From NCBI GenBank assembly GCA_964394435.1, contig CAYMXN010000001.1:235928-299927 (forward strand): 64,000 nucleotides of DNA, read 5' to 3'. The notes beneath the pieces were generated by a model, which saw only the letters and a list, made by a program, of their open reading frames with translations, ran no database searches and was not told the DNA's origin. This stretch comes from an uncultured Candidatus Saccharibacteria bacterium. GTDB lineage: Bacteria > Patescibacteriota > Minisyncoccia > UBA6257 > 1-14-0-10-44-23. The position numbers and the translations under genes are program-made. Below, in pieces: positions 1 to 64,000 of the stretch. How positions within the stretch are numbered: the stretch's first letter is position 1; each line of letters begins with the position of its first letter.

Positions 1-645
1 GAGCGCGTTCTTTCTTATGCGACTTCTGATCGCGCACTTTGCGTACCCTGCCGAGAGTCGATTGAGATTTTTGACGCACTCTGCTGCGCTTCCTGCCATG
101 CGCGTCTGGCGCAACAAAAGCCAATCTGCCACAAAGACCAACCCTACACACTGCTAGCGGCAAGTACGTATCAAAATCCAGCCCTCCAAAAGCTTATTTG
201 GCAGCTTAAGTATAAGAAACATACGATCGCAACCCATGAACTTGTTGAACTTATGTTTTGCGCGTACCAAAACGCTAATCTCACTGCCGAGAACTCGATT
301 TGCGTTCCGATTCCACTCCATCCAACTCGTCTACGCGAACGCGGATTTAATCAGGCGGCGCTGCTTGCGCAGCTTTTCGCAGCAAAAATTGGTACGAGCG
401 CGGTCGAGGCGCTTAGGCGTATAAAACAAACTGCATCACAAACCAAAATGCAGTCTGATGAACAGCGTACTGCAAATATGCTTGATTCCTTTAGTATCAT
501 TGCCCCAAATCTTATTGCTAATATGAACGTATTTCTTATTGATGATGTCGCAACCTCTGGTGCGACGCTCGCGGAAGCGGCAAAAATACTCAAAGCTGCT
601 GGTGCTCGAAGAGTTGTCGCCGTCGTGGCAGCTCGGGCGCGCTAA
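1..645 (+). CDS. comF: ComF-family protein, 5' partial (zinc-finger plus phosphoribosyltransferase domain)
   Basis: Frame 1 is open from base 1 and contains Cys pairs (CVPC, CASCHARL, PICHKD). The C-terminus has the PRTase motif LIDDVATSGATL. The 5' end is truncated by the window edge. Confidence 0.7.
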   Translation, partial: ERVLSYATSDRALCVPCRESIEIFDALCCASCHARLAQQKPICHKDQPYTLLAASTYQNPALQKLIWQLKYKKHTIATHELVELMFCAYQNANLTAENSICVPIPLHPTRLRERGFNQAALLAQLFAAKIGTSAVEALRRIKQTASQTKMQSDEQRTANMLDSFSIIAPNLIANMNVFLIDDVATSGATLAEAAKILKAAGARRVVAVVAARAR

Positions 646-3275
646 GCTGTTTCGCGCTCGCGAAAAAGATACTTCGTGATCTCGATAAAAAGAATATTTA
701 CAATTCCAAATACGATCACGGCGACCACCCATGGTGCCGACAATGCTACGGTTCCAAATAAGCGCTGGAGTGGTGGGAAGTATACTGCTACGGTCATTAG
801 AACAATTCCAAATACTACGCTCATAACTAACGGCATATTTGAAAATGGGTTATAGCGGAAGATGCTCTTTGTGAGGCTGCGAACTGCGAAAATTAGGAAC
901 AAACTATAGGTTCCAAACGCGCTGAAAATAAATGTTTTTACGATTGCCGGATCAAATCCTCGATCAATAAGTCCGATATACACAATAAAGAGTAAGATAC
1001 TACTCACTAATCCGTTTACAAATAGCATAAAGCGCATCTCGCCTGTAAATAATCCGCGCGAAAGCTTGGCTGGCTGACGCTTAAATCCGTCGAGATGCTC
1101 TTCAAACGCGAGCGAGAGTCCCGGGAAGCTATCGGTGAAAAAGTTTACCCAAAGAATTTGCAATGCGGTAAGTGGCAATGGTATTCCGGCGATAATCGAA
1201 CCCCCGATTAGCAGAATTTCGTTAAAAATAGTTGAAGAAAGATATACGATTGCCCGACGAAGATTTTCAATGATTCTCCTTCCCTCTTTAATGGCGGCAA
1301 CAATAGTCTCGAAGTTGTCATCGAGCAAGATTAAATCAGCAACATCCTTTGCCACATCTGTACCCGAACCCATCGCGATTCCAATATCTGCCTGGCGCAA
1401 CCCTGGCGCATCGTTAATACCATCTCCATTCATTGCTACGATCTCACCCTTGCGCTGAAACGCCTTTGCGATACGCATCTTTCCTTCCGGACTGACGCGG
1501 GAAACAATTTTGAGACGCTTAAGCCGATGATCAAGCTCTCCATCGGTCAACTTATCAAGCTCGGTGCCCGCGATAACCTCGTCAAGCTCAATACTCATCC
1601 CTAACTCACGAGCGATCGCGATTGCTGTTCCTGCGTGGTCGCCCGTAACAATGACCGTGCGAATGCCGGCTTCGTGAACTTCCTGAATCGCTTGCGCAAC
1701 CCCCGGGCGGAGTGGATCTCTAAATGAAATAGTACCGAGTAGCGTTATGCCATTAAAATGCTTTTTATCATGAATATTTATTTGTCGGATATCTTCGATT
1801 TCGCGTATACCAACTGCGATGACGCGCTCACCTTTAGCCGCCATTTGATTTACCTCTTCAAGCAATCGCTCCTTCTCAAGCGCAGTTCCGGTCATAAATG
1901 GGATGAGCATTTCTGGCGCACCCAATACTGCGATTACATTAATGCACTTCCTGCTTCCTAAAAATCCAAACTGCTCACCACTTACCTGACACACTGATGC
2001 GGAGAACTTATCGCGTGAGTTAAATGGCAAGAAGTGCAAAGCGTTTTTCTCCTCTTTAAGCTGCGTAATAAGTACGCCGCGATTCGCTGCCTCTTTTGCA
2101 AGTGCTACCTCGAGCGGTTTACCGATTATTTTCCAGTTCTGAATATCATCGGTGGGATTTTCGACTGCGACATCGATATTGAGTAGTGCGGCCCGCAAGA
2201 GCATCTCTTCAGTCACCTTGCCCTTATTAAGAATCGCGATGGTTGAGAGTGAAAGCTTTGCTTGCGTAAGAGTTCCTGTTTTGTCGGTCAAAATAACCGT
2301 AGTACTTCCGAGCGTTTCGGCGGCCGAAAGACGACGTACTACCCCGTTTTTGCGCGCCAGCCGTTGAACACCAATCGCCAGAATTACCGTCATTACGATT
2401 GGTAATCCTTCAGGAACTGCGGCAACCAGTACAGCTACCGAGATAAGAAACGCTTCAAGCAGTGGAATCTCTGAAGCTCGGGCGACAAAAAATATTAACA
2501 CCGAAAATAAAATAATTACGGCGCTCGCCTGAACCGAAAGTTTTGCGAGTGCTTTTTGTAGCGGAGTCTGCTCTTCGGTAACAAACTCAACCGCCCGGGC
2601 GATTTTTCCAAGCTCGGTCTGCGAGCCAATCGCGGTTACTACCGCGTGACCAATACCTGCGGCAACCGTCGTACCGCTATAAATCATTGATTTACGATCA
2701 GCAAGTGGAATATCACGTGATACTGATTGCGGCGTTTTCTCTACCGGCATAGACTCGCCAGTGAGTATCGCCTGGTCGACGCTAATGTCATTAGCGTAAA
2801 TTAGCCGAGCGTCTGCGCACATCCTATCGCCCTGCGCCACATACATAATATCTCCGGGCACAAGCTGGTTCGCGGGAATCTCTTTCTCAACTCCCTGACG
2901 AAATACACGTACATTTTTAACAACATACTTTCGTAAATCGCTTAGCGCGGCTTCTGCTTTATTCTCCTGATAAAACCCAAGTGCCGCATTAATCAGTGCG
3001 GCAGCGAAAATAAACAGCGCGTCATTAAAATCCTTGAGCGCGAGCGTAATACCACCCGCGATAAGTAGCATAAAAATAAGCGGACTCTTGAACTGTTCAA
3101 GAAACAGCAAGATTTTTGCCGAACGATGACGCTGATCTATTTCGTTTCGCCCAAATACTTGCGCGCGCGTACGCGCCTCGCTCTCACTTAATCCGTCGGG
3201 CGTAGTCTCAAGCTCGCGCAGTGTGTCCGCGACCGACATTCCCCAAAATTGTTTTGCCGAGACTTCTTTGTGCAT
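642..3275 (-). CDS. P-type cation-transporting ATPase, type II (Ca2+/Mg2+-like)
   Basis: 877 aa. Contains DKTGTLT (phosphorylation site), TGDHAGTA, GDGINDAP and about 10 TM segments. Confidence 0.85.
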   Translation of the reverse strand: MHKEVSAKQFWGMSVADTLRELETTPDGLSESEARTRAQVFGRNEIDQRHRSAKILLFLEQFKSPLIFMLLIAGGITLALKDFNDALFIFAAALINAALGFYQENKAEAALSDLRKYVVKNVRVFRQGVEKEIPANQLVPGDIMYVAQGDRMCADARLIYANDISVDQAILTGESMPVEKTPQSVSRDIPLADRKSMIYSGTTVAAGIGHAVVTAIGSQTELGKIARAVEFVTEEQTPLQKALAKLSVQASAVIILFSVLIFFVARASEIPLLEAFLISVAVLVAAVPEGLPIVMTVILAIGVQRLARKNGVVRRLSAAETLGSTTVILTDKTGTLTQAKLSLSTIAILNKGKVTEEMLLRAALLNIDVAVENPTDDIQNWKIIGKPLEVALAKEAANRGVLITQLKEEKNALHFLPFNSRDKFSASVCQVSGEQFGFLGSRKCINVIAVLGAPEMLIPFMTGTALEKERLLEEVNQMAAKGERVIAVGIREIEDIRQINIHDKKHFNGITLLGTISFRDPLRPGVAQAIQEVHEAGIRTVIVTGDHAGTAIAIARELGMSIELDEVIAGTELDKLTDGELDHRLKRLKIVSRVSPEGKMRIAKAFQRKGEIVAMNGDGINDAPGLRQADIGIAMGSGTDVAKDVADLILLDDNFETIVAAIKEGRRIIENLRRAIVYLSSTIFNEILLIGGSIIAGIPLPLTALQILWVNFFTDSFPGLSLAFEEHLDGFKRQPAKLSRGLFTGEMRFMLFVNGLVSSILLFIVYIGLIDRGFDPAIVKTFIFSAFGTYSLFLIFAVRSLTKSIFRYNPFSNMPLVMSVVFGIVLMTVAVYFPPLQRLFGTVALSAPWVVAVIVFGIVNILFIEITKYLFRERETA

Positions 3276-3619
3276 TGTGTATATATTTTACCTTACTTTT
3301 ATTTCTCGTGCTTATTTGTTGGGGATACTTGCAACTCCTGACTCAAACCGTTTAGGGTAAAGAAAGAACATCTCATACGCGGAGGTCCCCTTGAATAGCG
3401 AATCACCTACGGCGTTCAATCACGACAGGGAAATGTCTTGGTATAAGTGGCGTCCGACTCGTCGACACGTTCCTCGGTTTTGGCGTGAGCTACTGGATCG
3501 CTCGTACGGGGCACGAGCTTCGCCACGGTCACAGCCACCATCATCACCACAAACCGCGCACCCCGTAAGGGATGCGCGGCCTTTTTATCATTTTCCTTCG
3601 AATCTCTAATTCTCAGGAC

Positions 3620-3817
3620 CTAGCGGCCAAGCATTTTCTTTACCTCATCACGACTTACTAAGTCTCGCTTAGCAATCTCGGAAGCGACTGCTTTTTGAAT
3701 CATCTCTTCCATTTGCTTCTGATAGTTTTGCGCCTGACCCATTAAGTCTTTCATCTGCTCTGGCGACATATTTTTCATCATATCTTTGGCCGCCTTCATA
3801 TTGTCAAAAAATCCCAT
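3620..3817 (-). CDS. small hypothetical protein (65 aa, Met/Lys/Gln-rich)
   Basis: ORF only. No recognisable domain. Confidence 0.35.
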   Translation of the reverse strand: MGFFDNMKAAKDMMKNMSPEQMKDLMGQAQNYQKQMEEMIQKAVASEIAKRDLVSRDEVKKMLGR

Positions 3818-3948
3818 ATTTTTTATGTATTAATTTTTACTCAAACAAGTATACGAAAATTTCTGAAAAAGTGAAATCGTTTATTCATCTTGCCCTTGAC
3901 GGGAAAAAAGAATAGTATAGAAACACCTTTATTAACCCTTAATTACCT

Positions 3949-5052
3949 ATGAAATTATCACATTCAGCCATTAGCCTGGCGGTACTCGGAAGCGTTTTAT
4001 TCGCCCCTATCTCGTCTGCCCTGGCCCAGGAAGCGATCACCCAAGGAACGGCCCGCCTTACCTTTACTACGCTAACTAAAGCGGGATTTCCTGAACAAGA
4101 CGTGTTTATCGGTGGACCGACGAGCGCCAATCCAAACACCCTAAATGAACAGGTAGTCCGCGTGTTTGGCGCTGATGCGAAAAACCCGGTTAACCTTGTT
4201 AAAACTATTTTCCGCAGCGAACAACCAGCGCCGCACGACTTAGCGCGCACGGGAGGTACTCCACTTGGGCCATTTGCACGCGGCAAAACACTCGATACCG
4301 CACTCCAGGCTTGGCTCAATGCGAAGGGCTCTGCCTCGTATACTATTCTCGGAGGTGGTTCTTCGCTCAATGCTGCGTTTGAAAACTTGATGCCGAACGC
4401 GCTTTATTCGCTTTGGTGCAACCGGTACACCGTCGGAGCTGCTGACTTTGTCGTCTCCCCTTGTCTACGCGGCGACGGATCGATGATTACCTTTACGACT
4501 GATCCAGGAGGAACTGCTACACTCTCGGCCTCATTTCCAACTGTAGCTCCGACTGGAAACTCAACGAAGTCTGTTTTTGCTTTGGTTTATCACAGCAATG
4601 GAAAAACCAATGGAAGCACTCCAGGCGAGTACGGCGTAACTGCGCACACCCACCTTATCGCCTTCTTGCCAACGAAGTCTGAAAATGCCGAGCAGCAGAA
4701 GTCGGACAGCGCACTCGCCCAAGCGGCGTGTATCGCCAACGCAGGAGAGGCGCGCGACTTAGCAATCTTAGAGACGTTTAAAAAGTACCACCTCGCACTC
4801 GAAGACGCCCTCCTCGCCCGTACTAAAGCTCTGAAGGCGGCGTGGAACATCACGACTAACACTGCCGAACGTAAGCTGGCGGTAAAAGCTGCGGCGAGCG
4901 CGTTTAATGACGCGGTGCGTAAGTCATGGAAAGATTTGAGTGAGAAGCGAAATGGAGCGTGGAAGACGTTCCGCTCTGAACAGAAAAAGTGTAATGCGGT
5001 TGAAAAATACGACAGCGAGTTTATCAACGAAGCATTTGACGCGAAGCTTTAA
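3949..5052 (+). CDS. secreted hypothetical protein
   Basis: N-terminal signal peptide (MKLSHSAISLAVLGSVLFAPISSALAQEA). 367 aa, followed directly by a terminator. Confidence 0.6.
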   Translation: MKLSHSAISLAVLGSVLFAPISSALAQEAITQGTARLTFTTLTKAGFPEQDVFIGGPTSANPNTLNEQVVRVFGADAKNPVNLVKTIFRSEQPAPHDLARTGGTPLGPFARGKTLDTALQAWLNAKGSASYTILGGGSSLNAAFENLMPNALYSLWCNRYTVGAADFVVSPCLRGDGSMITFTTDPGGTATLSASFPTVAPTGNSTKSVFALVYHSNGKTNGSTPGEYGVTAHTHLIAFLPTKSENAEQQKSDSALAQAACIANAGEARDLAILETFKKYHLALEDALLARTKALKAAWNITTNTAERKLAVKAAASAFNDAVRKSWKDLSEKRNGAWKTFRSEQKKCNAVEKYDSEFINEAFDAKL

Positions 5053-5054
5053 CA

Positions 5055-5092
5055 ACAAAAAAACCGCTCTCATCTCGAGAGCGGTTTTTTTA
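5055..5092. terminator. bidirectional rho-independent terminator
   Basis: A-run, CCGCTCTC-atctc-GAGAGCGG hairpin, T-run. Lies between convergent genes. Confidence 0.8.
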
Positions 5093-5093
5093 T

Positions 5094-5630
5094 TTATCGT
5101 ACGATGGTTGTTAAGTCGATTTCACTTAGGCGGTTAAACGGTTCCGGCTGACTCTCTTCTTCGGCAACCGTACGTACGCGTGCGATTACTACATTATCCT
5201 GACGAATCACACTGAACTGTTCGCCAATTCCCGCGAACCAACACTGGGCGTAACCAAGTGAGGTCGCTCCTTTTGGCAGCACATCATCAGCTGGGGCGGC
5301 AACTTCTACGCACGAACCCTGATAGACACCGAGGCGATATGGCAAAACCGTAATTTGTCTGCCGTCTGGGCGATACACACCAGTGAGTTGAATACGAACC
5401 TTGGTATTTGGCGTGCCGTAGGCTCCTTCGGCTTGCGGCTCAAACAGCCACTGCACCTTATCAACACGATAGAGCTCACTGGTCGCTACGGTCGTTGAGG
5501 CGCTCTCTTGCTTTTGCTCTACTTCGCCGCCTATCGCGCCATCTTTTGGTCCGGAAAAAACTCCGTACAATACCAACGCAACACCAACTATCAGAATCAA
5601 CGGTACGAGATTGATAATAATCTTTTTCAT
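5094..5630 (-). CDS. membrane-anchored hypothetical protein
   Basis: N-terminal TM helix (MKKIIINLVPLILIVGVALVLYGVF). 178 aa. Confidence 0.5.
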   Translation of the reverse strand: MKKIIINLVPLILIVGVALVLYGVFSGPKDGAIGGEVEQKQESASTTVATSELYRVDKVQWLFEPQAEGAYGTPNTKVRIQLTGVYRPDGRQITVLPYRLGVYQGSCVEVAAPADDVLPKGATSLGYAQCWFAGIGEQFSVIRQDNVVIARVRTVAEEESQPEPFNRLSEIDLTTIVR

Positions 5631-5631
5631 A

Positions 5632-5889
5632 CTATTTTACTCCAGCCCAATTTTTAACGTCTTCATAGCTCACCTCTCCACAAATCGTACTTCCGGTTTC
5701 GGTATTGATATAAAACGGAACGCCGCCGCACTTACCCTGATCATAGCTCTCCATTTTCTTTGCATTCTCTTCGTTGTGCCAAACCTCAAACTTTTCTACT
5801 TTTACTCCCGTCTCTTTTTCGAGTTGCTCGATGAGTGGCTGCATACGTACGCAGTGCGGGCACTCTTTTCCATAAAATTCTAATAACAT
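5632..5889 (-). CDS. thioredoxin-family small protein (CPHC active site)
   Basis: 85 aa. CPHC motif within the context FYGKECPHCVRM. Confidence 0.65.
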   Translation of the reverse strand: MLLEFYGKECPHCVRMQPLIEQLEKETGVKVEKFEVWHNEENAKKMESYDQGKCGGVPFYINTETGSTICGEVSYEDVKNWAGVK

Positions 5890-5989
5890 ATATGACTAAG
5901 ATATCATATAGTTTTTTGATTGCAAGATTCTTTTGGCTATTTTAAAAAATAAAACGCCCCAACCAATCGCTTGGTGGGGGCGGAAGAAC

Positions 5990-6118
5990 CTAGCGCCGAC
6001 GCCTGGCAAGCATCAACGCAGTCGCTTTGAGAAACTCGAAAGCGACCGGGGCGAGCGCCTCGATTCGCTTAAGCTCCTTGCGATACTCCACCGGATCAAC
6101 CGTGAAGATACGACCCAT
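5990..6118 (-). CDS. unannotated small ORF, 42 aa (MGRIFTVDPVEYRKELKRIEALAPVAFEFLKATALMLARRRR)
   Basis: AGGAGGG Shine-Dalgarno 5 nt upstream of the ATG. Immediately followed on the minus strand by hairpin CCCCACCAAGCGATTGGTTGGGG plus a T-run. Locally GC-elevated. Below the 60-aa cutoff of the ORF track. Confidence 0.45.
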   Translation of the reverse strand: MGRIFTVDPVEYRKELKRIEALAPVAFEFLKATALMLARRRR

Positions 6119-6185
6119 TCGACCCTCCTGGGGTATGAGAAATGACCTGCCTTGTTATACAACAGGCCTATGTCCACTGTGAAAA

Positions 6186-6593
6186 CTACGATTCGTCTGC
6201 GAGTTTGTTTACCGTAATCATTACCGTATCGGGAAGCCTAAATCCCCCAAGCAAAAACTGATACCCACCATCACTTATCGCGATACGCGTGACGCTTCCG
6301 AGTGAGATTTCTTTTGTTTGCGTGAAAGTCGATCCGCTCAAACGAAGATACGCGTTAACCTCTCCCGCCCAAATACACTGTACGTCTTTTGGACAGCGTG
6401 AGTCAGTTACCTGAATAAGCTCGATAGATAATCCATCTGGATACTGAACTGGTACGCCTTTCTCAATCTCAATTTTTGAACCATACTCAACCGTAGTTGG
6501 CTCTGGCAGCTTGTCTTTTTGAATACGAATCCAGGCGAATGCAGCGCCGGCAATTGCGAGAATAAGCAAGATGATTTCGATTTTTTTCTTCAT
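6186..6593 (-). CDS. membrane-anchored hypothetical protein
   Basis: Start moved to the internal ATG (MKKKIEIILLILAIAGAAF) to avoid overlap with the upstream gene. Single N-terminal TM helix. Confidence 0.45.
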   Translation of the reverse strand: MKKKIEIILLILAIAGAAFAWIRIQKDKLPEPTTVEYGSKIEIEKGVPVQYPDGLSIELIQVTDSRCPKDVQCIWAGEVNAYLRLSGSTFTQTKEISLGSVTRIAISDGGYQFLLGGFRLPDTVMITVNKLADES

Positions 6594-6672
6594 AGATAGC
6601 ATCAGTATATCATGCCGCTGATACTCAAAATAAAACCGCCCACATCGTTTCGACGTGGGCGGACTACGGGTA

Positions 6673-7515
6673 CTACTTTCGCCGCGGCGCAGGCAACTCC
6701 AACTCTCGTAGTGCTCGTTGCTGATATGCGACCGCTTCTGCGCGAAGCTGACCAGACGTAAGGCGAAATGGATGCCCAAAGAAGTAGCACAACGCAGACC
6801 TTAACCCGAAGCGCTTGATGACCGGGTATACGAGCCAGTGCCCACCGTTGTAGATGAGCGAGATGCGCATCGCCCTGTCGCTCCAACAACTCTCATCAAA
6901 CACTACTGGTATCAACCCGATGCTTGGCGAAACGTCTTCCGGGCCATCGCGTTCGACATACCGCGCGATACCTTCACAGAGCATATCGCTTGCTATCTCG
7001 TTTTGATGATCGCCCGATCCATAGCCAATACTCGGGAATGTGCCAAACCCCAGTCGGCGACTTAGTTGATCGGCAAGTGCGTGTGCGAGCTCGTGCGTAA
7101 TCGTATTACGAAGCTCGAGAGATAACTCTGGGTTGCTCTTATCTGGTTGATTTATGATGCAGTAGTCGAGCAAGCGACGATTTTCCCTGACGTGTTCGAA
7201 ATAGCCTGGGTTAAGCGTAAAGCCTTGCCGAGTTAGCTCATAGTGCGCGGCAAACGCAACCCCCTCAAGCGCTGGATGCGTTACGATCGGTATTTCAAAC
7301 TTAATCGTTGGCTTCCAGTGTTGATCAAACTCGATTCCGTACAGTTGCTCGATCGCCTGCATACGAGCCTCAAACGCCCGCTCAAATTGAGCGTACACAC
7401 TCAACTGTTCACCCGTCATTACTAATGATTGTGTCGCGCTCGCCCGAATTCTCTGACTACAACCCATTCCAAAGAACGCAAGGAGCGCCAATGAGACAAG
7501 CGTCTTTGATCGCAT
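6673..7515 (-). CDS. putative zinc metallopeptidase, lipoprotein-like (HEXXH)
   Basis: Signal peptide with a lipobox-like FFGMGC. HELAH motif within NTITHELAHALAD. Confidence 0.5.
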   Translation of the reverse strand: MRSKTLVSLALLAFFGMGCSQRIRASATQSLVMTGEQLSVYAQFERAFEARMQAIEQLYGIEFDQHWKPTIKFEIPIVTHPALEGVAFAAHYELTRQGFTLNPGYFEHVRENRRLLDYCIINQPDKSNPELSLELRNTITHELAHALADQLSRRLGFGTFPSIGYGSGDHQNEIASDMLCEGIARYVERDGPEDVSPSIGLIPVVFDESCWSDRAMRISLIYNGGHWLVYPVIKRFGLRSALCYFFGHPFRLTSGQLRAEAVAYQQRALRELELPAPRRK

Positions 7516-7605
7516 CGTACACCCCTTTTCTTAAGGACCTCAAGTATCGTATTCCTTCAACTTGTGCGTGTCAAAATGTCATATTTTATCACTATTTATG
7601 GGCTA

Positions 7606-7634
7606 TTGACATATATATGCTTATATGCTATAAT
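7606..7634 (+). promoter_or_regulatory. consensus sigma70 promoter TTGACA-N17-TATAAT with extended -10 (aTGcTATAAT)
   Basis: TTGACA at 7606-7611, 17-nt spacer, TATAAT at 7629-7634. About 110 nt upstream of the GC-rich ORF start. Confidence 0.6.
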
Positions 7635-7749
7635 GTACCTTAGAAAGCTGGTAAGTGGGACGTTCCCCTTGCTTGAGCTTTAGATCTTTGAGAAGAACAA
7701 GTCTGTGCGCTAAGAACGCACATTACGAAAGAAAGGCTCGGTTACTCGA

Positions 7750-8691
7750 ATGACCATGCACCACGTTCGCGCCACGATCTGCTTCGTGTCCCCCGACAAC
7801 CAGTGGGGGTTCGCGGAGGTCGTCGACTCGGAGACGGGCGACAAGAAGACGTGGATGTGCCACCGTCTCGGCCGTCGCGACGCGTTCGCGACGCAGCAGG
7901 GTACGATCACCTACTCCGACGCGAAGATCGCGTTCGGTCCCTTCCCGCAGCACGGCGACGTCGTCGTCGTGCTGGCGGAGAGGGCTCCCCAGGAGGGCAA
8001 GCAGTACCCCCAGGCCGTGTGGACCACGGCCGAGCAGTACGACCCCTTCATCGAGATCGCCGCGGGCAACCGCGCCGCCTTCGCCGAGTACGCTCGTGAG
8101 CAGGAGCGGCTCGCCGCCAAGCGGGCGGAGCTCGAGCAGAAGCTCGCCACCCGGCGGGTGGAGCTCGAGCCCCAGGTCGGGCCGCTGCAGAAGCGGTTCG
8201 CGATCCAGGACCTGTCCCCCATCTTCAACCCCCTGAAGATGACCCGGGTCGTCGTCAAGGAGCTCGGCCGCGAGCAGATGCTCGCGGAGACCGAGGACGG
8301 CGTCAAGGTCGTCCTGCCCCTGAACGTCCAGCACCTCGTGGTGATCAACCCGCGCGGCCCGTCGATCACGGCGGCGCCGGCGGCGACGCCCCGGATGCTG
8401 GCGATCGGCGAGGTCGCGTACGTGCGCAGCGCGTACGTGAGCATCCTCGAGGAGGACGAGGACCTCGTCCTCAAGATCCAGGCGAACGCCTGGATCAGCC
8501 AGCTCCAGGCGGAGCGGGTGGTGATGACGGGCCTCACGAAGGCCCAGAACACCCTCGCCATGAAGGCGGTGGAGGCCGCGGACACCGAGCGTCAGCGGCA
8601 GGAGGCGATCGCGCGGTCGCACATCAAGGGGCCGAAGCTGTCGCCCCCGCCCAAGGGCGGCATGGCGAAGGCGCTCGCTCGCGGGCGCTAG
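7750..8691 (+). CDS. GC-rich foreign-looking ORF, 313 aa; N-terminal OB-fold / cold-shock-like region then coiled-coil; function unknown
   Basis: Abrupt GC jump (to about 68% by eye) with strong GC3 codon bias. GAAAGAAAGG RBS. N-terminus (ICFVSPDNQWGFAEVVDSETGDKKTWMCH) resembles the cold-shock-domain core. Own terminator downstream. Confidence 0.6.
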   Translation: MTMHHVRATICFVSPDNQWGFAEVVDSETGDKKTWMCHRLGRRDAFATQQGTITYSDAKIAFGPFPQHGDVVVVLAERAPQEGKQYPQAVWTTAEQYDPFIEIAAGNRAAFAEYAREQERLAAKRAELEQKLATRRVELEPQVGPLQKRFAIQDLSPIFNPLKMTRVVVKELGREQMLAETEDGVKVVLPLNVQHLVVINPRGPSITAAPAATPRMLAIGEVAYVRSAYVSILEEDEDLVLKIQANAWISQLQAERVVMTGLTKAQNTLAMKAVEAADTERQRQEAIARSHIKGPKLSPPPKGGMAKALARGR

Positions 8692-8717
8692 CACGCACTA
8701 CCCCATCCTACGGGGTT

Positions 8718-8761
8718 GGCGCGGATGCAGATCGAAAGATCTTGTGTCCGCGCCTTTTTTA
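8718..8761 (+). terminator. rho-independent terminator of the GC-rich ORF
   Basis: GGCGCGGA...TCCGCGCC hairpin followed by a TTTTTTATTT run. Confidence 0.7.
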
Positions 8762-9598
8762 TTTAAACGCGCTTACAAATTTAAGCGGGTCGATTGAGAT
8801 GCCGTTTACCTTCAGCGAAAGGTGTAAGTGTGGTCCGGAAGCGTACCCGGTTTGCCCAACCGTTCCGATGATAGTTCCTTTTTTTACTTTCTGTCCTGGT
8901 CTTACACTCATCGAGTTCAAATGAAGATAGAGCGTCGCAATACCCTGTCCGTGATCGACGATAACCGAGTTGCCGTAAATCGAATCGAGATACGCTTTTT
9001 GTACTACCCCGTCGTTGATGACCGCCACTGGCGTACCAACTTTAGCAGTAAAGTCTACTCCGTAGTGATGAGTTACTTCGGTGCCAGTTTTGCGCGTCTC
9101 GCCATATGTACTGCCAATATTACGATTATCGTAAAGCGGCAGACCAAACCCACTCGTAAAATATATTTCCGGTGTTTTAGTTTCGAGATCTTTATTAATC
9201 TGGGTATTTGAGGTAGCTAAACTTTGCGTAAGCTGTTTTGGCGTAAGATTAAGCTTTTCTGGCACGGGAAGATTAATAACCGTAAATACTCCCGGGCGAA
9301 CGGTAAGTGTTTTTTCATACGTTGTCTGGTCTTCAAACGTAATGACTAGTTTGTGTGCTCCAGCCTTGGTCGCAAACGCGATTGGCACGAGCGCCCGATA
9401 CCCTCCTTGATACGCGAAGAGCGGAACTTCTTGGGCGTCATACATCACTTTGACTGGCTTTACCTCATTACTTATTTTGATTACGACAGTCTCTCCTTGG
9501 CGCGGGGTAAGTGTAGAAAAATTTGGCGCCGTAGCGTAAGCGTTTATTGCTAGGGCGAGTGCACATATCGAAATTATAAACGGGGATAATCGTCTCAT
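8759..9598 (-). CDS. M23 family (LytM-like) peptidase, secreted
   Basis: Signal peptide. HHYGVDF and GPHLHLSL metal-binding motifs. Confidence 0.8.
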   Translation of the reverse strand: MRRLSPFIISICALALAINAYATAPNFSTLTPRQGETVVIKISNEVKPVKVMYDAQEVPLFAYQGGYRALVPIAFATKAGAHKLVITFEDQTTYEKTLTVRPGVFTVINLPVPEKLNLTPKQLTQSLATSNTQINKDLETKTPEIYFTSGFGLPLYDNRNIGSTYGETRKTGTEVTHHYGVDFTAKVGTPVAVINDGVVQKAYLDSIYGNSVIVDHGQGIATLYLHLNSMSVRPGQKVKKGTIIGTVGQTGYASGPHLHLSLKVNGISIDPLKFVSAFK

Positions 9599-9622
9599 AC
9601 GCGTTTAGTATATCACCAAATA

Positions 9623-9660
9623 AAACGCCCCCTGCCAATTCTGACTGGGGGCGTTTTATT
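9623..9660. terminator. hairpin terminator
   Basis: AAAACGCCCCC-loop-GGGGGCGTTTTATT. Confidence 0.7.
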
Positions 9661-9782
9661 ATTTATCGATTGTGAAGACGAACTTTTTTGCCCTGCCGCT
9701 TATTGTGCTTTCGGCGAGCTAATTTACGCTTTTTATTCATAGTAGAGCTAGTGTAGCGTATTTTACTTGAATACGCAACGAA

Positions 9783-10394
9783 TTATTTTGTCCCGCGGCG
9801 CAGAAACTCCTTAACTAACTTCGCTTTTTCCCGAGCGGGCAACAGATATTTTTTCATTCCATTTGCTTGGCGCTGACGGGTAATCTCGTATAGGAAAAGT
9901 GTTGCGGCTACAGAGAGATTAAAACTCTCAACCATACCGCGCATCGGGATATATACACACTCATCAGCGAGCTCCGCAGCTTCGACAGAAATTCCTCGAT
10001 GCTCGTTACCCAAAATAATAGCGAGCTTAGGGGCGGTAAATCGAACCTGCTCGATTGATTTACGTTTTTTCCCAGTCAGCGCAGTAGCGACGATGTGATA
10101 CTTCTGCTTACGCAGCTCTTTAATGCACGCTTTAGTCGAAGTGAATACCTTGAAGTCGAGCCATTTATTTGCGGAAGACGAGGTCGCCTTACCGACTCGC
10201 TTTGGGTTAAATGATGTGGCGTCGGACTGATTTTTTCCCGAAAAGATAAAGTATACGTTTTGAAATCCAAACGCGTCCGCGCTACGTAAACACGCCGCCG
10301 CGTTATGTGGATCGTGAATATCTTCAAGTACGAGTACGCCTTGCTGACGCTTACTCGCTACTTCGGTGAGTCGTTTTTTACGCTGAATAGTCAT
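9783..10394 (-). CDS. TrmH/SpoU-family RNA 2'-O-methyltransferase
   Basis: Start at the internal ATG (MTIQRKK). SPOUT fold motifs (ILGNEHRGIS, PMRGMVESFNLSVAATLFLYE). Confidence 0.8.
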   Translation of the reverse strand: MTIQRKKRLTEVASKRQQGVLVLEDIHDPHNAAACLRSADAFGFQNVYFIFSGKNQSDATSFNPKRVGKATSSSANKWLDFKVFTSTKACIKELRKQKYHIVATALTGKKRKSIEQVRFTAPKLAIILGNEHRGISVEAAELADECVYIPMRGMVESFNLSVAATLFLYEITRQRQANGMKKYLLPAREKAKLVKEFLRRGTK

Positions 10395-10421
10395 TGAGGT
10401 GATTGAAAACTGAACAATAGC

Positions 10422-10452
10422 GTCGGACAAACGCGCGAGGCGTTTGTCCGAC
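10422..10452. other. perfect 12-bp stem hairpin (GTCGGACAAACG-cgcgagg-CGTTTGTCCGAC) at the low-GC/high-GC boundary
   Basis: Seen in sequence. No U-tract. Lies between the small GC-rich ORF and the trmH start. Confidence 0.6.
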
Positions 10453-10459
10453 AAGGGAG

Positions 10460-10690
10460 CTAGGCGTCGAGGCTCTGCCGCGGAGTGCGCGGCGGCTGCT
10501 TGGACGGGCAAAACCCGTGGCACTCCTTGTCTTGGCGCGCGCCACAACACATCTTCTCGCCCTCGAGCGGGTCGATGGGGTACTGGGGTGATGAAGCCTG
10601 CGAACCCTCCACTGCGGGAACTTCAGGCAACAACCCCCTTGGACTAAGAACTGGATCCAGCTCGTCAACAAGCCTAAGCTCAATCGTCAT
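10460..10690 (-). CDS. small GC-rich ORF, 76 aa, Cys-containing (…CCGARQDKECHGFC…); function unknown
   Basis: GGGAGG RBS 5 nt upstream of the ATG (MTIELRLVDEL). About 65% GC in a 45% GC context. The longer 100-aa version would overlap the rsmE 3' end. Confidence 0.4.
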   Translation of the reverse strand: MTIELRLVDELDPVLSPRGLLPEVPAVEGSQASSPQYPIDPLEGEKMCCGARQDKECHGFCPSKQPPRTPRQSLDA

Positions 10691-10765
10691 TGCGACCTCC
10701 CTGATGTTTCGCGCGATGCGAAAACACCACCCTACTCTACCTAAGGGCTTTACAAAAGTCAAAGT

Positions 10766-11464
10766 TTAATGCGTAGCAAGGTAGGTGGCGATCATCGCCG
10801 CTGTTTCGGCGCGTAACGTAAGCTGACCGAGATTGACTGGCTGCAGCCCAGCTGTTTTTGCTTGTTCTATCTCTTCGGTCGAAAACCCTCCTTCGGGACC
10901 GATCCAGATACCAACTGTTTGAATCGGACCGGTAAATACCTTCTGGGCCGGCTCACCGGTGATATCGCAAATACACCCTCGGTCGAATGATTTCGCAAAA
11001 TGGAGTGAGTCAACAAACTGCTCCGGCTCTCTGACTTCCGGAATCTTCCCCCTACCCGACTGCTCCGCCGCTTCCTTAGCTATTTTTTGTAAACGGGCTA
11101 ACTTAATACCCAACTTAACTGTTCGCGCAGTAATAATCGGAATAATAGTCGACGCACCACACTCAACTGCTTTTTGAACCGCCAGTTCAACGTTTTCGTT
11201 TTTCAAAATTGCGAGGTATAGCGTTATCTGACTTGATGGCTCACTCGTATTGGCAGCGACCGACTCGATCTCAACCTCAATCTCGTTTTTGCTAATTTTT
11301 TTCAGTGCCGCTTCAGCCTCAAACCCGTCTTCATTTACTAATATAATCTTTTCACCGATAGCGATCTTGAGTACATTTTTAAGCTGATTGGCGAGCTCGG
11401 CATCAAGTACGCGCGCAAACCCGGCACGGAGTGGTATAGTCACAAAAAAGCGATGAAGTTTCAT
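10766..11464 (-). CDS. rsmE: 16S rRNA (uracil1498-N3)-methyltransferase RsmE
   Basis: 232 aa. MKLHRFFV N-terminus with a PUA-like domain, then a SPOUT domain. Confidence 0.75.
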   Translation of the reverse strand: MKLHRFFVTIPLRAGFARVLDAELANQLKNVLKIAIGEKIILVNEDGFEAEAALKKISKNEIEVEIESVAANTSEPSSQITLYLAILKNENVELAVQKAVECGASTIIPIITARTVKLGIKLARLQKIAKEAAEQSGRGKIPEVREPEQFVDSLHFAKSFDRGCICDITGEPAQKVFTGPIQTVGIWIGPEGGFSTEEIEQAKTAGLQPVNLGQLTLRAETAAMIATYLATH

Positions 11465-11537
11465 ATTGATAGATTATTGATATAACCATAACACCGCCCA
11501 GGCTCGTCGTGAAGACGTGCGCTGGGCGGCGAGAAAT

Positions 11538-12026
11538 CTAGCTTGCCAAACTCCAGTACCGCTCAAATGGTATCGGAGTGCCATCGTGACGAGAAAAAAT
11601 CGGAGATGATGATACCCGCAGGATGTCGTGGATGACCTTCATTGGCCAAGCGAGCAGTTCGGGCAGAAACGCGTCGCCAAGTCCATCGATGCTTCGGCCG
11701 TCCCAACCACCAGAGATGAGCGCCGACCGAATCACTCCAGAGAAATCAGTGAACTCATCTGGACGCCAGAGTATCTCTGGTCGGAGCTTGGCAACATTAA
11801 GCGTTGCGAAACCCGGAGCGTTTTCGACGAAACGGAATCCCGCCCGAATAAACGCATCTCGCTGCACTCCTTCGTCGGGCTCGATCATAATCGCACCATA
11901 AGAGTCGGTTTGATCCAGATGAACATTGAACCAAATCCACAGGTCAACGACTCGAGACCCCAAGCCACTCAATCGGTCGAGACACTTCGCGTGAATGTCA
12001 TTAAACACGAAGACACCCTTAATCAT
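11538..12026 (-). CDS. hypothetical protein (about 162 aa), moderately GC-elevated
   Basis: Start set at MIKGVFVF, which has an AAGGAGG RBS 6 nt upstream. No confident domain. Confidence 0.45.
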   Translation of the reverse strand: MIKGVFVFNDIHAKCLDRLSGLGSRVVDLWIWFNVHLDQTDSYGAIMIEPDEGVQRDAFIRAGFRFVENAPGFATLNVAKLRPEILWRPDEFTDFSGVIRSALISGGWDGRSIDGLGDAFLPELLAWPMKVIHDILRVSSSPIFSRHDGTPIPFERYWSLAS

Positions 12027-12083
12027 AGCTACCTCCTTAAGAACTATTCTTAGGGTATGCCGCTCCCTTTTTTCTGTCAAAAA

Positions 12084-12527
12084 TTATTCCGAACTTCCAA
12101 ACGGCTTTAGCTGTGATGCGAGACTAAATGCGAGTGCGATAATAACCAGGTTTTTAATAATATACTGCCCTTCAAGCGTTGGAGTTAGAACTCCTTGCCA
12201 AGTAATTGTCGGCAAAAGCACAAGCGGCATAAATGTCGTAATCATATGCGGGATAAGCAGCGCGATTGAGAGTCGCTCTCCACGTGGAATCAAAAACGAT
12301 ATACCGATAAGCATCTCATAGACACCAAAGCAGAAAATAAACTGGCTAAAAGTAACAAATGGCAACGTCGCCTGTTGAAGCTGCTCAACGAGCGGATTAG
12401 CCGGGCTTGTACCAATAAGTTTTAATATCCCGAACCAGAAAAACACTACGAATAATGCGATCCGACTTAGCGCGGGGGTGATACGGCGCAGAAATGCGAT
12501 AACATATCGGTCAAATTGTGCAATCAT
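12084..12527 (-). CDS. DoxX-like small membrane protein
   Basis: 147 aa with four predicted TM helices. DoxX-like pattern; weak assignment. Confidence 0.45.
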   Translation of the reverse strand: MIAQFDRYVIAFLRRITPALSRIALFVVFFWFGILKLIGTSPANPLVEQLQQATLPFVTFSQFIFCFGVYEMLIGISFLIPRGERLSIALLIPHMITTFMPLVLLPTITWQGVLTPTLEGQYIIKNLVIIALAFSLASQLKPFGSSE

Positions 12528-12549
12528 ATACTCTTAGTATATCAAATTC

Positions 12550-13797
12550 TTAAGCGTTTGAGCCCGCGACCCAGCCGGTCGTCCAGCACAGCTGCAACGA
12601 GTATCCGCCCGACGGACGATTAATATTTAAAAGATCACCGGTAATTGAAAGATTTTTACAGCGTTTTGAACGCATTGTTTTGGTATCAACTTCATTCATC
12701 ATCACACCCCCATCGGCTACTACGGCGCGATTGCCGTCCATTAAGCTGGTGATGGTCAGCGGAAGACCCTTAAGCGTATCGACAATTTTACGCCGCTGCT
12801 CTTTAGTAATGCTGTGTACTTTAGTATCTAGGTTTATCTCGATGAGAGCGAGGGCCACGCCTGGCGCCATACCCTCTGGCACTATCTCCTTGAGTACATT
12901 TTTGAGTAGTTTATTTTTATTAGCTTCAAAAATCGAAAGGATTCGAGCGTCGAGCGCGCCGATATCCGTCGTTGGATAGAGGTCGATATATGTCGTCACC
13001 TCGCCTTCGTGTAATAAGTCACCCACCTTACTCGCAAGGTTGAGAATTGTCGGACCAGAGATGCCAAAGTGGGTAAAAAGCACCTTTCCTTTTTCAGAGA
13101 AATGTTTCTTGCCATCTACGAAGAAAGTCAATTTAACCCCTTCAACCGAGATACCAGAAAGTGTGTGCCCCCACTGCTCGCTCGTCGCCAAGGGAACGAG
13201 GCTTGGCGTTGGCGTTTTGACGGTGTGCCCGAGCTCGCGTAGCCAATCAAAGCCGTCGCCCGTTGAGCCAGTTTCGGGATGCGAAACACCGCCGGTAGCG
13301 AGAATATACTGTTGCGCGGTATACATATCTCCTCCCGCGATAACGCCGTCAATCTTTCCATCTGAACTCTGAATACGCTCCACAGCTGCTCCGGTCTTTA
13401 TCTCTACCTTGCCTTTCTGCATATATCGAGTGAGCGCACTAACTACATCAACTGCCCGCTCTGTTTTTGGAAAAGCACGGTTGTGCGCTTGAGTTACGAT
13501 AGGCAAACCCAGCGCCTCAAAAAAAGTAAACGTCTCTTTTACGCCAAATTGCGCAAATGGTGAAAATAAAAATGGCGCAGCATCGCCGTACTTTTCGAGC
13601 AAAACGCGAACATCTGGAGTTGCGTTGGTTATATTGCATCTTCCTCCGCCAGAGATTTCTAGTTTTTTCCCAAGCTTTTTATTTTTTTCGAGCAAAAGAA
13701 CGCGCTTACCAAGCGCGGCTGCCCGGCCAGCAGCCATCATTCCAGACGCACCTCCGCCGATGACTATTACGTCGTATTGCTTTGAAGGGTTCATTGG
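12550..13797 (-). CDS. HI0933/YhiN-family NAD(P)/FAD-dependent flavoprotein
   Basis: Start at MNPSKQYDVIVIGGGASGMMAAG (Rossmann GxGxxG) and the GGGRCNITN motif. Confidence 0.75.
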   Translation of the reverse strand, partial: PMNPSKQYDVIVIGGGASGMMAAGRAAALGKRVLLLEKNKKLGKKLEISGGGRCNITNATPDVRVLLEKYGDAAPFLFSPFAQFGVKETFTFFEALGLPIVTQAHNRAFPKTERAVDVVSALTRYMQKGKVEIKTGAAVERIQSSDGKIDGVIAGGDMYTAQQYILATGGVSHPETGSTGDGFDWLRELGHTVKTPTPSLVPLATSEQWGHTLSGISVEGVKLTFFVDGKKHFSEKGKVLFTHFGISGPTILNLASKVGDLLHEGEVTTYIDLYPTTDIGALDARILSIFEANKNKLLKNVLKEIVPEGMAPGVALALIEINLDTKVHSITKEQRRKIVDTLKGLPLTITSLMDGNRAVVADGGVMMNEVDTKTMRSKRCKNLSITGDLLNINRPSGGYSLQLCWTTGWVAGSNA

Positions 13798-13956
13798 TGT
13801 GGACCTAGGCGGAATCGGACCGCCGCTTCGTCCTTGCAAAGGACGCACACTACCATTATGTTATAGGCCCAGTAAGTGATGTATTTAAAATAGCCGAAAC
13901 AGGCCAAAAAGAAAAGGAGGTGGCAGCCGGAGAACCCGAAAGCCACCTCGTACTAC

Positions 13957-14499
13957 TTAGGCCGAACTAACCAGGCGCGGACGACGCGAGCGCTCGTCGC
14001 AAAGGTGCGGACCGTACATCCGCATATACTCCTCGCGGGGCAGCGTCTGCACTAGATAGCCTAGGATGCGATGCATCAACTCGTCGTGCCGGGGGTTGTC
14101 TGAAAACCACTCCTCGCAAAGACGATCGATCTCTGTCTTATCCGGCGTCTCTTCGACAGGGATTCGCAGAAAAAGTCGGATGAGATCGGCGCCAGTCGAA
14201 GTATCGCCGAGACGGAGAACATCCCCAAATGGAACCTCGCTAAACCCAAGACTGACATACATCTTGGTCCAAATCTGGAGATATGCGATGACCGCCTTAA
14301 TCTCCGGACTGGGATGGTCGCAAAACGAGATAACCGAGCTGCGCGCCTGCCAGAGCGCCTCTCGATACATACGCTCTACTTCGGCAACTCGCCGCTCTTT
14401 CTGCCGCCTTCGCCACCACCGCAATAGCCTCATACAACTCCCTCCCATTTGCGCTGCTCGCCTATACAGCGCAAGCAAAGACAGTACCATTTTTATCAA
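13957..14499 (-). CDS. GC-elevated hypothetical protein (up to 180 aa; true start uncertain)
   Basis: Higher GC than flanks. Downstream hairpin (GGTGGC…GCCACC) plus T-rich tract on the minus strand. No domain recognised. Confidence 0.4.
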   Translation of the reverse strand: MIKMVLSLLALYRRAAQMGGSCMRLLRWWRRRQKERRVAEVERMYREALWQARSSVISFCDHPSPEIKAVIAYLQIWTKMYVSLGFSEVPFGDVLRLGDTSTGADLIRLFLRIPVEETPDKTEIDRLCEEWFSDNPRHDELMHRILGYLVQTLPREEYMRMYGPHLCDERSRRPRLVSSA

Positions 14500-14569
14500 A
14501 AAACAACAAGGCCATTTTGGGAAAATAAAATAACCCCGTCAACAAACGCTGACGGGGTCGTACAAATCC

Positions 14570-15001
14570 CTAGGCTACCCACCGGAACGCTATGCCATGG
14601 AGATACTGCTGGTACTCCTGCTCAAAATCGGCACGGCCGTACGCCCCAAGTCCGACGAAATCTTCGATTCGATCATCCGCAGTCTTCTGGAAGATCTCGG
14701 CATCAATCAGGGCAAATACGATTTCACCAAGACAACGAGCATCTCTAATGCCAAGCTCACCCAAGACTGTGTGAGCGGCTAAGCCAAACTCCTGGAGTGC
14801 AAATGGCTTGAGGCTTGCTTCGAGCTCGACGCCAGAAACGTGCTTTTTCAAATTACCAGGGTTTAGTCGGTTGAGCGTATAGTCGAGCAACGCCGATACA
14901 AAGTGTAGCGCTTCGAGACCACACCCTATTCTCCGCGACGCCTCCATGAATCGGCGATATGAACGCTCAACGTCATCTTCTGCACCCTTAGTCGAGTCCA
15001 T
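14570..15001 (-). CDS. GC-elevated hypothetical protein, 143 aa
   Basis: GGAGGG RBS 7 nt upstream of the ATG. Hairpin (CCCCGTCAG…CTGACGGGG) plus T-run downstream. No domain recognised. Confidence 0.45.
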   Translation of the reverse strand: MDSTKGAEDDVERSYRRFMEASRRIGCGLEALHFVSALLDYTLNRLNPGNLKKHVSGVELEASLKPFALQEFGLAAHTVLGELGIRDARCLGEIVFALIDAEIFQKTADDRIEDFVGLGAYGRADFEQEYQQYLHGIAFRWVA

Positions 15002-15052
15002 ACACCGCCCTCCACAAATGAGCCTATCTTAACCTAGCAAATGAGATGCCCT

Positions 15053-15307
15053 TCAGGCAACCTTGCGCTCATTTTTAAGAAGTTGCTCTTTATTCCCTCT
15101 TAATCCGTTATAACCTCCAACTGTTCCGTCGGATTTAATAACCCGATGGCACGGAATACTTTTGTCAGTATTTTTACCCAAAATAGTCCCCACGGCACGA
15201 TAAGCGTTTGGCCGACCAGCATACGCCGCAACCTGCTTATAGCTCAACGTCTTTCCTTTGGGAATCTTGCGGACGATTTCGTATACTGCTTTTGTAAAAT
15301 CAGTCAT
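15053..15307 (-). CDS. MGMT/Ogt C-terminal-domain protein (methylated-DNA-protein-cysteine methyltransferase DNA-binding domain, PCHR motif), 84 aa
   Basis: IPCHRVI active-site motif and a helix-turn-helix ahead of it. Lacks the N-terminal Ogt domain. Confidence 0.7.
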   Translation of the reverse strand: MTDFTKAVYEIVRKIPKGKTLSYKQVAAYAGRPNAYRAVGTILGKNTDKSIPCHRVIKSDGTVGGYNGLRGNKEQLLKNERKVA

Positions 15308-15582
15308 CGGGGGTGTTTGCGCATGTTTTCATCACTCCAATTCCACCAAAGCAACAGTCCGGGCTTGTGAGTTTTGTTTGAAGCGTAATATACGGCGCAC
15401 CGGAGCACGTACAACATACACCGATCAATTTGTACGCCCTGTTGTTTACACATTTTCGCATACAACTTTTCGGGGTTTTGATTCTTAAGACAACTCGGGC
15501 GGTCGATGCCGATCGCGCGTAAATCAACGGCGATACTTCTACCTACTCCTGGAATTGACTCAAGTCCCTTTCCGGTCTTCAT
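15304..15582 (-). CDS. helix-hairpin-helix DNA-binding protein
   Basis: SIPGVGRSIAVDLRAIGI HhH motif. Start placed just after the bidirectional terminator. Confidence 0.45.
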   Translation of the reverse strand: MKTGKGLESIPGVGRSIAVDLRAIGIDRPSCLKNQNPEKLYAKMCKQQGVQIDRCMLYVLRCAVYYASNKTHKPGLLLWWNWSDENMRKHPR

Positions 15583-15603
15583 GTGCTTATTGTAGCAAAT
15601 TAA

Positions 15604-15647
15604 AACACCCCGGGCGGTTGCTCTAGCGCTCAAGGGTGTTTTTTACG
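15604..15647. terminator. bidirectional terminator hairpin (ACACCC…GGGTGT with flanking A/T runs)
   Basis: Seen in sequence. Confidence 0.6.
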
Positions 15648-15648
15648 T

Positions 15649-16152
15649 CTATTTACAGACCAGTGGGTAAGTAATCGAATCGTTACAATGCCTACGTTCA
15701 CCTATTAGCTTAGGCCGAATCCTTAACCTTACTGTTCCTGCCATTATCTCATCTTCCCAGTATATCCATTTCTGCTCTCCTGACCGAAGCGTTACGGAGG
15801 TATTATGATACTCAGTTGTTTTTTCAGGGGTATCGCGAAGGTCGACGAGCGAAAATCCTGAAAGGTTTGTCTCGGCAGCAATCATCGATATTTCAATTGG
15901 AGCACCTGAATTATAGAAGAGCGCCTTCCCTCCCGAATACCAACCATCCCCTGAAATCGACGCTCTTTTTATGCCACAGCTCGCTTCTTTGATACTAACT
16001 TGAACCTGAGCACATACAACTGGCTCGCCCCCCTTAGGCTCCTTCGATGGGATAGATGTGCGAGCTAAGATAAATCCAAAAAGAGCTGGAAGAATAACCA
16101 CTAGGATAATTATCACTACTATTGCGATGATGAGATATTTTAGGATTTTCAT
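15649..16152 (-). CDS. membrane-anchored hypothetical protein
   Basis: N-terminal TM helix (MKILKYLIIAIVVIIILVVILPALFGFIL). Confidence 0.5.
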   Translation of the reverse strand: MKILKYLIIAIVVIIILVVILPALFGFILARTSIPSKEPKGGEPVVCAQVQVSIKEASCGIKRASISGDGWYSGGKALFYNSGAPIEISMIAAETNLSGFSLVDLRDTPEKTTEYHNTSVTLRSGEQKWIYWEDEIMAGTVRLRIRPKLIGERRHCNDSITYPLVCK

Positions 16153-16153
16153 A

Positions 16154-16567
16154 TTACACCCAGTAGATCAGAACTAGCGCCATCGCGAGCAATGAAACAA
16201 ACGAGTGCGCGGCGTTAAAGGCAAAGAGTGCGAATGAACGCCCCTCCCAAAGCCACTTACCAGCGAGCGTTGGCATCGTAAAGCCGAGCCACGGCCAAAA
16301 TGCGAGCTGGAGTGCGCCGAGTACGCCAACGAGCGGAAACGGTGTTACTGCACTAATCCAGGCGAGTACCCAAGCGGTCAGAAAAGTCATGACAAATCCA
16401 AGCGTCATCGCGGTGCCCGCGGTCATCTTCATCGCCTTCATGCTCTCCGGCGTAAATCCCTCAAGTGCCATCCACTTCTTTCCAAGGATCGGACCATGCC
16501 ACATCCAACCGACGAAATACGCTGCGATAGTTGCTACTAAAATGTGTACGTAGTTAAGTTCAATCAT
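16154..16567 (-). CDS. DUF1761-like membrane protein
   Basis: 137 aa, three or four TM helices. W..HGP.LGKKW pattern. Confidence 0.5.
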   Translation of the reverse strand: MIELNYVHILVATIAAYFVGWMWHGPILGKKWMALEGFTPESMKAMKMTAGTAMTLGFVMTFLTAWVLAWISAVTPFPLVGVLGALQLAFWPWLGFTMPTLAGKWLWEGRSFALFAFNAAHSFVSLLAMALVLIYWV

Positions 16568-16583
16568 ATGTTTATATTAATTT

Positions 16584-16883
16584 TTATGCTTTTTTATCGA
16601 GCTTCTCAAGACGGAGCATTTTGAATCCGAAATAAATTACAGCCGCAATAACAATAAAGTCGATAACAATAGAGACAAAGTCACCCCACATAATCTTTGC
16701 TGACCCGATTTGAAAAAAAGCTTCTTTGAGTCCAGCGGTCGAACCGAGCAGTAAGCCGACTAACGGATTAATAATATCAGTAACGAGCGCCGAGACTACC
16801 TTCGAGACCGCACCGCCGAGGATAAAACCGATCGCGAGACCGATTACCCCTTGGGCGCGTATAAAATCAATAAATCCACGCAT
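16584..16883 (-). CDS. mscL: large-conductance mechanosensitive channel MscL
   Basis: 99 aa. MRGFIDFIRAQGVIGLAIGFILGGA N-terminus typical of MscL. Confidence 0.8.
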   Translation of the reverse strand: MRGFIDFIRAQGVIGLAIGFILGGAVSKVVSALVTDIINPLVGLLLGSTAGLKEAFFQIGSAKIMWGDFVSIVIDFIVIAAVIYFGFKMLRLEKLDKKA

Positions 16884-16996
16884 AAGTTAGTTATAATTTG
16901 TAATAAATCAAGTTTAGCAGAACTAATAGCTCAATTAAAGCATCATCCCCTTAAGACTTGAGAAAAAGCCCATTTTCTCTTAAACTCTATCAATAC

Positions 16997-17084
16997 GGAG
17001 GTGTCGCATAGTGGTCTAGTGCGCAGTCCTGGAAAGACTGTGTACCGCAAGGTACCGGAAGTTCGAATCTTCCCACCTCCGCCA
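16997..17084 (+). tRNA. tRNA-Ser (anticodon GGA), CCA encoded
   Basis: GGAGGTG acceptor stem, anticodon loop CTGGAAA, long variable arm, T-arm GGAAGTTCGAATCTTCC, 3' CACCTCC-G-CCA. Confidence 0.8.
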
Positions 17085-17127
17085 ACACAACGAATTAAAC
17101 CGATTTCTACTTTTTTAAACCTTCGAT

Positions 17128-17172
17128 GACTAACAAAACCCCGCACGTATGACGCGTCATACGTGCGGGGTT
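17128..17172. terminator. bidirectional terminator (CCGCACGTATGACGCGTCATACGTGCGG with flanking A/T runs)
   Basis: Perfect palindrome with GGTTTTGC downstream on plus and AAAA upstream. Confidence 0.7.
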
Positions 17173-17216
17173 TTGCTTACTACTTCTGGAAGAGTGATTA
17201 AAAAATTCGAAAGTTG

Positions 17217-17804
17217 TTATATAACCTCGCTCGCTTTTACTACTTTATTCCTTCCCGCTCGCTTTGCTTGATAGAGTGCTTTATCAGCCTGCTTAAATAA
17301 GTCTTCAAAGTCTTTCGCATGAGCGAGGTCGGCGACTCCACAGCTGACAGTTAGATTAAACGACTTTCGTTTGTGTTTGATTGGTGTGTTTTCGACATGG
17401 CTACGGATATACTCGGCGATCACTCCCCCATCAACTTCGCTCGCACCAACTAAGCCAATTAAAATCTCTTCACCGCCCCAGCGACCAACGACATCAACTT
17501 CACGTACGCGCTCGGTAATCAGCTTGCTCATCATTTTGAGCGCCTCATCGCCCGCATCATGGCCATACGTGTCATTTATTTTCTTAAAGTGATCAGCATC
17601 GACAATAATCAAACAAAAGTTTTTCACTAAAAACGCCTGACGACGCTCGGGAAAGTTTTTAAACGCAACCACCTCGCTTAAAAATTTGCCCGCCTCTTCT
17701 TTAAAGCCACGACGGTTGTAGAGTTTAGTAAGCTCATCCTTAAAGGCGAGTTCTCGTAAGCGAGAGATTTCTTTTTTAAGCTTTTTAATTTCAGCGGCTG
17801 ACAT
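17217..17804 (-). CDS. GGDEF-domain diguanylate cyclase
   Basis: N-terminal coiled coil. RWGGEEILIG (GGEEI variant of GGDEF) and the D…YGHDAGDEALK region. Confidence 0.8.
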   Translation of the reverse strand: MSAAEIKKLKKEISRLRELAFKDELTKLYNRRGFKEEAGKFLSEVVAFKNFPERRQAFLVKNFCLIIVDADHFKKINDTYGHDAGDEALKMMSKLITERVREVDVVGRWGGEEILIGLVGASEVDGGVIAEYIRSHVENTPIKHKRKSFNLTVSCGVADLAHAKDFEDLFKQADKALYQAKRAGRNKVVKASEVI

Positions 17805-17818
17805 ATATAGCTACTATA

Positions 17819-18184
17819 TCAAATAACGCCTGCGGAGACCATTGTGAGAGCGGTAAGCGCAAGAATCGAGCCGACGACGAGTGCATCGGTTTTAAAGCCT
17901 GGGCGAGGCCAAAAGTAGTGCATGAGCCAAAAGCCAGCACTCGCAAGCAAAATATCCATTAGACTGTTTTGAATTCGGTCAGCTCCAGCGAGATACAACT
18001 CGACGAATTCCCAGCCAACCATGAGCGTGAGCGCGATGACATACGCCCATTTTTTTGAAAAACCCAACATACGTAAAAGCGCGGCGAGCATAAAGCCCCA
18101 CCCAAAGTGCACAAACGACCAGCGGTCGATATACACGCCAAGACTCCATGAACTAAGGACGATATTTGCGCGAGGGTCTGCCAT
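17819..18184 (-). CDS. small integral membrane protein
   Basis: 121 aa, four TM helices. Confidence 0.45.
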   Translation of the reverse strand: MADPRANIVLSSWSLGVYIDRWSFVHFGWGFMLAALLRMLGFSKKWAYVIALTLMVGWEFVELYLAGADRIQNSLMDILLASAGFWLMHYFWPRPGFKTDALVVGSILALTALTMVSAGVI

Positions 18185-18188
18185 GGTC

Positions 18189-19094
18189 TTACTTCAAGTC
18201 CATACCCCGCAGGGCCTTGATTCTTTCTTCGATTGGCGGATGAGTCATAAAGAGCTTGTGCAGAAATGGAGTTTTCTTTTCTCCGTTAAAGGGGTCGTCA
18301 ATCCATAAATGCGCCGTACTGTTATTGGCTGGTGGCATCGGCGTTTTGTCAGTCGCGATTTTCTGTAACGCGTTCGCGAGCCCTTCAGGATAACGAGTTA
18401 AGAGCGCGCCAGAGGCGTCTGCGAGCGACTCACGCCGACGAGAGATTGCTAATCTCATTAATGTAGCGGCGATGGGTGCTAAGATAGCGAACACCAGTCC
18501 GATAACAAGCATTACCGCTTGTATCTGTCCGCCGTTGCGATCATTGCTCGACCGACGAAACATTGTTGAGCGAAGAAAAATATCTGAAAGAATAGCAATA
18601 AATCCAGCGAGCACCACGATCACCGTCGAAACAAGCATATCGCGATTGCCGATGTGCGAAAGCTCGTGCGCCAACACACCTTCGAGCTCTGCCTTATCTA
18701 ATTTAGCCAAAAGGCCGGTAGTCACCGCGATTACCGCGTGTTCAGGATTGCGCCCGGTCGCAAATGCATTTAATTGTGGTTGGTCGATAATATATATCTT
18801 TGGCACGGGCAGTCCGGCGGTGATGCAGAGATTTTCTACTAAGCGGTATAGTTCACGATTATTCTCTACACTTACCGGCTGGGCGCGGTACATTTTGAGT
18901 ACGAGCTTGTCCGAAAACCAGTACGCCCAGATATTCATACAGAGCGCAAATGCGACGGCGATATACAAAATACTTGTGTTGCCATAGATCTGACTGAATA
19001 CCCAGCCGATGCCAATGACGATAACTAAAAAGAGCGTGAGCATAACCCACGTTTTACGAATATTAGAGGTTTTCTGTGAATACAAAGAAGCCAT
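18189..19094 (-). CDS. htpX: zinc metalloprotease HtpX (M48 family)
   Basis: HELSHI zinc-binding motif and TM helices. Confidence 0.8.
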   Translation of the reverse strand: MASLYSQKTSNIRKTWVMLTLFLVIVIGIGWVFSQIYGNTSILYIAVAFALCMNIWAYWFSDKLVLKMYRAQPVSVENNRELYRLVENLCITAGLPVPKIYIIDQPQLNAFATGRNPEHAVIAVTTGLLAKLDKAELEGVLAHELSHIGNRDMLVSTVIVVLAGFIAILSDIFLRSTMFRRSSNDRNGGQIQAVMLVIGLVFAILAPIAATLMRLAISRRRESLADASGALLTRYPEGLANALQKIATDKTPMPPANNSTAHLWIDDPFNGEKKTPFLHKLFMTHPPIEERIKALRGMDLK

Positions 19095-19146
19095 TTATCT
19101 TAGTATGTAGGAAGTAGTTCGTTTAATAACCACCTTCCGTAGTGAT

Positions 19147-19704
19147 TTAAAACTTCACACTCACTGGCTGCTTTTCGGCTTCAGAGGCGGCCTCGAAAAA
19201 CTTTTCGGTCGAGAAGTTAAACATACCGGCGACGAGGTTTGACGGGAAGGTCTGAATTTTGGTGTTCAGATCGAGGACGGTGTTGTTGTAGAAACGACGA
19301 GCGGACATCATTTTGTTCTCGGTATCGGAAAGTTCCTGCTGAAGCGCCAAAAAGTTCGCGTTAGCCTTTAAATCTGGATAGTTTTCAGAAACTGCGAATA
19401 AGGTTTTAAGTGTTTGCGAAAGTTGATTTTCAGCACCTGCCTTATCTATTGCCGAGCCGGTCGCACCCATCGCGGCAGCGCGCGCCTTAGTTACGTTTTC
19501 AAAAACTCCCTGTTCGTGTTTCGCATACCCTTTGACGGTTTCAACTACGTTTGGAATTAAGTCGAAACGGCGCTTGCTTTGCACGTCGATATCGGAAAGT
19601 GCCTCGCGCATACGGTTACGCATACGGATGAGCCCGTTAAACGTGCCAATGAGCCAGAGAACCAGAACCGCAAAAACAATAATCAAAATAGTAAGTGTAG
19701 ACAT
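19147..19704 (-). CDS. lemA: LemA-family protein
   Basis: N-terminal TM helix, then a LemA-like region (RRFDLIPNVVETVKGYAKHEQ…). Confidence 0.75.
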   Translation of the reverse strand: MSTLTILIIVFAVLVLWLIGTFNGLIRMRNRMREALSDIDVQSKRRFDLIPNVVETVKGYAKHEQGVFENVTKARAAAMGATGSAIDKAGAENQLSQTLKTLFAVSENYPDLKANANFLALQQELSDTENKMMSARRFYNNTVLDLNTKIQTFPSNLVAGMFNFSTEKFFEAASEAEKQPVSVKF

Positions 19705-19798
19705 ATGTGATTAGTTTAGATGTTTTGACCTGCAGGTGCAAGTAATGAGGATTAATGCGGGTCTCAAAGGCTAGAAATCAGCATTTCTACCCCACCCC

Positions 19799-19826
19799 TT
19801 GACAAATATAATAGGTATGCTATACT
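19799..19826 (+). promoter_or_regulatory. sigma70 promoter (TTGACA-N16-gTATGcTATACT)
   Basis: Near-consensus hexamers with an extended -10 TG. No plus-strand CDS downstream. Confidence 0.5.
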
Positions 19827-19833
19827 AATTTTA

Positions 19834-20060
19834 TCCACGGGTGGGGAAACCAGCCCCGCGGACGCGCAAGCGGCGTTACGAAAATAACGTTGCGGGCGGC
19901 CACCTGGAGAAGTTAAGAAATCACTCTTGGGCTAACGGCCCACCCCGCTGGCACGGCGCGCAAGTGTCGTGCCAGCGGGCTCTACTCTAATTTAGGGGCA
20001 TCTACATCTAATATTCGCCCCGCCTAAAGGCCAGACTCTTCTCAGAGCTCTGGCCGCTTT
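19834..20060 (+). ncRNA. candidate structured GC-rich ncRNA (about 225 nt), unclassified
   Basis: Promoter upstream, terminator (GGCCAGAG…CTCTGGCC plus T7) downstream. Internal perfect stem GCTGGCACG-N12-CGTGCCAGC and GGGTGGGG/CCCCACCC segments. GC far above surroundings. No ORF with RBS. Confidence 0.4.
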
Positions 20061-20062
20061 TT

Positions 20063-20683
20063 TTATTTAAACGCAATCAGATCAAGAAGCTGCTGGGCGG
20101 TCATCGGCGAGTCCTGGCCAAAACGAATCGAGAGTACTCGGTCGCCAAAACGATTTTGTAAGAAGTAGTGCGTACCACTCGCGCCACAGTTATAGAGCTC
20201 TCCAGTCGGGGTGACCTGAAGCTTGCGACATACTGGGTCTACGCACGGACCCTGGTTTGGGTCGCAAGTTTTTGAAGCAGTTTTTAATAACTTGCCTTCG
20301 ACATAATCAACTGTTTTTGCGTTAGCATTAATCCAGTCGGTTATATTCATAAGCGGATCCTTTTCGCTCACGATAAATCGATACGTGTATGGGTTGTCCC
20401 CTGTTTCAAGGGCCTGATTGATATACTCGCCGTCAATGACGAGGGTTTTTAGTGTACGCTCGTGAACTGAAAATCCATCTGGCAAATTAATCACGTAATC
20501 AGTTTCGCCAGACTTTGAAGGCGCAGAAACATTAATGCGTGAACCAGACGATGCGGTCGACGAAGCGTTCGTGTTGGTTGTTGTTTGCTGAATAGGCAGC
20601 GTACCGCTCGCACTTCCGAATATGAATCCGGCGATTGCAGCAACAACTAATATACCAATAAACGTATAATGACGTTTTTTCAT
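20063..20683 (-). CDS. secreted hypothetical protein
   Basis: Signal peptide/TM (MKKRHYTFIGILVVAAIAGFIFGSA). Confidence 0.5.
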   Translation of the reverse strand: MKKRHYTFIGILVVAAIAGFIFGSASGTLPIQQTTTNTNASSTASSGSRINVSAPSKSGETDYVINLPDGFSVHERTLKTLVIDGEYINQALETGDNPYTYRFIVSEKDPLMNITDWINANAKTVDYVEGKLLKTASKTCDPNQGPCVDPVCRKLQVTPTGELYNCGASGTHYFLQNRFGDRVLSIRFGQDSPMTAQQLLDLIAFK

Positions 20684-20698
20684 ATAGCTTTAGTGTAC

Positions 20699-20737
20699 CA
20701 AACAAAAACCGCCAGCCCAAGGCTGGCGGTTTTCTTT
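20699..20737 (-). terminator. groEL terminator (CCGCCAGCC-ttgg-GCTGGCGG plus T-run on the minus strand)
   Basis: Seen in sequence. Confidence 0.7.
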
Positions 20738-20738
20738 T

Positions 20739-22382
20739 TTACATCCCCATGCCCATACCTCCACCCATGCCACCTCCTGGCATCGCCGGCTCATCCTTCT
20801 TTGGTAGGTCGGCAACTGCGGCACCAATCATTAAGTAATTTGAGGCGACGGAGAGTGCGTTGAGAAACGCTGTCTTGGTTACTTTGAGCGGATCTACAAT
20901 CCCCGCCTCCTTGAGATTACCAAGCGTGTTGGTCATCGCGTTAAAGCCCAGCCACGCATCATTTTTGGCACGCTTCTCGGTTTCAAGCTTTTTCACGATT
21001 GAGTCGGATTGCCCACTGTTGGCGACAATCGCCATAATTGGGGCGCGGAGCGCGTGCTGGAGAATTGCTACCGCGGCTTTGCCCGCATCGCTGGTCGAAC
21101 TCATCTCTTCGAGACCAACATTAAAGAGCGCAATACCACCACCTGGAACAATACCCTCTTCCATAGCGGCGCGTGTTGCGGCGACCGCGTCTTCAACGCG
21201 CTGTTTCAGCTCTTTTTGCGCGGCCTCGGTTGGGGCACCGACTTTAATGACGGCGACACCGCCAGCAAGCTTACCAAGACGCTCTTGAAGCTTTTCTTTA
21301 TCAAAGCTCGAGTCGGTCTTGCTAATCTGAGCCTTAATCTCGGCAACACGGGCGGAAATATTTTTCTTGTCGCCCTTCCCACCGACGATCGTCGTATTGT
21401 CCTTGGTTGAAGTCACGCGACGAGCGTGTCCGAGGTCAGAAAGTTCAACTGTCTCTAGCTTTTTGCCGAGTTCGTCAGCGATAAACTGTCCACCGGTGAT
21501 AATCGCGATATCCTGGAGCATCTCTTTCTTGCGGTCACCAAATCCTGGAGCTTTGACTGCCAGTACGTTAAACGTACCGCGGAGTTTGTTTACGATGAGC
21601 GTAGTGAGCGCCTCACCCTCAACCTCTTCAGCGACAATCACCATTTCTTTCTTTCCGCTCTCAACCACCTTTTCTAAAATTGGCAGCAACTCCTTGATCG
21701 AGCCGATTTTCTTATCCGTAACGAGGATGTATGGATCTTCTAAAACCGCCTCCATACGTTCGGTATTACTCACCATATACTGACTGATATAACCACGATC
21801 AAACTGCATGCCTTCGACAAGCTCGTACGTGTTGGAAATTGTATTGGAGTCGTCGATTGAGACAACGCCCTCGCGACCAACCTTACCCATTACTTCGGCG
21901 ATTAACTTACCAATCTCTGCGTCTTTGGCGGAAAGTGTCGCAACCTCCTGAATCTTTTTATTGTCGTTAATTGGTTCTTTCTGCTTTTCGAGCGCCTTAA
22001 TTACGTCCTGGGAACGGCTCTTGAGCTCGTCAGCCAACTGAATAACGTTAAAACCATCTTCTTTGATTGCCTTTTCACCCGCGTTAATCATCGCGTGTGC
22101 GAGCACGATCGAAGTGGTCGTCCCATCACCCACATTGTCGTTGGTTTTGTCGGCAGCTTGCTTGATAAGCTCCGCGCCGAGATTTTCAAACTTGTCCTCG
22201 AGCTCAACTTCTTTGGCTACCGTAACTCCGTCAAACGTAACCTGTGGAGCACCATAACCCTTTTCAATAACCACCGCACGGCCGCGAGGACCAAGCGTCA
22301 TCTTGACCGCTTCGGCGAGCTTATCGATACCTTTTTTGATTGAGGAGCGCGCCTCGTCGTTGAATTTAAGTTGTTTAGCCAT
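20739..22382 (-). CDS. groEL: chaperonin GroEL
   Basis: 547 aa. [13 protein letters not shown]-terminus and a C-terminal GGM repeat tail. Confidence 0.95.
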
Positions 22383-22390
22383 AAGAATGA

Positions 22391-22678
22391 TTAACTAAGA
22401 ATTGCTAATATATCGTCCTCGTCCCCGACTAAGTACTTTTTGCCCTCGATCTCGATCTCGTCCGGGCCGTATTTTTTATATATTACCTGGTCGCCAACTT
22501 TGACGGTCATCGGCACGAGCTTGCCGTCATCAAACTTGCCCGGCCCTGTAGCCACCACCTTACCAATCATTGGCTTTTCACCTGAAGCATTTTCTGGAAG
22601 CACGATACCTGACTTAGTCTTTTTGTCTTCACTGACTGGCTCAATTAATACCCGACTACCTAATGGTTTAATGTTCAT
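22391..22678 (-). CDS. groES: co-chaperonin GroES
   Basis: Start at MNIKPLGSRVLIEP. 96 aa, mobile-loop region. Confidence 0.9.
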   Translation of the reverse strand: MNIKPLGSRVLIEPVSEDKKTKSGIVLPENASGEKPMIGKVVATGPGKFDDGKLVPMTVKVGDQVIYKKYGPDEIEIEGKKYLVGDEDDILAILS

Positions 22679-22875
22679 CCCGTTACTCATAATTAGTGTG
22701 TATATTTTTGTAATTAACTGCTTTTGGTATACGACCCGATCCATCACTAGATACAGCCGTGACTACGGGACAAGTATTGTTTAAAAGTTAAATATTACCG
22801 AAAATTACTTATTTTTAATGATATCTGACCTTTAAAGTAAGGCTAGTATAAACCCGAAAAAACACCCAGTCAATA

Positions 22876-22903
22876 TAAAACCGCCTTTCGGCGGTTTTAT
22901 ATA
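22876..22903 (-). terminator. trxB terminator (AAAACCGCC-gaaa-GGCGGTTTTAT)
   Basis: Seen in sequence. Confidence 0.7.
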
Positions 22904-22909
22904 CTCTCG

Positions 22910-23863
22910 TTACTGATGTGCTCCAGTCAGATGATTTCTATGAAGGAAGTCGTAGATGTTCAAAATCGCTTTTACCGCGTCACCGGCAGATATGTTGTTC
23001 TGTTTATAGAGCACATCAGACACATCACCTGCCGCCCAAATACCAACCTGTGAGCTTGCTTGCGTTTTATGATCAACGATTACCTCGCCAATTTTATTCA
23101 GACTGACAATATTTTTCACAAAGTCAGAATTTGGCATCGAACCGATTTCGATAAATACACCATCAACCTTAAGCTCTTTCGCTTCGCCGGTCTTTGCATC
23201 TTTGTACTGAAACGCATTGACGGTCTTTTCACCAAGAATTTCAGCTGGTACCGCGTTAAATAAGACGCTCACCTTTGGGTGCTTCTGAATCTTTTCATAC
23301 GTAGTGGCGTCACCGCGAATCTGGTCACCACGAACAATGAGATAAATCTTTTCTGCGTACGGAATTGAGTCGATGACCGCCTCAAGACCGGCGTTGCCGG
23401 CACCCACCACTGCTACGGTTTTATTTTTGAACAGCGGCGCGTCGCAGGTCGAACAAAATACGACACCCCTTCCATCAAGACGATCTTCACCTGGAATACC
23501 TAGCCGCTTGCGACGACTGCCACTTCCGAGAAAGACTGTGTTTGCCTCAACTACCTTTCCACTTTCTGTTGTAATACGAAAAAATCCTTTTGGTGGTTCG
23601 CCATTTACTTTTTCAATTGACTTTACGCGCTCACCGTCAACAATCTCAAGGCCCTGCTGTGCACGAACATGCGCCTCAAGATCTTGCGCAAGCTTAAGAC
23701 CAGGGATTGAGGTTGTACCAATCCAGTTTTGGATATCATTAGAAACAATTGACTGTCCGCCAAATGTTTCAGTAATGAGGACTGTTTTGATTTGTTTGCG
23801 GGCGGCGTAGACGCCGGCGGCTACTGCCGCCGGGCCACCTCCGATAATTACCAACTCGTACAT
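22910..23863 (-). CDS. trxB: thioredoxin-disulfide reductase
   Basis: GGGPAA FAD motif, redox-active CSTC (CxxC), second GxGxxG. Confidence 0.85.
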   Translation of the reverse strand: MYELVIIGGGPAAVAAGVYAARKQIKTVLITETFGGQSIVSNDIQNWIGTTSIPGLKLAQDLEAHVRAQQGLEIVDGERVKSIEKVNGEPPKGFFRITTESGKVVEANTVFLGSGSRRKRLGIPGEDRLDGRGVVFCSTCDAPLFKNKTVAVVGAGNAGLEAVIDSIPYAEKIYLIVRGDQIRGDATTYEKIQKHPKVSVLFNAVPAEILGEKTVNAFQYKDAKTGEAKELKVDGVFIEIGSMPNSDFVKNIVSLNKIGEVIVDHKTQASSQVGIWAAGDVSDVLYKQNNISAGDAVKAILNIYDFLHRNHLTGAHQ

Positions 23864-24099
23864 TATTTTGCTGCAGCTACTACGTTTTCGATCTCCTTTT
23901 TATTGAATCCAACAAAAATCTGACCATCGATATCGATAACCGGCACACCAAGCTGTCCAGACTTCTGAACCATTTCTTCGCGCTCGTTATCATCTTCGGC
24001 GACATTTACTTCGGTATACTTCAGGTTCTTTGAACCGAAATACTCCTTAGCCATCTTACAGTAGACACAACTCGGGGTTGAATAAATTTTGATGTTCAT
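23863..24099 (-). CDS. glutaredoxin/NrdH-like redoxin
   Basis: 78 aa. CVYC active site in KIYSTPSCVYCKMAKEYF. Confidence 0.7.
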   Translation of the reverse strand: MNIKIYSTPSCVYCKMAKEYFGSKNLKYTEVNVAEDDNEREEMVQKSGQLGVPVIDIDGQIFVGFNKKEIENVVAAAK

Positions 24100-24148
24100 A
24101 GTGTTATTAGTTTAATTAATTACTTTCAGTATACCAAGGCTGTCAAGT

Positions 24149-24801
24149 TTATTTACCAGCTGCTTGCAGTGCTGCGTCGATCGCTGATTTAAATACTGCG
24201 AACGGTTGAGCTCCAGAAACTGGTGTGCCGTTGATATAGCTCGCTGGTGTGCCATCAACTCCGGCCGCATTTCCGTCGGCGGTATCTTTCGCAATCTCAT
24301 CTTTCGGCTTTTGCGAGGTTAGACACTGACTAAAAACTCCTTTATTGAGTCCAAGATCCCCGGCGAGCTTCGTGTAATCGAGCGTTGCGATCTGTGCCTG
24401 ACGATCAAAAATAGCGTCGTGCATCTTCCAATAAGCCCCCTGATCTTTAGCGCACTCTGCGGCAATCGCAGCTGGCATAGCGGACAGGTGGAATGAGAGC
24501 GGGTAGTCGCGAAATACCATACGAACCTTACCTGTTTTAATATATTGCTCGCGGATCTGCCCTTCAGTCTCCTTGTACATCTTTTCACAAAACGGGCACT
24601 CGTAATCACCAAATACGATCATCGTAACTGGCGCATTTGGATCACCTAACACGACATCGTCATCAATAGTTGGAGCGGCTGGCGCAACTTGCTGCCCTGG
24701 TTGCTCATTTTTTACTGGCGCTCCTGTGCGCGGACCAGCAGTGTAGATCACCGCACCCGCGATCAAGATACCGGCAAAAATAATACTCGCGGGCACCATC
24801 A
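24149..24801 (-). CDS. DsbA-like thiol:disulfide oxidoreductase, membrane-anchored
   Basis: Start at MMVPASIIF (GGAAGGAAG RBS upstream). TM helix. CPFC active site. Confidence 0.65.
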
Positions 24802-24937
24802 TTTTATTACTTCCTTCCATATAATTTTTGAAAATATATTTATAAATTTTATTGCCCGCCGCACCTTGGACAAGGGGCTTGGATTTCATTATGATGAGGC
24901 TGTATACAGGTTGTCAAACAACCCCCTGTGAGCGAAT

Positions 24938-26302
24938 ATGAACCCATTCATTAAAATCCGCGCGCTAGCCCGTATTCCTGTGCTTATCCTTGGCGATATC
25001 GCTATTTTTTATGCTTCACTTTTTATCGCCTTAAGTATTCGCTATGGTCTCGCTCCACTTAGCCACCTTGCTGACCACTTGATTCCTTTTTCAATCGGAC
25101 TGCTCCTCTGGCTCGTTATCTCATACATCAGTGGCCTCTATGAGCGTGCTTCGCTTAAAAATACCTCGTCATTTTATGCGACCTTTTTAGTATCGCTGGT
25201 TATTGAGATGCTCGCACTTATCGCCCTCTTCTATTTAGTTCCGGCATTTGGCATCGCTCCAAAAGCAAACCTCTTTATTTTTACCGCTGTTTTTGCCGTA
25301 CTTGAAGCTATTTGGCGCGCCATACTTAATATCATATTGCGCGCAAGCGGTTCGCGCATACGGCTTATGTTTCTTGGTGCTAGCCACAACATGACCGAAA
25401 TCAAAGAACATCTTGAGCGCAATCCGCAGCTTGGATATGAAGTAATCACTTGGTACAGCGATGAGCCAACGCACCAGACCAGCGAACAGCTTTTACGCGA
25501 AATCGCTACTAAGCAAATCCACTTTGTTGTCGTTTCTGCACAGCTTGAAAAAACAAAAACGTTTAAAGACTTTGCGTATAAAAATGCGGTTAGTGGAGTT
25601 CCGCTTCTTAGTCTTGCAGTGCTCTACGAGCAAATCTTTTCCCGCGTATCACTGGCCGAACTTGAAGAGTCGTGGTCACTTAAAGATATAACGTATGAAG
25701 CTCGCCTGTACCAATCAATAAAGCGTGTTCTTGAACTTTTGGGCGTGCTCCTTATTGGAATTATTGCACTTCCCTTTGCGATTATTACCGCACTCGCCAT
25801 CCTACTTACTTCTCGCGGCCCTGTTTTTTATAAGCAGCGACGCGTTGGTAAACGAAAACAGCTTTTTTGGCTTTATAAGTTTCGTAGTATGTATGCTGAA
25901 AAAGAAAAAAACCCAGACGCTGATGCGAGTAAGCCAATTTGGACCAGCGGCAATGACCAACGCATCACTCCAGTTGGGAAGTTTATTCGCTTCACTCATC
26001 TCGATGAGCTTCCGCAGCTTATCAATATAGTAAAGGGAGAGATGTCGTTTATCGGCCCGCGCCCCGAGCGACCAGAATTTGACGCGGATTTAGAGCAAAA
26101 GATCCCGTACTACGAGCTCCGCTATCTCGCTAAGCCTGGTATTACCGGCTGGGCGCAAATCAACTATCGATACGGCGCATCGGTTGAAGACGCGTACGCT
26201 AAATTGCAGTACGACCTGTACTACCTTGCTCACCGATCACTGCTTTTAGATATTTCCATCCTGCTCAAAACTATTAAAAAGTTTTTTGTGCAGGTTGATT
26301 AA
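24938..26302 (+). CDS. polyprenyl-phosphate sugar phosphotransferase (WbaP/bacterial sugar transferase family)
   Basis: N-terminal TM helices. C-terminal motifs SRGPVFYKQRRVGK, LDELPQLINIVKGEMSFIGPRPERP. Confidence 0.85.
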   Translation: MNPFIKIRALARIPVLILGDIAIFYASLFIALSIRYGLAPLSHLADHLIPFSIGLLLWLVISYISGLYERASLKNTSSFYATFLVSLVIEMLALIALFYLVPAFGIAPKANLFIFTAVFAVLEAIWRAILNIILRASGSRIRLMFLGASHNMTEIKEHLERNPQLGYEVITWYSDEPTHQTSEQLLREIATKQIHFVVVSAQLEKTKTFKDFAYKNAVSGVPLLSLAVLYEQIFSRVSLAELEESWSLKDITYEARLYQSIKRVLELLGVLLIGIIALPFAIITALAILLTSRGPVFYKQRRVGKRKQLFWLYKFRSMYAEKEKNPDADASKPIWTSGNDQRITPVGKFIRFTHLDELPQLINIVKGEMSFIGPRPERPEFDADLEQKIPYYELRYLAKPGITGWAQINYRYGASVEDAYAKLQYDLYYLAHRSLLLDISILLKTIKKFFVQVD

Positions 26303-27223
26303 ATGAACAAGCGACTCAACATCATCGTAACGGGTGGCGCTGGATTTATCGGAAGCCATATCGTTGATCTCTATATTGCCGCCGGTCATCACGTTGCGAT
26401 AATCGACAACCTTTCAACTGGCTTCAAGAAGAATATTCATCCTCGAGCGCGTTTCTACCATGCGGATATTCGCGACAAACAAGCGATCGACAAAATTTTC
26501 GCCATCGAGCGGCCAGATATCGTAAATCATCAAGCGGCACTCGCTGCGGTAGTAAGTGGTGAAAAAAACCAAAATGCGGCGTATGAGATTAATGTGATTG
26601 GTACTATAAACCTCTTAACTACCCCTACCCCGATTAAACGGTTTATCTTCGCCTCAACTGGCGGAGCGATGTATGGACTTAATGCCCGGCCAAGACCAAC
26701 AAATGAAGAGGCGCCGCGCCGCCCAGTTTCTGCATACGGTTTTTCAAAACTCCTCGCTGAACAGGCGGTTATCCACTTTGCCCGCGAACGAAAATTTTCG
26801 TATGTAATCCTCCGTCCGGCAAACGCTTTTGGTCCTCGCCAAAATCCAAAAGGAGAAGCTGGAGTTGTCGCCCTATTCACCTATATGATGAAACACGATA
26901 TCCAGCCAATCATCTATAATAAGAAGGCTACTCGCGATTATGTATATGTTGGTGATATTGCCGCTCTTAATCTCGCCGCGCTCTCCGGACCAAAGAATGT
27001 AATTTGTAATGTTGGGACCGGCATTGAGACTTCGAACGAGCAGATTTTTAAGCTCATTGCGAAGCAGTGCGGCTATGCGGGTAAGCCAGTTTATAAACTA
27101 GCGCGACAAGGCGAAGTGCTTCATGCAGCGCTTGATGCTCGCTATGCGCGCAAAATCTTTAAGTGGAAACCAGCTGTCAATCTAACTACAGGTATTACCC
27201 ACGTATATGCTCAAAAAGATTAA
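26303..27223 (+). CDS. NAD-dependent sugar epimerase/dehydratase (SDR family)
   Basis: VTGGAGFIGSH Rossmann motif, YxxxK region. Confidence 0.8.
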   Translation: MNKRLNIIVTGGAGFIGSHIVDLYIAAGHHVAIIDNLSTGFKKNIHPRARFYHADIRDKQAIDKIFAIERPDIVNHQAALAAVVSGEKNQNAAYEINVIGTINLLTTPTPIKRFIFASTGGAMYGLNARPRPTNEEAPRRPVSAYGFSKLLAEQAVIHFARERKFSYVILRPANAFGPRQNPKGEAGVVALFTYMMKHDIQPIIYNKKATRDYVYVGDIAALNLAALSGPKNVICNVGTGIETSNEQIFKLIAKQCGYAGKPVYKLARQGEVLHAALDARYARKIFKWKPAVNLTTGITHVYAQKD

Positions 27224-28679
27224 ATCACTTCTTTTTACCAACACGACCGCCGGACAAACGATTGTTAAGAATACGTTTTGGTTAATGACGGGCGAGATCG
27301 TCGGACGCTTAATTCGCGCCGGCATCGTTATTTACTCTGCGCGCGTCTTAGGTGCCGGTGAGTATGGAATTTTTTCCTATGCGATATCGGTAGCCGCATT
27401 TATTACTGTCTTTTCTGACATCGGACTCTCGGCCGTACTCACCCGCGAAACATCAAAAAGTCCCGAACTACGCAGTAAGTATCTTGCTAATTCATTTTTT
27501 CTTAAAGTAATCCTTATTAGCCTGAATATTCTTTTTGTACTCTTTGTTGTCCCGTTTATCTCTAAACTCGGTGGCGTTAATCAGCTCCTTCCGCTGGTCG
27601 CTGTGATGATTATTTTTGAAAGCCTACGCGAATTTGGCTTTGGTTTTAATCGTGCACTGGAAAAAATGGAGCGTGAGGCGTATGTGAAAGTAATTCTCAA
27701 TCTCTCCATAGCCGCCCTAGGCTTTATCGCGATTTTTACTCACCCAAACGCCTACACACTGCTTATCGCATATGTACTTGGCGCCCTTATTGGATTTTTA
27801 GCCACCGTATGGTTTTTGCGCGCTCACCTGCGTGAACTTTTTGGTGCGATTGATTTTTCGTTTGCGTGGCACATATTCAAAAACGCCTGGCCGGTCGGAC
27901 TCCTCACTGTCTTAGGTGCGGTAATGATCAATACCGATATGATTATGCTTGGCTGGTGGCTTGATAAAAATCCAGTCGGGTATTACGCTGCTGCACAGAA
28001 AATTATCTTACTACTCTACATTATTCCAACACTGCTTTCCTCGGCAGCATTTCCGGCATTTGCCCGTCTTGCGCACAGCTTAAATCATGAGCGCTTCCGC
28101 GCCATCCTTGAGCGAACGATCGCCTTCGCCTTTTTAATCGGCATTCCGCTCGCTTTTGGCGGACTCATCTTGGCGCGGGAAACAATTGCGCTTCTCTATG
28201 GCACCGAATATCTCCCGGCCGCAACGACATTTCGCATTCTGATGGCAACGATGTTTGTCGTTTTCCCAAGCACGATTATTACTAACGCACTTTTTGCTTA
28301 CAATCAGCAAAAACGTTTTATTTGGTACGTTGGTCTTGGTGCGCTCTCAAACGCGTTTTTTAACTATCTCTTTATTCCACGCTACGGCATCGAGGGAGCG
28401 GCGGTTGCTACGCTTAGCTCTCAAATTCTTTCTAACTTTTTGATTTGGCGAGCGATGAAAAAAGTAAACTACTTCGTGATTATTCCGCGCCTCACGCGTA
28501 TCTGTATTGCCGCCCTACTTATGTCCTTGTATGCGTATGGCGCGAATCAACTCGGGGTTTCTGCCCTTACTATTATCCCTACAAGCATCGCCCTCTATGG
28601 TGTTTTGATCGTTTTATTTAAAGAACCACTGCTTCGCCAGGCGAAGCAGGCTGTTTCAGTAGACGAGTTAAAGGGCTAA
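27207..28679 (+). CDS. oligosaccharide flippase (Wzx/MOP superfamily)
   Basis: 490 aa, about 12-14 TM helices, polysaccharide-biosynthesis-protein-like. Confidence 0.7.
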   Translation: MLKKIKSLLFTNTTAGQTIVKNTFWLMTGEIVGRLIRAGIVIYSARVLGAGEYGIFSYAISVAAFITVFSDIGLSAVLTRETSKSPELRSKYLANSFFLKVILISLNILFVLFVVPFISKLGGVNQLLPLVAVMIIFESLREFGFGFNRALEKMEREAYVKVILNLSIAALGFIAIFTHPNAYTLLIAYVLGALIGFLATVWFLRAHLRELFGAIDFSFAWHIFKNAWPVGLLTVLGAVMINTDMIMLGWWLDKNPVGYYAAAQKIILLLYIIPTLLSSAAFPAFARLAHSLNHERFRAILERTIAFAFLIGIPLAFGGLILARETIALLYGTEYLPAATTFRILMATMFVVFPSTIITNALFAYNQQKRFIWYVGLGALSNAFFNYLFIPRYGIEGAAVATLSSQILSNFLIWRAMKKVNYFVIIPRLTRICIAALLMSLYAYGANQLGVSALTIIPTSIALYGVLIVLFKEPLLRQAKQAVSVDELKG

Positions 28680-28716
28680 CTCCTCCTTGCTTTTTTATTC
28701 CTGCCCGTTCGCTCTA

Positions 28717-29538
28717 TTACTTTTTATATCTCCGAAAAACTGCGAGACGCAGCTTATCTGAAATGAGCGATCCAAACGCCGAGTATGCGAGGTACCGCAT
28801 CCAGGCTTTCAGTTTTGAGATACGATAGCGCGGATACAATCCTTTATAGCGACTTATAATCGCAATCGCTTGGCGAAGCTGGGCGCGTTTATTACTCCAA
28901 CTGATTGAGCCGCTACGCAAGGTAAACCCCAGGGCGTAATCAGGCAGGTTGGCAAGTTTACCCATTGTGCCGAGCTTGAGCCAAAGATCATAGTCTTCAA
29001 CACGATGCGTAAGGGGGAGTTCGCTATACCCTCCCGCCGCTACTGCTGCTAGGCGACGGAAAACAACGCTCGCGTGCGCGAAACAATTGCGATATAAGAT
29101 ACGGCTACGAATCTGCCCATCTGTTTGTGGATTTTGATACCTAAAAAGCTCTTTACTGTTTTCATCAACTACCATTACCGCAGTACCAACCAGCACGTGA
29201 TCTGGATTACTTTCGAGAAACTCTATTTGATTTTTAAGCTTATTAACATCTGTCCAAAAATCATCATCATCAATACGAGCGATAAACTCACCAGTCGCCT
29301 CTTTAAGTCCGTGATTAAGCGTTTTTTGGATACCAAGATTGTGCGGATTACGTAGTGGGCGGACGCGCTTATCAAGCTGCGCGTACTTTTGAATTAAAAG
29401 CGGCGTTTTATCGGTCGAACAGTCATCGATGATGATTAACTCAAAATCACGATAGCTCTGTACGAGCACGCTTTTAATTGCACGCTCGATAAAGCGTTCG
29501 CCATTGTAGACCGGCAGCAAAATTGAGACACGTGTCAT
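28717..29538 (-). CDS. glycosyltransferase family 2
   Basis: SILLPVYNGERFIERAIKSVLVQSYRDFELIIIDDCSTD. Confidence 0.8.
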   Translation of the reverse strand: MTRVSILLPVYNGERFIERAIKSVLVQSYRDFELIIIDDCSTDKTPLLIQKYAQLDKRVRPLRNPHNLGIQKTLNHGLKEATGEFIARIDDDDFWTDVNKLKNQIEFLESNPDHVLVGTAVMVVDENSKELFRYQNPQTDGQIRSRILYRNCFAHASVVFRRLAAVAAGGYSELPLTHRVEDYDLWLKLGTMGKLANLPDYALGFTLRSGSISWSNKRAQLRQAIAIISRYKGLYPRYRISKLKAWMRYLAYSAFGSLISDKLRLAVFRRYKK

Positions 29539-29540
29539 GA

Positions 29541-30614
29541 TTATTTATTTTCAACCCCCATCACCTTAAAGATGTGATCAAACCGATTAGCGTACGTATG
29601 CTCGCGAACGGTGCGCTCATATCCAGCTTTACGAATCGCCTCGCGTTCCTCGTCATGTGCGAGATAATACTTCGCCTTCTCGATTAAGTCGGCGGTGTCG
29701 GTAAAAAGAATAATTTCCTTGCCAGGCACGAAATACTCCTCAACATTATCAGCGCGGTCGGTCATAAGTAGTGCGCCAGAACCAGGAACTTCAAAGTTTC
29801 TCGTTTTGATTTGGTACGTATTGAGCCGGTCGATGTATGCGCGCAGTTGATCAAGCCAGGTACCAATTGGATTCATATGATACTTACCCGCGCTATCTTT
29901 ATTGATAAAGATACGAGCGATACCTTTCAAGTTGAATGCTCCGGAACTACGGGCAAAATTTAGATTTATTTTACTCGCGCAAAACGCTTTAATCATCGCC
30001 TCGCCAAAAATACGGCCGTTTGGCCACCCTGGGCCAAAACACTCTACCTTAACTCCTGCATCTTTCAGTGCTTGAATAATCTCCGGGCGCTTACCATATG
30101 GCTGGCCGATAAATGAGACGTCGTACTGATATGGGACATCGTAACGCTTATAGAGCGACGGACTGCACGCCCACTGCGTTTTAATCACATTGGTTAAGCC
30201 GGCTTTTTTATAGCGAGGAAGCGAGCCATTATCGGTTGTCGATACCCAGTGAAACAGCGGTGCGTAGTGCTTACTGAAGTTATGAAATCTCCAGTGATCG
30301 TCGCAATACCAGTTATAGGTTATCGCGCCAGATTTTTCTTTAATCTCCTTCAGCGTTTCTTTGTTAATTTCGTCGTTAAACAACACAAAGAAGCAGAGGT
30401 CTGGCTTTTGCTCATATACTGTTTTTAATAAGCGAGCGTTCATCTGCTCTTTACCCACTTCATGCATCACCTCATCAAACGGGAAGTAGATAACCTTATG
30501 CTTACCACCCTGATACGCAACCAATGACTCGTAAAAGTTGTAATGCTCGAGACTATAGCCCCCGCGCTTCGGATCGCCATAATCGTACTTCATTGCGACA
30601 TACAGGATTTTCAT
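29541..30614 (-). CDS. hypothetical glycosyltransferase-like protein (CgeB/DUF3880-like?)
   Basis: 357 aa in a glycan locus. Weak family assignment. Confidence 0.35.
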   Translation of the reverse strand: MKILYVAMKYDYGDPKRGGYSLEHYNFYESLVAYQGGKHKVIYFPFDEVMHEVGKEQMNARLLKTVYEQKPDLCFFVLFNDEINKETLKEIKEKSGAITYNWYCDDHWRFHNFSKHYAPLFHWVSTTDNGSLPRYKKAGLTNVIKTQWACSPSLYKRYDVPYQYDVSFIGQPYGKRPEIIQALKDAGVKVECFGPGWPNGRIFGEAMIKAFCASKINLNFARSSGAFNLKGIARIFINKDSAGKYHMNPIGTWLDQLRAYIDRLNTYQIKTRNFEVPGSGALLMTDRADNVEEYFVPGKEIILFTDTADLIEKAKYYLAHDEEREAIRKAGYERTVREHTYANRFDHIFKVMGVENK

Positions 30615-30618
30615 ATGC

Positions 30619-31677
30619 TTATTTTTTAGTTGCGTTTGTGTGCTGGGCGATCATTTCGCGCAATGTGCGCTCGAGGTCGTATTCGTATTTCCAGTCCGGA
30701 TAGTGCTTTTGGAACTTAGATACATCAGAGATATACCAGATGTGGTCACCGCGACGGTTCTGATCAACATATTCATAATCAGCCTTTTTACCGCTAATCT
30801 TTTCAATCATCTCGATCGCCTCAATCATCGAACAGTTACTAAACCGACTGCCGCCCATATTGTATACCTCTCCTTTTCGCGGATTGAGATAGAAGTGATA
30901 GAACGCGTTAATTAAATCGTACGAGTGGATATTGTCGCGAACCTGCTTACCCTTATACCCAAAAATTTTATATTTTTTACCGCTTACTACGCATTTGACG
31001 AGATAGCTCAAGAATCCGTGCAGCTCTACGCCAGCGTGCGACGGACCAGTTAAGCAGCCACCGCGAAAAACCGCCGTCTTAAGTCCAAAATACTTCCCGT
31101 ACTCCTGCACGAGAATGTCTGCCGCAACCTTACTCGCACCAAACAAGCTATGAAGTGAGTCGTCGATACTCATCGTCTCATCAATACCTTTTTGATACGG
31201 GTGCTTCGGATCTATCTCCCAGCGCTTCTCGGTTTCGATAAGCGGAAGCGTATTTGGTTTATCTCCATATACCTTATTTGTCGAGGTAAAAATAAAGACT
31301 GCTTCAGGCGAGTAGAGCCTAAAGTGCTCGAGGATGTTCAGTGTACCGTTTGCGTTAACCGTAAAATCGGTAAGTGGCTCTTTTACAGCCCAGTCGTGCG
31401 ATGGCTGCGCTGCGGTGTGAATAATTAAATCAAACTTATGCTCCTTGAAGAGCTTAGTGAGCTCCTCTTGGTTGCGAATATCAAAATTATAGTGCTTAAA
31501 ATGCTGATGTTTATCTTTGAGTTGTTGATTGCGACTCTTCGTACTCCCATCTGGGCCGAAGAAGTAGCTACGCATATCGTTATCAATACCCACAACCTCA
31601 AAGCCCTTGTCGGCGAAAAAGCTGACGGCTTCTGAACCAATCAGCCCTCCCGAGCCTGTAATTAACACTTTTTTCAT
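30619..31677 (-). CDS. NAD-dependent epimerase/dehydratase (CDP-sugar 2-epimerase-like)
   Basis: [16 protein letters not shown] Rossmann motif. 352 aa. Confidence 0.7.
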
Positions 31678-31709
31678 AGCAATATTTTGTCTTAATTTCT
31701 AAATTTTGT

Positions 31710-32852
31710 CTACTTTTTGCTAACCAGCTCTCCCGCTAATTGCTCATACCTTTCGACGATGCGCTCCCATCGATGCTCCTGATCCCAAAGCTCGAATGCG
31801 CGCTGTGTAGAGCGATGTCTTAGTGCATCATCGTTAAGCAGTCGATCAGCTATATGCGCCATTTCTTCCGGCGTCTGTACGATAGAGAGATACTCTTTGT
31901 GATCAGCAACATTACCAACTGGTCGAGTGATAAATGACACCTTGCTGGCAAATGACTCATACATTACCAGTGGCGCACACTCAACTCGTGAGCCAAACAA
32001 AAATAAATCGGCGTTTTTATACGCAGAAATAACCTCGGCTCTATTTTTCCCAGAAATAATTTTAATGCGAGGATTTAGCAGGCTGGCTATCCAACACGGC
32101 AGATACCCTGTAATGATATGCGCGAGTTTTTTTACTCCCTTGCTGGTCGGCAGTTCACCGATGAGTGCGAGCGTGACATCTTTGTTACGCATTTTTTTAA
32201 TGGCCTTAATAACGAAGCGCTGGCCTTTCGCGGCGTAAAAATTCGCAACAGTTATGGCGAGGTATTTTGTTCGTATATGTGCTCGCTCTCTAAAGCGATA
32301 GAGATCGGATGGGATAAACTCGTCAGCAGAAGCACCATTTGGAATATATACCGCCTTCGCACCCACTCCGTGCTCGTCGCCAAATACCTTGTCCTGATAA
32401 CTCATCGACATATAGACGAGCGAGTCGTATTGCGCAAGATACGCCGGAAGTTGCGCAAAATATGCTTGATAGATCGGATTATGTAGTCCCGAGTACCCGC
32501 ACGGGATAAGCACTTTTTTTGCTTTGATTTTTGATAATACTGCGAACGCAAGATCGGTCGACCAGTTTTGCGCCGCATAATTAATCACCACATCAAAATC
32601 TCCTTGGAGATATTGATGATAACGTGCCTGCTCATCGCTTGCTCCTACGAACCCTTTGGCAAGATTTCCTCCAAGTTTAAAACTCTCAACTCGCACGCCA
32701 TTGAGTGCGGTGAAATTGCGCTCACTCGTGTACGATGTGGCGACCGAAACTTGATGTCCTTTTTTAAGAAGCCCTTCCGCGAGCTGCTTCACCACCTGCT
32801 CAACCCCACCTTTTCGTGGCTCATAAAACTCAACCGTAAAAAGTATTTTCAT
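31710..32852 (-). CDS. glycosyltransferase family 4 (GT-B)
   Basis: MKILFTVEFYEPRKGGVEQVV N-terminus. E…E C-terminal motif region. Confidence 0.7.
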   Translation of the reverse strand: MKILFTVEFYEPRKGGVEQVVKQLAEGLLKKGHQVSVATSYTSERNFTALNGVRVESFKLGGNLAKGFVGASDEQARYHQYLQGDFDVVINYAAQNWSTDLAFAVLSKIKAKKVLIPCGYSGLHNPIYQAYFAQLPAYLAQYDSLVYMSMSYQDKVFGDEHGVGAKAVYIPNGASADEFIPSDLYRFRERAHIRTKYLAITVANFYAAKGQRFVIKAIKKMRNKDVTLALIGELPTSKGVKKLAHIITGYLPCWIASLLNPRIKIISGKNRAEVISAYKNADLFLFGSRVECAPLVMYESFASKVSFITRPVGNVADHKEYLSIVQTPEEMAHIADRLLNDDALRHRSTQRAFELWDQEHRWERIVERYEQLAGELVSKK

Positions 32853-33646
32853 AAGCGAATTAACGTTCCGATTACGACCTTGGCAGCATTAACAACGTAT
32901 TTACGCATGAGCGTAAAGCGGTTATATCCAAATCGCCTGTTTTTCAAAAAATCAGCATACAGCCAACATAGGCGCTTATAGCTCTTTACTCGGCTTTTTG
33001 AAGTCTGCTCTGGGTGAATTCGGTAGCGCATCAAAGGCTCATTTATGGCCTTAAATTGGCCCGTAGGAGCGATTTTGAGCCATAAATGGTAATCCTCTAT
33101 AGCGAGTCCACGCCCCTCTTCGCTAAACATACCCGCACGCTCAATTGCCGACTTGCGCGCCACAACGGTCGAGGCGGGAATAAAGTTTTTTTGAATGAGT
33201 CTGTCGGCAACCGCACCAACCGATAGTTCACCGGTCATTTGCGAGTACAGCGCATACGTTTGCTGCGCGGTGCCGAAAAATTCTGCATCAGAATATACAA
33301 GATGTACGTTGATATCATCAAATAGCGGCATCTGCTTGGCGAGCTTTTCACTCTGCCAAAGATCGTCGGCATCTAATAACGCGATAAACTCACCTTGAGC
33401 AATTTTAATACCCGCATTACGCGCCGCGCCCGTGCCTTTATTTTTCTGATAGATATATGTAATCGTTTTTGCATCAATATACGACTGCAAAACTTCGCGC
33501 GTGGTATCAGTTGAACCATCGTCAATAACAATAATCTCGATTGGCTTGTATGTTTGCGCACGAACCGAATCAATCGCCTCGGCGATGTACTTTGCTGCGT
33601 TATAGCTAGGGATAATTACCGAGACGAGCTTGCTCATACTAGCCAA
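32849..33646 (-). CDS. glycosyltransferase family 2
   Basis: VSVIIPSYNAAKYIAEAIDSVRAQTY…IIVIDDGSTD. Confidence 0.8.
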   Translation of the reverse strand: MASMSKLVSVIIPSYNAAKYIAEAIDSVRAQTYKPIEIIVIDDGSTDTTREVLQSYIDAKTITYIYQKNKGTGAARNAGIKIAQGEFIALLDADDLWQSEKLAKQMPLFDDINVHLVYSDAEFFGTAQQTYALYSQMTGELSVGAVADRLIQKNFIPASTVVARKSAIERAGMFSEEGRGLAIEDYHLWLKIAPTGQFKAINEPLMRYRIHPEQTSKSRVKSYKRLCWLYADFLKNRRFGYNRFTLMRKYVVNAAKVVIGTLIRL

Positions 33647-34313
33647 AAATATCCTTAAGCCACACTTCGAGGATCTCCTCCTCTTTTCCTAATAACGAGA
33701 GCGAAAGAACTTCGCGCGCAACTGCGCGCTCGTCAATCGACTGCGCACCCTTATGTGCTTTCGCAATTACGTTGTGCAGTCGATGACTAACTCCCGGAAT
33801 AATCGAAGCCAACTTAGCTGCCCGATCAGGAACAAGCTTGCTCGTATACACGATTTTTGATTCTATGTTTGGATTTACAAAACCAAGTTTTTCAAACAGA
33901 TAGGCAAATTTTTCTTTTCCAAAAAAATCTTTATGGAGCGCCCAATCTGACTCCTGTGAGCCAAAAAGATGTCGGGCGATGCGAAACTTTTCAGCTAATG
34001 AGGCGCCAATAAAATCACGCGCGCCGGTTTCAAAGTCAGGTGTTTCGATAAACAGCAATCCGTTTGGCTTAAGCCAGCGACGCCACTGAAATAAGATCTT
34101 AAGCGCCTCTTGGCGAGTGAAGTGCTCAAACAAGTGATGCGTACGAATCTCGTCGACGGTATTATCCGCAAACTGAAGCGTCCGAATATCTTGATACACA
34201 TCCGCCTTCGCCTTCATAACCGTCTGCCCCTGCGGCGGTAAGTCGACGTTAGTATACCCTTCTAAATAATTCGCACCGCAGCCGAGATGTAATCTGATTG
34301 GTTTTGTTGTCAT
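33639..34313 (-). CDS. class I SAM-dependent methyltransferase
   Basis: LHLGCGANYLEGYTNVD motif I. Confidence 0.6.
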   Translation of the reverse strand: MTTKPIRLHLGCGANYLEGYTNVDLPPQGQTVMKAKADVYQDIRTLQFADNTVDEIRTHHLFEHFTRQEALKILFQWRRWLKPNGLLFIETPDFETGARDFIGASLAEKFRIARHLFGSQESDWALHKDFFGKEKFAYLFEKLGFVNPNIESKIVYTSKLVPDRAAKLASIIPGVSHRLHNVIAKAHKGAQSIDERAVAREVLSLSLLGKEEEILEVWLKDIFG

Positions 34314-34318
34314 ATGCG

Positions 34319-34939
34319 TTATTTCTTAATCATAATGATATTATTTCCAAGCTCAAAAGTAATTCGCATCGAGACTTTGCCACTCAATAACTTCACCTCA
34401 TCAATAGTCGGATATCCATTTTGACCGGTAAATAGATGAGCATCATCAACGAGCACGATACTTTCAGGGCCATACTTCCAATTAAGAATTGCTGAAATTT
34501 CTTTTCGAAGCGGAGAGTCTTCTGCTGCGCGCGCCGTGTCGCCACCCGAGTAATGACCATCAAGCCAAAATATAGCCGGCTGATTAAGCTGCGCTAAGAT
34601 CTTTGAGAGCTCGACGCCACTATCGCCATATACAATTGATATATTAGAGTCCTGCCTAAATCGATGCACCGCAGCCTCGTAATATGATTTGGCTAACTCA
34701 ATTGAATATAGATGAGTGAAGTTCGACTTGAGCGCGCTTATCGTGTCACCCATATACGTCCCTGTTTCAACGAAAACCTTTATATTGGATTGCTTAGCTA
34801 TGGTGCGAATACATTTTTGCTTAGCGATACTTGGCGCAAAATCAGCCTTGCCTTTTATGAGCCAGCCTACATATGAAAGTCGAGCGAGAACTATTCGCTT
34901 GAAATAGGAGAGGCCAAGTTTTTGCAATAGTTTTTTCAT
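34319..34939 (-). CDS. class I SAM-dependent methyltransferase (TylF/CmcI-like)
   Basis: VETGTYMGDT motif. Weak family assignment. Confidence 0.45.
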   Translation of the reverse strand: MKKLLQKLGLSYFKRIVLARLSYVGWLIKGKADFAPSIAKQKCIRTIAKQSNIKVFVETGTYMGDTISALKSNFTHLYSIELAKSYYEAAVHRFRQDSNISIVYGDSGVELSKILAQLNQPAIFWLDGHYSGGDTARAAEDSPLRKEISAILNWKYGPESIVLVDDAHLFTGQNGYPTIDEVKLLSGKVSMRITFELGNNIIMIKK

Positions 34940-34940
34940 A

Positions 34941-35867
34941 TTAGATCAATTTAAGATATTCTTCCGCGGCTTTGCGATCGGTAAAGTTTTGTAAGTGATA
35001 TGCGCGAGGGCGAAATGTATCAAGCTTTTTGAGAAAACTATCCAATTTTACACTCAACTCTTGCTCGTCCTTAAACTCAATACCAACTTCGTCACTTAAG
35101 TACGGGGCTGAACTTGCGCCCATCCACTCATAATCTCCCGCCTTAAACAATCGCCTGTCCCACACAAGCGTTGGCACGTCCATCATCCACGCCTCATGAA
35201 TCGCAATACCCTGACTCTCGGACTCACTCAAAAAGATAAGCGCTTTCGCCCGGTTCAATTCGCTTAGGTATGCGCGCCGACTATATGCTCCATATCGCAC
35301 AACCTTATATGGTAACCCCCTCTTTTGTAGTTCAGAAATAATATATTCAAATAATGCGGTCGGACATTTCTTCTGGTACACAATAAATGTACCGCGTTCA
35401 CTTGAAAGTTTGGTTATCGGCGCGGTTTCTACGCCGGCTGCCCAAATACTTAGCGCCTGCGCACGAGTTGGTGCGAGTGAGGCGAGCCAGTCTTTCGCCC
35501 AGCCTGATGGAGCGAGCAATGTATCAACTTGTTCGCTAAAAATAATCCCATTGTGCTCTTTGGGCATCGCGATATTAGGACCGGCGATTATTTTTTTAAT
35601 CTTACCTTCCTTTTTTGCCTGTATAGCCCAGCGCAACCCCTCTACCGAACTAAGAACACCAACAACTGCATCTTGCGGTACTCGCACCGGATTGTACTTA
35701 TACGAGACTCCCAGCTCGTTTAACCCGCGCAGAAGACTTTGCGCTACCGCACGTGGTCCGCGCGTTCTGCGACTTACCTGTTTGAGGCGTGATTTAATAT
35801 ACCCAACTAGACCTGGGCGCTCGGTAAGTAACACTAATGGCGTATTGTTAGATATTGATGTACTCAT
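34941..35867 (-). CDS. hypothetical protein of the glycan locus
   Basis: Start moved to MSTSISNNTPLVL to limit overlap. No motif recognised. Confidence 0.35.
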   Translation of the reverse strand: MSTSISNNTPLVLLTERPGLVGYIKSRLKQVSRRTRGPRAVAQSLLRGLNELGVSYKYNPVRVPQDAVVGVLSSVEGLRWAIQAKKEGKIKKIIAGPNIAMPKEHNGIIFSEQVDTLLAPSGWAKDWLASLAPTRAQALSIWAAGVETAPITKLSSERGTFIVYQKKCPTALFEYIISELQKRGLPYKVVRYGAYSRRAYLSELNRAKALIFLSESESQGIAIHEAWMMDVPTLVWDRRLFKAGDYEWMGASSAPYLSDEVGIEFKDEQELSVKLDSFLKKLDTFRPRAYHLQNFTDRKAAEEYLKLI

Positions 35868-36534
35868 TTTTAAACGCGTCGTGCCAGCGTAAACCAAGAT
35901 TCGCCAACGTCTTAAATGCCCATTTTTTCTTTTTTGCATACTGAAAGAGATCCGTCTCAAGACTCACCCTTGTTTCTGCTAACTGCTTCAGATTTGCCTG
36001 TTCACAATACTCACGTAGCGCCTCCACTGGACAACTAAATAAACCTGTCCAAAACTGCTTAAGCGTTTTTGAGAATATTCGCATAAACTTAACTTTGACG
36101 CTCGTTACTTTAAGATACGTTTCCGGCGCGGCCACGAATTGATCAAAAAATGATATATCGACCATCTCTTGCCGTGGCTCAAAATGAATGACGTATGTAT
36201 ATCCGCCCGCCGCTAAGCTAGGCAAGACCCCTCTCCACGCAGCGATTACCCCACACCCCTTATTTACCCGCCCATACTCGTTATCATAAAACGTTTTTTC
36301 ACCACACAGATTTGGCAAAGCTTTGATTGCGCTCATAAGCCGCTGATCATATTGCTTCTCGGGTTCGATCGTATTGTCTACCCAAAATACATCAAAGTCG
36401 TTTGGATACTTTTGTATAACCTCGGCAATTCTACTAAACCCGGCGCAGTATTGCCGGATGCGCTCATCATGATCTGCTGTACTACCGAGCGTTGTAATAA
36501 ATGCCGTTGGAAGAACAATCGCAGTTTTTTTCAT
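35848..36534 (-). CDS. hypothetical protein of the glycan locus
   Basis: 228 aa, no motif recognised. Confidence 0.35.
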   Translation of the reverse strand: MKKTAIVLPTAFITTLGSTADHDERIRQYCAGFSRIAEVIQKYPNDFDVFWVDNTIEPEKQYDQRLMSAIKALPNLCGEKTFYDNEYGRVNKGCGVIAAWRGVLPSLAAGGYTYVIHFEPRQEMVDISFFDQFVAAPETYLKVTSVKVKFMRIFSKTLKQFWTGLFSCPVEALREYCEQANLKQLAETRVSLETDLFQYAKKKKWAFKTLANLGLRWHDAFKNEYINI

Positions 36535-36537
36535 ATC

Positions 36538-37671
36538 TTACCAGCCTTTTTTAATTGAATCGACAATATACTGACGCTGCTTTGGAGTGAGCCACCAACC
36601 AACTGGAATACAGATAATTTTCTGACTAAGCTCATCAAGCTGGGGCAGCGGGCGCTTGTATGCCGCAACACAACTGTGTTTATCGTTTCGCTCATGTACG
36701 CGACTTACCATAATTCCCCGCTCTTTCATCGCTCTCATAAAATCTTCGCGGCGGTCGACTTTGAGCGTGTAGATCCAGTACGCACTCTTATACCCAGCCT
36801 TGAGCGGCATAAGCTCAACACCTGCAACCCCTTTTAAAGCTTTGTTATAAAACGCAGCATTTGCCTGATGCTTTTTAAGGGTAGTGTTTACATATTTTAA
36901 TTGCTCAATGCCAATCGTCGCATTAACATCGTTCATATGCATCTTGTACCCCCACTCTGGAATATCGTTCTCTACTCGGAAATCGCTACTTCCCTTGCGC
37001 TCCTCGCGATCAATTCCGTACCAACGCAAAAGCTTTCCACGCTTATATGCTTGCTCATCCTTTGCGATTAACAATCCCCCATCGACGGTAGTCATATGCT
37101 TAATCGCTTGAAGACTAAATGCACCAAAATCACCAACTGTTCCGAGCGGCTTACCTTTGTAGGTAGCGCCAAACGCGTGCGCACAATCTTCAATTACTTT
37201 TAAGTTATGCTTTTGTGCAATCGCATTAATCTCATCCATGTCACATGGAGTGCCGCCCCAGTGCACGACCATAATTGCTTTTGTTTTAGGCGTGATACGG
37301 GCCTCGATAGTCCGCCAATCTATATTTGCCGTTTCTTGATCAACATCCGCCCAAACTGGAACGCCTCCTGCGGCCAAAATGGCCCAATTGGTCGCCGTAC
37401 AAGTTAGCGCTGTTGTGATTACCTCGTCTCCGCGACCAGGCTCGATACCCGAAAGCTTTACTGCGAGTTGCAAGGCAGATGTTCCGCTGTTTACCGTCAA
37501 TACATGCTTTGTTTTTAAGCGTTTACGCAAAAGACCCTCAAACTCTTCAACGCGCGGACCCTGCGTAATATATCCACTTAGTAATGTTTTTTTCAGCGGC
37601 GCCATTACGCTCGCGGGCATATATACCTTAAACAGAGGAATAAGTGGCTTTGCGTTTTCTTTTTTAGGCAT
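36538..37671 (-). CDS. DegT/DnrJ/EryC1/StrS-family PLP-dependent sugar aminotransferase
   Basis: 377 aa. Family-typical regions (…TGTSALQLA…, …AHAFGATYKGKPLG…SLQAIKHMTTVDGGLL). Confidence 0.8.
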   Translation of the reverse strand: MPKKENAKPLIPLFKVYMPASVMAPLKKTLLSGYITQGPRVEEFEGLLRKRLKTKHVLTVNSGTSALQLAVKLSGIEPGRGDEVITTALTCTATNWAILAAGGVPVWADVDQETANIDWRTIEARITPKTKAIMVVHWGGTPCDMDEINAIAQKHNLKVIEDCAHAFGATYKGKPLGTVGDFGAFSLQAIKHMTTVDGGLLIAKDEQAYKRGKLLRWYGIDREERKGSSDFRVENDIPEWGYKMHMNDVNATIGIEQLKYVNTTLKKHQANAAFYNKALKGVAGVELMPLKAGYKSAYWIYTLKVDRREDFMRAMKERGIMVSRVHERNDKHSCVAAYKRPLPQLDELSQKIICIPVGWWLTPKQRQYIVDSIKKGW

Positions 37672-37674
37672 AGC

Positions 37675-38262
37675 TTAGTGTTTTCGAATTAACGTAATGG
37701 AAGGAAATGGCGCAACAGTAAAATACTCGATATCTCCGCGCTGTTTCGCAAATTGCTTTAACCAGTCAGCAATCGGCTGTTTCTTAAACTTAACCATCCA
37801 CTCAACCTTATCGCGCTCTGGCGAGCCTCCTTCGATAATAATGCACTGCCGAACCTTATCGATCCATTTGGGAATAATCTCCTCGAGAATCTCTCCCTTG
37901 TTACTTACATCGACGTGCAGTATATCAACCATGTCGTGTTCTTGGTCGACTCCAACCGCATCACGCAATGTTAGTTGAACGACATCTTTTACTTCTTTTA
38001 GGTTTTCAGCAGCTACGGCTTGCGAGCACGAGCTAAACTCGTACTTCTCCCAGAGGTCGTAGCAAAATAACTTCCCTTTTTTGTTGTCAGTTAGTCCACG
38101 TGCGATATGATACGCGCTGTACCCATCTTTTGTACCAAGCTCTACTACTTTTTCTGGTTGGTAGGTTTTGATAAGTGCGTAAAATAACTCGCCGTATGCG
38201 TGCTCCTCGTATGATGAGTGCCATTTTGATTGGCCCATTTTATCTTTCCATTGTTCAGGCAT
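37675..38262 (-). CDS. class I SAM-dependent methyltransferase-like protein
   Basis: VVELGTKDGYSAYHIARG motif I-like. Confidence 0.45.
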   Translation of the reverse strand: MPEQWKDKMGQSKWHSSYEEHAYGELFYALIKTYQPEKVVELGTKDGYSAYHIARGLTDNKKGKLFCYDLWEKYEFSSCSQAVAAENLKEVKDVVQLTLRDAVGVDQEHDMVDILHVDVSNKGEILEEIIPKWIDKVRQCIIIEGGSPERDKVEWMVKFKKQPIADWLKQFAKQRGDIEYFTVAPFPSITLIRKH

Positions 38263-38268
38263 ATAGTT

Positions 38269-39117
38269 TTATTTATTTTTTATTTTTCGCTTTATCCACC
38301 GAAATCCATCAAGCAGGATTGGTGGAATAAACGCCTTTATTACATCTTTAGTAGTAGTTAAATCTACCTCGCGCTTTACTGCTTCGTCGCCAACTGGCCG
38401 CGCTTGAAACAGTGTATTGTGATTCTCGATTCCTTTATTAATCTCCTCGACTGGACGGCCATTCGTATAGTAGTACAAGGCGAGCGACTTACGACTCATT
38501 CCTGGCGGGCAGGCTAACGGCTCTGGATGGCCGTGGTACGTAAAATCATTGGTAGAGAAAATAGCCATGCGATTAAATAATGGCAAAATCTTTGCTTGCG
38601 ATTTTTTCATCTCCTTATCCCACAACTCAAAATGGCCACCGTACTCCTCTTTCCAGTTCTTATTAAGATATACGAGCACGTTAATACGCCGATCGAGATT
38701 GTTATAGTGATGCTTATTAAAATCAGCGTGGATTTTTAACCAACCACCCGGCTGAATCTCATGAAATCCACCCCCATCAAAATATGCGTCCGCAATGAGA
38801 TTTTGAATTCCGGTAAGCTCGGAAAGGAAATCAAGGAATGGCTGTGAGTTTAAAAAGTGAGCAAATTCACGCGTTGCTGGACCAAACTGATCCTCAACGA
38901 GTGTTGCGGCCTTTTTATTTTCGTATTTATTCGCAAATTGTACCGGCGCCTCTTTCTGGAGCGCAGGAAATTCCTTTAAAACCCGATCGAGCAACTCGGT
39001 TGGAAAAAAATTATCAAAATACGTATGCGGAAACGGCTGCGCGCCCATATAGGCCTGATGCTTTTGTTTTCCAAGTTCGCGAAGTTCTTGAGCTGTTTTT
39101 CCGATAAGTGTTTTCAT
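38269..39117 (-). CDS. 2OG-Fe(II) oxygenase-superfamily protein
   Basis: HADFNKHH (HxD…H) and YGGHFELW regions. Weak assignment. Confidence 0.45.
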   Translation of the reverse strand: MKTLIGKTAQELRELGKQKHQAYMGAQPFPHTYFDNFFPTELLDRVLKEFPALQKEAPVQFANKYENKKAATLVEDQFGPATREFAHFLNSQPFLDFLSELTGIQNLIADAYFDGGGFHEIQPGGWLKIHADFNKHHYNNLDRRINVLVYLNKNWKEEYGGHFELWDKEMKKSQAKILPLFNRMAIFSTNDFTYHGHPEPLACPPGMSRKSLALYYYTNGRPVEEINKGIENHNTLFQARPVGDEAVKREVDLTTTKDVIKAFIPPILLDGFRWIKRKIKNK

Positions 39118-39139
39118 ACGAGTGGGTAATTGTTATTTT

Positions 39140-40711
39140 TTAATTGAGCCAATGCGTTTTGTATGCGTCGCGATTCCATCCTGTATACAAGTAATCCATT
39201 TGATCGACCTTGTCGTAGTTATATGTTTTGAATCGAAAATTTGTCCAGTCTGCGAACTGCGGGCGCTCTTGGCAAATACAACCCGCAATCGCATCCATTC
39301 CAGTCCCGATGTCGATAAACACTGCATCACTGTACGCTTTTAATCGATGCAGTATTGCTGTTTTTGCGTGCCCCATACCGACAAGGAATATTTTAGCTTT
39401 CGAATTCTGAATTTGCGCACCAATTTTAGCCATTAACTCTTCTGGATAATCGGCCGCCCCTTTTTGCGGTACTCCGATGTATTCAGTAAATGATGGCGTT
39501 CCTAGATACGCTTGGTATGCGGGCTGCTTCATAAGCTCGCTCACTAGCTCCATCTTGTGTTCATTGCCAATCAACCCAATCTGCCCCGAAAACTCCCTAA
39601 AAATCCACCGACTGGCAATAAGAGCATAAATCGCATCGTGTGGAATTGATGGACTATATAAATTCTCAAATACTCCCTGCGCATACTTCTTGAGCGCAGA
39701 AAATACCTTCCAGTCTCCTAGACGAATTAATCGGCGTAAAAATATACGATTAAGCCATAATGGACGCGTAACAAGATACCAAAGCATCTTACGGCGATAG
39801 CGCGGCTCTGGATGATACGAGATAAGGTCATTTTCAAATATGCCGTATCGAAATGGAGCGATGTCGATCTTGTCATAACTCAGCGTACTACCTCTTCGCC
39901 CTGGAGTGGCGCTTCCAACTGCTTTTTTACGCAAAAAGTAGAATTCTCCATCCGACACACGAATTATCGTTCCTCCTCCGAGCACTGCAAGTTGCTTGAT
40001 TTTCTTTTTAAGTGAATCGAAACGTTCTTGAAAACTTGCGCGAAACATTGAATACCCGAGCTCAATTTGCACATCACGAAGACCCCAAATTGTGTAAAAT
40101 CGTCGCGCAGTCTTGCGTCGCTTCTGATAAATCGTCACAGTTTCTGCCCACCACTGATGCCCGTATGGACTTACTGTACTCTTGAGCTCCGCCCGGAATC
40201 GCTTAGTTGCGTTTTTCTCAATCCAAAATCCACGCTTTTTTATCTGTGACTGAATATATCGTGCAGTTCGTGGATTGAAATGCTGCTCGCCGGGATGCTT
40301 TGACCAACTTAAAATGAGAATATCCTTAGTTATTCTCGCAAGGTTATCTAAGAAAATCGCCTCATGTTCTTTTTGCAAATGCTCTCCGACTTCTGTTGAA
40401 TTTACGACCGAAAACGCCTGATCCATACCAACAATCGGCTGACGAAGATCTCTCACTTCGATACAATCTTTAATTTCTGTCGCCGCATTTTGCTTACCCC
40501 ATTCAAAACCCTCCAGCCCCTTTAATGCCAAGTGCGGATAATGCGCCTTAAGATTTTCAAGTAATCTCCCGTTTGAGCAGCCGACGTCGATAAATGACTC
40601 AAACTGTTTTAAGTCGAGCGCGTGCGATAGTGCTTTTCGATATAAATTGTAAAAACGCATCTGACGGCGATACTCATTTTCCTGATACATATGTGAAACG
40701 TCTTGCATCAT
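39140..40711 (-). CDS. methyltransferase-domain protein with large C-terminal domain of unknown function
   Basis: FIDVGCSNGRLLENL motif I. 523 aa. Confidence 0.45.
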   Translation of the reverse strand: MMQDVSHMYQENEYRRQMRFYNLYRKALSHALDLKQFESFIDVGCSNGRLLENLKAHYPHLALKGLEGFEWGKQNAATEIKDCIEVRDLRQPIVGMDQAFSVVNSTEVGEHLQKEHEAIFLDNLARITKDILILSWSKHPGEQHFNPRTARYIQSQIKKRGFWIEKNATKRFRAELKSTVSPYGHQWWAETVTIYQKRRKTARRFYTIWGLRDVQIELGYSMFRASFQERFDSLKKKIKQLAVLGGGTIIRVSDGEFYFLRKKAVGSATPGRRGSTLSYDKIDIAPFRYGIFENDLISYHPEPRYRRKMLWYLVTRPLWLNRIFLRRLIRLGDWKVFSALKKYAQGVFENLYSPSIPHDAIYALIASRWIFREFSGQIGLIGNEHKMELVSELMKQPAYQAYLGTPSFTEYIGVPQKGAADYPEELMAKIGAQIQNSKAKIFLVGMGHAKTAILHRLKAYSDAVFIDIGTGMDAIAGCICQERPQFADWTNFRFKTYNYDKVDQMDYLYTGWNRDAYKTHWLN

Positions 40712-40719
40712 AAATTTAG

Positions 40720-42246
40720 CTATATACTTCTAGGAATTTTTATATACGAACGAATAAGTCGCCAATCGCTTTCTTCAAAGAACCCAAGCACGCGATAGAG
40801 TCCGATAAACACACCACCCGAAAGCCCACCGCAGAGCACGGTCAAAAAAAGAGTTGTCGTTAGTGGAAGTATAAACCATTTCATGAGTACGTAATACATA
40901 ACCCCGGTTATGAGCAACTTCGAAATGAGTTTTGTATGAAACGCAATGCTATCAGTTAAGCCAAAAAATCGGCGCTCACCAAAATACAGCACAAAAGGCA
41001 TTGGCGCTAAACTCGCAAGGTATGCGTATGCGGCACCGGTGATGCCGTACGCTGGTAGCCACCAAGCAAGAAAGACGACGTTTAGCACCAAAAAGAGGAG
41101 CGTGTATTGCGCAAGGTGCTTCACCTTTCCCATGCCGAGCATAAAATGCCCAAATGAGGTAAAAATCCCGAGAATAAAATAAGTTACTGCGAGGATATAT
41201 AGCCCGGTTAGACTCTGCGCGAGGAAATCCTGACCGACCCAGTATTGTAAGATTGGCTTACCAAATGCGATAACAATACTCATAAGCGCAAACCCGATTA
41301 CCGAAACTAAACGCAGCGTTTTACGGTAAATATGTCGTAAGCGCTCATGCTCGCTATTAGCTGAAAGACTCGAAGATACGGGCAAAAAAATACTTGTTAA
41401 ACTTCCGACCGTTCCCTGAATCTTCTGACTAACGGTTCCACTAATATTGTAGTAAGAAACCGCGGCTGGCCCCAAAATCGTACTGATAAGCACTTTATCG
41501 AGCTGAAACAGAAGCGTTGCCGCTGACTCATGCACATACGCATACACATTTAGCTTCAAGTAAGGCAAAAAATATTTCTTTGAATACATAATTCGAATCG
41601 GAATCTCTGGGATAATTTTTCTAAGTGCAAGATAGTAGCTTACAAGCAGTCCGATATTAGTGACTACCTGCATCGCAATGAGACTCAAAACGCCAAATCC
41701 CAAGTCGAGCAATCCAATCATGCCAAGATTAAGCACGATCATGCCGCTTAGATAGATCTTGGTATACACATCGGCTCTATGCGACGCGGTGATCGCGCCC
41801 GTAAAGGCCGAGCACAAACAGCTGAACATAAACCCCAGACCAGCAAGTATAAAGATAATTCTTGCCTGTGCGTGTTCGGCGAGCGGAATCTTGAGTACAT
41901 CAAGACCGTAAAATCCGACCAAGCTTGAGCCTATAAGTCCAATCACGCCAACCCCCAACAGAAGCATGAGCGTCGAACCAATCACTTCTTTTACTCCCTC
42001 ACTCCGCTTATGTCCGTGATATTCCGATACTACCTTTGCGACACCATATGAAAGGCCAAACGTAAGCAGGCTAAAAAACGTAGTAATAACGCTCGCCAAC
42101 ACAAACAATCCATATCGCTCGATGCCAAGCTTATGAATGATGAGTGGAGTTAAGAATATCGTGAAGAAGATTGGAACCACGTACGACAAAAACCCATAAA
42201 ATGAGTTTTTGGCTGTTCGTTTTGAGAGTGACTGAACTGATTCCAT
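40720..42246 (-). CDS. second oligosaccharide flippase (Wzx/MOP superfamily)
   Basis: 508 aa, about 14 TM helices. Confidence 0.65.
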   Translation of the reverse strand: MESVQSLSKRTAKNSFYGFLSYVVPIFFTIFLTPLIIHKLGIERYGLFVLASVITTFFSLLTFGLSYGVAKVVSEYHGHKRSEGVKEVIGSTLMLLLGVGVIGLIGSSLVGFYGLDVLKIPLAEHAQARIIFILAGLGFMFSCLCSAFTGAITASHRADVYTKIYLSGMIVLNLGMIGLLDLGFGVLSLIAMQVVTNIGLLVSYYLALRKIIPEIPIRIMYSKKYFLPYLKLNVYAYVHESAATLLFQLDKVLISTILGPAAVSYYNISGTVSQKIQGTVGSLTSIFLPVSSSLSANSEHERLRHIYRKTLRLVSVIGFALMSIVIAFGKPILQYWVGQDFLAQSLTGLYILAVTYFILGIFTSFGHFMLGMGKVKHLAQYTLLFLVLNVVFLAWWLPAYGITGAAYAYLASLAPMPFVLYFGERRFFGLTDSIAFHTKLISKLLITGVMYYVLMKWFILPLTTTLFLTVLCGGLSGGVFIGLYRVLGFFEESDWRLIRSYIKIPRSI

Positions 42247-42257
42247 CTCGGCTTTGC

Positions 42258-43172
42258 TTAACTCTTAATAATTCCCTCTTCCTTGAAATATTCAATGAGT
42301 CCCTGCTCAAAACTATATTGCGGCTTCCAGCCAAGGCCAATAATGCGAGTATTATCCATACGGTAGAAGCGATCATGTCCGGCGCGTTTTCCATCGTGAT
42401 AGGTAACTTTTTTCCCAGTTAACTCCTCGGCCTTCTTGATAAGATCAACTACCGTAAATCCATCACGATTGGTTATGTTGTAGGTTCGATCTCCCTTTTG
42501 CATCACTAGATCAATTACCGCGGGGATATTTTTCACATAGAGATATTCACGATATCCTTCTCCGCCGTTTTGTAGTGCGATCGAAAATCCCTCTTTAATA
42601 CTCTTAATTAAGAGCGGCATAATTTTTCGCGTATCCTGACGTGGTCCAAAAATATTACACATACGAATCTCGGTTGTTTTGTCGTGAATCTCTGGAAACG
42701 TATTATCATACGCGTACCGCATTAACGCACCCGCTGCTTTTGAGGCCGAATACGGATTGCGCGGGAAAAGTATCTCGGTTTCATTTTTTGCGTGCTCACA
42801 CTCGCCATACACCTCGTCTGTATTTACATACAATAACTTTTTCAACTTCGGAAGCTGTCGCGCAGCCTCAAACGCATTAAGGTTGCACATATAGTTGTTA
42901 TAAAACACCTCTTCCGGATGACGAATTGAGTGATCGACGTCGGTGATTGCCGCAGCATGAATAATCCAGTCAGGCTGCTCCTCGACAATTAGCTTCCAGG
43001 CAGATGGGCGACTAAAGTCTTCTTTTAAAAGCTTAAATTTACCCGTATGAATCTCTGGATGTGAACCAGTCGAGCAGTTATCAATCACAACTACGTCGTG
43101 ACCTTTTTCGACAAAATATTCAGTAACGTGACTAAAGATAAAACCGAGACCGCCCGTGATGACAATTTTCAT
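42258..43172 (-). CDS. NAD-dependent sugar epimerase/dehydratase
   Basis: MKIVITGGLGFIFSHV Rossmann motif. YxxxK present. Confidence 0.8.
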   Translation of the reverse strand: MKIVITGGLGFIFSHVTEYFVEKGHDVVVIDNCSTGSHPEIHTGKFKLLKEDFSRPSAWKLIVEEQPDWIIHAAAITDVDHSIRHPEEVFYNNYMCNLNAFEAARQLPKLKKLLYVNTDEVYGECEHAKNETEILFPRNPYSASKAAGALMRYAYDNTFPEIHDKTTEIRMCNIFGPRQDTRKIMPLLIKSIKEGFSIALQNGGEGYREYLYVKNIPAVIDLVMQKGDRTYNITNRDGFTVVDLIKKAEELTGKKVTYHDGKRAGHDRFYRMDNTRIIGLGWKPQYSFEQGLIEYFKEEGIIKS

Positions 43173-43194
43173 AAATTATGAGTATTAATGGTAA

Positions 43195-43440
43195 TTACCA
43201 ATCCTTCATCGCAACTTTCGCCTTGCGCTTAATTTTTTGATACAAACGTACTGCTTTTTCTTCGACCCGCGGAGAAACGACCCGTAAAATTTCTCGGCCA
43301 AGGATCCGATACTGACCGCCAACCTTATTAGCTTTAATTACGCCTTTCTTAAGAAGACGTTTGATCGTACTCGTACTCACTTTTAGAAGCTCCTTAGTTT
43401 CGTCGCTCGTGTATACGGTATTTGGGTCGATACTGCTCAT
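43195..43440 (-). CDS. excisionase-type helix-turn-helix DNA-binding protein
   Basis: YTSDETKELLKVSTSTIKRLLKKGVIKANKVGGQYRI matches the excisionase/MerR-like HTH pattern. Start placed at MSSIDPN. Confidence 0.55.
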   Translation of the reverse strand: MSSIDPNTVYTSDETKELLKVSTSTIKRLLKKGVIKANKVGGQYRILGREILRVVSPRVEEKAVRLYQKIKRKAKVAMKDW

Positions 43441-43570
43441 ATCGCCTATTTTAGACGAAGTGTCAAAAGGTGTCAAAAAGGTTCATGGGGATAATCGGTA
43501 ATAAAAAGAGCGGACGATGTATCTCTACATTGTCCGCTCATCGCCCGCCTGTTGGCGGACGGGTGCGAAA

Positions 43571-44263
43571 CTAGTGACCGAAGCGGTAACCGTAACCCTG
43601 TGCACGCGCCCGATGGGCCGCCAACATCACCTCTACAAACGTGTGGCTCATGTCGTACGACCACTCTCCCTCGATCGGGAGCGTATCGAGAGAGTACCAC
43701 TCGAGGCCACTCGCCTCGGCCTGGTTGTCTCCGCTCTTCACCCCGAACACGACCTGCTGGTCGTGCGTACCCGCGTACGTCACGATGTGGGTCGAGGCGT
43801 AGCTGTGCTTGCCCGGGTCGTGGGAGAATCCGTTGCGATTACGACCGTCCATCTGAGGCGCGTACTGGCGCATACAGACCGGATGGGCCCAACCGAGCGG
43901 CAGCTCGACGTCGATGCCGAGATCGCTCTTGTAGTGGAACTTCAAGGCGTCCTCGATGGACTGGTAAAGTCCGACCACGCCGCCGACGATGGCGAGCTTG
44001 CCAGGAAAGCGCCCCGTCCGACGACGGATGACACCGCCGAGCAACTGACCCGTCTTCGGGTCCTGCTTGACGATGACGCCGTCGACACAGGGCACGGCAC
44101 CGAGCTTCGTACGCAAGGGCCAGACCGCTCCCGAGACCCGCCCGTCCGGCTGGACGAGCTGATCGAGATCCGAACGCTGGGCGAGGATCTCGGCGAGTTG
44201 CCGAGTGCTGTAGCCCACCAGCCGATCCGCAAGGTCGGCAGTCGAATCAGTCCTTTCGGACAT
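43571..44263 (-). CDS. GC-rich foreign-looking ORF, 231 aa; Nudix-fold-like with degenerate Nudix box
   Basis: GC jump with GC3 bias. GGAGGT RBS. Region VIVKQDPKTGQLLGGVIRRRTGRFPGKLAIVGGVVGLYQSIEDALKFHYKSDLGI follows Nudix fold topology but lacks the REx2EE catalytic residues. C-terminal LEWYSLDTLP…YDMSHTFVEVML resembles the Nudix C-terminal helix. Confidence 0.5.
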   Translation of the reverse strand: MSERTDSTADLADRLVGYSTRQLAEILAQRSDLDQLVQPDGRVSGAVWPLRTKLGAVPCVDGVIVKQDPKTGQLLGGVIRRRTGRFPGKLAIVGGVVGLYQSIEDALKFHYKSDLGIDVELPLGWAHPVCMRQYAPQMDGRNRNGFSHDPGKHSYASTHIVTYAGTHDQQVVFGVKSGDNQAEASGLEWYSLDTLPIEGEWSYDMSHTFVEVMLAAHRARAQGYGYRFGH

Positions 44264-44314
44264 CGGAAACCTCCGGGAAATACCCTCCGCAACCGATTGT
44301 TGTGGATTAGATAT

Positions 44315-44343
44315 GTTATAGCATAAAATATGCCCAAAGTCAA
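44315..44343 (-). promoter_or_regulatory. sigma70 promoter TTGACT-N17-TGcTATAAC on the minus strand driving the GC-rich ORF
   Basis: -35 at 44338-44343 and -10 at 44315-44320, read as the reverse complement. Confidence 0.55.
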
Positions 44344-44396
44344 TCACCTGCTGTTGCGCCCACAAATCAAAAGCCCGCCAGCTGGCGGACTTTTGA

Positions 44397-46631
44397 TTAC
44401 TTCGTGCTTACTCCCAAGGCTTCAAAGACTGGCATAAATTGAGCGGCGTTCGGATTGCCTAGGAAGAAGTCTGGGACGTGAGCTAAGAACTGCCGTAGGT
44501 ATGTAGCTGCTTCAGCATTTTGGCCAGTAAAAGCCAGTACGACACCGAGCTTGAGCTCGGACTCGTAATCAGCTTCGTTGTACTTGAGTGCGAGACGATA
44601 TAACCTCGCCGCTTCTTCATAATTCTCTGCGTCACCATAATACCCGGCAACAATACGAGCCTCTGGTGCAGTGTTTGGGTTGCGCCCCCTGCTCTTTGCT
44701 AGTTCGATCTCTTCAAATCCTTTTTTCTGATCGCCAACTTCAAATGAAAGCAACCCATAGAAAAAGTGCGGGTCAGCAGCTACCGGATCAAGGTCGATAG
44801 CGTTTTGCATTTCTTTGAGCGCCGCTTTTTTATCTCCCTGGAGCAAGCGAAGCTTTGAGAGCATATAATACGTCTGCTGACGATTGGATGAGATACTTAT
44901 CGCCTTACGAATATTTTCCTCGATCAACTTGAAATACTTTTTATCGAGGTTTTGAAAAATCATTCCGGCATCGGCGCGTACAATGTACAGATAGTAGTTA
45001 TTCGGATCAGCCTGGATAGCCTTATCAAACTGCGCGAGTGCGTAGTCAACAACTGCTATCGTATTTGAAATTTCCTGCTGCTGCACCATCTGCGACAACG
45101 CACTTACCATGCTCTGACTGATCTCGTGCTGATATGGCTCGTTGAGTGCGATTCCTTTTTTATACGACTCGATCGCCTTATCTGGCATTCGATTTACGAA
45201 ATAGTTCAGCCCCCAGAACTGGAGGTGGTTTGCATATACAATTCTACTATTCACTACTACTCCGATGAGCAACCCGGCAACCACTACGCCTACTACGCAG
45301 CCGCCAAAGACCTTCTTTGTTGTAGTAAACGAACCTACCTCGCTGGTTGCACGATGCCGATCTGGAACATACTGGTCGACAAGCGCAATAAACACAATGA
45401 GCATCAAGTACGAGCCAAACGCATCAAAGACGAAAAAGTTTTGAGCGAGATAAGCGACTAGGGCGCCGAGTGCGAATGGGCGGAGCTCCAGAGGCGCGAA
45501 GCGAATAATCGTTCGGATAAGCAAGCCAATAAGTAGTACGTAGGCGAGAAAACCGACTACGCCACTTGTCGCTAAAATCTCAAGATATACGTTGTGCGGC
45601 TTATCCCAGTACGTTTCAGCAAAGCCAGTACGAAGCAAAACTGGGTTATAACGCTGATCAAATGGGTATTTAAAGTTTTCCCAACCATATCCCAGTAGTG
45701 GCTTTGTTTTAATAATATCGATTGCGGTTTTCCAGGCGATTAAACGGTTACCGACGGTCGCATCAAAACTTGAGATTTGAGCTAAGCGATTGAGCCCTGG
45801 GACCTTTTGCCATACAGCTGCGCTGCGGGTAGCAAAAAATACTCCACCAAAAATTATCATCGCGACAATACCGAGTAGCGGGATGTTTTTTACTATTGAT
45901 GTGCGCACTGTAAATGGCTTGAGCTTACGAAGAGCAACATACCCAAGCGTACTCATTGCGCCCAATGTCAAACCAACCAAAGCACCACGCGTCTGTCCGA
46001 GTAAGATAACAACGGCTAGGGTTGCGATGCCAAACCATAGCCAAACTCTTACCCCTTTTCGCTGGGTCGTACGAGCAAGCCAAGCTCCAATAAACATATT
46101 AAACATAAGATATGGAGCTAAAAATGCTGGGTTGCCCATAAAACTACCTGGGCGTTGAGCATCACTCCCCTCAAACACCGTTGGTGCGATTTTTTGGATG
46201 ATCGCAAAAAAGCCAACGATAAAGGCTAAGCCAAATAGATAGCTCATAAATGAGCGCCAGTTAATACGGCGACGCATCGCGACTAATACCAAGAAGTATG
46301 CGTAAAAGTGTAGGAGTGAGAAAATACCAATCGCGCGCTCTTGAATTGACCAAAAACTTCGATGCAAATTAACTCCCGTCAAACTAGCGAGCGCGAGCAT
46401 CCCCAAAAATAAACCTAGGGCGAGTACTAACTTACTTGCCCGAGGACGGTACTCTTTGCGAAATACTGCGAGCCCAATCCAAGCAGCTACTGTTAGCTCA
46501 ACTAAAATATGAAAGCCAAATACCTTTAAGGTTACGAGTGGATAAATGAGGTTATTAATATAGAGCAAAATGGCGAGCGGGCAGATATACAATCCCCAGC
46601 GCACGATTTTCGATAATACGTCTGTGTTCAT
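44397..46631 (-). CDS. O-antigen ligase-like (Wzy_C) membrane protein with C-terminal TPR repeats
   Basis: 744 aa. About 12 TM helices in the N-terminal half. The C-terminal half has repeated TPR-like helices (…YYMLSKLRLLQGDKKAALKEMQNAIDLDP…). Confidence 0.7.
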   Translation of the reverse strand: MNTDVLSKIVRWGLYICPLAILLYINNLIYPLVTLKVFGFHILVELTVAAWIGLAVFRKEYRPRASKLVLALGLFLGMLALASLTGVNLHRSFWSIQERAIGIFSLLHFYAYFLVLVAMRRRINWRSFMSYLFGLAFIVGFFAIIQKIAPTVFEGSDAQRPGSFMGNPAFLAPYLMFNMFIGAWLARTTQRKGVRVWLWFGIATLAVVILLGQTRGALVGLTLGAMSTLGYVALRKLKPFTVRTSIVKNIPLLGIVAMIIFGGVFFATRSAAVWQKVPGLNRLAQISSFDATVGNRLIAWKTAIDIIKTKPLLGYGWENFKYPFDQRYNPVLLRTGFAETYWDKPHNVYLEILATSGVVGFLAYVLLIGLLIRTIIRFAPLELRPFALGALVAYLAQNFFVFDAFGSYLMLIVFIALVDQYVPDRHRATSEVGSFTTTKKVFGGCVVGVVVAGLLIGVVVNSRIVYANHLQFWGLNYFVNRMPDKAIESYKKGIALNEPYQHEISQSMVSALSQMVQQQEISNTIAVVDYALAQFDKAIQADPNNYYLYIVRADAGMIFQNLDKKYFKLIEENIRKAISISSNRQQTYYMLSKLRLLQGDKKAALKEMQNAIDLDPVAADPHFFYGLLSFEVGDQKKGFEEIELAKSRGRNPNTAPEARIVAGYYGDAENYEEAARLYRLALKYNEADYESELKLGVVLAFTGQNAEAATYLRQFLAHVPDFFLGNPNAAQFMPVFEALGVSTK

Positions 46632-46764
46632 ATAGCTTTGATACTACCAAGTTTGCTCCCCTTTTTCCACCAAAGCAAACGCCCCCTTGCGGGGGCGTTT
46701 GCCGGTTTACTCCACTACACAAATTGCTTTATGTAGTTCGAGCTATCCCATGCTGACGTTACTA

Positions 46765-49700
46765 CTATTCGTAGCTGACGTTGGCGATGGTGAACGGAAC
46801 AACCGTTGACTCGATCGAGATGTTGCTCGTCGTGCCATCGTTGAACGTGATACCCGAGGCAGCGTTGATAAGCGCTGAGAGGGAGTCAGAGGTGTTGGAA
46901 CCGTTGTAGAAGCTTGAGGAGTTCACACGAACCTTAGCAGCCTTCGTGGTGCCTGGGTCAACTGTGTATGACGGGTTAAACGTCACAGAACAGGAGTTAC
47001 CAGCACCTGGAGTGCAAGTCTGTTGAGCTGCACTGCCGAGAGCTGAGTTGGTGTTGGCGTCAAGAAGGTCAACCGTGAAAGCGGTCGAACCGTTGCTGAC
47101 AGCCTGACCAGAGAACTTGACCGTTACAGTACCAACTACAGCCTGGTAGGCCGAGTCAGCCGTAAAGTTCAAGGTTGCAAGGTCGTCAACCGCTACACGA
47201 GTACGGCCAGTGGATGAACCAAGGACCGCGCTTGAGAGCGAGAGCTTCGTGCGGTAAACCGTGACAGTGTTACCTGAAGCAGAACCAGACTTCGTAGCAG
47301 ACGTGTTCGAGTCCTTACCATACGCCGTAACGAAGTACGTCGGCTGGGAGAGACCGAATGCGTGGGTGCTGTTTGAAGTGGCACCACCAGAGCTGTACGT
47401 CGCAACATCACCCTTTACCACGAGGTTAACCGTACCGTTTTTCGGAACGATAACTGGGTTGAGGCTGAAGGTCGCCGTAGCAACTGAACTGCCAGACATC
47501 GTCATCGAGATAGGACCAGCTACCTGAGTAGAGCCGTTCCAGAGCGTTACGTTCTGGAATGAAGCGATACCAGCTGAACCGTTACCTACCGTGTCGGTGA
47601 GCGAGATGTCGGTTACGCGGATGTCCTCAACGTTGTCCGCGGTAAGGCGGATCGTTAAGAGGGCGTTGCCGGTTGAACCCATTACTACGTACTTAGAAGG
47701 CGCCGTGTCGGAGCCAGTAGCGACCGTAAGGGTTGGACCAGACGAGATTACGATACTCTGACCGTTAACTGCACCTGGGAAGGTAATCGCCGAGTTCGAG
47801 ATCGAACCCAAAGCGCTCCAACCGATGATGTCGATAACTGCAGAGTGAGTCGCAGCCGTCGAGCTGGTCAAGATGTCGGCGTAAACGTCAATCGTTACTG
47901 AACCACCCTGTGGAACAGTGACTGGGGTCGCAGCGCTGAACGCGAGCGAGGTTTCCGCATCACTGATCGTTGGGCGGGTCGTTCCGAACTGAGTCGAACC
48001 GATCATAACCTTCATGTTCTGCATGTCGAAGTTCGCGTTGCTGTCCTTGTCAAAGGTAAGCGACGAAAGGGTCGCACCCTGGGCTGAAGAAGCAGTTACG
48101 ATGAACGAAGCGACACGAGCGTTGTTGCTACCAGCGATAAACGTTGGTGAGTTAAACGCTGAGTTTACAGCAACCGTGAGCGGAGTCGTCGTAACAGCGA
48201 GCGTCGCGCCGGTTACAGAACCGGATGAAGCTGACTGGAACGAGGTCTGACCCTCAAGGTTTGTGCTGTTACCTGGCAAGCTGCCCTGGAGCGTCGTGAC
48301 GTCAGCACCCGAGAGGATGTCAACGACGAGCGAGACTACACGGACAGTGTTGGCCGGAACAATGTAGTTAATTGGGGATCCGGACGTACCGAAGTGGCAA
48401 GTAATCGAGCCGGAAGCGAGCGTACACTGACCGGAGGAAGAACCACCAGCAACAGTGTTGATCGCGTTACCAACCTGACCACCTACGTCATCGATAAGGC
48501 GGATGTTTTGGATGTCGTCCGTCGGAGCAGTAGCCCAGTTAGTACCGGAACCAACCTGCGAGATGGTCGCATCTAAGAACTTAACTTTAACTGCCTCACC
48601 AGCTGCATAAATGCGAGCGCGGAGAAGAGTTACGCCAGAGGCACCTACTGGAATTGGAGCAGTTGGGGTGTCTGAAGCGAGAGATACCGTGATCGAACCG
48701 GTGTTGATCGTAATCGTTGTCTGGTTCGTTGAGGTGATGGAGACCGTGATACCAGTGTTGTACTGGGTGTCGATCGCCGTGACCTTAAACGGCTGGAGCA
48801 ATGAGAACGTCAAAGTGCGGTTAGGGCTGCCGTTGATGTCAGCGAAAAGCTGAATCGTCGAGTTACCCGTGTTGAGCACGATACCCTCTGGGAAGTTGAA
48901 GTTGGTGTTCGTCGCGCCAGCTGCGAGAGTCGCAACCTGCGTGCCGTTAACCAAAAGCCTCAAATTCTGAACATCGCCTGGGTTAGCTGAACCGACCATG
49001 CTGAACTGCATGTTGGTGAGCTTGACCTTGCTGTTAGAAACGTTCGCAGTCCAAGATGAAACGAGGACCGAGGCCGTACCAGCATCAACTGTTGAACCTA
49101 CCGCGTTAGCAGTAAGAGTCATCGTTGAAAGTGATGGGTTGGAAACTGAAGTGACAGTCAAGGAAGCGGTGGAAACTGGAAGACCAGTAACCGTCGCACC
49201 CGTCGCCGTTACACCCTTAAGCTGCCAAGCGAGCGTGTTGCCAGCTGAAGCAGATGAAGAGAGGTCAAGGCGGAGCTCACCAGTCCAAGTCTGACCAGCT
49301 GGGATCATCAAGTTGAGACCCGAGAAGGTTGCGACTGAGTTGGTGAGTGACTGGAACTGAGCAACAACTTCACCGGTCGCCGCGTTGGCGAGGTAAAGGT
49401 TGTTGATGTTGCTGTCAGATACGACACCAACCTTGTTGAATGTAAGGCCAGTAACCGTTACTGCAGCGCCAGCTGGAGCGGTGAAAGCGAAGCGGCCAGC
49501 GTTGATCTGACCAGCTCCGGCGATTGCCGAGCCAATTGGGTTGTTACCAGCGAGGGTAACGTTAAGAGTGGAACCGGCTGGGAGTGAAACGCCCGTGCCA
49601 GTACCAGTGCCAGTGTTCACAGAGCCAGTGAAGGCTGCGCGAGACTTTGCACCGAAGTAACCAGAAGCTGGGGTGATGCCAGCAGAAGTCTGCCAGGCCA

Positions 49701-50034
49701 TAACCGCCGCCTTGGTGATGCTACCGAAGTAGCCCGTTGGGGAAACACTGAAGTGACCCTTTGACGCAAGAACCTGCTGGAGGCAAGTAACATCAGCGCC
49801 CTTTGAGCCCACGGTGAGGTCGCGGGTGAAGGAACATGCTGAGTTGCCGCCAGTCGAGTTGTTGAGCTGGGACTGCAGGTTAGCCAACGTTGCGAGCAAC
49901 GCGTTGATCTGAGTCTGGATGTCTGAAGCTGATTGCGCACCGGCAACCGCTACAAATGAACCAAAACCAGAGAGCGTAGCCGCAGTGGTTACCGTCAGGA
50001 TTACTGAGGCAACCTTGTTGCTAAATTTACTCAT
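46765..50034 (-). CDS. giant secreted surface protein (1089 aa) with peptidoglycan-binding domain and long Thr/Ser/Gly-rich beta-repeat region (S-layer-like)
   Basis: Signal peptide. PG_binding_1-like segment (GSKGADVTCLQQVLASKGHFSVSPTGYFGSITKAAVMAWQ). About 900 aa of low-complexity T/S/G/A/V-rich repeats. About 500 nt untranslated leader upstream. Confidence 0.7.
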   Translation of the reverse strand: MSKFSNKVASVILTVTTAATLSGFGSFVAVAGAQSASDIQTQINALLATLANLQSQLNNSTGGNSACSFTRDLTVGSKGADVTCLQQVLASKGHFSVSPTGYFGSITKAAVMAWQTSAGITPASGYFGAKSRAAFTGSVNTGTGTGTGVSLPAGSTLNVTLAGNNPIGSAIAGAGQINAGRFAFTAPAGAAVTVTGLTFNKVGVVSDSNINNLYLANAATGEVVAQFQSLTNSVATFSGLNLMIPAGQTWTGELRLDLSSSASAGNTLAWQLKGVTATGATVTGLPVSTASLTVTSVSNPSLSTMTLTANAVGSTVDAGTASVLVSSWTANVSNSKVKLTNMQFSMVGSANPGDVQNLRLLVNGTQVATLAAGATNTNFNFPEGIVLNTGNSTIQLFADINGSPNRTLTFSLLQPFKVTAIDTQYNTGITVSITSTNQTTITINTGSITVSLASDTPTAPIPVGASGVTLLRARIYAAGEAVKVKFLDATISQVGSGTNWATAPTDDIQNIRLIDDVGGQVGNAINTVAGGSSSGQCTLASGSITCHFGTSGSPINYIVPANTVRVVSLVVDILSGADVTTLQGSLPGNSTNLEGQTSFQSASSGSVTGATLAVTTTPLTVAVNSAFNSPTFIAGSNNARVASFIVTASSAQGATLSSLTFDKDSNANFDMQNMKVMIGSTQFGTTRPTISDAETSLAFSAATPVTVPQGGSVTIDVYADILTSSTAATHSAVIDIIGWSALGSISNSAITFPGAVNGQSIVISSGPTLTVATGSDTAPSKYVVMGSTGNALLTIRLTADNVEDIRVTDISLTDTVGNGSAGIASFQNVTLWNGSTQVAGPISMTMSGSSVATATFSLNPVIVPKNGTVNLVVKGDVATYSSGGATSNSTHAFGLSQPTYFVTAYGKDSNTSATKSGSASGNTVTVYRTKLSLSSAVLGSSTGRTRVAVDDLATLNFTADSAYQAVVGTVTVKFSGQAVSNGSTAFTVDLLDANTNSALGSAAQQTCTPGAGNSCSVTFNPSYTVDPGTTKAAKVRVNSSSFYNGSNTSDSLSALINAASGITFNDGTTSNISIESTVVPFTIANVSYE

Positions 50035-50570
50035 TGATTTGTTTTTCGTAGAAACTTAGTTAAATTCTTTGTAATTAATGTGTGGTTGTTCCGGGAAATC
50101 ACCCCCTCTTTTGGCTCCTTCGCTTACCCGCCACACGTGACGGATAAAAGGATCGACCGCTACAAAAGCTTAAGGATGACTTTAGTAACTTTGTTGAGCT
50201 CTCTTACTTTCTTTTACTCCCGATAAAAGAAAAGAGCTTCGCACAAATGCGAAGCTCTTTTCTAGATTGGAAGTAATACGCTAAACGCAACTAAAATAAA
50301 CCCGCGGCTTGGCGCACAGACCTTTTATATAGAAAGCCTACATAAAAGCACGGCCAAACCGGTTGCGTATACCGTATTACCCCCACTAGACCAAGCCTCA
50401 CACTCGGGCTAATGAACGTACTTACCTAACAGAAACAGTATATCAAATAACGGAGAAATTAGCAATACATGTGGATAAATCCGTCAAGAAGGCGAAGTTA
50501 ACCTCATACACTGCTCATAAGGTATAACGAGCAGGAATCAAATCTATTACACCCCTCCCCCTGGGCAAAA

Positions 50571-51281
50571 CTAGACCCCTCCTAGGGCGTAAAAATTGGA
50601 TGGACCGCCATTACCCTGACGCGTCAATTTGCCGGTTTCACAAAGGTACTTAAGGTCGTAACGGATAGTTCGCTCGCTCACACCCGGCAGCCCGGCAATA
50701 ATGTCTTTGAGTTGCAACTTTCGCTCTGCCGACTTCTGAATCATTGCCACGATCGCTAGCTGCCGATTAAGCGCTGACTGACTCGCCTCGCCTGTACTCA
50801 CCTGAACATCTGGCTTACTTATGATTGCCGGAATGCGCTGTTCTGATTGCCTGATTGGACTCGCCGCCTGCCTGATTGCCATTAACTCACGGGTTGGGCT
50901 TTTCTCAAGCGGCTTTGCCGAAAAGATGGATTCGATACTACCCGATGGTAAGACCATTTCCAACTTCTGAATCTCGCCCGCAAGAAGCTCAAGTTCGCGC
51001 GTGATAATCTTGGCGTTGACCGGCTCGATCTCGTAAACACTTTTGCCGAGCGAGACTAGTGAGTCGATCGCCTCAATCGTACCAAGGGTGAGCTCGGTGT
51101 TTTTATACGAAACATTCTCCAGCAAGTGGTACGCGAGCACCTCAAGACGGCGGCGGAGTTCAAATCGACGAACGTATGCGGCAAGACGAAGTACTGCGTA
51201 GGAGATTTCTCTGGATTTTTGCCTAATGAATTGATTCATACTGTTGCCGATATCATATGCCAGATAGTCTAGGCAAGTCAA
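50571..51281 (-). CDS. hypothetical protein with C-terminal DeoR-type HTH
   Basis: LKDIIAGLPGVSERTIRYDLKYLCETGKLTRQG HTH. N-terminal helical bundle. Confidence 0.45.
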   Translation of the reverse strand: MTCLDYLAYDIGNSMNQFIRQKSREISYAVLRLAAYVRRFELRRRLEVLAYHLLENVSYKNTELTLGTIEAIDSLVSLGKSVYEIEPVNAKIITRELELLAGEIQKLEMVLPSGSIESIFSAKPLEKSPTRELMAIRQAASPIRQSEQRIPAIISKPDVQVSTGEASQSALNRQLAIVAMIQKSAERKLQLKDIIAGLPGVSERTIRYDLKYLCETGKLTRQGNGGPSNFYALGGV

Positions 51282-51316
51282 ACAAAAAAACAGGCAACGA
51301 TGTTGCCTGTTTTTTG

Positions 51317-53104
51317 TTATTCGACTGTCGCCCTAATGCGCCTGATTCCAGCTCCGACCGCCTCCTCTTTGACTATCTTGAACTTGCCGATTACCGCTGT
51401 GTGGTCCACGTGCGGTCCACCGCAAAACTCCTTACTAAATGATTCCGGAATCGTGTGTCCGACGTAGTACACTTTTACTTTTGCCGGATACTTTTGCTTA
51501 AAGAAGTATAACGCCCCAGTCTTTTCCGCATCCTCCTTTGCCATCTCGACAAATCCTACCGGCAAATCTTTAGCTACAACCCCATTTACGATATCCTCCA
51601 CCTTCTTAATCTCCTCCGGAGTGAGCTTGCGCGGAAATGAGAAGTCAAAACGCATACGCTCCGCAGTAATGTCACTACCCGCCTGATGCACCTCCTGGCC
51701 GAGCACCATACGCAGCGCCTGTTGAGTTAAGTGTGTGGCGGTGTGTAATCGTGTTACCTTTTTCAGCTCTTCTTCATTAGCAGCTTTGAGCTCACCGGTG
51801 TCTAATAACAACCCGTGACCGCCAAACTTCTTTTCCGCTCCGGCGCGAGATATCTCTTGGTGCTTTTTAAACTCCTTTTCGAAATCAGCAACGCTTACTC
51901 CTTTGAGCACCTCTGGTGCCATCTCTTTCATGAGTTCAAAGTTAAGCCCGAAAGTTGAGTTGATTAAAAACGCCTCTTCCACACTCAACGTCTGGTGCTT
52001 CTTAAGCTCCTTAAGCCCATTAGCAACTACTTTTTCAAACTTTTCTTGCTCCTCTAAAAGCACTGTCATAATCTCCGGCTTAGTTATTTCCGGATAAGTA
52101 GTGCTAAATTTTTCTACTACTACTGGAACAAGTTGCTCAAACAACCCGCCATGGATGTCATATCGGACTTTGTAGGCAAGGATACGGCGAATGAGACGGC
52201 GCAAGATATATCCCGCCTCTTTGTTGGCTGGGCGGACACCGTCAGCAATCAAAAAGATACTAGCGCGCATATGATCAGCGATTACCTTCTTCTCTTTTTC
52301 AGGAAGCTGTGGCGCGAGCTGACTAATTGCCGAAAGAATGCCTGTGAATAAGTCGGTCTGGTAGATGTTTTCTACGCCCTGTAAGACGGTTGTTAAGCGC
52401 TCAAACCCCGCTCCAGTATCAATACCCGGAAATGGCAACGGCTTAAGCTCACCCTTGCCGGCGATAAGCGACTCTTTGGAAACATTTGAGTAGTACTGAT
52501 TAAATACCACGTTCCATACCTCAACCCCCTTGCCTTGTTTTGCCAGATCTTCGGTCGGTGCGACATAGATCTCGGTTGTTGGTCCGCACGGCCCCTCGTT
52601 GCCAGTTGGCCCCCAGAAGTTATCCTCCATACCAAAGCGACGAATCCGCTCTGCCGGAATACCAATCTCTTTGTGCCAGATATCATAGGACTCGGCATCA
52701 AATGGTACTGCCACATTACCCGTAAACACCGTGACGTACATCCTTGCCGGATTTATACCAAGCTCTTCGGTCAGTAAGCGATACGCGAAATGAATAGCCT
52801 CTTTTTTAAAATAGCCACCAAACGAGAAGTTGCCGAGCATCTCAAAAAACGTCAGGTGGGTGTTATCCCCAACCTCCTCAATATCTCCGGTACGGAAACA
52901 CTTCTGAATTGAAGCGGTACTCTTTGCACCAAAGTCAGTTTGCGCATCAAGCTCGCCAGTATAGTACTTTTTAAACTGCTGCATACCGGCAGTGGTTAAG
53001 AGTACTGACGGGTCAGACGGGACGAGCGATGACGAAGCAATAGTCGCGTGACCGTTACGCTTGAAAAACTCGAGGAATTTTTTGCGAATTTGTTCTGAAG
53101 TCAT
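51317..53104 (-). CDS. alaS: alanine--tRNA ligase, short form lacking C-terminal C-Ala domain
   Basis: N-terminus MTSEQIRKKFLEFFKRNGHATIASSSLVP…TTAGMQQFK. Editing-domain HTATHL and CGGPHV motifs. Ends after the editing domain at 595 aa. Confidence 0.85.
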   Translation of the reverse strand: MTSEQIRKKFLEFFKRNGHATIASSSLVPSDPSVLLTTAGMQQFKKYYTGELDAQTDFGAKSTASIQKCFRTGDIEEVGDNTHLTFFEMLGNFSFGGYFKKEAIHFAYRLLTEELGINPARMYVTVFTGNVAVPFDAESYDIWHKEIGIPAERIRRFGMEDNFWGPTGNEGPCGPTTEIYVAPTEDLAKQGKGVEVWNVVFNQYYSNVSKESLIAGKGELKPLPFPGIDTGAGFERLTTVLQGVENIYQTDLFTGILSAISQLAPQLPEKEKKVIADHMRASIFLIADGVRPANKEAGYILRRLIRRILAYKVRYDIHGGLFEQLVPVVVEKFSTTYPEITKPEIMTVLLEEQEKFEKVVANGLKELKKHQTLSVEEAFLINSTFGLNFELMKEMAPEVLKGVSVADFEKEFKKHQEISRAGAEKKFGGHGLLLDTGELKAANEEELKKVTRLHTATHLTQQALRMVLGQEVHQAGSDITAERMRFDFSFPRKLTPEEIKKVEDIVNGVVAKDLPVGFVEMAKEDAEKTGALYFFKQKYPAKVKVYYVGHTIPESFSKEFCGGPHVDHTAVIGKFKIVKEEAVGAGIRRIRATVE

Positions 53105-53201
53105 AGGTGAAATATGTATTATGTACTGTACCTTTTTTGCGGTCCGAAATCAAAGCGCCCCCGCTTTTAGGCGGGGGCGCTTGTTGACCTTATGTATTAG
53201 T

Positions 53202-54557
53202 CTAGTTTACAAGCAGTCCAGCGATAAAAGCGAGACGAATTTTGAGGTTACGGATATTTGCCCCTGCGGCCGAAAGATCTTTGCCGGCTGAAATACGCGC
53301 AGTAAGATCAGCGATTTTAGTCTTCATATCAGCGAGTAGTGCCTGAGCGGTCTCAACATTCTCGGTTAATACACCGCTCGCAGTAGCTAACTGGCCAACT
53401 AGGTCGTATTGCGTGCGGAGCTTGTCGAGCTCGGCCTCAAGGTCGAAATCGGAAAGCTGTACGCGTGCACTACTTGCGGCAGCGTAAGCGAGCTTGGCTT
53501 GCAAATAGGCGTTTTGAAAAGCCCCTTCGGATAAGAGCGCTTGCGCCTGCTCGTTGTTAAAGTTCGCACGAATAAGCATCGCTGAAAGCGCAGGAATTGA
53601 GTTCGCGCTCGTTGCGGTTGCGGTATAGATCTGAATAACACGTGCCGACGCCTTAATAGCCGCGTCAGCTGCGTCTTGGGTAAACAATCCCTTTTCTTCA
53701 GCAGACTTAATCACCTTTGAACGAACGACATTGAGCTGACTCTTAAGTTCAGAATCGACTAAGCGTTCGGCGATTTCCGCAAATGATGCGAGGCGGCCAA
53801 CCCCATCTCCAGAAAGCGAAGCGAGGTCATCCAATGTCGCACTTTTCCCAAGCGAGTGTTGAGCCTCTAAGACGCCGGCAAATTGTACGTATAAGTCATC
53901 AGCTCCGCGGCGCAACTCGATTAACGACTCGTCGTTTTTAACAATGCGCGACAGCACTTCGGCTAAGCGCAATGACTGATACTCGGTCTCACCACCAAGT
54001 GCGAGTTGCTCGGCTTTCTGACGCAACCCCTTTTCGGTTTCAAACGACTTGAGTGAAGCGGTGGCTAGGTCAACTAAGGCTTGATTAAGATTGGTCGCGG
54101 CCGTACGAATCGCCGGAGTCGCCGGATTAGTCAAAATATCATCGGCAAACTGGAGATGAACTAAGATACGCTCGGCGAATAAATCGACAAAGCCCGGCTC
54201 GATTTCCGAAGCTTTGGCGCGGTTAATGCGAGCCAGTAGTGTAGTTGCCGCTTTTTGGTACTGCGTTAAGCCACCGAGCATCAAACTCTCATTGTCAGGC
54301 GCGATACGCAATGATTTACCAACCTCGGCCGCTTTGTCATCAAGCGCACTTAACGCGGTCGTGAGCTTTGTACCCGAGAAAAAACGCTCAAATCCAACCT
54401 TAAATGCGTAAAATGGGTTGTTTGGTAAAATAGCCGGATCGCTACTGCTTAACTCGGCTAGTGAGACGGCGCCGATGATCGAAGACTGAATAGCAAAAGC
54501 CGGTACGGTCAAGGCGAGTGAGAACAAACTAATTGCGGCAACAATAAATCGTTTCAT
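53202..54557 (-). CDS. secreted Ala/Leu-rich hypothetical protein
   Basis: Signal peptide (MKRFIVAAISLFSLALTVPAFA). Helical/coiled-coil composition. Confidence 0.5.
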   Translation of the reverse strand: MKRFIVAAISLFSLALTVPAFAIQSSIIGAVSLAELSSSDPAILPNNPFYAFKVGFERFFSGTKLTTALSALDDKAAEVGKSLRIAPDNESLMLGGLTQYQKAATTLLARINRAKASEIEPGFVDLFAERILVHLQFADDILTNPATPAIRTAATNLNQALVDLATASLKSFETEKGLRQKAEQLALGGETEYQSLRLAEVLSRIVKNDESLIELRRGADDLYVQFAGVLEAQHSLGKSATLDDLASLSGDGVGRLASFAEIAERLVDSELKSQLNVVRSKVIKSAEEKGLFTQDAADAAIKASARVIQIYTATATSANSIPALSAMLIRANFNNEQAQALLSEGAFQNAYLQAKLAYAAASSARVQLSDFDLEAELDKLRTQYDLVGQLATASGVLTENVETAQALLADMKTKIADLTARISAGKDLSAAGANIRNLKIRLAFIAGLLVN

Positions 54558-54574
54558 ACGTTTGAATAGGAATA

Positions 54575-55804
54575 TTAGTACCCTTCGAGCATCGTCGACT
54601 TAAGGTGACCACGGATACGGAGCAAGGCTTTCGCCTCGATCTGACGAATACGCTCACGCGTAACACCAAACTCCTTACCTACCTCTTCAAGGGTGTGTGT
54701 AACTCCATCCTCCAACCCAAAACGCATCTGTAAAATCTTTTGCTCGCGCGGCGTTAAATCAATCAAAATTTCACGAATTTTTTCACGCAAGAGCGCCTGG
54801 CTGGCAACTTGAGCCGGCGTCAAACTCTTATCATCTTTAATAAACTCGGAAAGCGTCGAGTCATCGTCTGAATCACCAACTGGCGACTCGAGGCTGACCA
54901 CGTCCTGACTAATTTTCTGGATGTAGTGAATCTTATCGATTGGCATATCCATCTCACCGGCGATCTCTTCAACGAGTGGGTCGCGGCCAAGCTCTTGAGT
55001 TAATCGGCGCTTAACCTGCGTGTATTTACTGATTGTTTCCACCATGTGTACTGGAATACGAATCGTACGGCTCTGGTCGGCCAGTGCGCGGGTAATAGCC
55101 TGACGAATCCACCAGGTGGCGTAGGTTGAGAACTTAAAACCACGGCGATAATCAAACTTATCAACAGCGCGCGAGAGACCCATATTACCCTCCTGAATCA
55201 AGTCGAGAATCGAGAGGTTGGAGCTGCGGTTTACGTAGCGCTTAGCGATAGAAACGACTAAACGCAAGTTGGCGCTAATAAACTTTTGACGAGCAACTTC
55301 GTCGCCCTTTTCGATACGCTTAGCGAGCTCTTTCTCTTCAAATGACTTTAAAAGCGACGCCTTACCAATTTCTTTGAGATACATCTGTACCGAGTCCGGG
55401 AGGTTGTCCTCGTAATTAATCTCGGTAGCACGCTGGAGCTCTTTCTCGGTAATCTCCTCTTTGTCGCGCGGAACATCAATTAACTGACTCGTTTCAATAA
55501 CTTTAATACTCGACTCGTCGAGCTTGCGATAGATTTCGTCTAAAAAGGTCACATCTTCCTCAATGCGCGGGAAGTAGTGAAGCACCTCGGTATCAGTAAC
55601 ATAACCACGGTCCTTGCCGCGATCGATAAGATCGCCTAACTGTTGGAGGTTAATTTCTTCTCGCTTTTTAGCTTTTGCAGTCTTAGCTGATGCCGCCTTA
55701 CGGGCACTCTTTTTCAGAACAGTCTTTTTCGGCTTGGCGGACTTAGAACGTTTTGCAGCTTGAGCAGATTTTGCTTTTACCGCTTTCTTTTTTGGCATAG
55801 TCAA
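54575..55804 (-). CDS. rpoD: RNA polymerase sigma factor RpoD
   Basis: Lys/Ala-rich N-terminus. Regions 2-4 present ([10 protein letters not shown]…, [33 protein letters not shown]). Confidence 0.9.
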
Positions 55805-56142
55805 ACCAGTATTAATTATAACCCAGATTTCCCTGACAAAAAAATAAGACTATCAATGTGCCAATCCCTATCACTTTTCTCGTATAATGACGCTTCAAAC
55901 GCCTTTATATTGACACAAATAGCCTACTGTTGAAGTATATGGTATTTTTGCGATTTGTCAATGTAGCCGCCTGCCTACCTAATAAGAGTAAATGACCACT
56001 AACTCAATGCTCCAGGCTATCTGAAATGCTGAGTTAGTTGCAGGAGAAGAGGTTTGAATTCTTCTCCTGCGATGCTTGAGGCGAACTCGTACGTTCGCCT
56101 CGACCTGTTGCGCGGGGTACGACCCGCTGTCTCGAGTCTCGC

Positions 56143-56976
56143 CTACGAGGCGAGACCCTTCTTCACCGCGGCGAGGACCACCTCGCCGTCGATTCCGCTG
56201 GCACCCCAGTAGGCGGGCTGTCCCGCCTTGCCGAGGCCTGCGCCACCCGACCAGCCACCCAAGTGCTCCTTCAAGCTGGCACAGAGCGCGCCGTCCCCGT
56301 AGAAGTTCACCTCCCCGTCCTTCGAGAGGATGAGGAGCTGGTCGACGGCCCCGTAGAGGCGGTCAGCGACCGCTGAGGTCTTCGAGTGGTCCATGCGGAC
56401 CACCGTCAGACGTCCGTCCACCTCCTTCGCGCCGATGGCGCGGAGGGCCTCTGTCTCGTGCGCGGGGGTCACCCCCTGCGCCGCACGGTCTAGCGCACGA
56501 ATGCGCTCGACCTCGGCGTCAGATGCCCCGAGCGCCCGCATCGCAGGGACGTACCCCGCGTCGTTGGCACCTACGAGCTCGATCCAGCGACGAGTCTGCT
56601 CGCTGGTCGGCATCTTAATCAGTGCCAAAACCTGCTGCACCGCCGGGGGACGGTGCGACTGGTCGCCGTGATGGTCGACGACCACCACCTCAGTCTGCTC
56701 CGGCCACTCCTTGGTCGGCGAGCACTCGACGAAGATGACGCATTCGATGCCGGCACACCGCGTCGACTTACGGTTGTGCTGCCAGAAGTCTGGTCCGGTC
56801 TGGACCAGGATCTCCTCGACCGTGAGGCCAAGGTCGCCTGCGGCGGCGTAGACATGCGACCCCCAGCCCTTGTTGGGCTGGACCCACTTCTCACCCGCGA
56901 GGGTGAGGAGAGAGCGAACGACCTCCATTTCGAGGTCGTTCCCGCCGAGTACGAACAAACGGTTGGCCTTACCCAT
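56143..56976 (-). CDS. GC-rich foreign-looking ORF, 277 aa; DHH-like phosphoesterase?
   Basis: GC jump with GC3 bias. Start at MGKANRLFVLGG with GGAG RBS. VVVDHHGD (DHH motif III-like) and LGGNDLEMEVVRSLL (motif I-like, substituted). C-terminal Gly-rich GGWSGGAGLGKAG where DHHA1 has GGGH. Weak assignment. Confidence 0.45.
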   Translation of the reverse strand: MGKANRLFVLGGNDLEMEVVRSLLTLAGEKWVQPNKGWGSHVYAAAGDLGLTVEEILVQTGPDFWQHNRKSTRCAGIECVIFVECSPTKEWPEQTEVVVVDHHGDQSHRPPAVQQVLALIKMPTSEQTRRWIELVGANDAGYVPAMRALGASDAEVERIRALDRAAQGVTPAHETEALRAIGAKEVDGRLTVVRMDHSKTSAVADRLYGAVDQLLILSKDGEVNFYGDGALCASLKEHLGGWSGGAGLGKAGQPAYWGASGIDGEVVLAAVKKGLAS

Positions 56977-57174
56977 CGAAATCTCCAGTTGGTCCGGAAG
57001 GACCGTGAATCCACTTCGGGCGTTTCCGCTCAGGTAGGACGACACCTCTGGATAAGCACTTTATTTTACAACCCGGCTTGGAAGGTTGTCCGCTCTGCGA
57101 GCAGCGTTTTAGGCGCAAATACGCTCAAAACACTGCTCACGAACGGTCTATTTCAATGAACGACTTAGATATTT

Positions 57175-57203
57175 AATATAGCATATTTTTATGCTTTTGT
57201 CAA
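57175..57203 (-). promoter_or_regulatory. sigma70 promoter TTGACA-N17-TGcTATATT on the minus strand driving the GC-rich ORF, followed by long structured leader
   Basis: -35 at 57198-57203 and -10 at 57175-57180. Leader contains inverted repeat GAGCAGCGTTTTAG…CTCAAAACACTGCTC. Confidence 0.5.
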
Positions 57204-57224
57204 TCTATCTCTTTTTGTTCCTTC

Positions 57225-58958
57225 CTACCCCTTTCTGCTCAATTGTTGATACTCCTGGATGAGTTTTTCGAGCAGTTGATGGTCCCCGGCACGTTCGGCG
57301 GCAGCCATCTGCCCCTGAATCTCCTGACGCCTCTGTTTTGCCCCCTCCTGGCGTAGTCCACGTACAATATCTTCAAACTCCTTCTTTACCTTTTTCGGGT
57401 CGTCGCTTACCACCAAACTCGCGTGCATCTGAAGCAGGCCAACTCGCGCGGCATCTTCTTGCGATAACTGCGCAACCTGCCCACCCTCGATATATGCATA
57501 TATCGCCTGATAGGTTTCCGGAATATACTCTCGCACTCCCTTTGATTCGATTAGTAATCCGGCTGTGTCATTTAAGAGCATCTCTAACAAACGCTCGACG
57601 AGAATGTCTTTACGCGTTGTTGGCTCGGGAATATCTACGTTGCCGTTTACCTCTTTAGGCGCACTACTACCTGCGAGATCGAGCTTGATCTGACTCATTT
57701 CAGCTATCAACGTCTGCTCGGCGATGCCGCTCATACGAGCAAGCTGGTGGAGCCAGTGGTTTTGTTCTACTGGACTACTCACCTGCTTAATTTTGCCAAG
57801 CGCCTGTCGTACCGCTTTTTTCTTACTTGCTATGTCAGTCGCCCGACCGATGCCGTAGAAGTTGAAGTAATACTCCATTGCGGGCACCGATCTTTCAATT
57901 AACTCTTTCATATGCCCCGGTCGAGACTTAGCGATATCGGCCGGATCTTTAAGATTCGGGTCGTCAAAGATAACTACTTTGACATTAAAGTCATTGGCTT
58001 GCGCCAGGTCGATTGTACGCTCGGCTGCCGCCTTGCCCGCGTTGTCGTTATCAAAAGAGAGCACGAGATTCTCCGCAAACCGGCGAATGGTCTTAAGGTG
58101 GTCGGCGGTAAGCGCGGTGCCGGAGGTGGCGACGAGATTTTTCACGCCATCCTGATAGGTGGCGATAAAATCCATCTGCCCCTCAACTAATACCGCGGTG
58201 TTGGCGTCGCGAATGTCATTTTTTGTTTTCCAAAAGCCAAATAGGAGGCGCGACTTGTTAAAAATAGGCGTTTCTGGACTGTTTACGTACTTTCCGATAT
58301 CCGCGCTCTCGTTGCCCGGCATAACACGCCCCGTAAAACCGATCACTTTCCCGAAGTGATTGTGGAGCGGAAACATAATTCGGTTGCGGAACCGGTCCAT
58401 ATACATTCCCCGCTCGGTTTTAAAGATTAACCCAGCTCGCTCAATATCGGCGGTCGCGTACCCGAGTTTTGTTACGTGGCGAAGTAGCGCGTCCATACCT
58501 GGACCCGCCATACCAATCTCAAACTCTTCAATCGTCTTCTCGGTTAGGCCGCGGCCGGTGAGATACGCTTTTGCTGGACGCCCCATATCCTCGGCGAGCG
58601 TCTGCTTGTAAAAATCTTTTGCGATTCGATTGAGCTCGTACAAGACGTCATACTTTTTCTGATCTTGGTTACCGTGCGTCTTAAGCTCAACCCCTGCTTT
58701 GTCAGCTAAAATTTTGAGTGCGTCTAAAAACTCGATGTTTTCATAACGCATCGTAAATCCGATTACATCTCCCCCGAGCCCACACCCAAAGCAGTGCCAG
58801 ATGCCACGGTCGGGCGAGACCATGAATGATGGGGATTTCTCTTTGTGAAATGGGCAAATTCCCTTCAGGTTTTTCCCTGCTGGTGCGAGCGCGACATACT
58901 GCTTAATAAATTCAGCGATGTCGATTTTTTCTTTGATGAGATCGGTGGTTTCGGCCAT
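57225..58958 (-). CDS. dnaG: DNA primase DnaG
   Basis: Zinc finger CPFHKEKSPSFMVSPDRGIWHCFGCGLGGD. TOPRIM region (EGQMD…). Confidence 0.9.
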   Translation of the reverse strand: MAETTDLIKEKIDIAEFIKQYVALAPAGKNLKGICPFHKEKSPSFMVSPDRGIWHCFGCGLGGDVIGFTMRYENIEFLDALKILADKAGVELKTHGNQDQKKYDVLYELNRIAKDFYKQTLAEDMGRPAKAYLTGRGLTEKTIEEFEIGMAGPGMDALLRHVTKLGYATADIERAGLIFKTERGMYMDRFRNRIMFPLHNHFGKVIGFTGRVMPGNESADIGKYVNSPETPIFNKSRLLFGFWKTKNDIRDANTAVLVEGQMDFIATYQDGVKNLVATSGTALTADHLKTIRRFAENLVLSFDNDNAGKAAAERTIDLAQANDFNVKVVIFDDPNLKDPADIAKSRPGHMKELIERSVPAMEYYFNFYGIGRATDIASKKKAVRQALGKIKQVSSPVEQNHWLHQLARMSGIAEQTLIAEMSQIKLDLAGSSAPKEVNGNVDIPEPTTRKDILVERLLEMLLNDTAGLLIESKGVREYIPETYQAIYAYIEGGQVAQLSQEDAARVGLLQMHASLVVSDDPKKVKKEFEDIVRGLRQEGAKQRRQEIQGQMAAAERAGDHQLLEKLIQEYQQLSRKG

Positions 58959-59011
58959 ACAATTGCTGTTAGCTTATAGCTTATAGCTTTTAGGGAACAG
59001 AAGCAAAGCGG

Positions 59012-59440
59012 TTGCAAAGAGTATATACAATCGATATGCTTTCCTTGGCCTATCTGGAGGCTCGCGTGGCAAAAAAGCTCACATTCGCCCAGCGAATTTA
59101 CCAAAAGCGAAAGGCGTGGCTCAAGGCCCACCCCGCTACGGCTCGACGATACAAGAAGCGCGCTCAAGAGTATGCGCGTCGGCGCTATCAAGAACTTAAG
59201 CGTCAACGCTACGAGATGAGCACTCCCTGTATCCGCTGTGGTCATGCAGCAGACCACATCTTTTACGGTAAGTGTCAGGCGGGGCAGAGCGTTGCCGAAC
59301 AGATGCTGCGCCCCAAGGAGACGTTTGATCATTGGCTGCAGCGCATTGCGAAGCAGAGGTGCGACTGCCCCATCCATATCTCGATTCTCCCCCGCGAAAA
59401 ACCCGCCCAGAGCCGGTCCAGTAAATCTTCCGAGCGATGA
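59012..59440 (+). CDS. basic Cys-containing hypothetical protein (142 aa; TTG start or ATG at 59036)
   Basis: Arg/Lys-rich. CIRCGH…CQAG…CDCP cysteines (possible zinc ribbon). Terminator hairpin plus T-run downstream. Confidence 0.4.
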   Translation: MQRVYTIDMLSLAYLEARVAKKLTFAQRIYQKRKAWLKAHPATARRYKKRAQEYARRRYQELKRQRYEMSTPCIRCGHAADHIFYGKCQAGQSVAEQMLRPKETFDHWLQRIAKQRCDCPIHISILPREKPAQSRSSKSSER

Positions 59441-59531
59441 CTCACCCGCTGAATCATCGCTCTTGCTTTTTTATATGAAAGTGTATATACTAGCCCTATT
59501 GTCAAATTAGTAGCTATAGAAACTTACATTT

Positions 59532-59888
59532 ATGCGACACTGTGCAGTCTGTGGAAAAACTTCAAAGATGGGCGGTACCCGAAAACTTCTTCGTGGTCAC
59601 TACAACCCAACCAACTGGACCCGAAAGTACCCAAACCTCCAGTTGACCTTAACTCCTGACGGTGAGCGCCTTTTGGCTTGCACCCAGTGTATTCGCACCT
59701 TTAGTAAAGCTGCTCGCCTCGAGAAAAAGAAAGCCCTCAAGACCGAAGCTGCTCAAAAAGCTACTGTCGCAGCTCCAGTTGCCGAGAAGAAGGCAGAAGA
59801 GCCTAAAGCAGAAAAAGCCAAGGCACCTAAAAAGCCTCGCGTCCCATCGAAGAACAAGAAAGAGCCTAAAGCCAAAAAAACCGCGTAA
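59532..59888 (+). CDS. rpmB: 50S ribosomal protein L28-like with Lys/Ala-rich C-terminal extension
   Basis: CAVCGK…RKYPNLQ matches the bL28 core. The C-terminal 45 aa is KAEEPKAEKAKAPKKPRVPSKNKKEPKAKKTA (histone H1-like). Confidence 0.6.
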   Translation: MRHCAVCGKTSKMGGTRKLLRGHYNPTNWTRKYPNLQLTLTPDGERLLACTQCIRTFSKAARLEKKKALKTEAAQKATVAAPVAEKKAEEPKAEKAKAPKKPRVPSKNKKEPKAKKTA

Positions 59889-59902
59889 GCGGTTTTTTTG
59901 AT
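59874..59902 (+). terminator. terminator (AAAAAAACCGCGTAAGCGGTTTTTTTG)
   Basis: Seen in sequence. Overlaps the stop codon. Confidence 0.7.
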
Positions 59903-60624
59903 CACCCATTCCAATTTCCAAACCGTTCGGCAAATACATTTTCATACGCAAATCCGGAGACTAGTAGGTTTTGCGTTATAGCCTCAACAAACGGGGTCGA
60001 TCCACATACATAGATGCGTGGCTTCTGGTCTTTTATCCGCCCGAGAACTTCTTCAAGCATCTTGCGATCGATGCGTCGTGCGTATCCACTCCATTCTTGA
60101 GGCGGACGCTTTGTGTATGTCGTGACGAGCTCAAAGCTGGGATGATTTTGCGCATAGCGCTCAAGCTCGGCTTGATATAAAAAGTAGTCGGGCGATTGGA
60201 CGCTAATCAAGGCGATAACCTGCCGCTGCTTACCCGACTCGATGTGATGCCGGAGCATACTCATCAGCGGAGCAAGCCCACACCCACCCGCGACCAGCAC
60301 CAGTGGCTCTGAAAAACTTGATCGCCAGGTAAAATCACTAACTGGTGCGAGCTGAAGCTCGACCCGGTCTCCCGTGTTCATCTTTGCGAGCTGCGGAGTA
60401 ATACGACCAGTTGGCGTAATTTGAATCGCAAACTCAACCTGATCTTTTTGTGACGGCGCAGACACAATCGAGTACTGCCGGATGTTATGTGTATCACTAA
60501 CTAAGCGTAGTAAGTAGTGCTGACCTGGAAGATGTGGCTGCCAATTTGGCAATGAAAAAGTTAAACCGATAATATCAGTCGCCAACTGTTCTTTTTTGAC
60601 TAATGTCGCCAGTTGCCAGCTCAT
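59902..60624 (-). CDS. ferredoxin-NADP reductase-like FAD/NAD(P)-binding oxidoreductase
   Basis: RQYSIVS (RxYS FAD motif). LVAGGCGLAPLMSM NAD-binding motif. Confidence 0.7.
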   Translation of the reverse strand: MSWQLATLVKKEQLATDIIGLTFSLPNWQPHLPGQHYLLRLVSDTHNIRQYSIVSAPSQKDQVEFAIQITPTGRITPQLAKMNTGDRVELQLAPVSDFTWRSSFSEPLVLVAGGCGLAPLMSMLRHHIESGKQRQVIALISVQSPDYFLYQAELERYAQNHPSFELVTTYTKRPPQEWSGYARRIDRKMLEEVLGRIKDQKPRIYVCGSTPFVEAITQNLLVSGFAYENVFAERFGNWNG

Positions 60625-60903
60625 CTACTGATCGATTTTCTTCTTGCCCCAACGCCACTCGGGTTTTTCACCGGTAAGAAAACAGATGCCAATAAGGGCG
60701 ACAGTTGAAACAATATATGGAATCACGAGACCGTAGAGCGTATCGCTGCCGGAGTGCGACGCACTATCGATTTTTAGAAAAAAGAAAATTATCACTACAA
60801 AATAGAGCGCTAAAACCATCCACCCCTCCCAACTGGCTGGCGTCCATCCCCACCCATACGTTTTATTTTTAAACCAGAGTTTTTTCATATTATTACCGAA
60901 CAT
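60625..60903 (-). CDS. small membrane protein
   Basis: 92 aa, two TM helices. Confidence 0.4.
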   Translation of the reverse strand: MFGNNMKKLWFKNKTYGWGWTPASWEGWMVLALYFVVIIFFFLKIDSASHSGSDTLYGLVIPYIVSTVALIGICFLTGEKPEWRWGKKKIDQ

Positions 60904-60940
60904 TGTTTACTGAGTTAACTCGCCCTGAGCGAAGCCGAAG

Positions 60941-61013
60941 GGTCGGGCTGCCGGGAATCGAACCCGGACCGCACACTCCCGAAGCGTGCATACTGCCACT
61001 ATACGACAGCCCG
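60941..61013 (-). tRNA. tRNA-Pro (anticodon CGG)
   Basis: Reverse complement reads CGGGCTG acceptor, anticodon stem-loop CACGC-TTCGGGA-GTGTG, T-arm CCGGGTTCGATTCCCGG, 3' CAGCCCG-A-CC. Confidence 0.75.
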
Positions 61014-61171
61014 TCTTCGTCGCGCCGAAGCTCGACTACGACGAGGCGAGGCCCGTTAGGAGAGCGAAGGCGGACATAATCAAAGCGCCGTAGCGTACAT
61101 TCGACGGGATAACCCGCCCATCGCCTACTAGCGTCGATGTTTTATAGAATATATTGAAAAGAGACGAAAGT

Positions 61172-61504
61172 CTATCGATTATCCCCCTGCCCCTTGATTA
61201 CATCTCGTTGCTTGCGGTCGGCAAGCTTTTTGATATTGCGAGCTACTACTTCTTCGAGTGGAATACCAAGTTCGTGCGCAATAACTGCGACATACCATAA
61301 CACATCGTTAAGCTCCTTTTTTAAATCTTCTTGGTCTTCATTGGTAATTATCCCATTGCGGTATGCGACGATTTTTTTCCATTTTTCAACTACCTCGCCG
61401 GCTTCGCCAGCAATGCCAAGCATCCAAATTGTTTTTTGCATCAATGGGTCGGCGTTACCCTCGAGCGTAGTGAGCGCTATTTTCTGATACTCATCAAATG
61501 TCAT
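61172..61504 (-). CDS. MazG-like nucleotide pyrophosphohydrolase
   Basis: 110 aa. EAGEVVE and ELNDVLWYVAVIAHELGI motifs. Confidence 0.7.
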   Translation of the reverse strand: MTFDEYQKIALTTLEGNADPLMQKTIWMLGIAGEAGEVVEKWKKIVAYRNGIITNEDQEDLKKELNDVLWYVAVIAHELGIPLEEVVARNIKKLADRKQRDVIKGQGDNR

Positions 61505-61550
61505 AGATATATTTATTTATCTTGATCTTCGCTATACATTAAAACCGATT

Positions 61551-62204
61551 TTAAGCCTCTGGCGATTCAGCCAAACCGCTCCATGCAATTGGATTCTTCT
61601 TAAACATTTTAATTGTCTTGACCATGTTGCGCCCAACCATCGGCGAGCCCTCCCAAGCCCACGAAACTGCCTGCCTGTCCGTATTATTCCACTTCGCCGG
61701 ATGCCACAATACGGAGTTCGGAGGAATAAGTACTCCCATCTGTGCCAGCGCCCCCACCATCAACATAGCAGCCATCTCTAAACCTCCTTCGTTCTCCTTT
61801 GAGGCTGAAATAAATGCTGCAACTTTACCCTCTAACTGGAAACCATCATTCTCGAGCGGTGTCAGGTGCTCGATAAAATCCTTCATTGCCGCACTCATAT
61901 TTGCCCAATAAACCGGAGTTGCTAACACCAACCCGTCCGCACGCAAAATCTCTGGATACAGCTTCACAATATCGTCCTGCGGCATCATCGAAGGCGTCTC
62001 CTTATTCGGATCCTGACTGTAATAGCCCGGAGTGCGAACTGAATTCAATTCATAGAGATGGATGACTTTCGTCTCCGCCCCCTCTTTCTGCGCACCCTCT
62101 AAGACCCTATTCAGCAACTGCATCACAATCCCATCTTTATGCGGAGAACCATTAATACCCAACACAAACGGTTTTTTGGTCTTTGCAATCATCCTCTTAA
62201 GCAT
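61551..62204 (-). CDS. NAD(P)H-dependent FMN reductase / flavodoxin-like fold protein
   Basis: VLGINGSPHKDG N-terminal motif. Confidence 0.65.
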   Translation of the reverse strand: MLKRMIAKTKKPFVLGINGSPHKDGIVMQLLNRVLEGAQKEGAETKVIHLYELNSVRTPGYYSQDPNKETPSMMPQDDIVKLYPEILRADGLVLATPVYWANMSAAMKDFIEHLTPLENDGFQLEGKVAAFISASKENEGGLEMAAMLMVGALAQMGVLIPPNSVLWHPAKWNNTDRQAVSWAWEGSPMVGRNMVKTIKMFKKNPIAWSGLAESPEA

Positions 62205-62209
62205 ATAAG

Positions 62210-63733
62210 TTATTCAACTGAATATTTTTTCTTTATTTCATTATCAATCTTCTCTTGCTCCCCGGCCGCCCGCTCTTTCGACTTCTGAGACATTTTCACG
62301 AGCTCCTTCACCGACAGCTTCGCCAACGCCTTCACTCGCGCCAAAAGCAACTCTTTTTCATTCAATTCCGGCTTATCCAGCACCTCTTCGAGAAGTATGG
62401 CGATAATCGCACCGATAGCCGGGCCCGGCTCAACACCAGCAGCCTCAATCACCTCCTGTCCTTTAACCGCAAGCATCTTGGCGCTCACCGGGTCGGTCTT
62501 CACCTTTTCAATCATCGCCTGGAGATACCGCAAACGATACGGCTGCGCCTTTGGCACACCAGAACCAATTCGATCGGCTTCACGTACTTTAATCAGCGCC
62601 TCAACGTTATCCGTACCCACCCGACTCACCAGGCGACGAACACCGGAAAGCGTGACCACCTCCGGGTCATACACGAACATGTGTTCATAAACGAGCAGCG
62701 AAACCTTCTCAATGATATCGTTGCTGTATTTTAAACGCTGCAAGATTGCGGTTGTTTGCTTGGCGCCGATTACTTGGTGACCATAAAACGTCCAATCTCC
62801 TTTTTTACCGCCGCGCGTTTTCTTCCCGGTTGGCGTATTTTTCCACTGTCGGCTTTTCGGCTTACCCACGTCGTGTAATAACGCCGCTAAACGCAAATCA
62901 AGCGGAAATTCTTTTTCTACCGCGTACTGAAGCGACTTGAGGTTATGTTCGTATACGCTATAGATATGGTGCTGGTTTTGCTCCATATCAACGCCTTCAA
63001 GGAGTTCTGGGATGACGTATTGCAATAAGCCAGTCTGCCGCATCAGTTCTACACCCTCGTGCCCGCGACTAGTCATCAGCAACTTACTGAACTCGTCACG
63101 GATACGCTCTTTAGCGATGAACTCCAATAACCCGGCATGCTTTTCAATCGCAGCCTTAGTATCTTTAGCGATCGTAAAACCAAGTTGAGCACTAAATCGA
63201 ACTGCGCGCATTAACCGAAGCGCGTCTTCAGTAAAGCGCTCATTCGCATTACCGACGGCGCGAATTTTCTCGTCTTTTAAATCTTCGCGGCCATCAAACG
63301 GGTCAACAATATACTCCTCGTCAATCTCCCCGTCACCTACTAATCCTTCGGGAATCTGCAGTGCCATGGCGTTAACGGTAAAATCACGGCGAGCCAAATC
63401 CTCTTCAACAGTCTTTGCGAACTTGACCTCGTCTGGATGACGCTTATCAGTATACTTTCCCTCTAATCGAAACGTTGTAATCTCGATAATCTTAATTCGC
63501 GGATCTTCAGAACGCGTTTTTACCCCAACTGTTCCAAACTGATTTTCGTACACACTGTCGGGAAATAATTTTTGCACTTCCTCGGGTTTTGCGTTAGTTG
63601 TGATATCCCAATCCTTTGGCTCAACTTTTAATAAGAGATCGCGAAGACAGCCGCCAACTAAATAGGCGGAATGACCGCTCTGCTGTAAAATCGCGGCAAT
63701 CTGGAGAACTTCTTTTGGTACTTTTACTTCCAT
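62210..63733 (-). CDS. cca: CCA-adding tRNA nucleotidyltransferase with HD domain
   Basis: GGCLRDLLL…DWDITT Pol-beta NT motif. HD domain (LLHDVGK). Confidence 0.85.
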   Translation of the reverse strand: MEVKVPKEVLQIAAILQQSGHSAYLVGGCLRDLLLKVEPKDWDITTNAKPEEVQKLFPDSVYENQFGTVGVKTRSEDPRIKIIEITTFRLEGKYTDKRHPDEVKFAKTVEEDLARRDFTVNAMALQIPEGLVGDGEIDEEYIVDPFDGREDLKDEKIRAVGNANERFTEDALRLMRAVRFSAQLGFTIAKDTKAAIEKHAGLLEFIAKERIRDEFSKLLMTSRGHEGVELMRQTGLLQYVIPELLEGVDMEQNQHHIYSVYEHNLKSLQYAVEKEFPLDLRLAALLHDVGKPKSRQWKNTPTGKKTRGGKKGDWTFYGHQVIGAKQTTAILQRLKYSNDIIEKVSLLVYEHMFVYDPEVVTLSGVRRLVSRVGTDNVEALIKVREADRIGSGVPKAQPYRLRYLQAMIEKVKTDPVSAKMLAVKGQEVIEAAGVEPGPAIGAIIAILLEEVLDKPELNEKELLLARVKALAKLSVKELVKMSQKSKERAAGEQEKIDNEIKKKYSVE

Positions 63734-64000
63734 ACTCGTTTGTTATTAATCGCCTCTTTATCCCAAAAAGCTTTTTCAAGATCAATACCCATACCGTTAC
63801 AAATACCTAAAATGTGGATCAACACATCAGCTACCTCGTGCTCCGGATTATATTCAGTAGAGTGCTTGCCCGTTTTGATTCCAACTGACTTACGCGAAGC
63901 TTTCGCGAACTCACCAATCTCTTCAATGAGAAGCATAAACTTTTGCGGAACTGTCTCCTCGGCAAAACCACGCTCTTTTGCCTTTTTGGCGATATAGCGC
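63724..64000 (-). CDS. MazG-like NTP pyrophosphohydrolase, N-terminus beyond window edge
   Basis: LLIEEIGEFAKA…VADVLIHILGI motifs. Reading frame stays open to base 64000. Confidence 0.5.
   Translation of the reverse strand, partial: RYIAKKAKERGFAEETVPQKFMLLIEEIGEFAKASRKSVGIKTGKHSTEYNPEHEVADVLIHILGICNGMGIDLEKAFWDKEAINNKRVWK

Follow-up and report, generated by a model that had tools for sequence, protein, structure and literature searches.

What stands between dnaG and rpoD in a Parcubacteria-type Patescibacterium, and how is it maintained there? In some genomes related to the 64,000-nucleotide stretch analysed here (the window), these two genes are adjacent, whereas the window separates them by about 1 kb of GC-rich DNA (0.62-0.69 GC in 300-nt windows over 56000-57049), with 0.39-0.49 GC on both sides and 0.477 in the remaining window. 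A sequence-only reading had described the spacer as an island of about 65-70% GC that splits the pair; the interruption is real, the measured value is 62-69% over a background of about 47%, and every element on its list is present, in place or a few bases off. On balance we lean towards the view that the interval is a slot with exchangeable one-gene cargo, and that its present occupant is an NrN-family enzyme acting as an orphan signal quencher. The features of the locus are as follows.

54575-55804, minus strand: rpoD (Pfam)
55934-55961, minus strand: second promoter, TTGACA-16-TATACT, for rpoD, downstream of the slot; conserved in the sister species
55998-56038, minus strand: terminal stem-loop ACUAACUCA...UGAGUUAGU at the island edge, 9 bp with an inner 6-bp stem
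56040-56070, minus strand: 11-bp hairpin without U-tract
56078-56101, minus strand: 9-bp hairpin without U-tract
56112-56127, minus strand: 5-bp hairpin without U-tract, absent from the earlier list
56136-56156, minus strand: T1, 9-bp hairpin with the stop codon in its loop (CUC GCC UCG UAG); common to the sister species
56143-56976, minus strand: ORF of 277 aa, GC 0.66, GC3 0.84; predicted NrN-type DHH/DHHA1 phosphodiesterase
56155-57080, minus strand: segment replaced between window and sister species (variable cargo); nothing aligns inside
56977-57067, minus strand: cassette-specific leader, about 85% nt identity to a more distant carrier (L006); absent from the sister species
57068-57089, minus strand: P3, 7-pair hairpin ACAACCU/GGGUUGU, closing the conserved 5' module
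57091-57145, minus strand: P2, 25-pair hairpin in the 5' UTR, one part of the slot's 5' module
57175-57203, minus strand: sigma-70-type extended -10 promoter, TTGACA-N17-TGcTATATT (11/12 positions plus TG)
57225-58958, minus strand: dnaG (Pfam)

The island gene encodes a predicted NrN-family phosphodiesterase

The ORF begins 7 nt downstream of a GGAG ribosome-binding site, and its motifs LGGNDLEM (D14, E16) and VVVDHHGD (D101 H102 H103), both picked out in the sequence-only reading, are invariant in 23 aligned homologues. That reading had proposed a DHH-family phosphoesterase, an assignment that can now be narrowed to the NrN type. PADLOC matched the ORF to C3a116 (1.1e-46) and DHH_CorA (6.2e-31), and phmmer against the PDB returned NrN (9lq9/9lqa/9lqc) at 3.4e-19. 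An AF2 model (pLDDT 94.8) has the two-domain DHH + DHHA1 fold, and its best Foldseek matches were NrN crystal structures with SAM-AMP or SAH-AMP (E 3e-19, TM 0.71-0.79), followed by GdpP (5xsp), PAP phosphatase (8a8k), PggH (7d62) and RecJ-like proteins. GdpP, PggH, NrnA and PAP phosphatase share the two-domain fold and the metal-binding DHH motif, but as structural matches they are far weaker (E 3e-6 to 2e-4, TM 0.3-0.5). Unlike them, the window protein lacks the canonical GGGH and carries in its C-terminal domain an invariant G-W-x-G-G-x-G (W242 G244 G245).

The catalytic residues of Bacteroides fragilis NrN are D85/H86/H87 (PMC10600005), and the titles of NrN PDB entries name the mutations E21A and D119A. 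All of these positions align with invariant residues of the window's family: E21 with E16, D85/H86/H87 with D101/H102/H103, and D119 with D139. The two proteins have in common the GG.D.EM, DHH and AND motifs, a conserved R..DR.AQG block and a similar length (277 aa in the window, 260 in NrN). Taken together, these alignments identify the ORF product as an NrN-family homologue that retains all known catalytic residues. It is only about 26% identical to B. fragilis NrN, so its specificity may differ; furthermore, it falls in a distinct Patescibacteria clade and contains about 25 inserted residues that NrN lacks.

NrN breaks down SAM-AMP, which serves as the alarm molecule where a type III CRISPR system has a CorA effector (PMC10600005). 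In a tblastn search, the ORF product matched the NrN domain of Arcobacter NrN-CorA fusions (E 2e-14), which adjoin Cmr2/4/5/6, and other family members are fused to RT-Cas1. These fusions, from Arcobacter plasmids and metagenomic loci, contain an NrN domain homologous to the window protein and show that elsewhere the family is tied to type III CRISPR. In contrast, the window protein is single-domain with its own promoter and leader, and its gene stands alone between dnaG and rpoD. Neither CorA nor Cas10 was found near the cassette among the ORFs scanned in the 64-kb window (a part of the total), no tandem (CRISPR) array was detected in that window, and both genes were also absent from the annotated neighbourhoods of clade relatives.

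A counter-defence theme is hinted at by a homologue 53% identical to the ORF product, which adjoins a Gad2-like and two Csx3 genes, and by the existence of a Gad2-NrN fusion. The ring nucleases Crn1-3/Csx3, viral AcrIII-1 and the phage SAM-AMP lyase are likewise small enzymes whose genes lie outside the signal-producing system, and like them the window enzyme could remove an immune signal, although its fold is different. Searches of IMG/VR and the INPHARED phages returned no relative of the ORF product, which sets it apart from the viral degraders and weakens a phage anti-CRISPR origin; the counter-defence role is one that we infer.

The same fold could instead belong to an enzyme of RNA turnover, a nanoRNase or oligoribonuclease of the NrnA/GdpP/PggH type that works with RNA helicases and sits by primase and sigma factor since short RNAs prime or perturb replication and transcription. 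The matches to GdpP, PggH and PAP phosphatase and the position in the dnaG-rpoD operon region agree with this, and an HrpA-like DEAH/HA2 RNA helicase is a same-strand neighbour in 11/39 clade loci, which points toward RNA metabolism rather than signalling. However, the window holds no helicase homologue, and the closeness to NrN (E 3e-19) is far above that to NrnA, GdpP or PggH (3e-6 or weaker). B. fragilis NrN leaves pApA and cyclic oligoadenylates uncut (PMC10600005). Moreover, the distribution is patchy, with the site empty in two relatives and filled by an unrelated ORF in the sister species, which makes the NrN-like gene dispensable. We therefore regard a role in RNA turnover as unlikely.

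Cargo appears to be exchanged on a fixed platform

A congeneric relative (L180; AlaRS 96% identical to the window's) represents a sister species. Its slot holds an unrelated, GC-rich orphan ORF of 265 aa between the same 5' and 3' modules, and it keeps the window's promoter, 5' hairpins, 3' hairpin stack and last codons. The two sequences are 84% nt identical in dnaG up to 57224 and 85% in P2, lose similarity just past P3 at about 57081, and regain contiguous 89% similarity at 56154, running through rpoD. The 3' boundary of the cargo thus falls inside the last codons and, since T1 is common to both, two unrelated proteins end in ..LAS*. By these comparisons, promoter, P2, P3 and 3' stack constitute a fixed platform around exchangeable cargo. 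The sequence-only reading had overlooked that conservation extends over the promoter, the two leading hairpins of the leader and the entire 3' stack.

The site is empty, with dnaG and rpoD adjacent, in L182 and in L184/L185. More distant genomes (L006/L007) carry the same NrN-like cassette at the same site; there dnaG is only 56% identical and the cassette gene is equally GC-rich. The earlier reading had named as refuting evidence the same gene at this position with native composition in related genomes: gene and position recur, but the composition is again non-native. Relative to the more distant carrier, the cassette gene reaches a four-fold-site identity of 0.61, where composition predicts 0.35, and the surrounding housekeeping genes dnaG, alaS and rpoD reach 0.20, 0.33 and 0.42, a measure that constraint on codon preference may inflate. 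This lower synonymous divergence suggests that the cassette is younger than its flanking genes. Judged by presence and absence alone, ancestral presence followed by loss may also account for the pattern, because the three deep lineages are about equidistant.

The slot resembles integron cassettes and core-gene hotspot islets in its single-ORF cargo of atypical composition, its fixed site downstream of a resident promoter and, as in integrons, the hairpin-forming sequence at the 3' end of the cassette. The hairpin modules could accordingly be mobile cassette ends, of integron attC or IS200/IS605 type, moved by a site-specific or single-strand recombinase in trans with no homologous recombination. 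Conserved modules do frame variable cargo with base-precise boundaries, P2-type hairpins lie beside GC-rich cassette ORFs in unrelated genomes, and other Patescibacteria, including genomes related to the window's, contain arrays in which GC-rich ORFs follow one another on the same strand and hairpins recur between them. Several observations speak against mobile ends. Each module occurs once in the window, with no further copy in about 1.8 Mb of loci or in IMG/VR, unlike the multiple hairpin-end copies of IS200/IS605 elements, and both diverge like the adjoining core genes. No recombinase was found for cargo exchange, and the genes adjoining the slot include no integrase-like gene, IntI or transposase. 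Measured against the attC R''/R' cores (RYYYAAC ... GTTRRRY), the terminal repeats of the window (TGAGTTAGTG) and the sister species (TGAGTTGGTA), GTTAGTG and GTTGGTA, misfit by a T at the third R position. In addition, unlike in integrons, each cassette has its own leader and the platform hairpin supplies the stop codon. Mobile ends of this kind thus seem improbable to us.

The cassette is framed by a resident promoter and conserved RNA structures

The extended -10 promoter claimed earlier was recovered as TTGACA-17-TGcTATATT at 57203-57175 on the minus strand and is conserved in L180 and L006; it very probably drives the cassette. A similar promoter immediately follows dnaG where relatives have the site empty; there, the spacers of L182 and L184 contain GGACAAAA..GCTATATT / GGTATACT. 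The region contains 4 promoter-like sites, against 0.6 expected from shuffles.

The leader of about 190 nt is strongly structured (MFE -82 kcal/mol, z = -5.1). Its structure had been anticipated; the repeat, described as a 15-bp imperfect one, is instead the 25-pair hairpin P2. This hairpin is common to L006 and L180, where it precedes the unrelated ORF, and its changes across window, L180 and L006 are compensatory or one-sided, with 0 pairs broken. A hairpin similar in sequence precedes a distant homologue in L028, and in a search of about 1.8 Mb the P2 motif occurred only upstream of GC-rich cassette ORFs. P3 shows compensatory changes from A-U to G-C and from C-G to U-A. Further downstream, UCCAG (57048-57052) pairs with CUGGA, which overlaps the ribosome-binding site (56983-56986), and inside this helix lie small hairpins, among them GGUCC-UUCC-GGACC (56991-57004). 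Additionally, GAAA (57151-57154) pairs with UUUC (56978-56981), immediately before the AUG (56974-56976). Between window and L006 the leader has 52 pairs with 6 compensatory changes, 7 one-sided changes and 0 pairs broken, each RNA structure of the locus resting on two or three independent sequences.

Similarly to leaders that control translation (riboswitches, ribosomal-protein leaders), the cassette leader combines conserved helices, a paired ribosome-binding site and a start codon directly abutting a helix. Its 25-bp duplex is of the size cut by RNase III, as in the processed leaders of pnp and rnc. Unlike known leaders, it has no Rfam match (nothing with E < 1 in 55900-57300; tRNAs alone reached the gathering threshold in the window), and its sequence is conserved in close relatives only, distant homologues keeping just a long hairpin of some kind.

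At the 3' end, the sequence-only reading had listed three GC hairpins without U-tracts and an inverted repeat at the island edge. The hairpins are found at 56136-56156, 56078-56101 and 56040-56070, and the repeat, of 9 bp, at 55998-56038. Compared with L180, T1 has a U-A to G-C and the terminal stem-loop a U-A to C-G compensatory change, and the stems within 56040-56127 are identical, with substitutions in loops and linkers only. Overall the stack comprises 51 pairs with 3 compensatory changes and 0 broken, all remaining substitutions falling in loops. No U-tract terminator was detected in 55700-57400 (1.5 expected), whereas the host's own terminators are flanked by A/T tracts. Thus, the hairpins do differ from host terminators, as had been pointed out; the origin in high-GC bacteria that this style was taken to imply found no support.

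GC excess is a trait of a Patescibacteria clade

The nearest relatives of the ORF product (45-67% identity) occur in Patescibacteria-type contexts and form one clade. In 34 clade loci the gene exceeds its flanks by +0.133 +/- 0.059 in GC, against +0.033 elsewhere; gene GC tracks flank GC (r = 0.70), and the offset is stable at +13 points over hosts of 32% to 55% GC. A long leader hairpin was found in 16/29 loci with GC excess and in 4/80 others. We conclude from these comparisons that GC excess and long leader hairpin are, in all likelihood, traits of the clade and not marks of a fresh high-GC import.

These results bear directly on the possibility of a recent horizontal transfer out of Actinobacteria or another high-GC phylum, in which the gene would be a passenger with donor composition and donor-style terminators, the foreign insert that the sequence-only reading had implied. 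The contrast of GC 0.66 and GC3 0.84 with 0.477 in the remaining window, the sharp boundaries and the 3' hairpins without U-tracts, unlike native terminators, are what an import would leave. Nevertheless, the relatives form one Patescibacteria-type clade whose gene GC co-varies with host GC at a constant offset, and the same-site gene is equally GC-rich where dnaG has diverged to 56% identity. Furthermore, core genes and the slot's promoter, 5' module and 3' module have diverged at the same rate, and the ORF is GC-rich but promoter and leader are not. An import of this type is therefore quite improbable.

Although a sudden composition shift in metagenome-derived sequence could signal an assembly chimera or a contaminating piece of a high-GC genome, this explanation is refuted with near certainty: at both junctions, for which the sequence-only reading had asked for support, and over the island, contigs of five independent sequencing runs match the window at 99.99-100% identity, so the junctions are no assembly artefact, the same architecture is kept in L180 and L006, and the ORF is contiguous with native-type promoter, leader and 3' modules.

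A possible mechanism and its meaning

The cassette reads, in order, as promoter, P2, P3, cassette-specific leader, GC-rich ORF and five stacked hairpins without U-tracts. In our proposal of an exchangeable slot, the substrate would be a small nucleotide conjugate (SAM-AMP or a signal related to it) and not bulk RNA, and the enzyme would hydrolyse the phosphodiester bond of that conjugate. Because no CorA or Cas10 partner was found nearby, it would most likely be an orphan signal quencher, serving counter-defence or signal reset. The helices over the ribosome-binding site would throttle translation, and P2 and the 3' stack may govern processing or stability of the mRNA. Related genomes would swap cargo when their conserved modules recombine with each other. 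The GC excess would stem from a force specific to cassette genes rather than from recent arrival, with GC-biased gene conversion in a frequently recombining gene and selection on the mRNA as candidates.

More speculatively, and with considerable doubt on our part, single-gene cassettes, GC-rich and framed by hairpins, may circulate as a pool in Patescibacteria and be swapped into fixed slots that lie between core genes and come with a promoter. Many such cassettes would encode destroyers of nucleotide-based signals (NrN-like, Csx3, Nudix-like and Gad2-like genes are the candidates seen) and could give obligate epibionts a quick-change toolkit against the signalling-based immunity of their hosts, or of phages and rivals of their own. 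On this view the GC excess and the long leader hairpin would be functional signatures of the cassette class, explained perhaps by mRNA able to withstand RNase-based immunity, or by processing through RNase III or a helicase.

To our knowledge, NrN is known only as an accessory of CorA-type type III CRISPR, where it is required. CRISPR is rare in Patescibacteria. A stand-alone NrN clade in these bacteria, if true, would mean either that SAM-AMP-like signalling is wider or that the family has a second job. The slot itself, with its resident promoter and hairpins, GC-rich cargo and stop-supplying hairpin, offers a concrete, testable case of how ultra-small genomes may swap accessory genes without nearby mobile-element genes, and the stable +13-point GC offset provides a natural case for separating biased gene conversion from mRNA selection.

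A GC-rich island between dnaG and rpoD

The sequence-only reading had placed GC-rich DNA between dnaG and rpoD, and composition in 300-nt windows bears this out, with GC of 0.63-0.69 over 56000-57049 against 0.39-0.49 on either side and a mean of 0.477 for the window outside the island. Other elements of that reading were likewise recovered. A consensus scan matched the extended -10 promoter (TTGACA-17-TATATT with an upstream TG) at 11 of 12 positions, the leader is indeed strongly structured (-82 kcal/mol, z = -5.1), the ORF carries GGAG 7 nt before its ATG, and all the inverted repeats that had been listed are present. The hairpins had been described as lacking U-tracts, and the island region holds 0 U-tract terminators against 1.5 expected. 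Promoter-like sites number 4 there, compared to 0.6 expected. A 300-aa ORF from GTG at 57045 was dropped: the N-termini of family members line up with the ATG at 56976, and the sequence ahead of that codon is preserved as RNA structure.

Features of the island and its flanks
57225-58958, minus strand: dnaG
57203-57175: extended -10 promoter
57091-57145: leader hairpin P2, 25 pairs
57068-57089: leader hairpin P3, 7 pairs
56143-56976, minus strand: ORF of 277 aa
56136-56156: inverted repeat (T1), first hairpin of the 3' stack
56078-56101: inverted repeat
56040-56070: inverted repeat
55998-56038: inverted repeat
55961-55934: second strong promoter, for rpoD
54575-55804, minus strand: rpoD

In sharp contrast to the U-less hairpins 3' of the island ORF, host terminators are GC stems between an A-run and a T-run (window 5054-5094, 9619-9660, 20700-20738, 51285-51315, 59873-59900 and others), an arrangement suggesting that they work in both directions. 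The longest inverted repeat of the window is a perfect 42-nt palindrome (17134-17175; 21-nt arms, no spacer) just downstream of a tRNA gene (16997-17081).

The island ORF belongs to the NrN family

The ORF had no match in Pfam, NCBIfam or PHROGs. PADLOC related it to C3a116, a type III CRISPR accessory cluster (1.1e-46), and to DHH_CorA (6.2e-31), and phmmer against the PDB returned NrN entries alone (9lq9, 9lqa/b, 9lqc; ~3e-19). NrN is a phosphodiesterase that degrades SAM-AMP, the alarm molecule of type III CRISPR systems with a CorA effector; it does not cleave pApA or cyclic oligoadenylates (PMC10600005). An AlphaFold2 model of the island protein, with 23 homologues as input (pLDDT 94.8), gave NrN crystal structures as its best Foldseek matches (E 3e-19, TM 0.71-0.79), followed by GdpP, a PAP phosphatase and PggH. 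Residues mutated in NrN, E21, D85/H86/H87 and D119 (PMC10600005 and PDB entries), correspond to E16, D101/H102/H103 and D139 in the aligned island protein and are invariant family-wide, and an R..DR.AQG block is common to both proteins. The island protein also matches the NrN part of NrN-CorA fusion proteins from Arcobacter, encoded next to Cmr2/4/5/6, Cas1 and a WYL regulator. Because these searches, structural matches, residues and annotated fusions concur, we assign the ORF to the NrN family, which sharpens the earlier DHH-family call; the enzyme is newly found, but of a known family.

Neighbour joining of 110 distinct family members put all named Patescibacteria homologues of the island protein in one clade, apart from proteobacterial and acidobacterial members, from 816-863-aa fusions and from RT-Cas1 fusions. 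These named homologues (45-56% identity) come from Staskawiczbacteria, Peribacteria, Kaiserbacteria, Daviesbacteria and other Parcubacteria, and the named sequences that best match the AlaRS from next to the island are those of Harrisonbacteria and Giovannonibacteria (Patescibacteria; 61-65% identity). The RT-Cas1 fusions carry the NrN-like domain at the N-terminus (L151:533-3478, L155:4787-6930, L146:601-2016). The 809-863-aa fusions of L046, L067, L075, L090 and L091 had no match to Pfam CorA and are probably NrN-CorA fusions.

By sequence and fold the island protein is an NrN family member, but its gene was not seen in a Cas10/CorA context. Housekeeping genes surround the island, no CRISPR-like tandem array was found within the window, and annotated neighbourhoods of close relatives contain neither Cas10 nor CorA. 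The genomic setting that defines NrN was thus not found here, and the island protein counts as an orphan. Literature searches found no description of a stand-alone NrN or of GC-rich Patescibacteria cassettes.

Candidate functions

Judging by its fold, its catalytic residues and its conserved non-catalytic blocks, the island protein is probably an active phosphodiesterase with a small nucleotide conjugate as its substrate. Between two candidate roles for such an enzyme, we place that of a signal quencher or counter-defence protein ahead of that of a nanoRNase, if not by much. To our knowledge, the only known substrate of the NrN family is an immune second messenger, which favors the quencher role. 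So does a 53%-identical NrN-like gene flanked by a Gad2-like gene (PF26128) on one side and two Cas_csx3 ring-nuclease genes on the other (L095:569-7360; JGI 3300020769, Ga0207039_1224), in what looks like a cluster of signal-degrading or counter-defence genes. Further points counted for this role are the existence of a Gad2-NrN fusion, the dispensability and fast evolution of the island gene, and the Nudix-fold protein encoded by another GC-rich island of the window. All genes of the L095 locus share one strand and are spaced ~400 bp apart, and intergenic hairpins are duplicated (7426/7881, 7485/7930).

The nanoRNase role, in which the island enzyme would act in RNA turnover, draws on an HrpA-like DEAH/HA2 helicase encoded next to the NrN-like gene, on its strand, in 11 of 39 clade loci (L030:9842-13117, L049:4434-7586, L017:10081-13200, L102:4877-9277 and others); however, no such helicase is present within the window. 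PADLOC found generic helicase similarity alone in this recurrent neighbour and did not recognize it as a defence gene. Some copies carry DUF3418, and in several loci the helicase is GC-enriched too. Other recurrent neighbours of the NrN-like gene are a TrmB-type regulator (7 loci) and a large GNAT-containing protein (5 loci).

The dnaG-rpoD slot and proposed exchange of its cargo

The congener L180, whose AlaRS, DnaG and RpoD are 96%, 95% and 99% identical to those of the window, has a GC-rich island (0.63-0.72) at the same place with an unrelated ORF of 265 aa (ORF-X, L180:5300-6097; GCA_964602135.1, CAZRPO010000008.1), which is GC-rich and has its own GGAGG ribosome-binding site. ORF-X matched nothing in Pfam or the PDB and had a single distant homologue among 5.8 billion clustered proteins. 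Nucleotide similarity between window and L180 is 84% in dnaG up to the stop codon and 85% in the long leader hairpin, is absent for ~925 bp (57080-56155), and runs unbroken at 89% from 56154 via the 3' hairpins and the rpoD promoter into rpoD. In the alignments, the promoter, P2, P3 and the entire 3' stack are common to both. The stop codon lies in the loop of a shared 3'-stack hairpin, and therefore both unrelated proteins end in ..LAS*.

In the more distant relative L006 the slot is occupied by the NrN-like cassette. Empty sites, with dnaG-rpoD gaps of 140 bp in L182 and 97 bp in L184/L185 (AlaRS 66-67%), have spacers carrying a promoter that resembles the slot promoter, suggesting that the cassette sits behind a formerly rpoD-proximal promoter; L183 showed no synteny and was uninformative. 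Short palindromic REP-like elements (such as gtcatt...gaatgac and cattacccag...ctgggtaatc) occur in the occupied slot of L006 (2460-2560, 3800-3880) and are absent from the window. No paper describing a slot with these cassette traits was found in literature searches.

Cassette age was compared at four-fold degenerate sites under conserved residues.

Four-fold identity, window versus L006 (observed; expected from composition)
NrN-like gene: 0.61; 0.35
dnaG: 0.20; 0.26
alaS: 0.33; 0.26
rpoD: 0.42; 0.28

By this measure the cassette would have a more recent common ancestor than its flanks, or synonymous constraint would act on it. The NrN-like proteins are only 64-67% identical despite the high four-fold identity, indicating fast protein evolution. 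Simple vertical descent fits less well than exchange between lineages when the presence/absence pattern and the L180 cargo swap are considered along with the younger age of the cassette. With the three deep lineages about equidistant, the presence/absence pattern may instead reflect loss.

Under exchange, the simplest reading is that related genomes would swap cargo by homologous recombination at their conserved modules. It is possible that a dedicated hairpin-recognizing recombinase moves the cargo; no recombinase gene lies beside the slot, and its terminal repeats do not fit the integron attC core. Searches with nhmmer for the 5' and 3' modules in the window and all loci gave no further copies, leaving them single-copy in the window. 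Exact-pattern scans of IMG/VR for the P2 flank and for T2, a hairpin of the 3' stack, found none, and the island protein had no relative among IMG/VR proteins or INPHARED phages.

Predicted RNA structures framing the cassette

Between window and L006, 52 predicted leader pairs include 6 changed on both sides, 7 with one-sided compatible changes and 0 broken; leader nucleotide identity is ~85%, though nearby proteins are 56-79% identical. Pairing of P2 and P3 is also kept in L180 via compensatory changes. In the 3' stack, the 51 pairs compared between window and L180 show 3 compensatory changes, 1 one-sided change and 0 broken pairs, with the other substitutions all in loops or linkers. Support for these predicted structures is good, short of statistical proof at two or three sequences per comparison.

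The leader 3' of P3 is specific to the NrN-like cassette, being present in L006 and not in L180. Two pairings are predicted here, UCCAG with CUGGA at the ribosome-binding site, and UUUC, right before the AUG, with GAAA from near the leader 5' end. They point to translational control. A broadly conserved riboswitch is unlikely, since nhmmer with the whole leader found only the window strain and L006, plus weak matches in L028 and L095. Rfam searches at gathering and E-value thresholds returned tRNAs and noise alone, with no family for the leader.

Distant clade members do not share the leader sequence, and most have a 17-27-bp hairpin 70-170 nt before the start codon. Of 29 loci whose GC excess is >= 0.10, 16 have such a long leader hairpin, compared with 4 among the 80 other loci (Fisher p = 3e-8; loci not phylogenetically independent). 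The P2-type sequence motif was found only upstream of GC-rich cassette ORFs, in four lineages within ~1.8 Mb. A recurring CGU triloop motif was dropped, as it showed no enrichment in the window.

GC excess is a trait of the clade

Gene-minus-flank GC averages +0.133 +/- 0.059 over 34 clade loci against +0.033 outside the clade, and gene GC follows host GC across clade loci (r = 0.70, slope 0.68). The sequence-only reading had asked whether relatives hold the same gene, at the same place, with native composition. Gene and position are indeed shared, but native composition is not: the 67%-identical L006/L007 orthologue, also between dnaG and rpoD, has GC 0.69 and GC3 0.87 with flanks at 0.51, in genomes whose DnaG and AlaRS are 56% and 60% identical to those of the window. 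We conclude that the GC excess is a clade trait and not a mark of recent transfer. The import from a high-GC donor that had been implied is rejected, mainly because a one-off import would not yield a steady offset over hosts of 32%-55% GC. An assembly artefact is ruled out, as contigs of five independent runs match the window at 99.99-100% over the island and both junctions.

Other GC-rich islands and arrays

Two further GC-rich islands lie in the window.

7750-8691, plus strand: second single-gene GC-rich island, promoter near 7598-7626, terminator 8721-8760
43571-44263, minus strand: third GC-rich island, promoter near 44310-44340
43195-43476, minus strand: HTH_17 (excisionase-type) gene adjoining the third island's gene

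The second (GC ~0.70, GC3 0.97) encodes a 313-aa orphan protein with no match in Pfam, PADLOC or the PDB, behind a consensus extended -10 promoter (TTGACA-N17-TGCTATAAT), and ends in a canonical U-tract terminator. The third (GC3 0.80) encodes the 230-aa Nudix-fold protein, identified by PF00293/DUF4916 in 22 of 28 relatives and by an AF2 model (pLDDT 92.5) with Nudix Foldseek matches; the Nudix box of the window copy is degenerate. L180 lacks the Nudix-fold and HTH_17 genes and has a 619-aa NTP-transferase/GT2 gene in their place.

In other Patescibacteria, GC-rich ORFs stand in arrays on one strand, separated by long intergenic regions that are rich in hairpins and partly repeated; this suggests that a wider cassette class exists. 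The array of Staskawiczbacteria MHOT01000013.1 (L008:447-16777) spans 16 kb with ~19 ORFs at GC 0.52-0.66 in a genome of ~42% GC. It includes an MYG1-type exonuclease, an 837-aa protein clustering with HrpA-like helicases and an NrN-like gene; its intergenic regions measure 100-560 bp, some with repeated hairpins (such as 1510 and 4194, 14509 and 15422).

Hotspot islets and integron-like cassettes are known themes, which the slot and the clade-wide cassette traits vary. Overall, the finding is real and more interesting than a plain island of horizontal transfer: an orphan, Patescibacteria-specific NrN branch with a persistent GC excess resides in a conserved expression slot that hairpins frame and that holds different cargo in a sister species.
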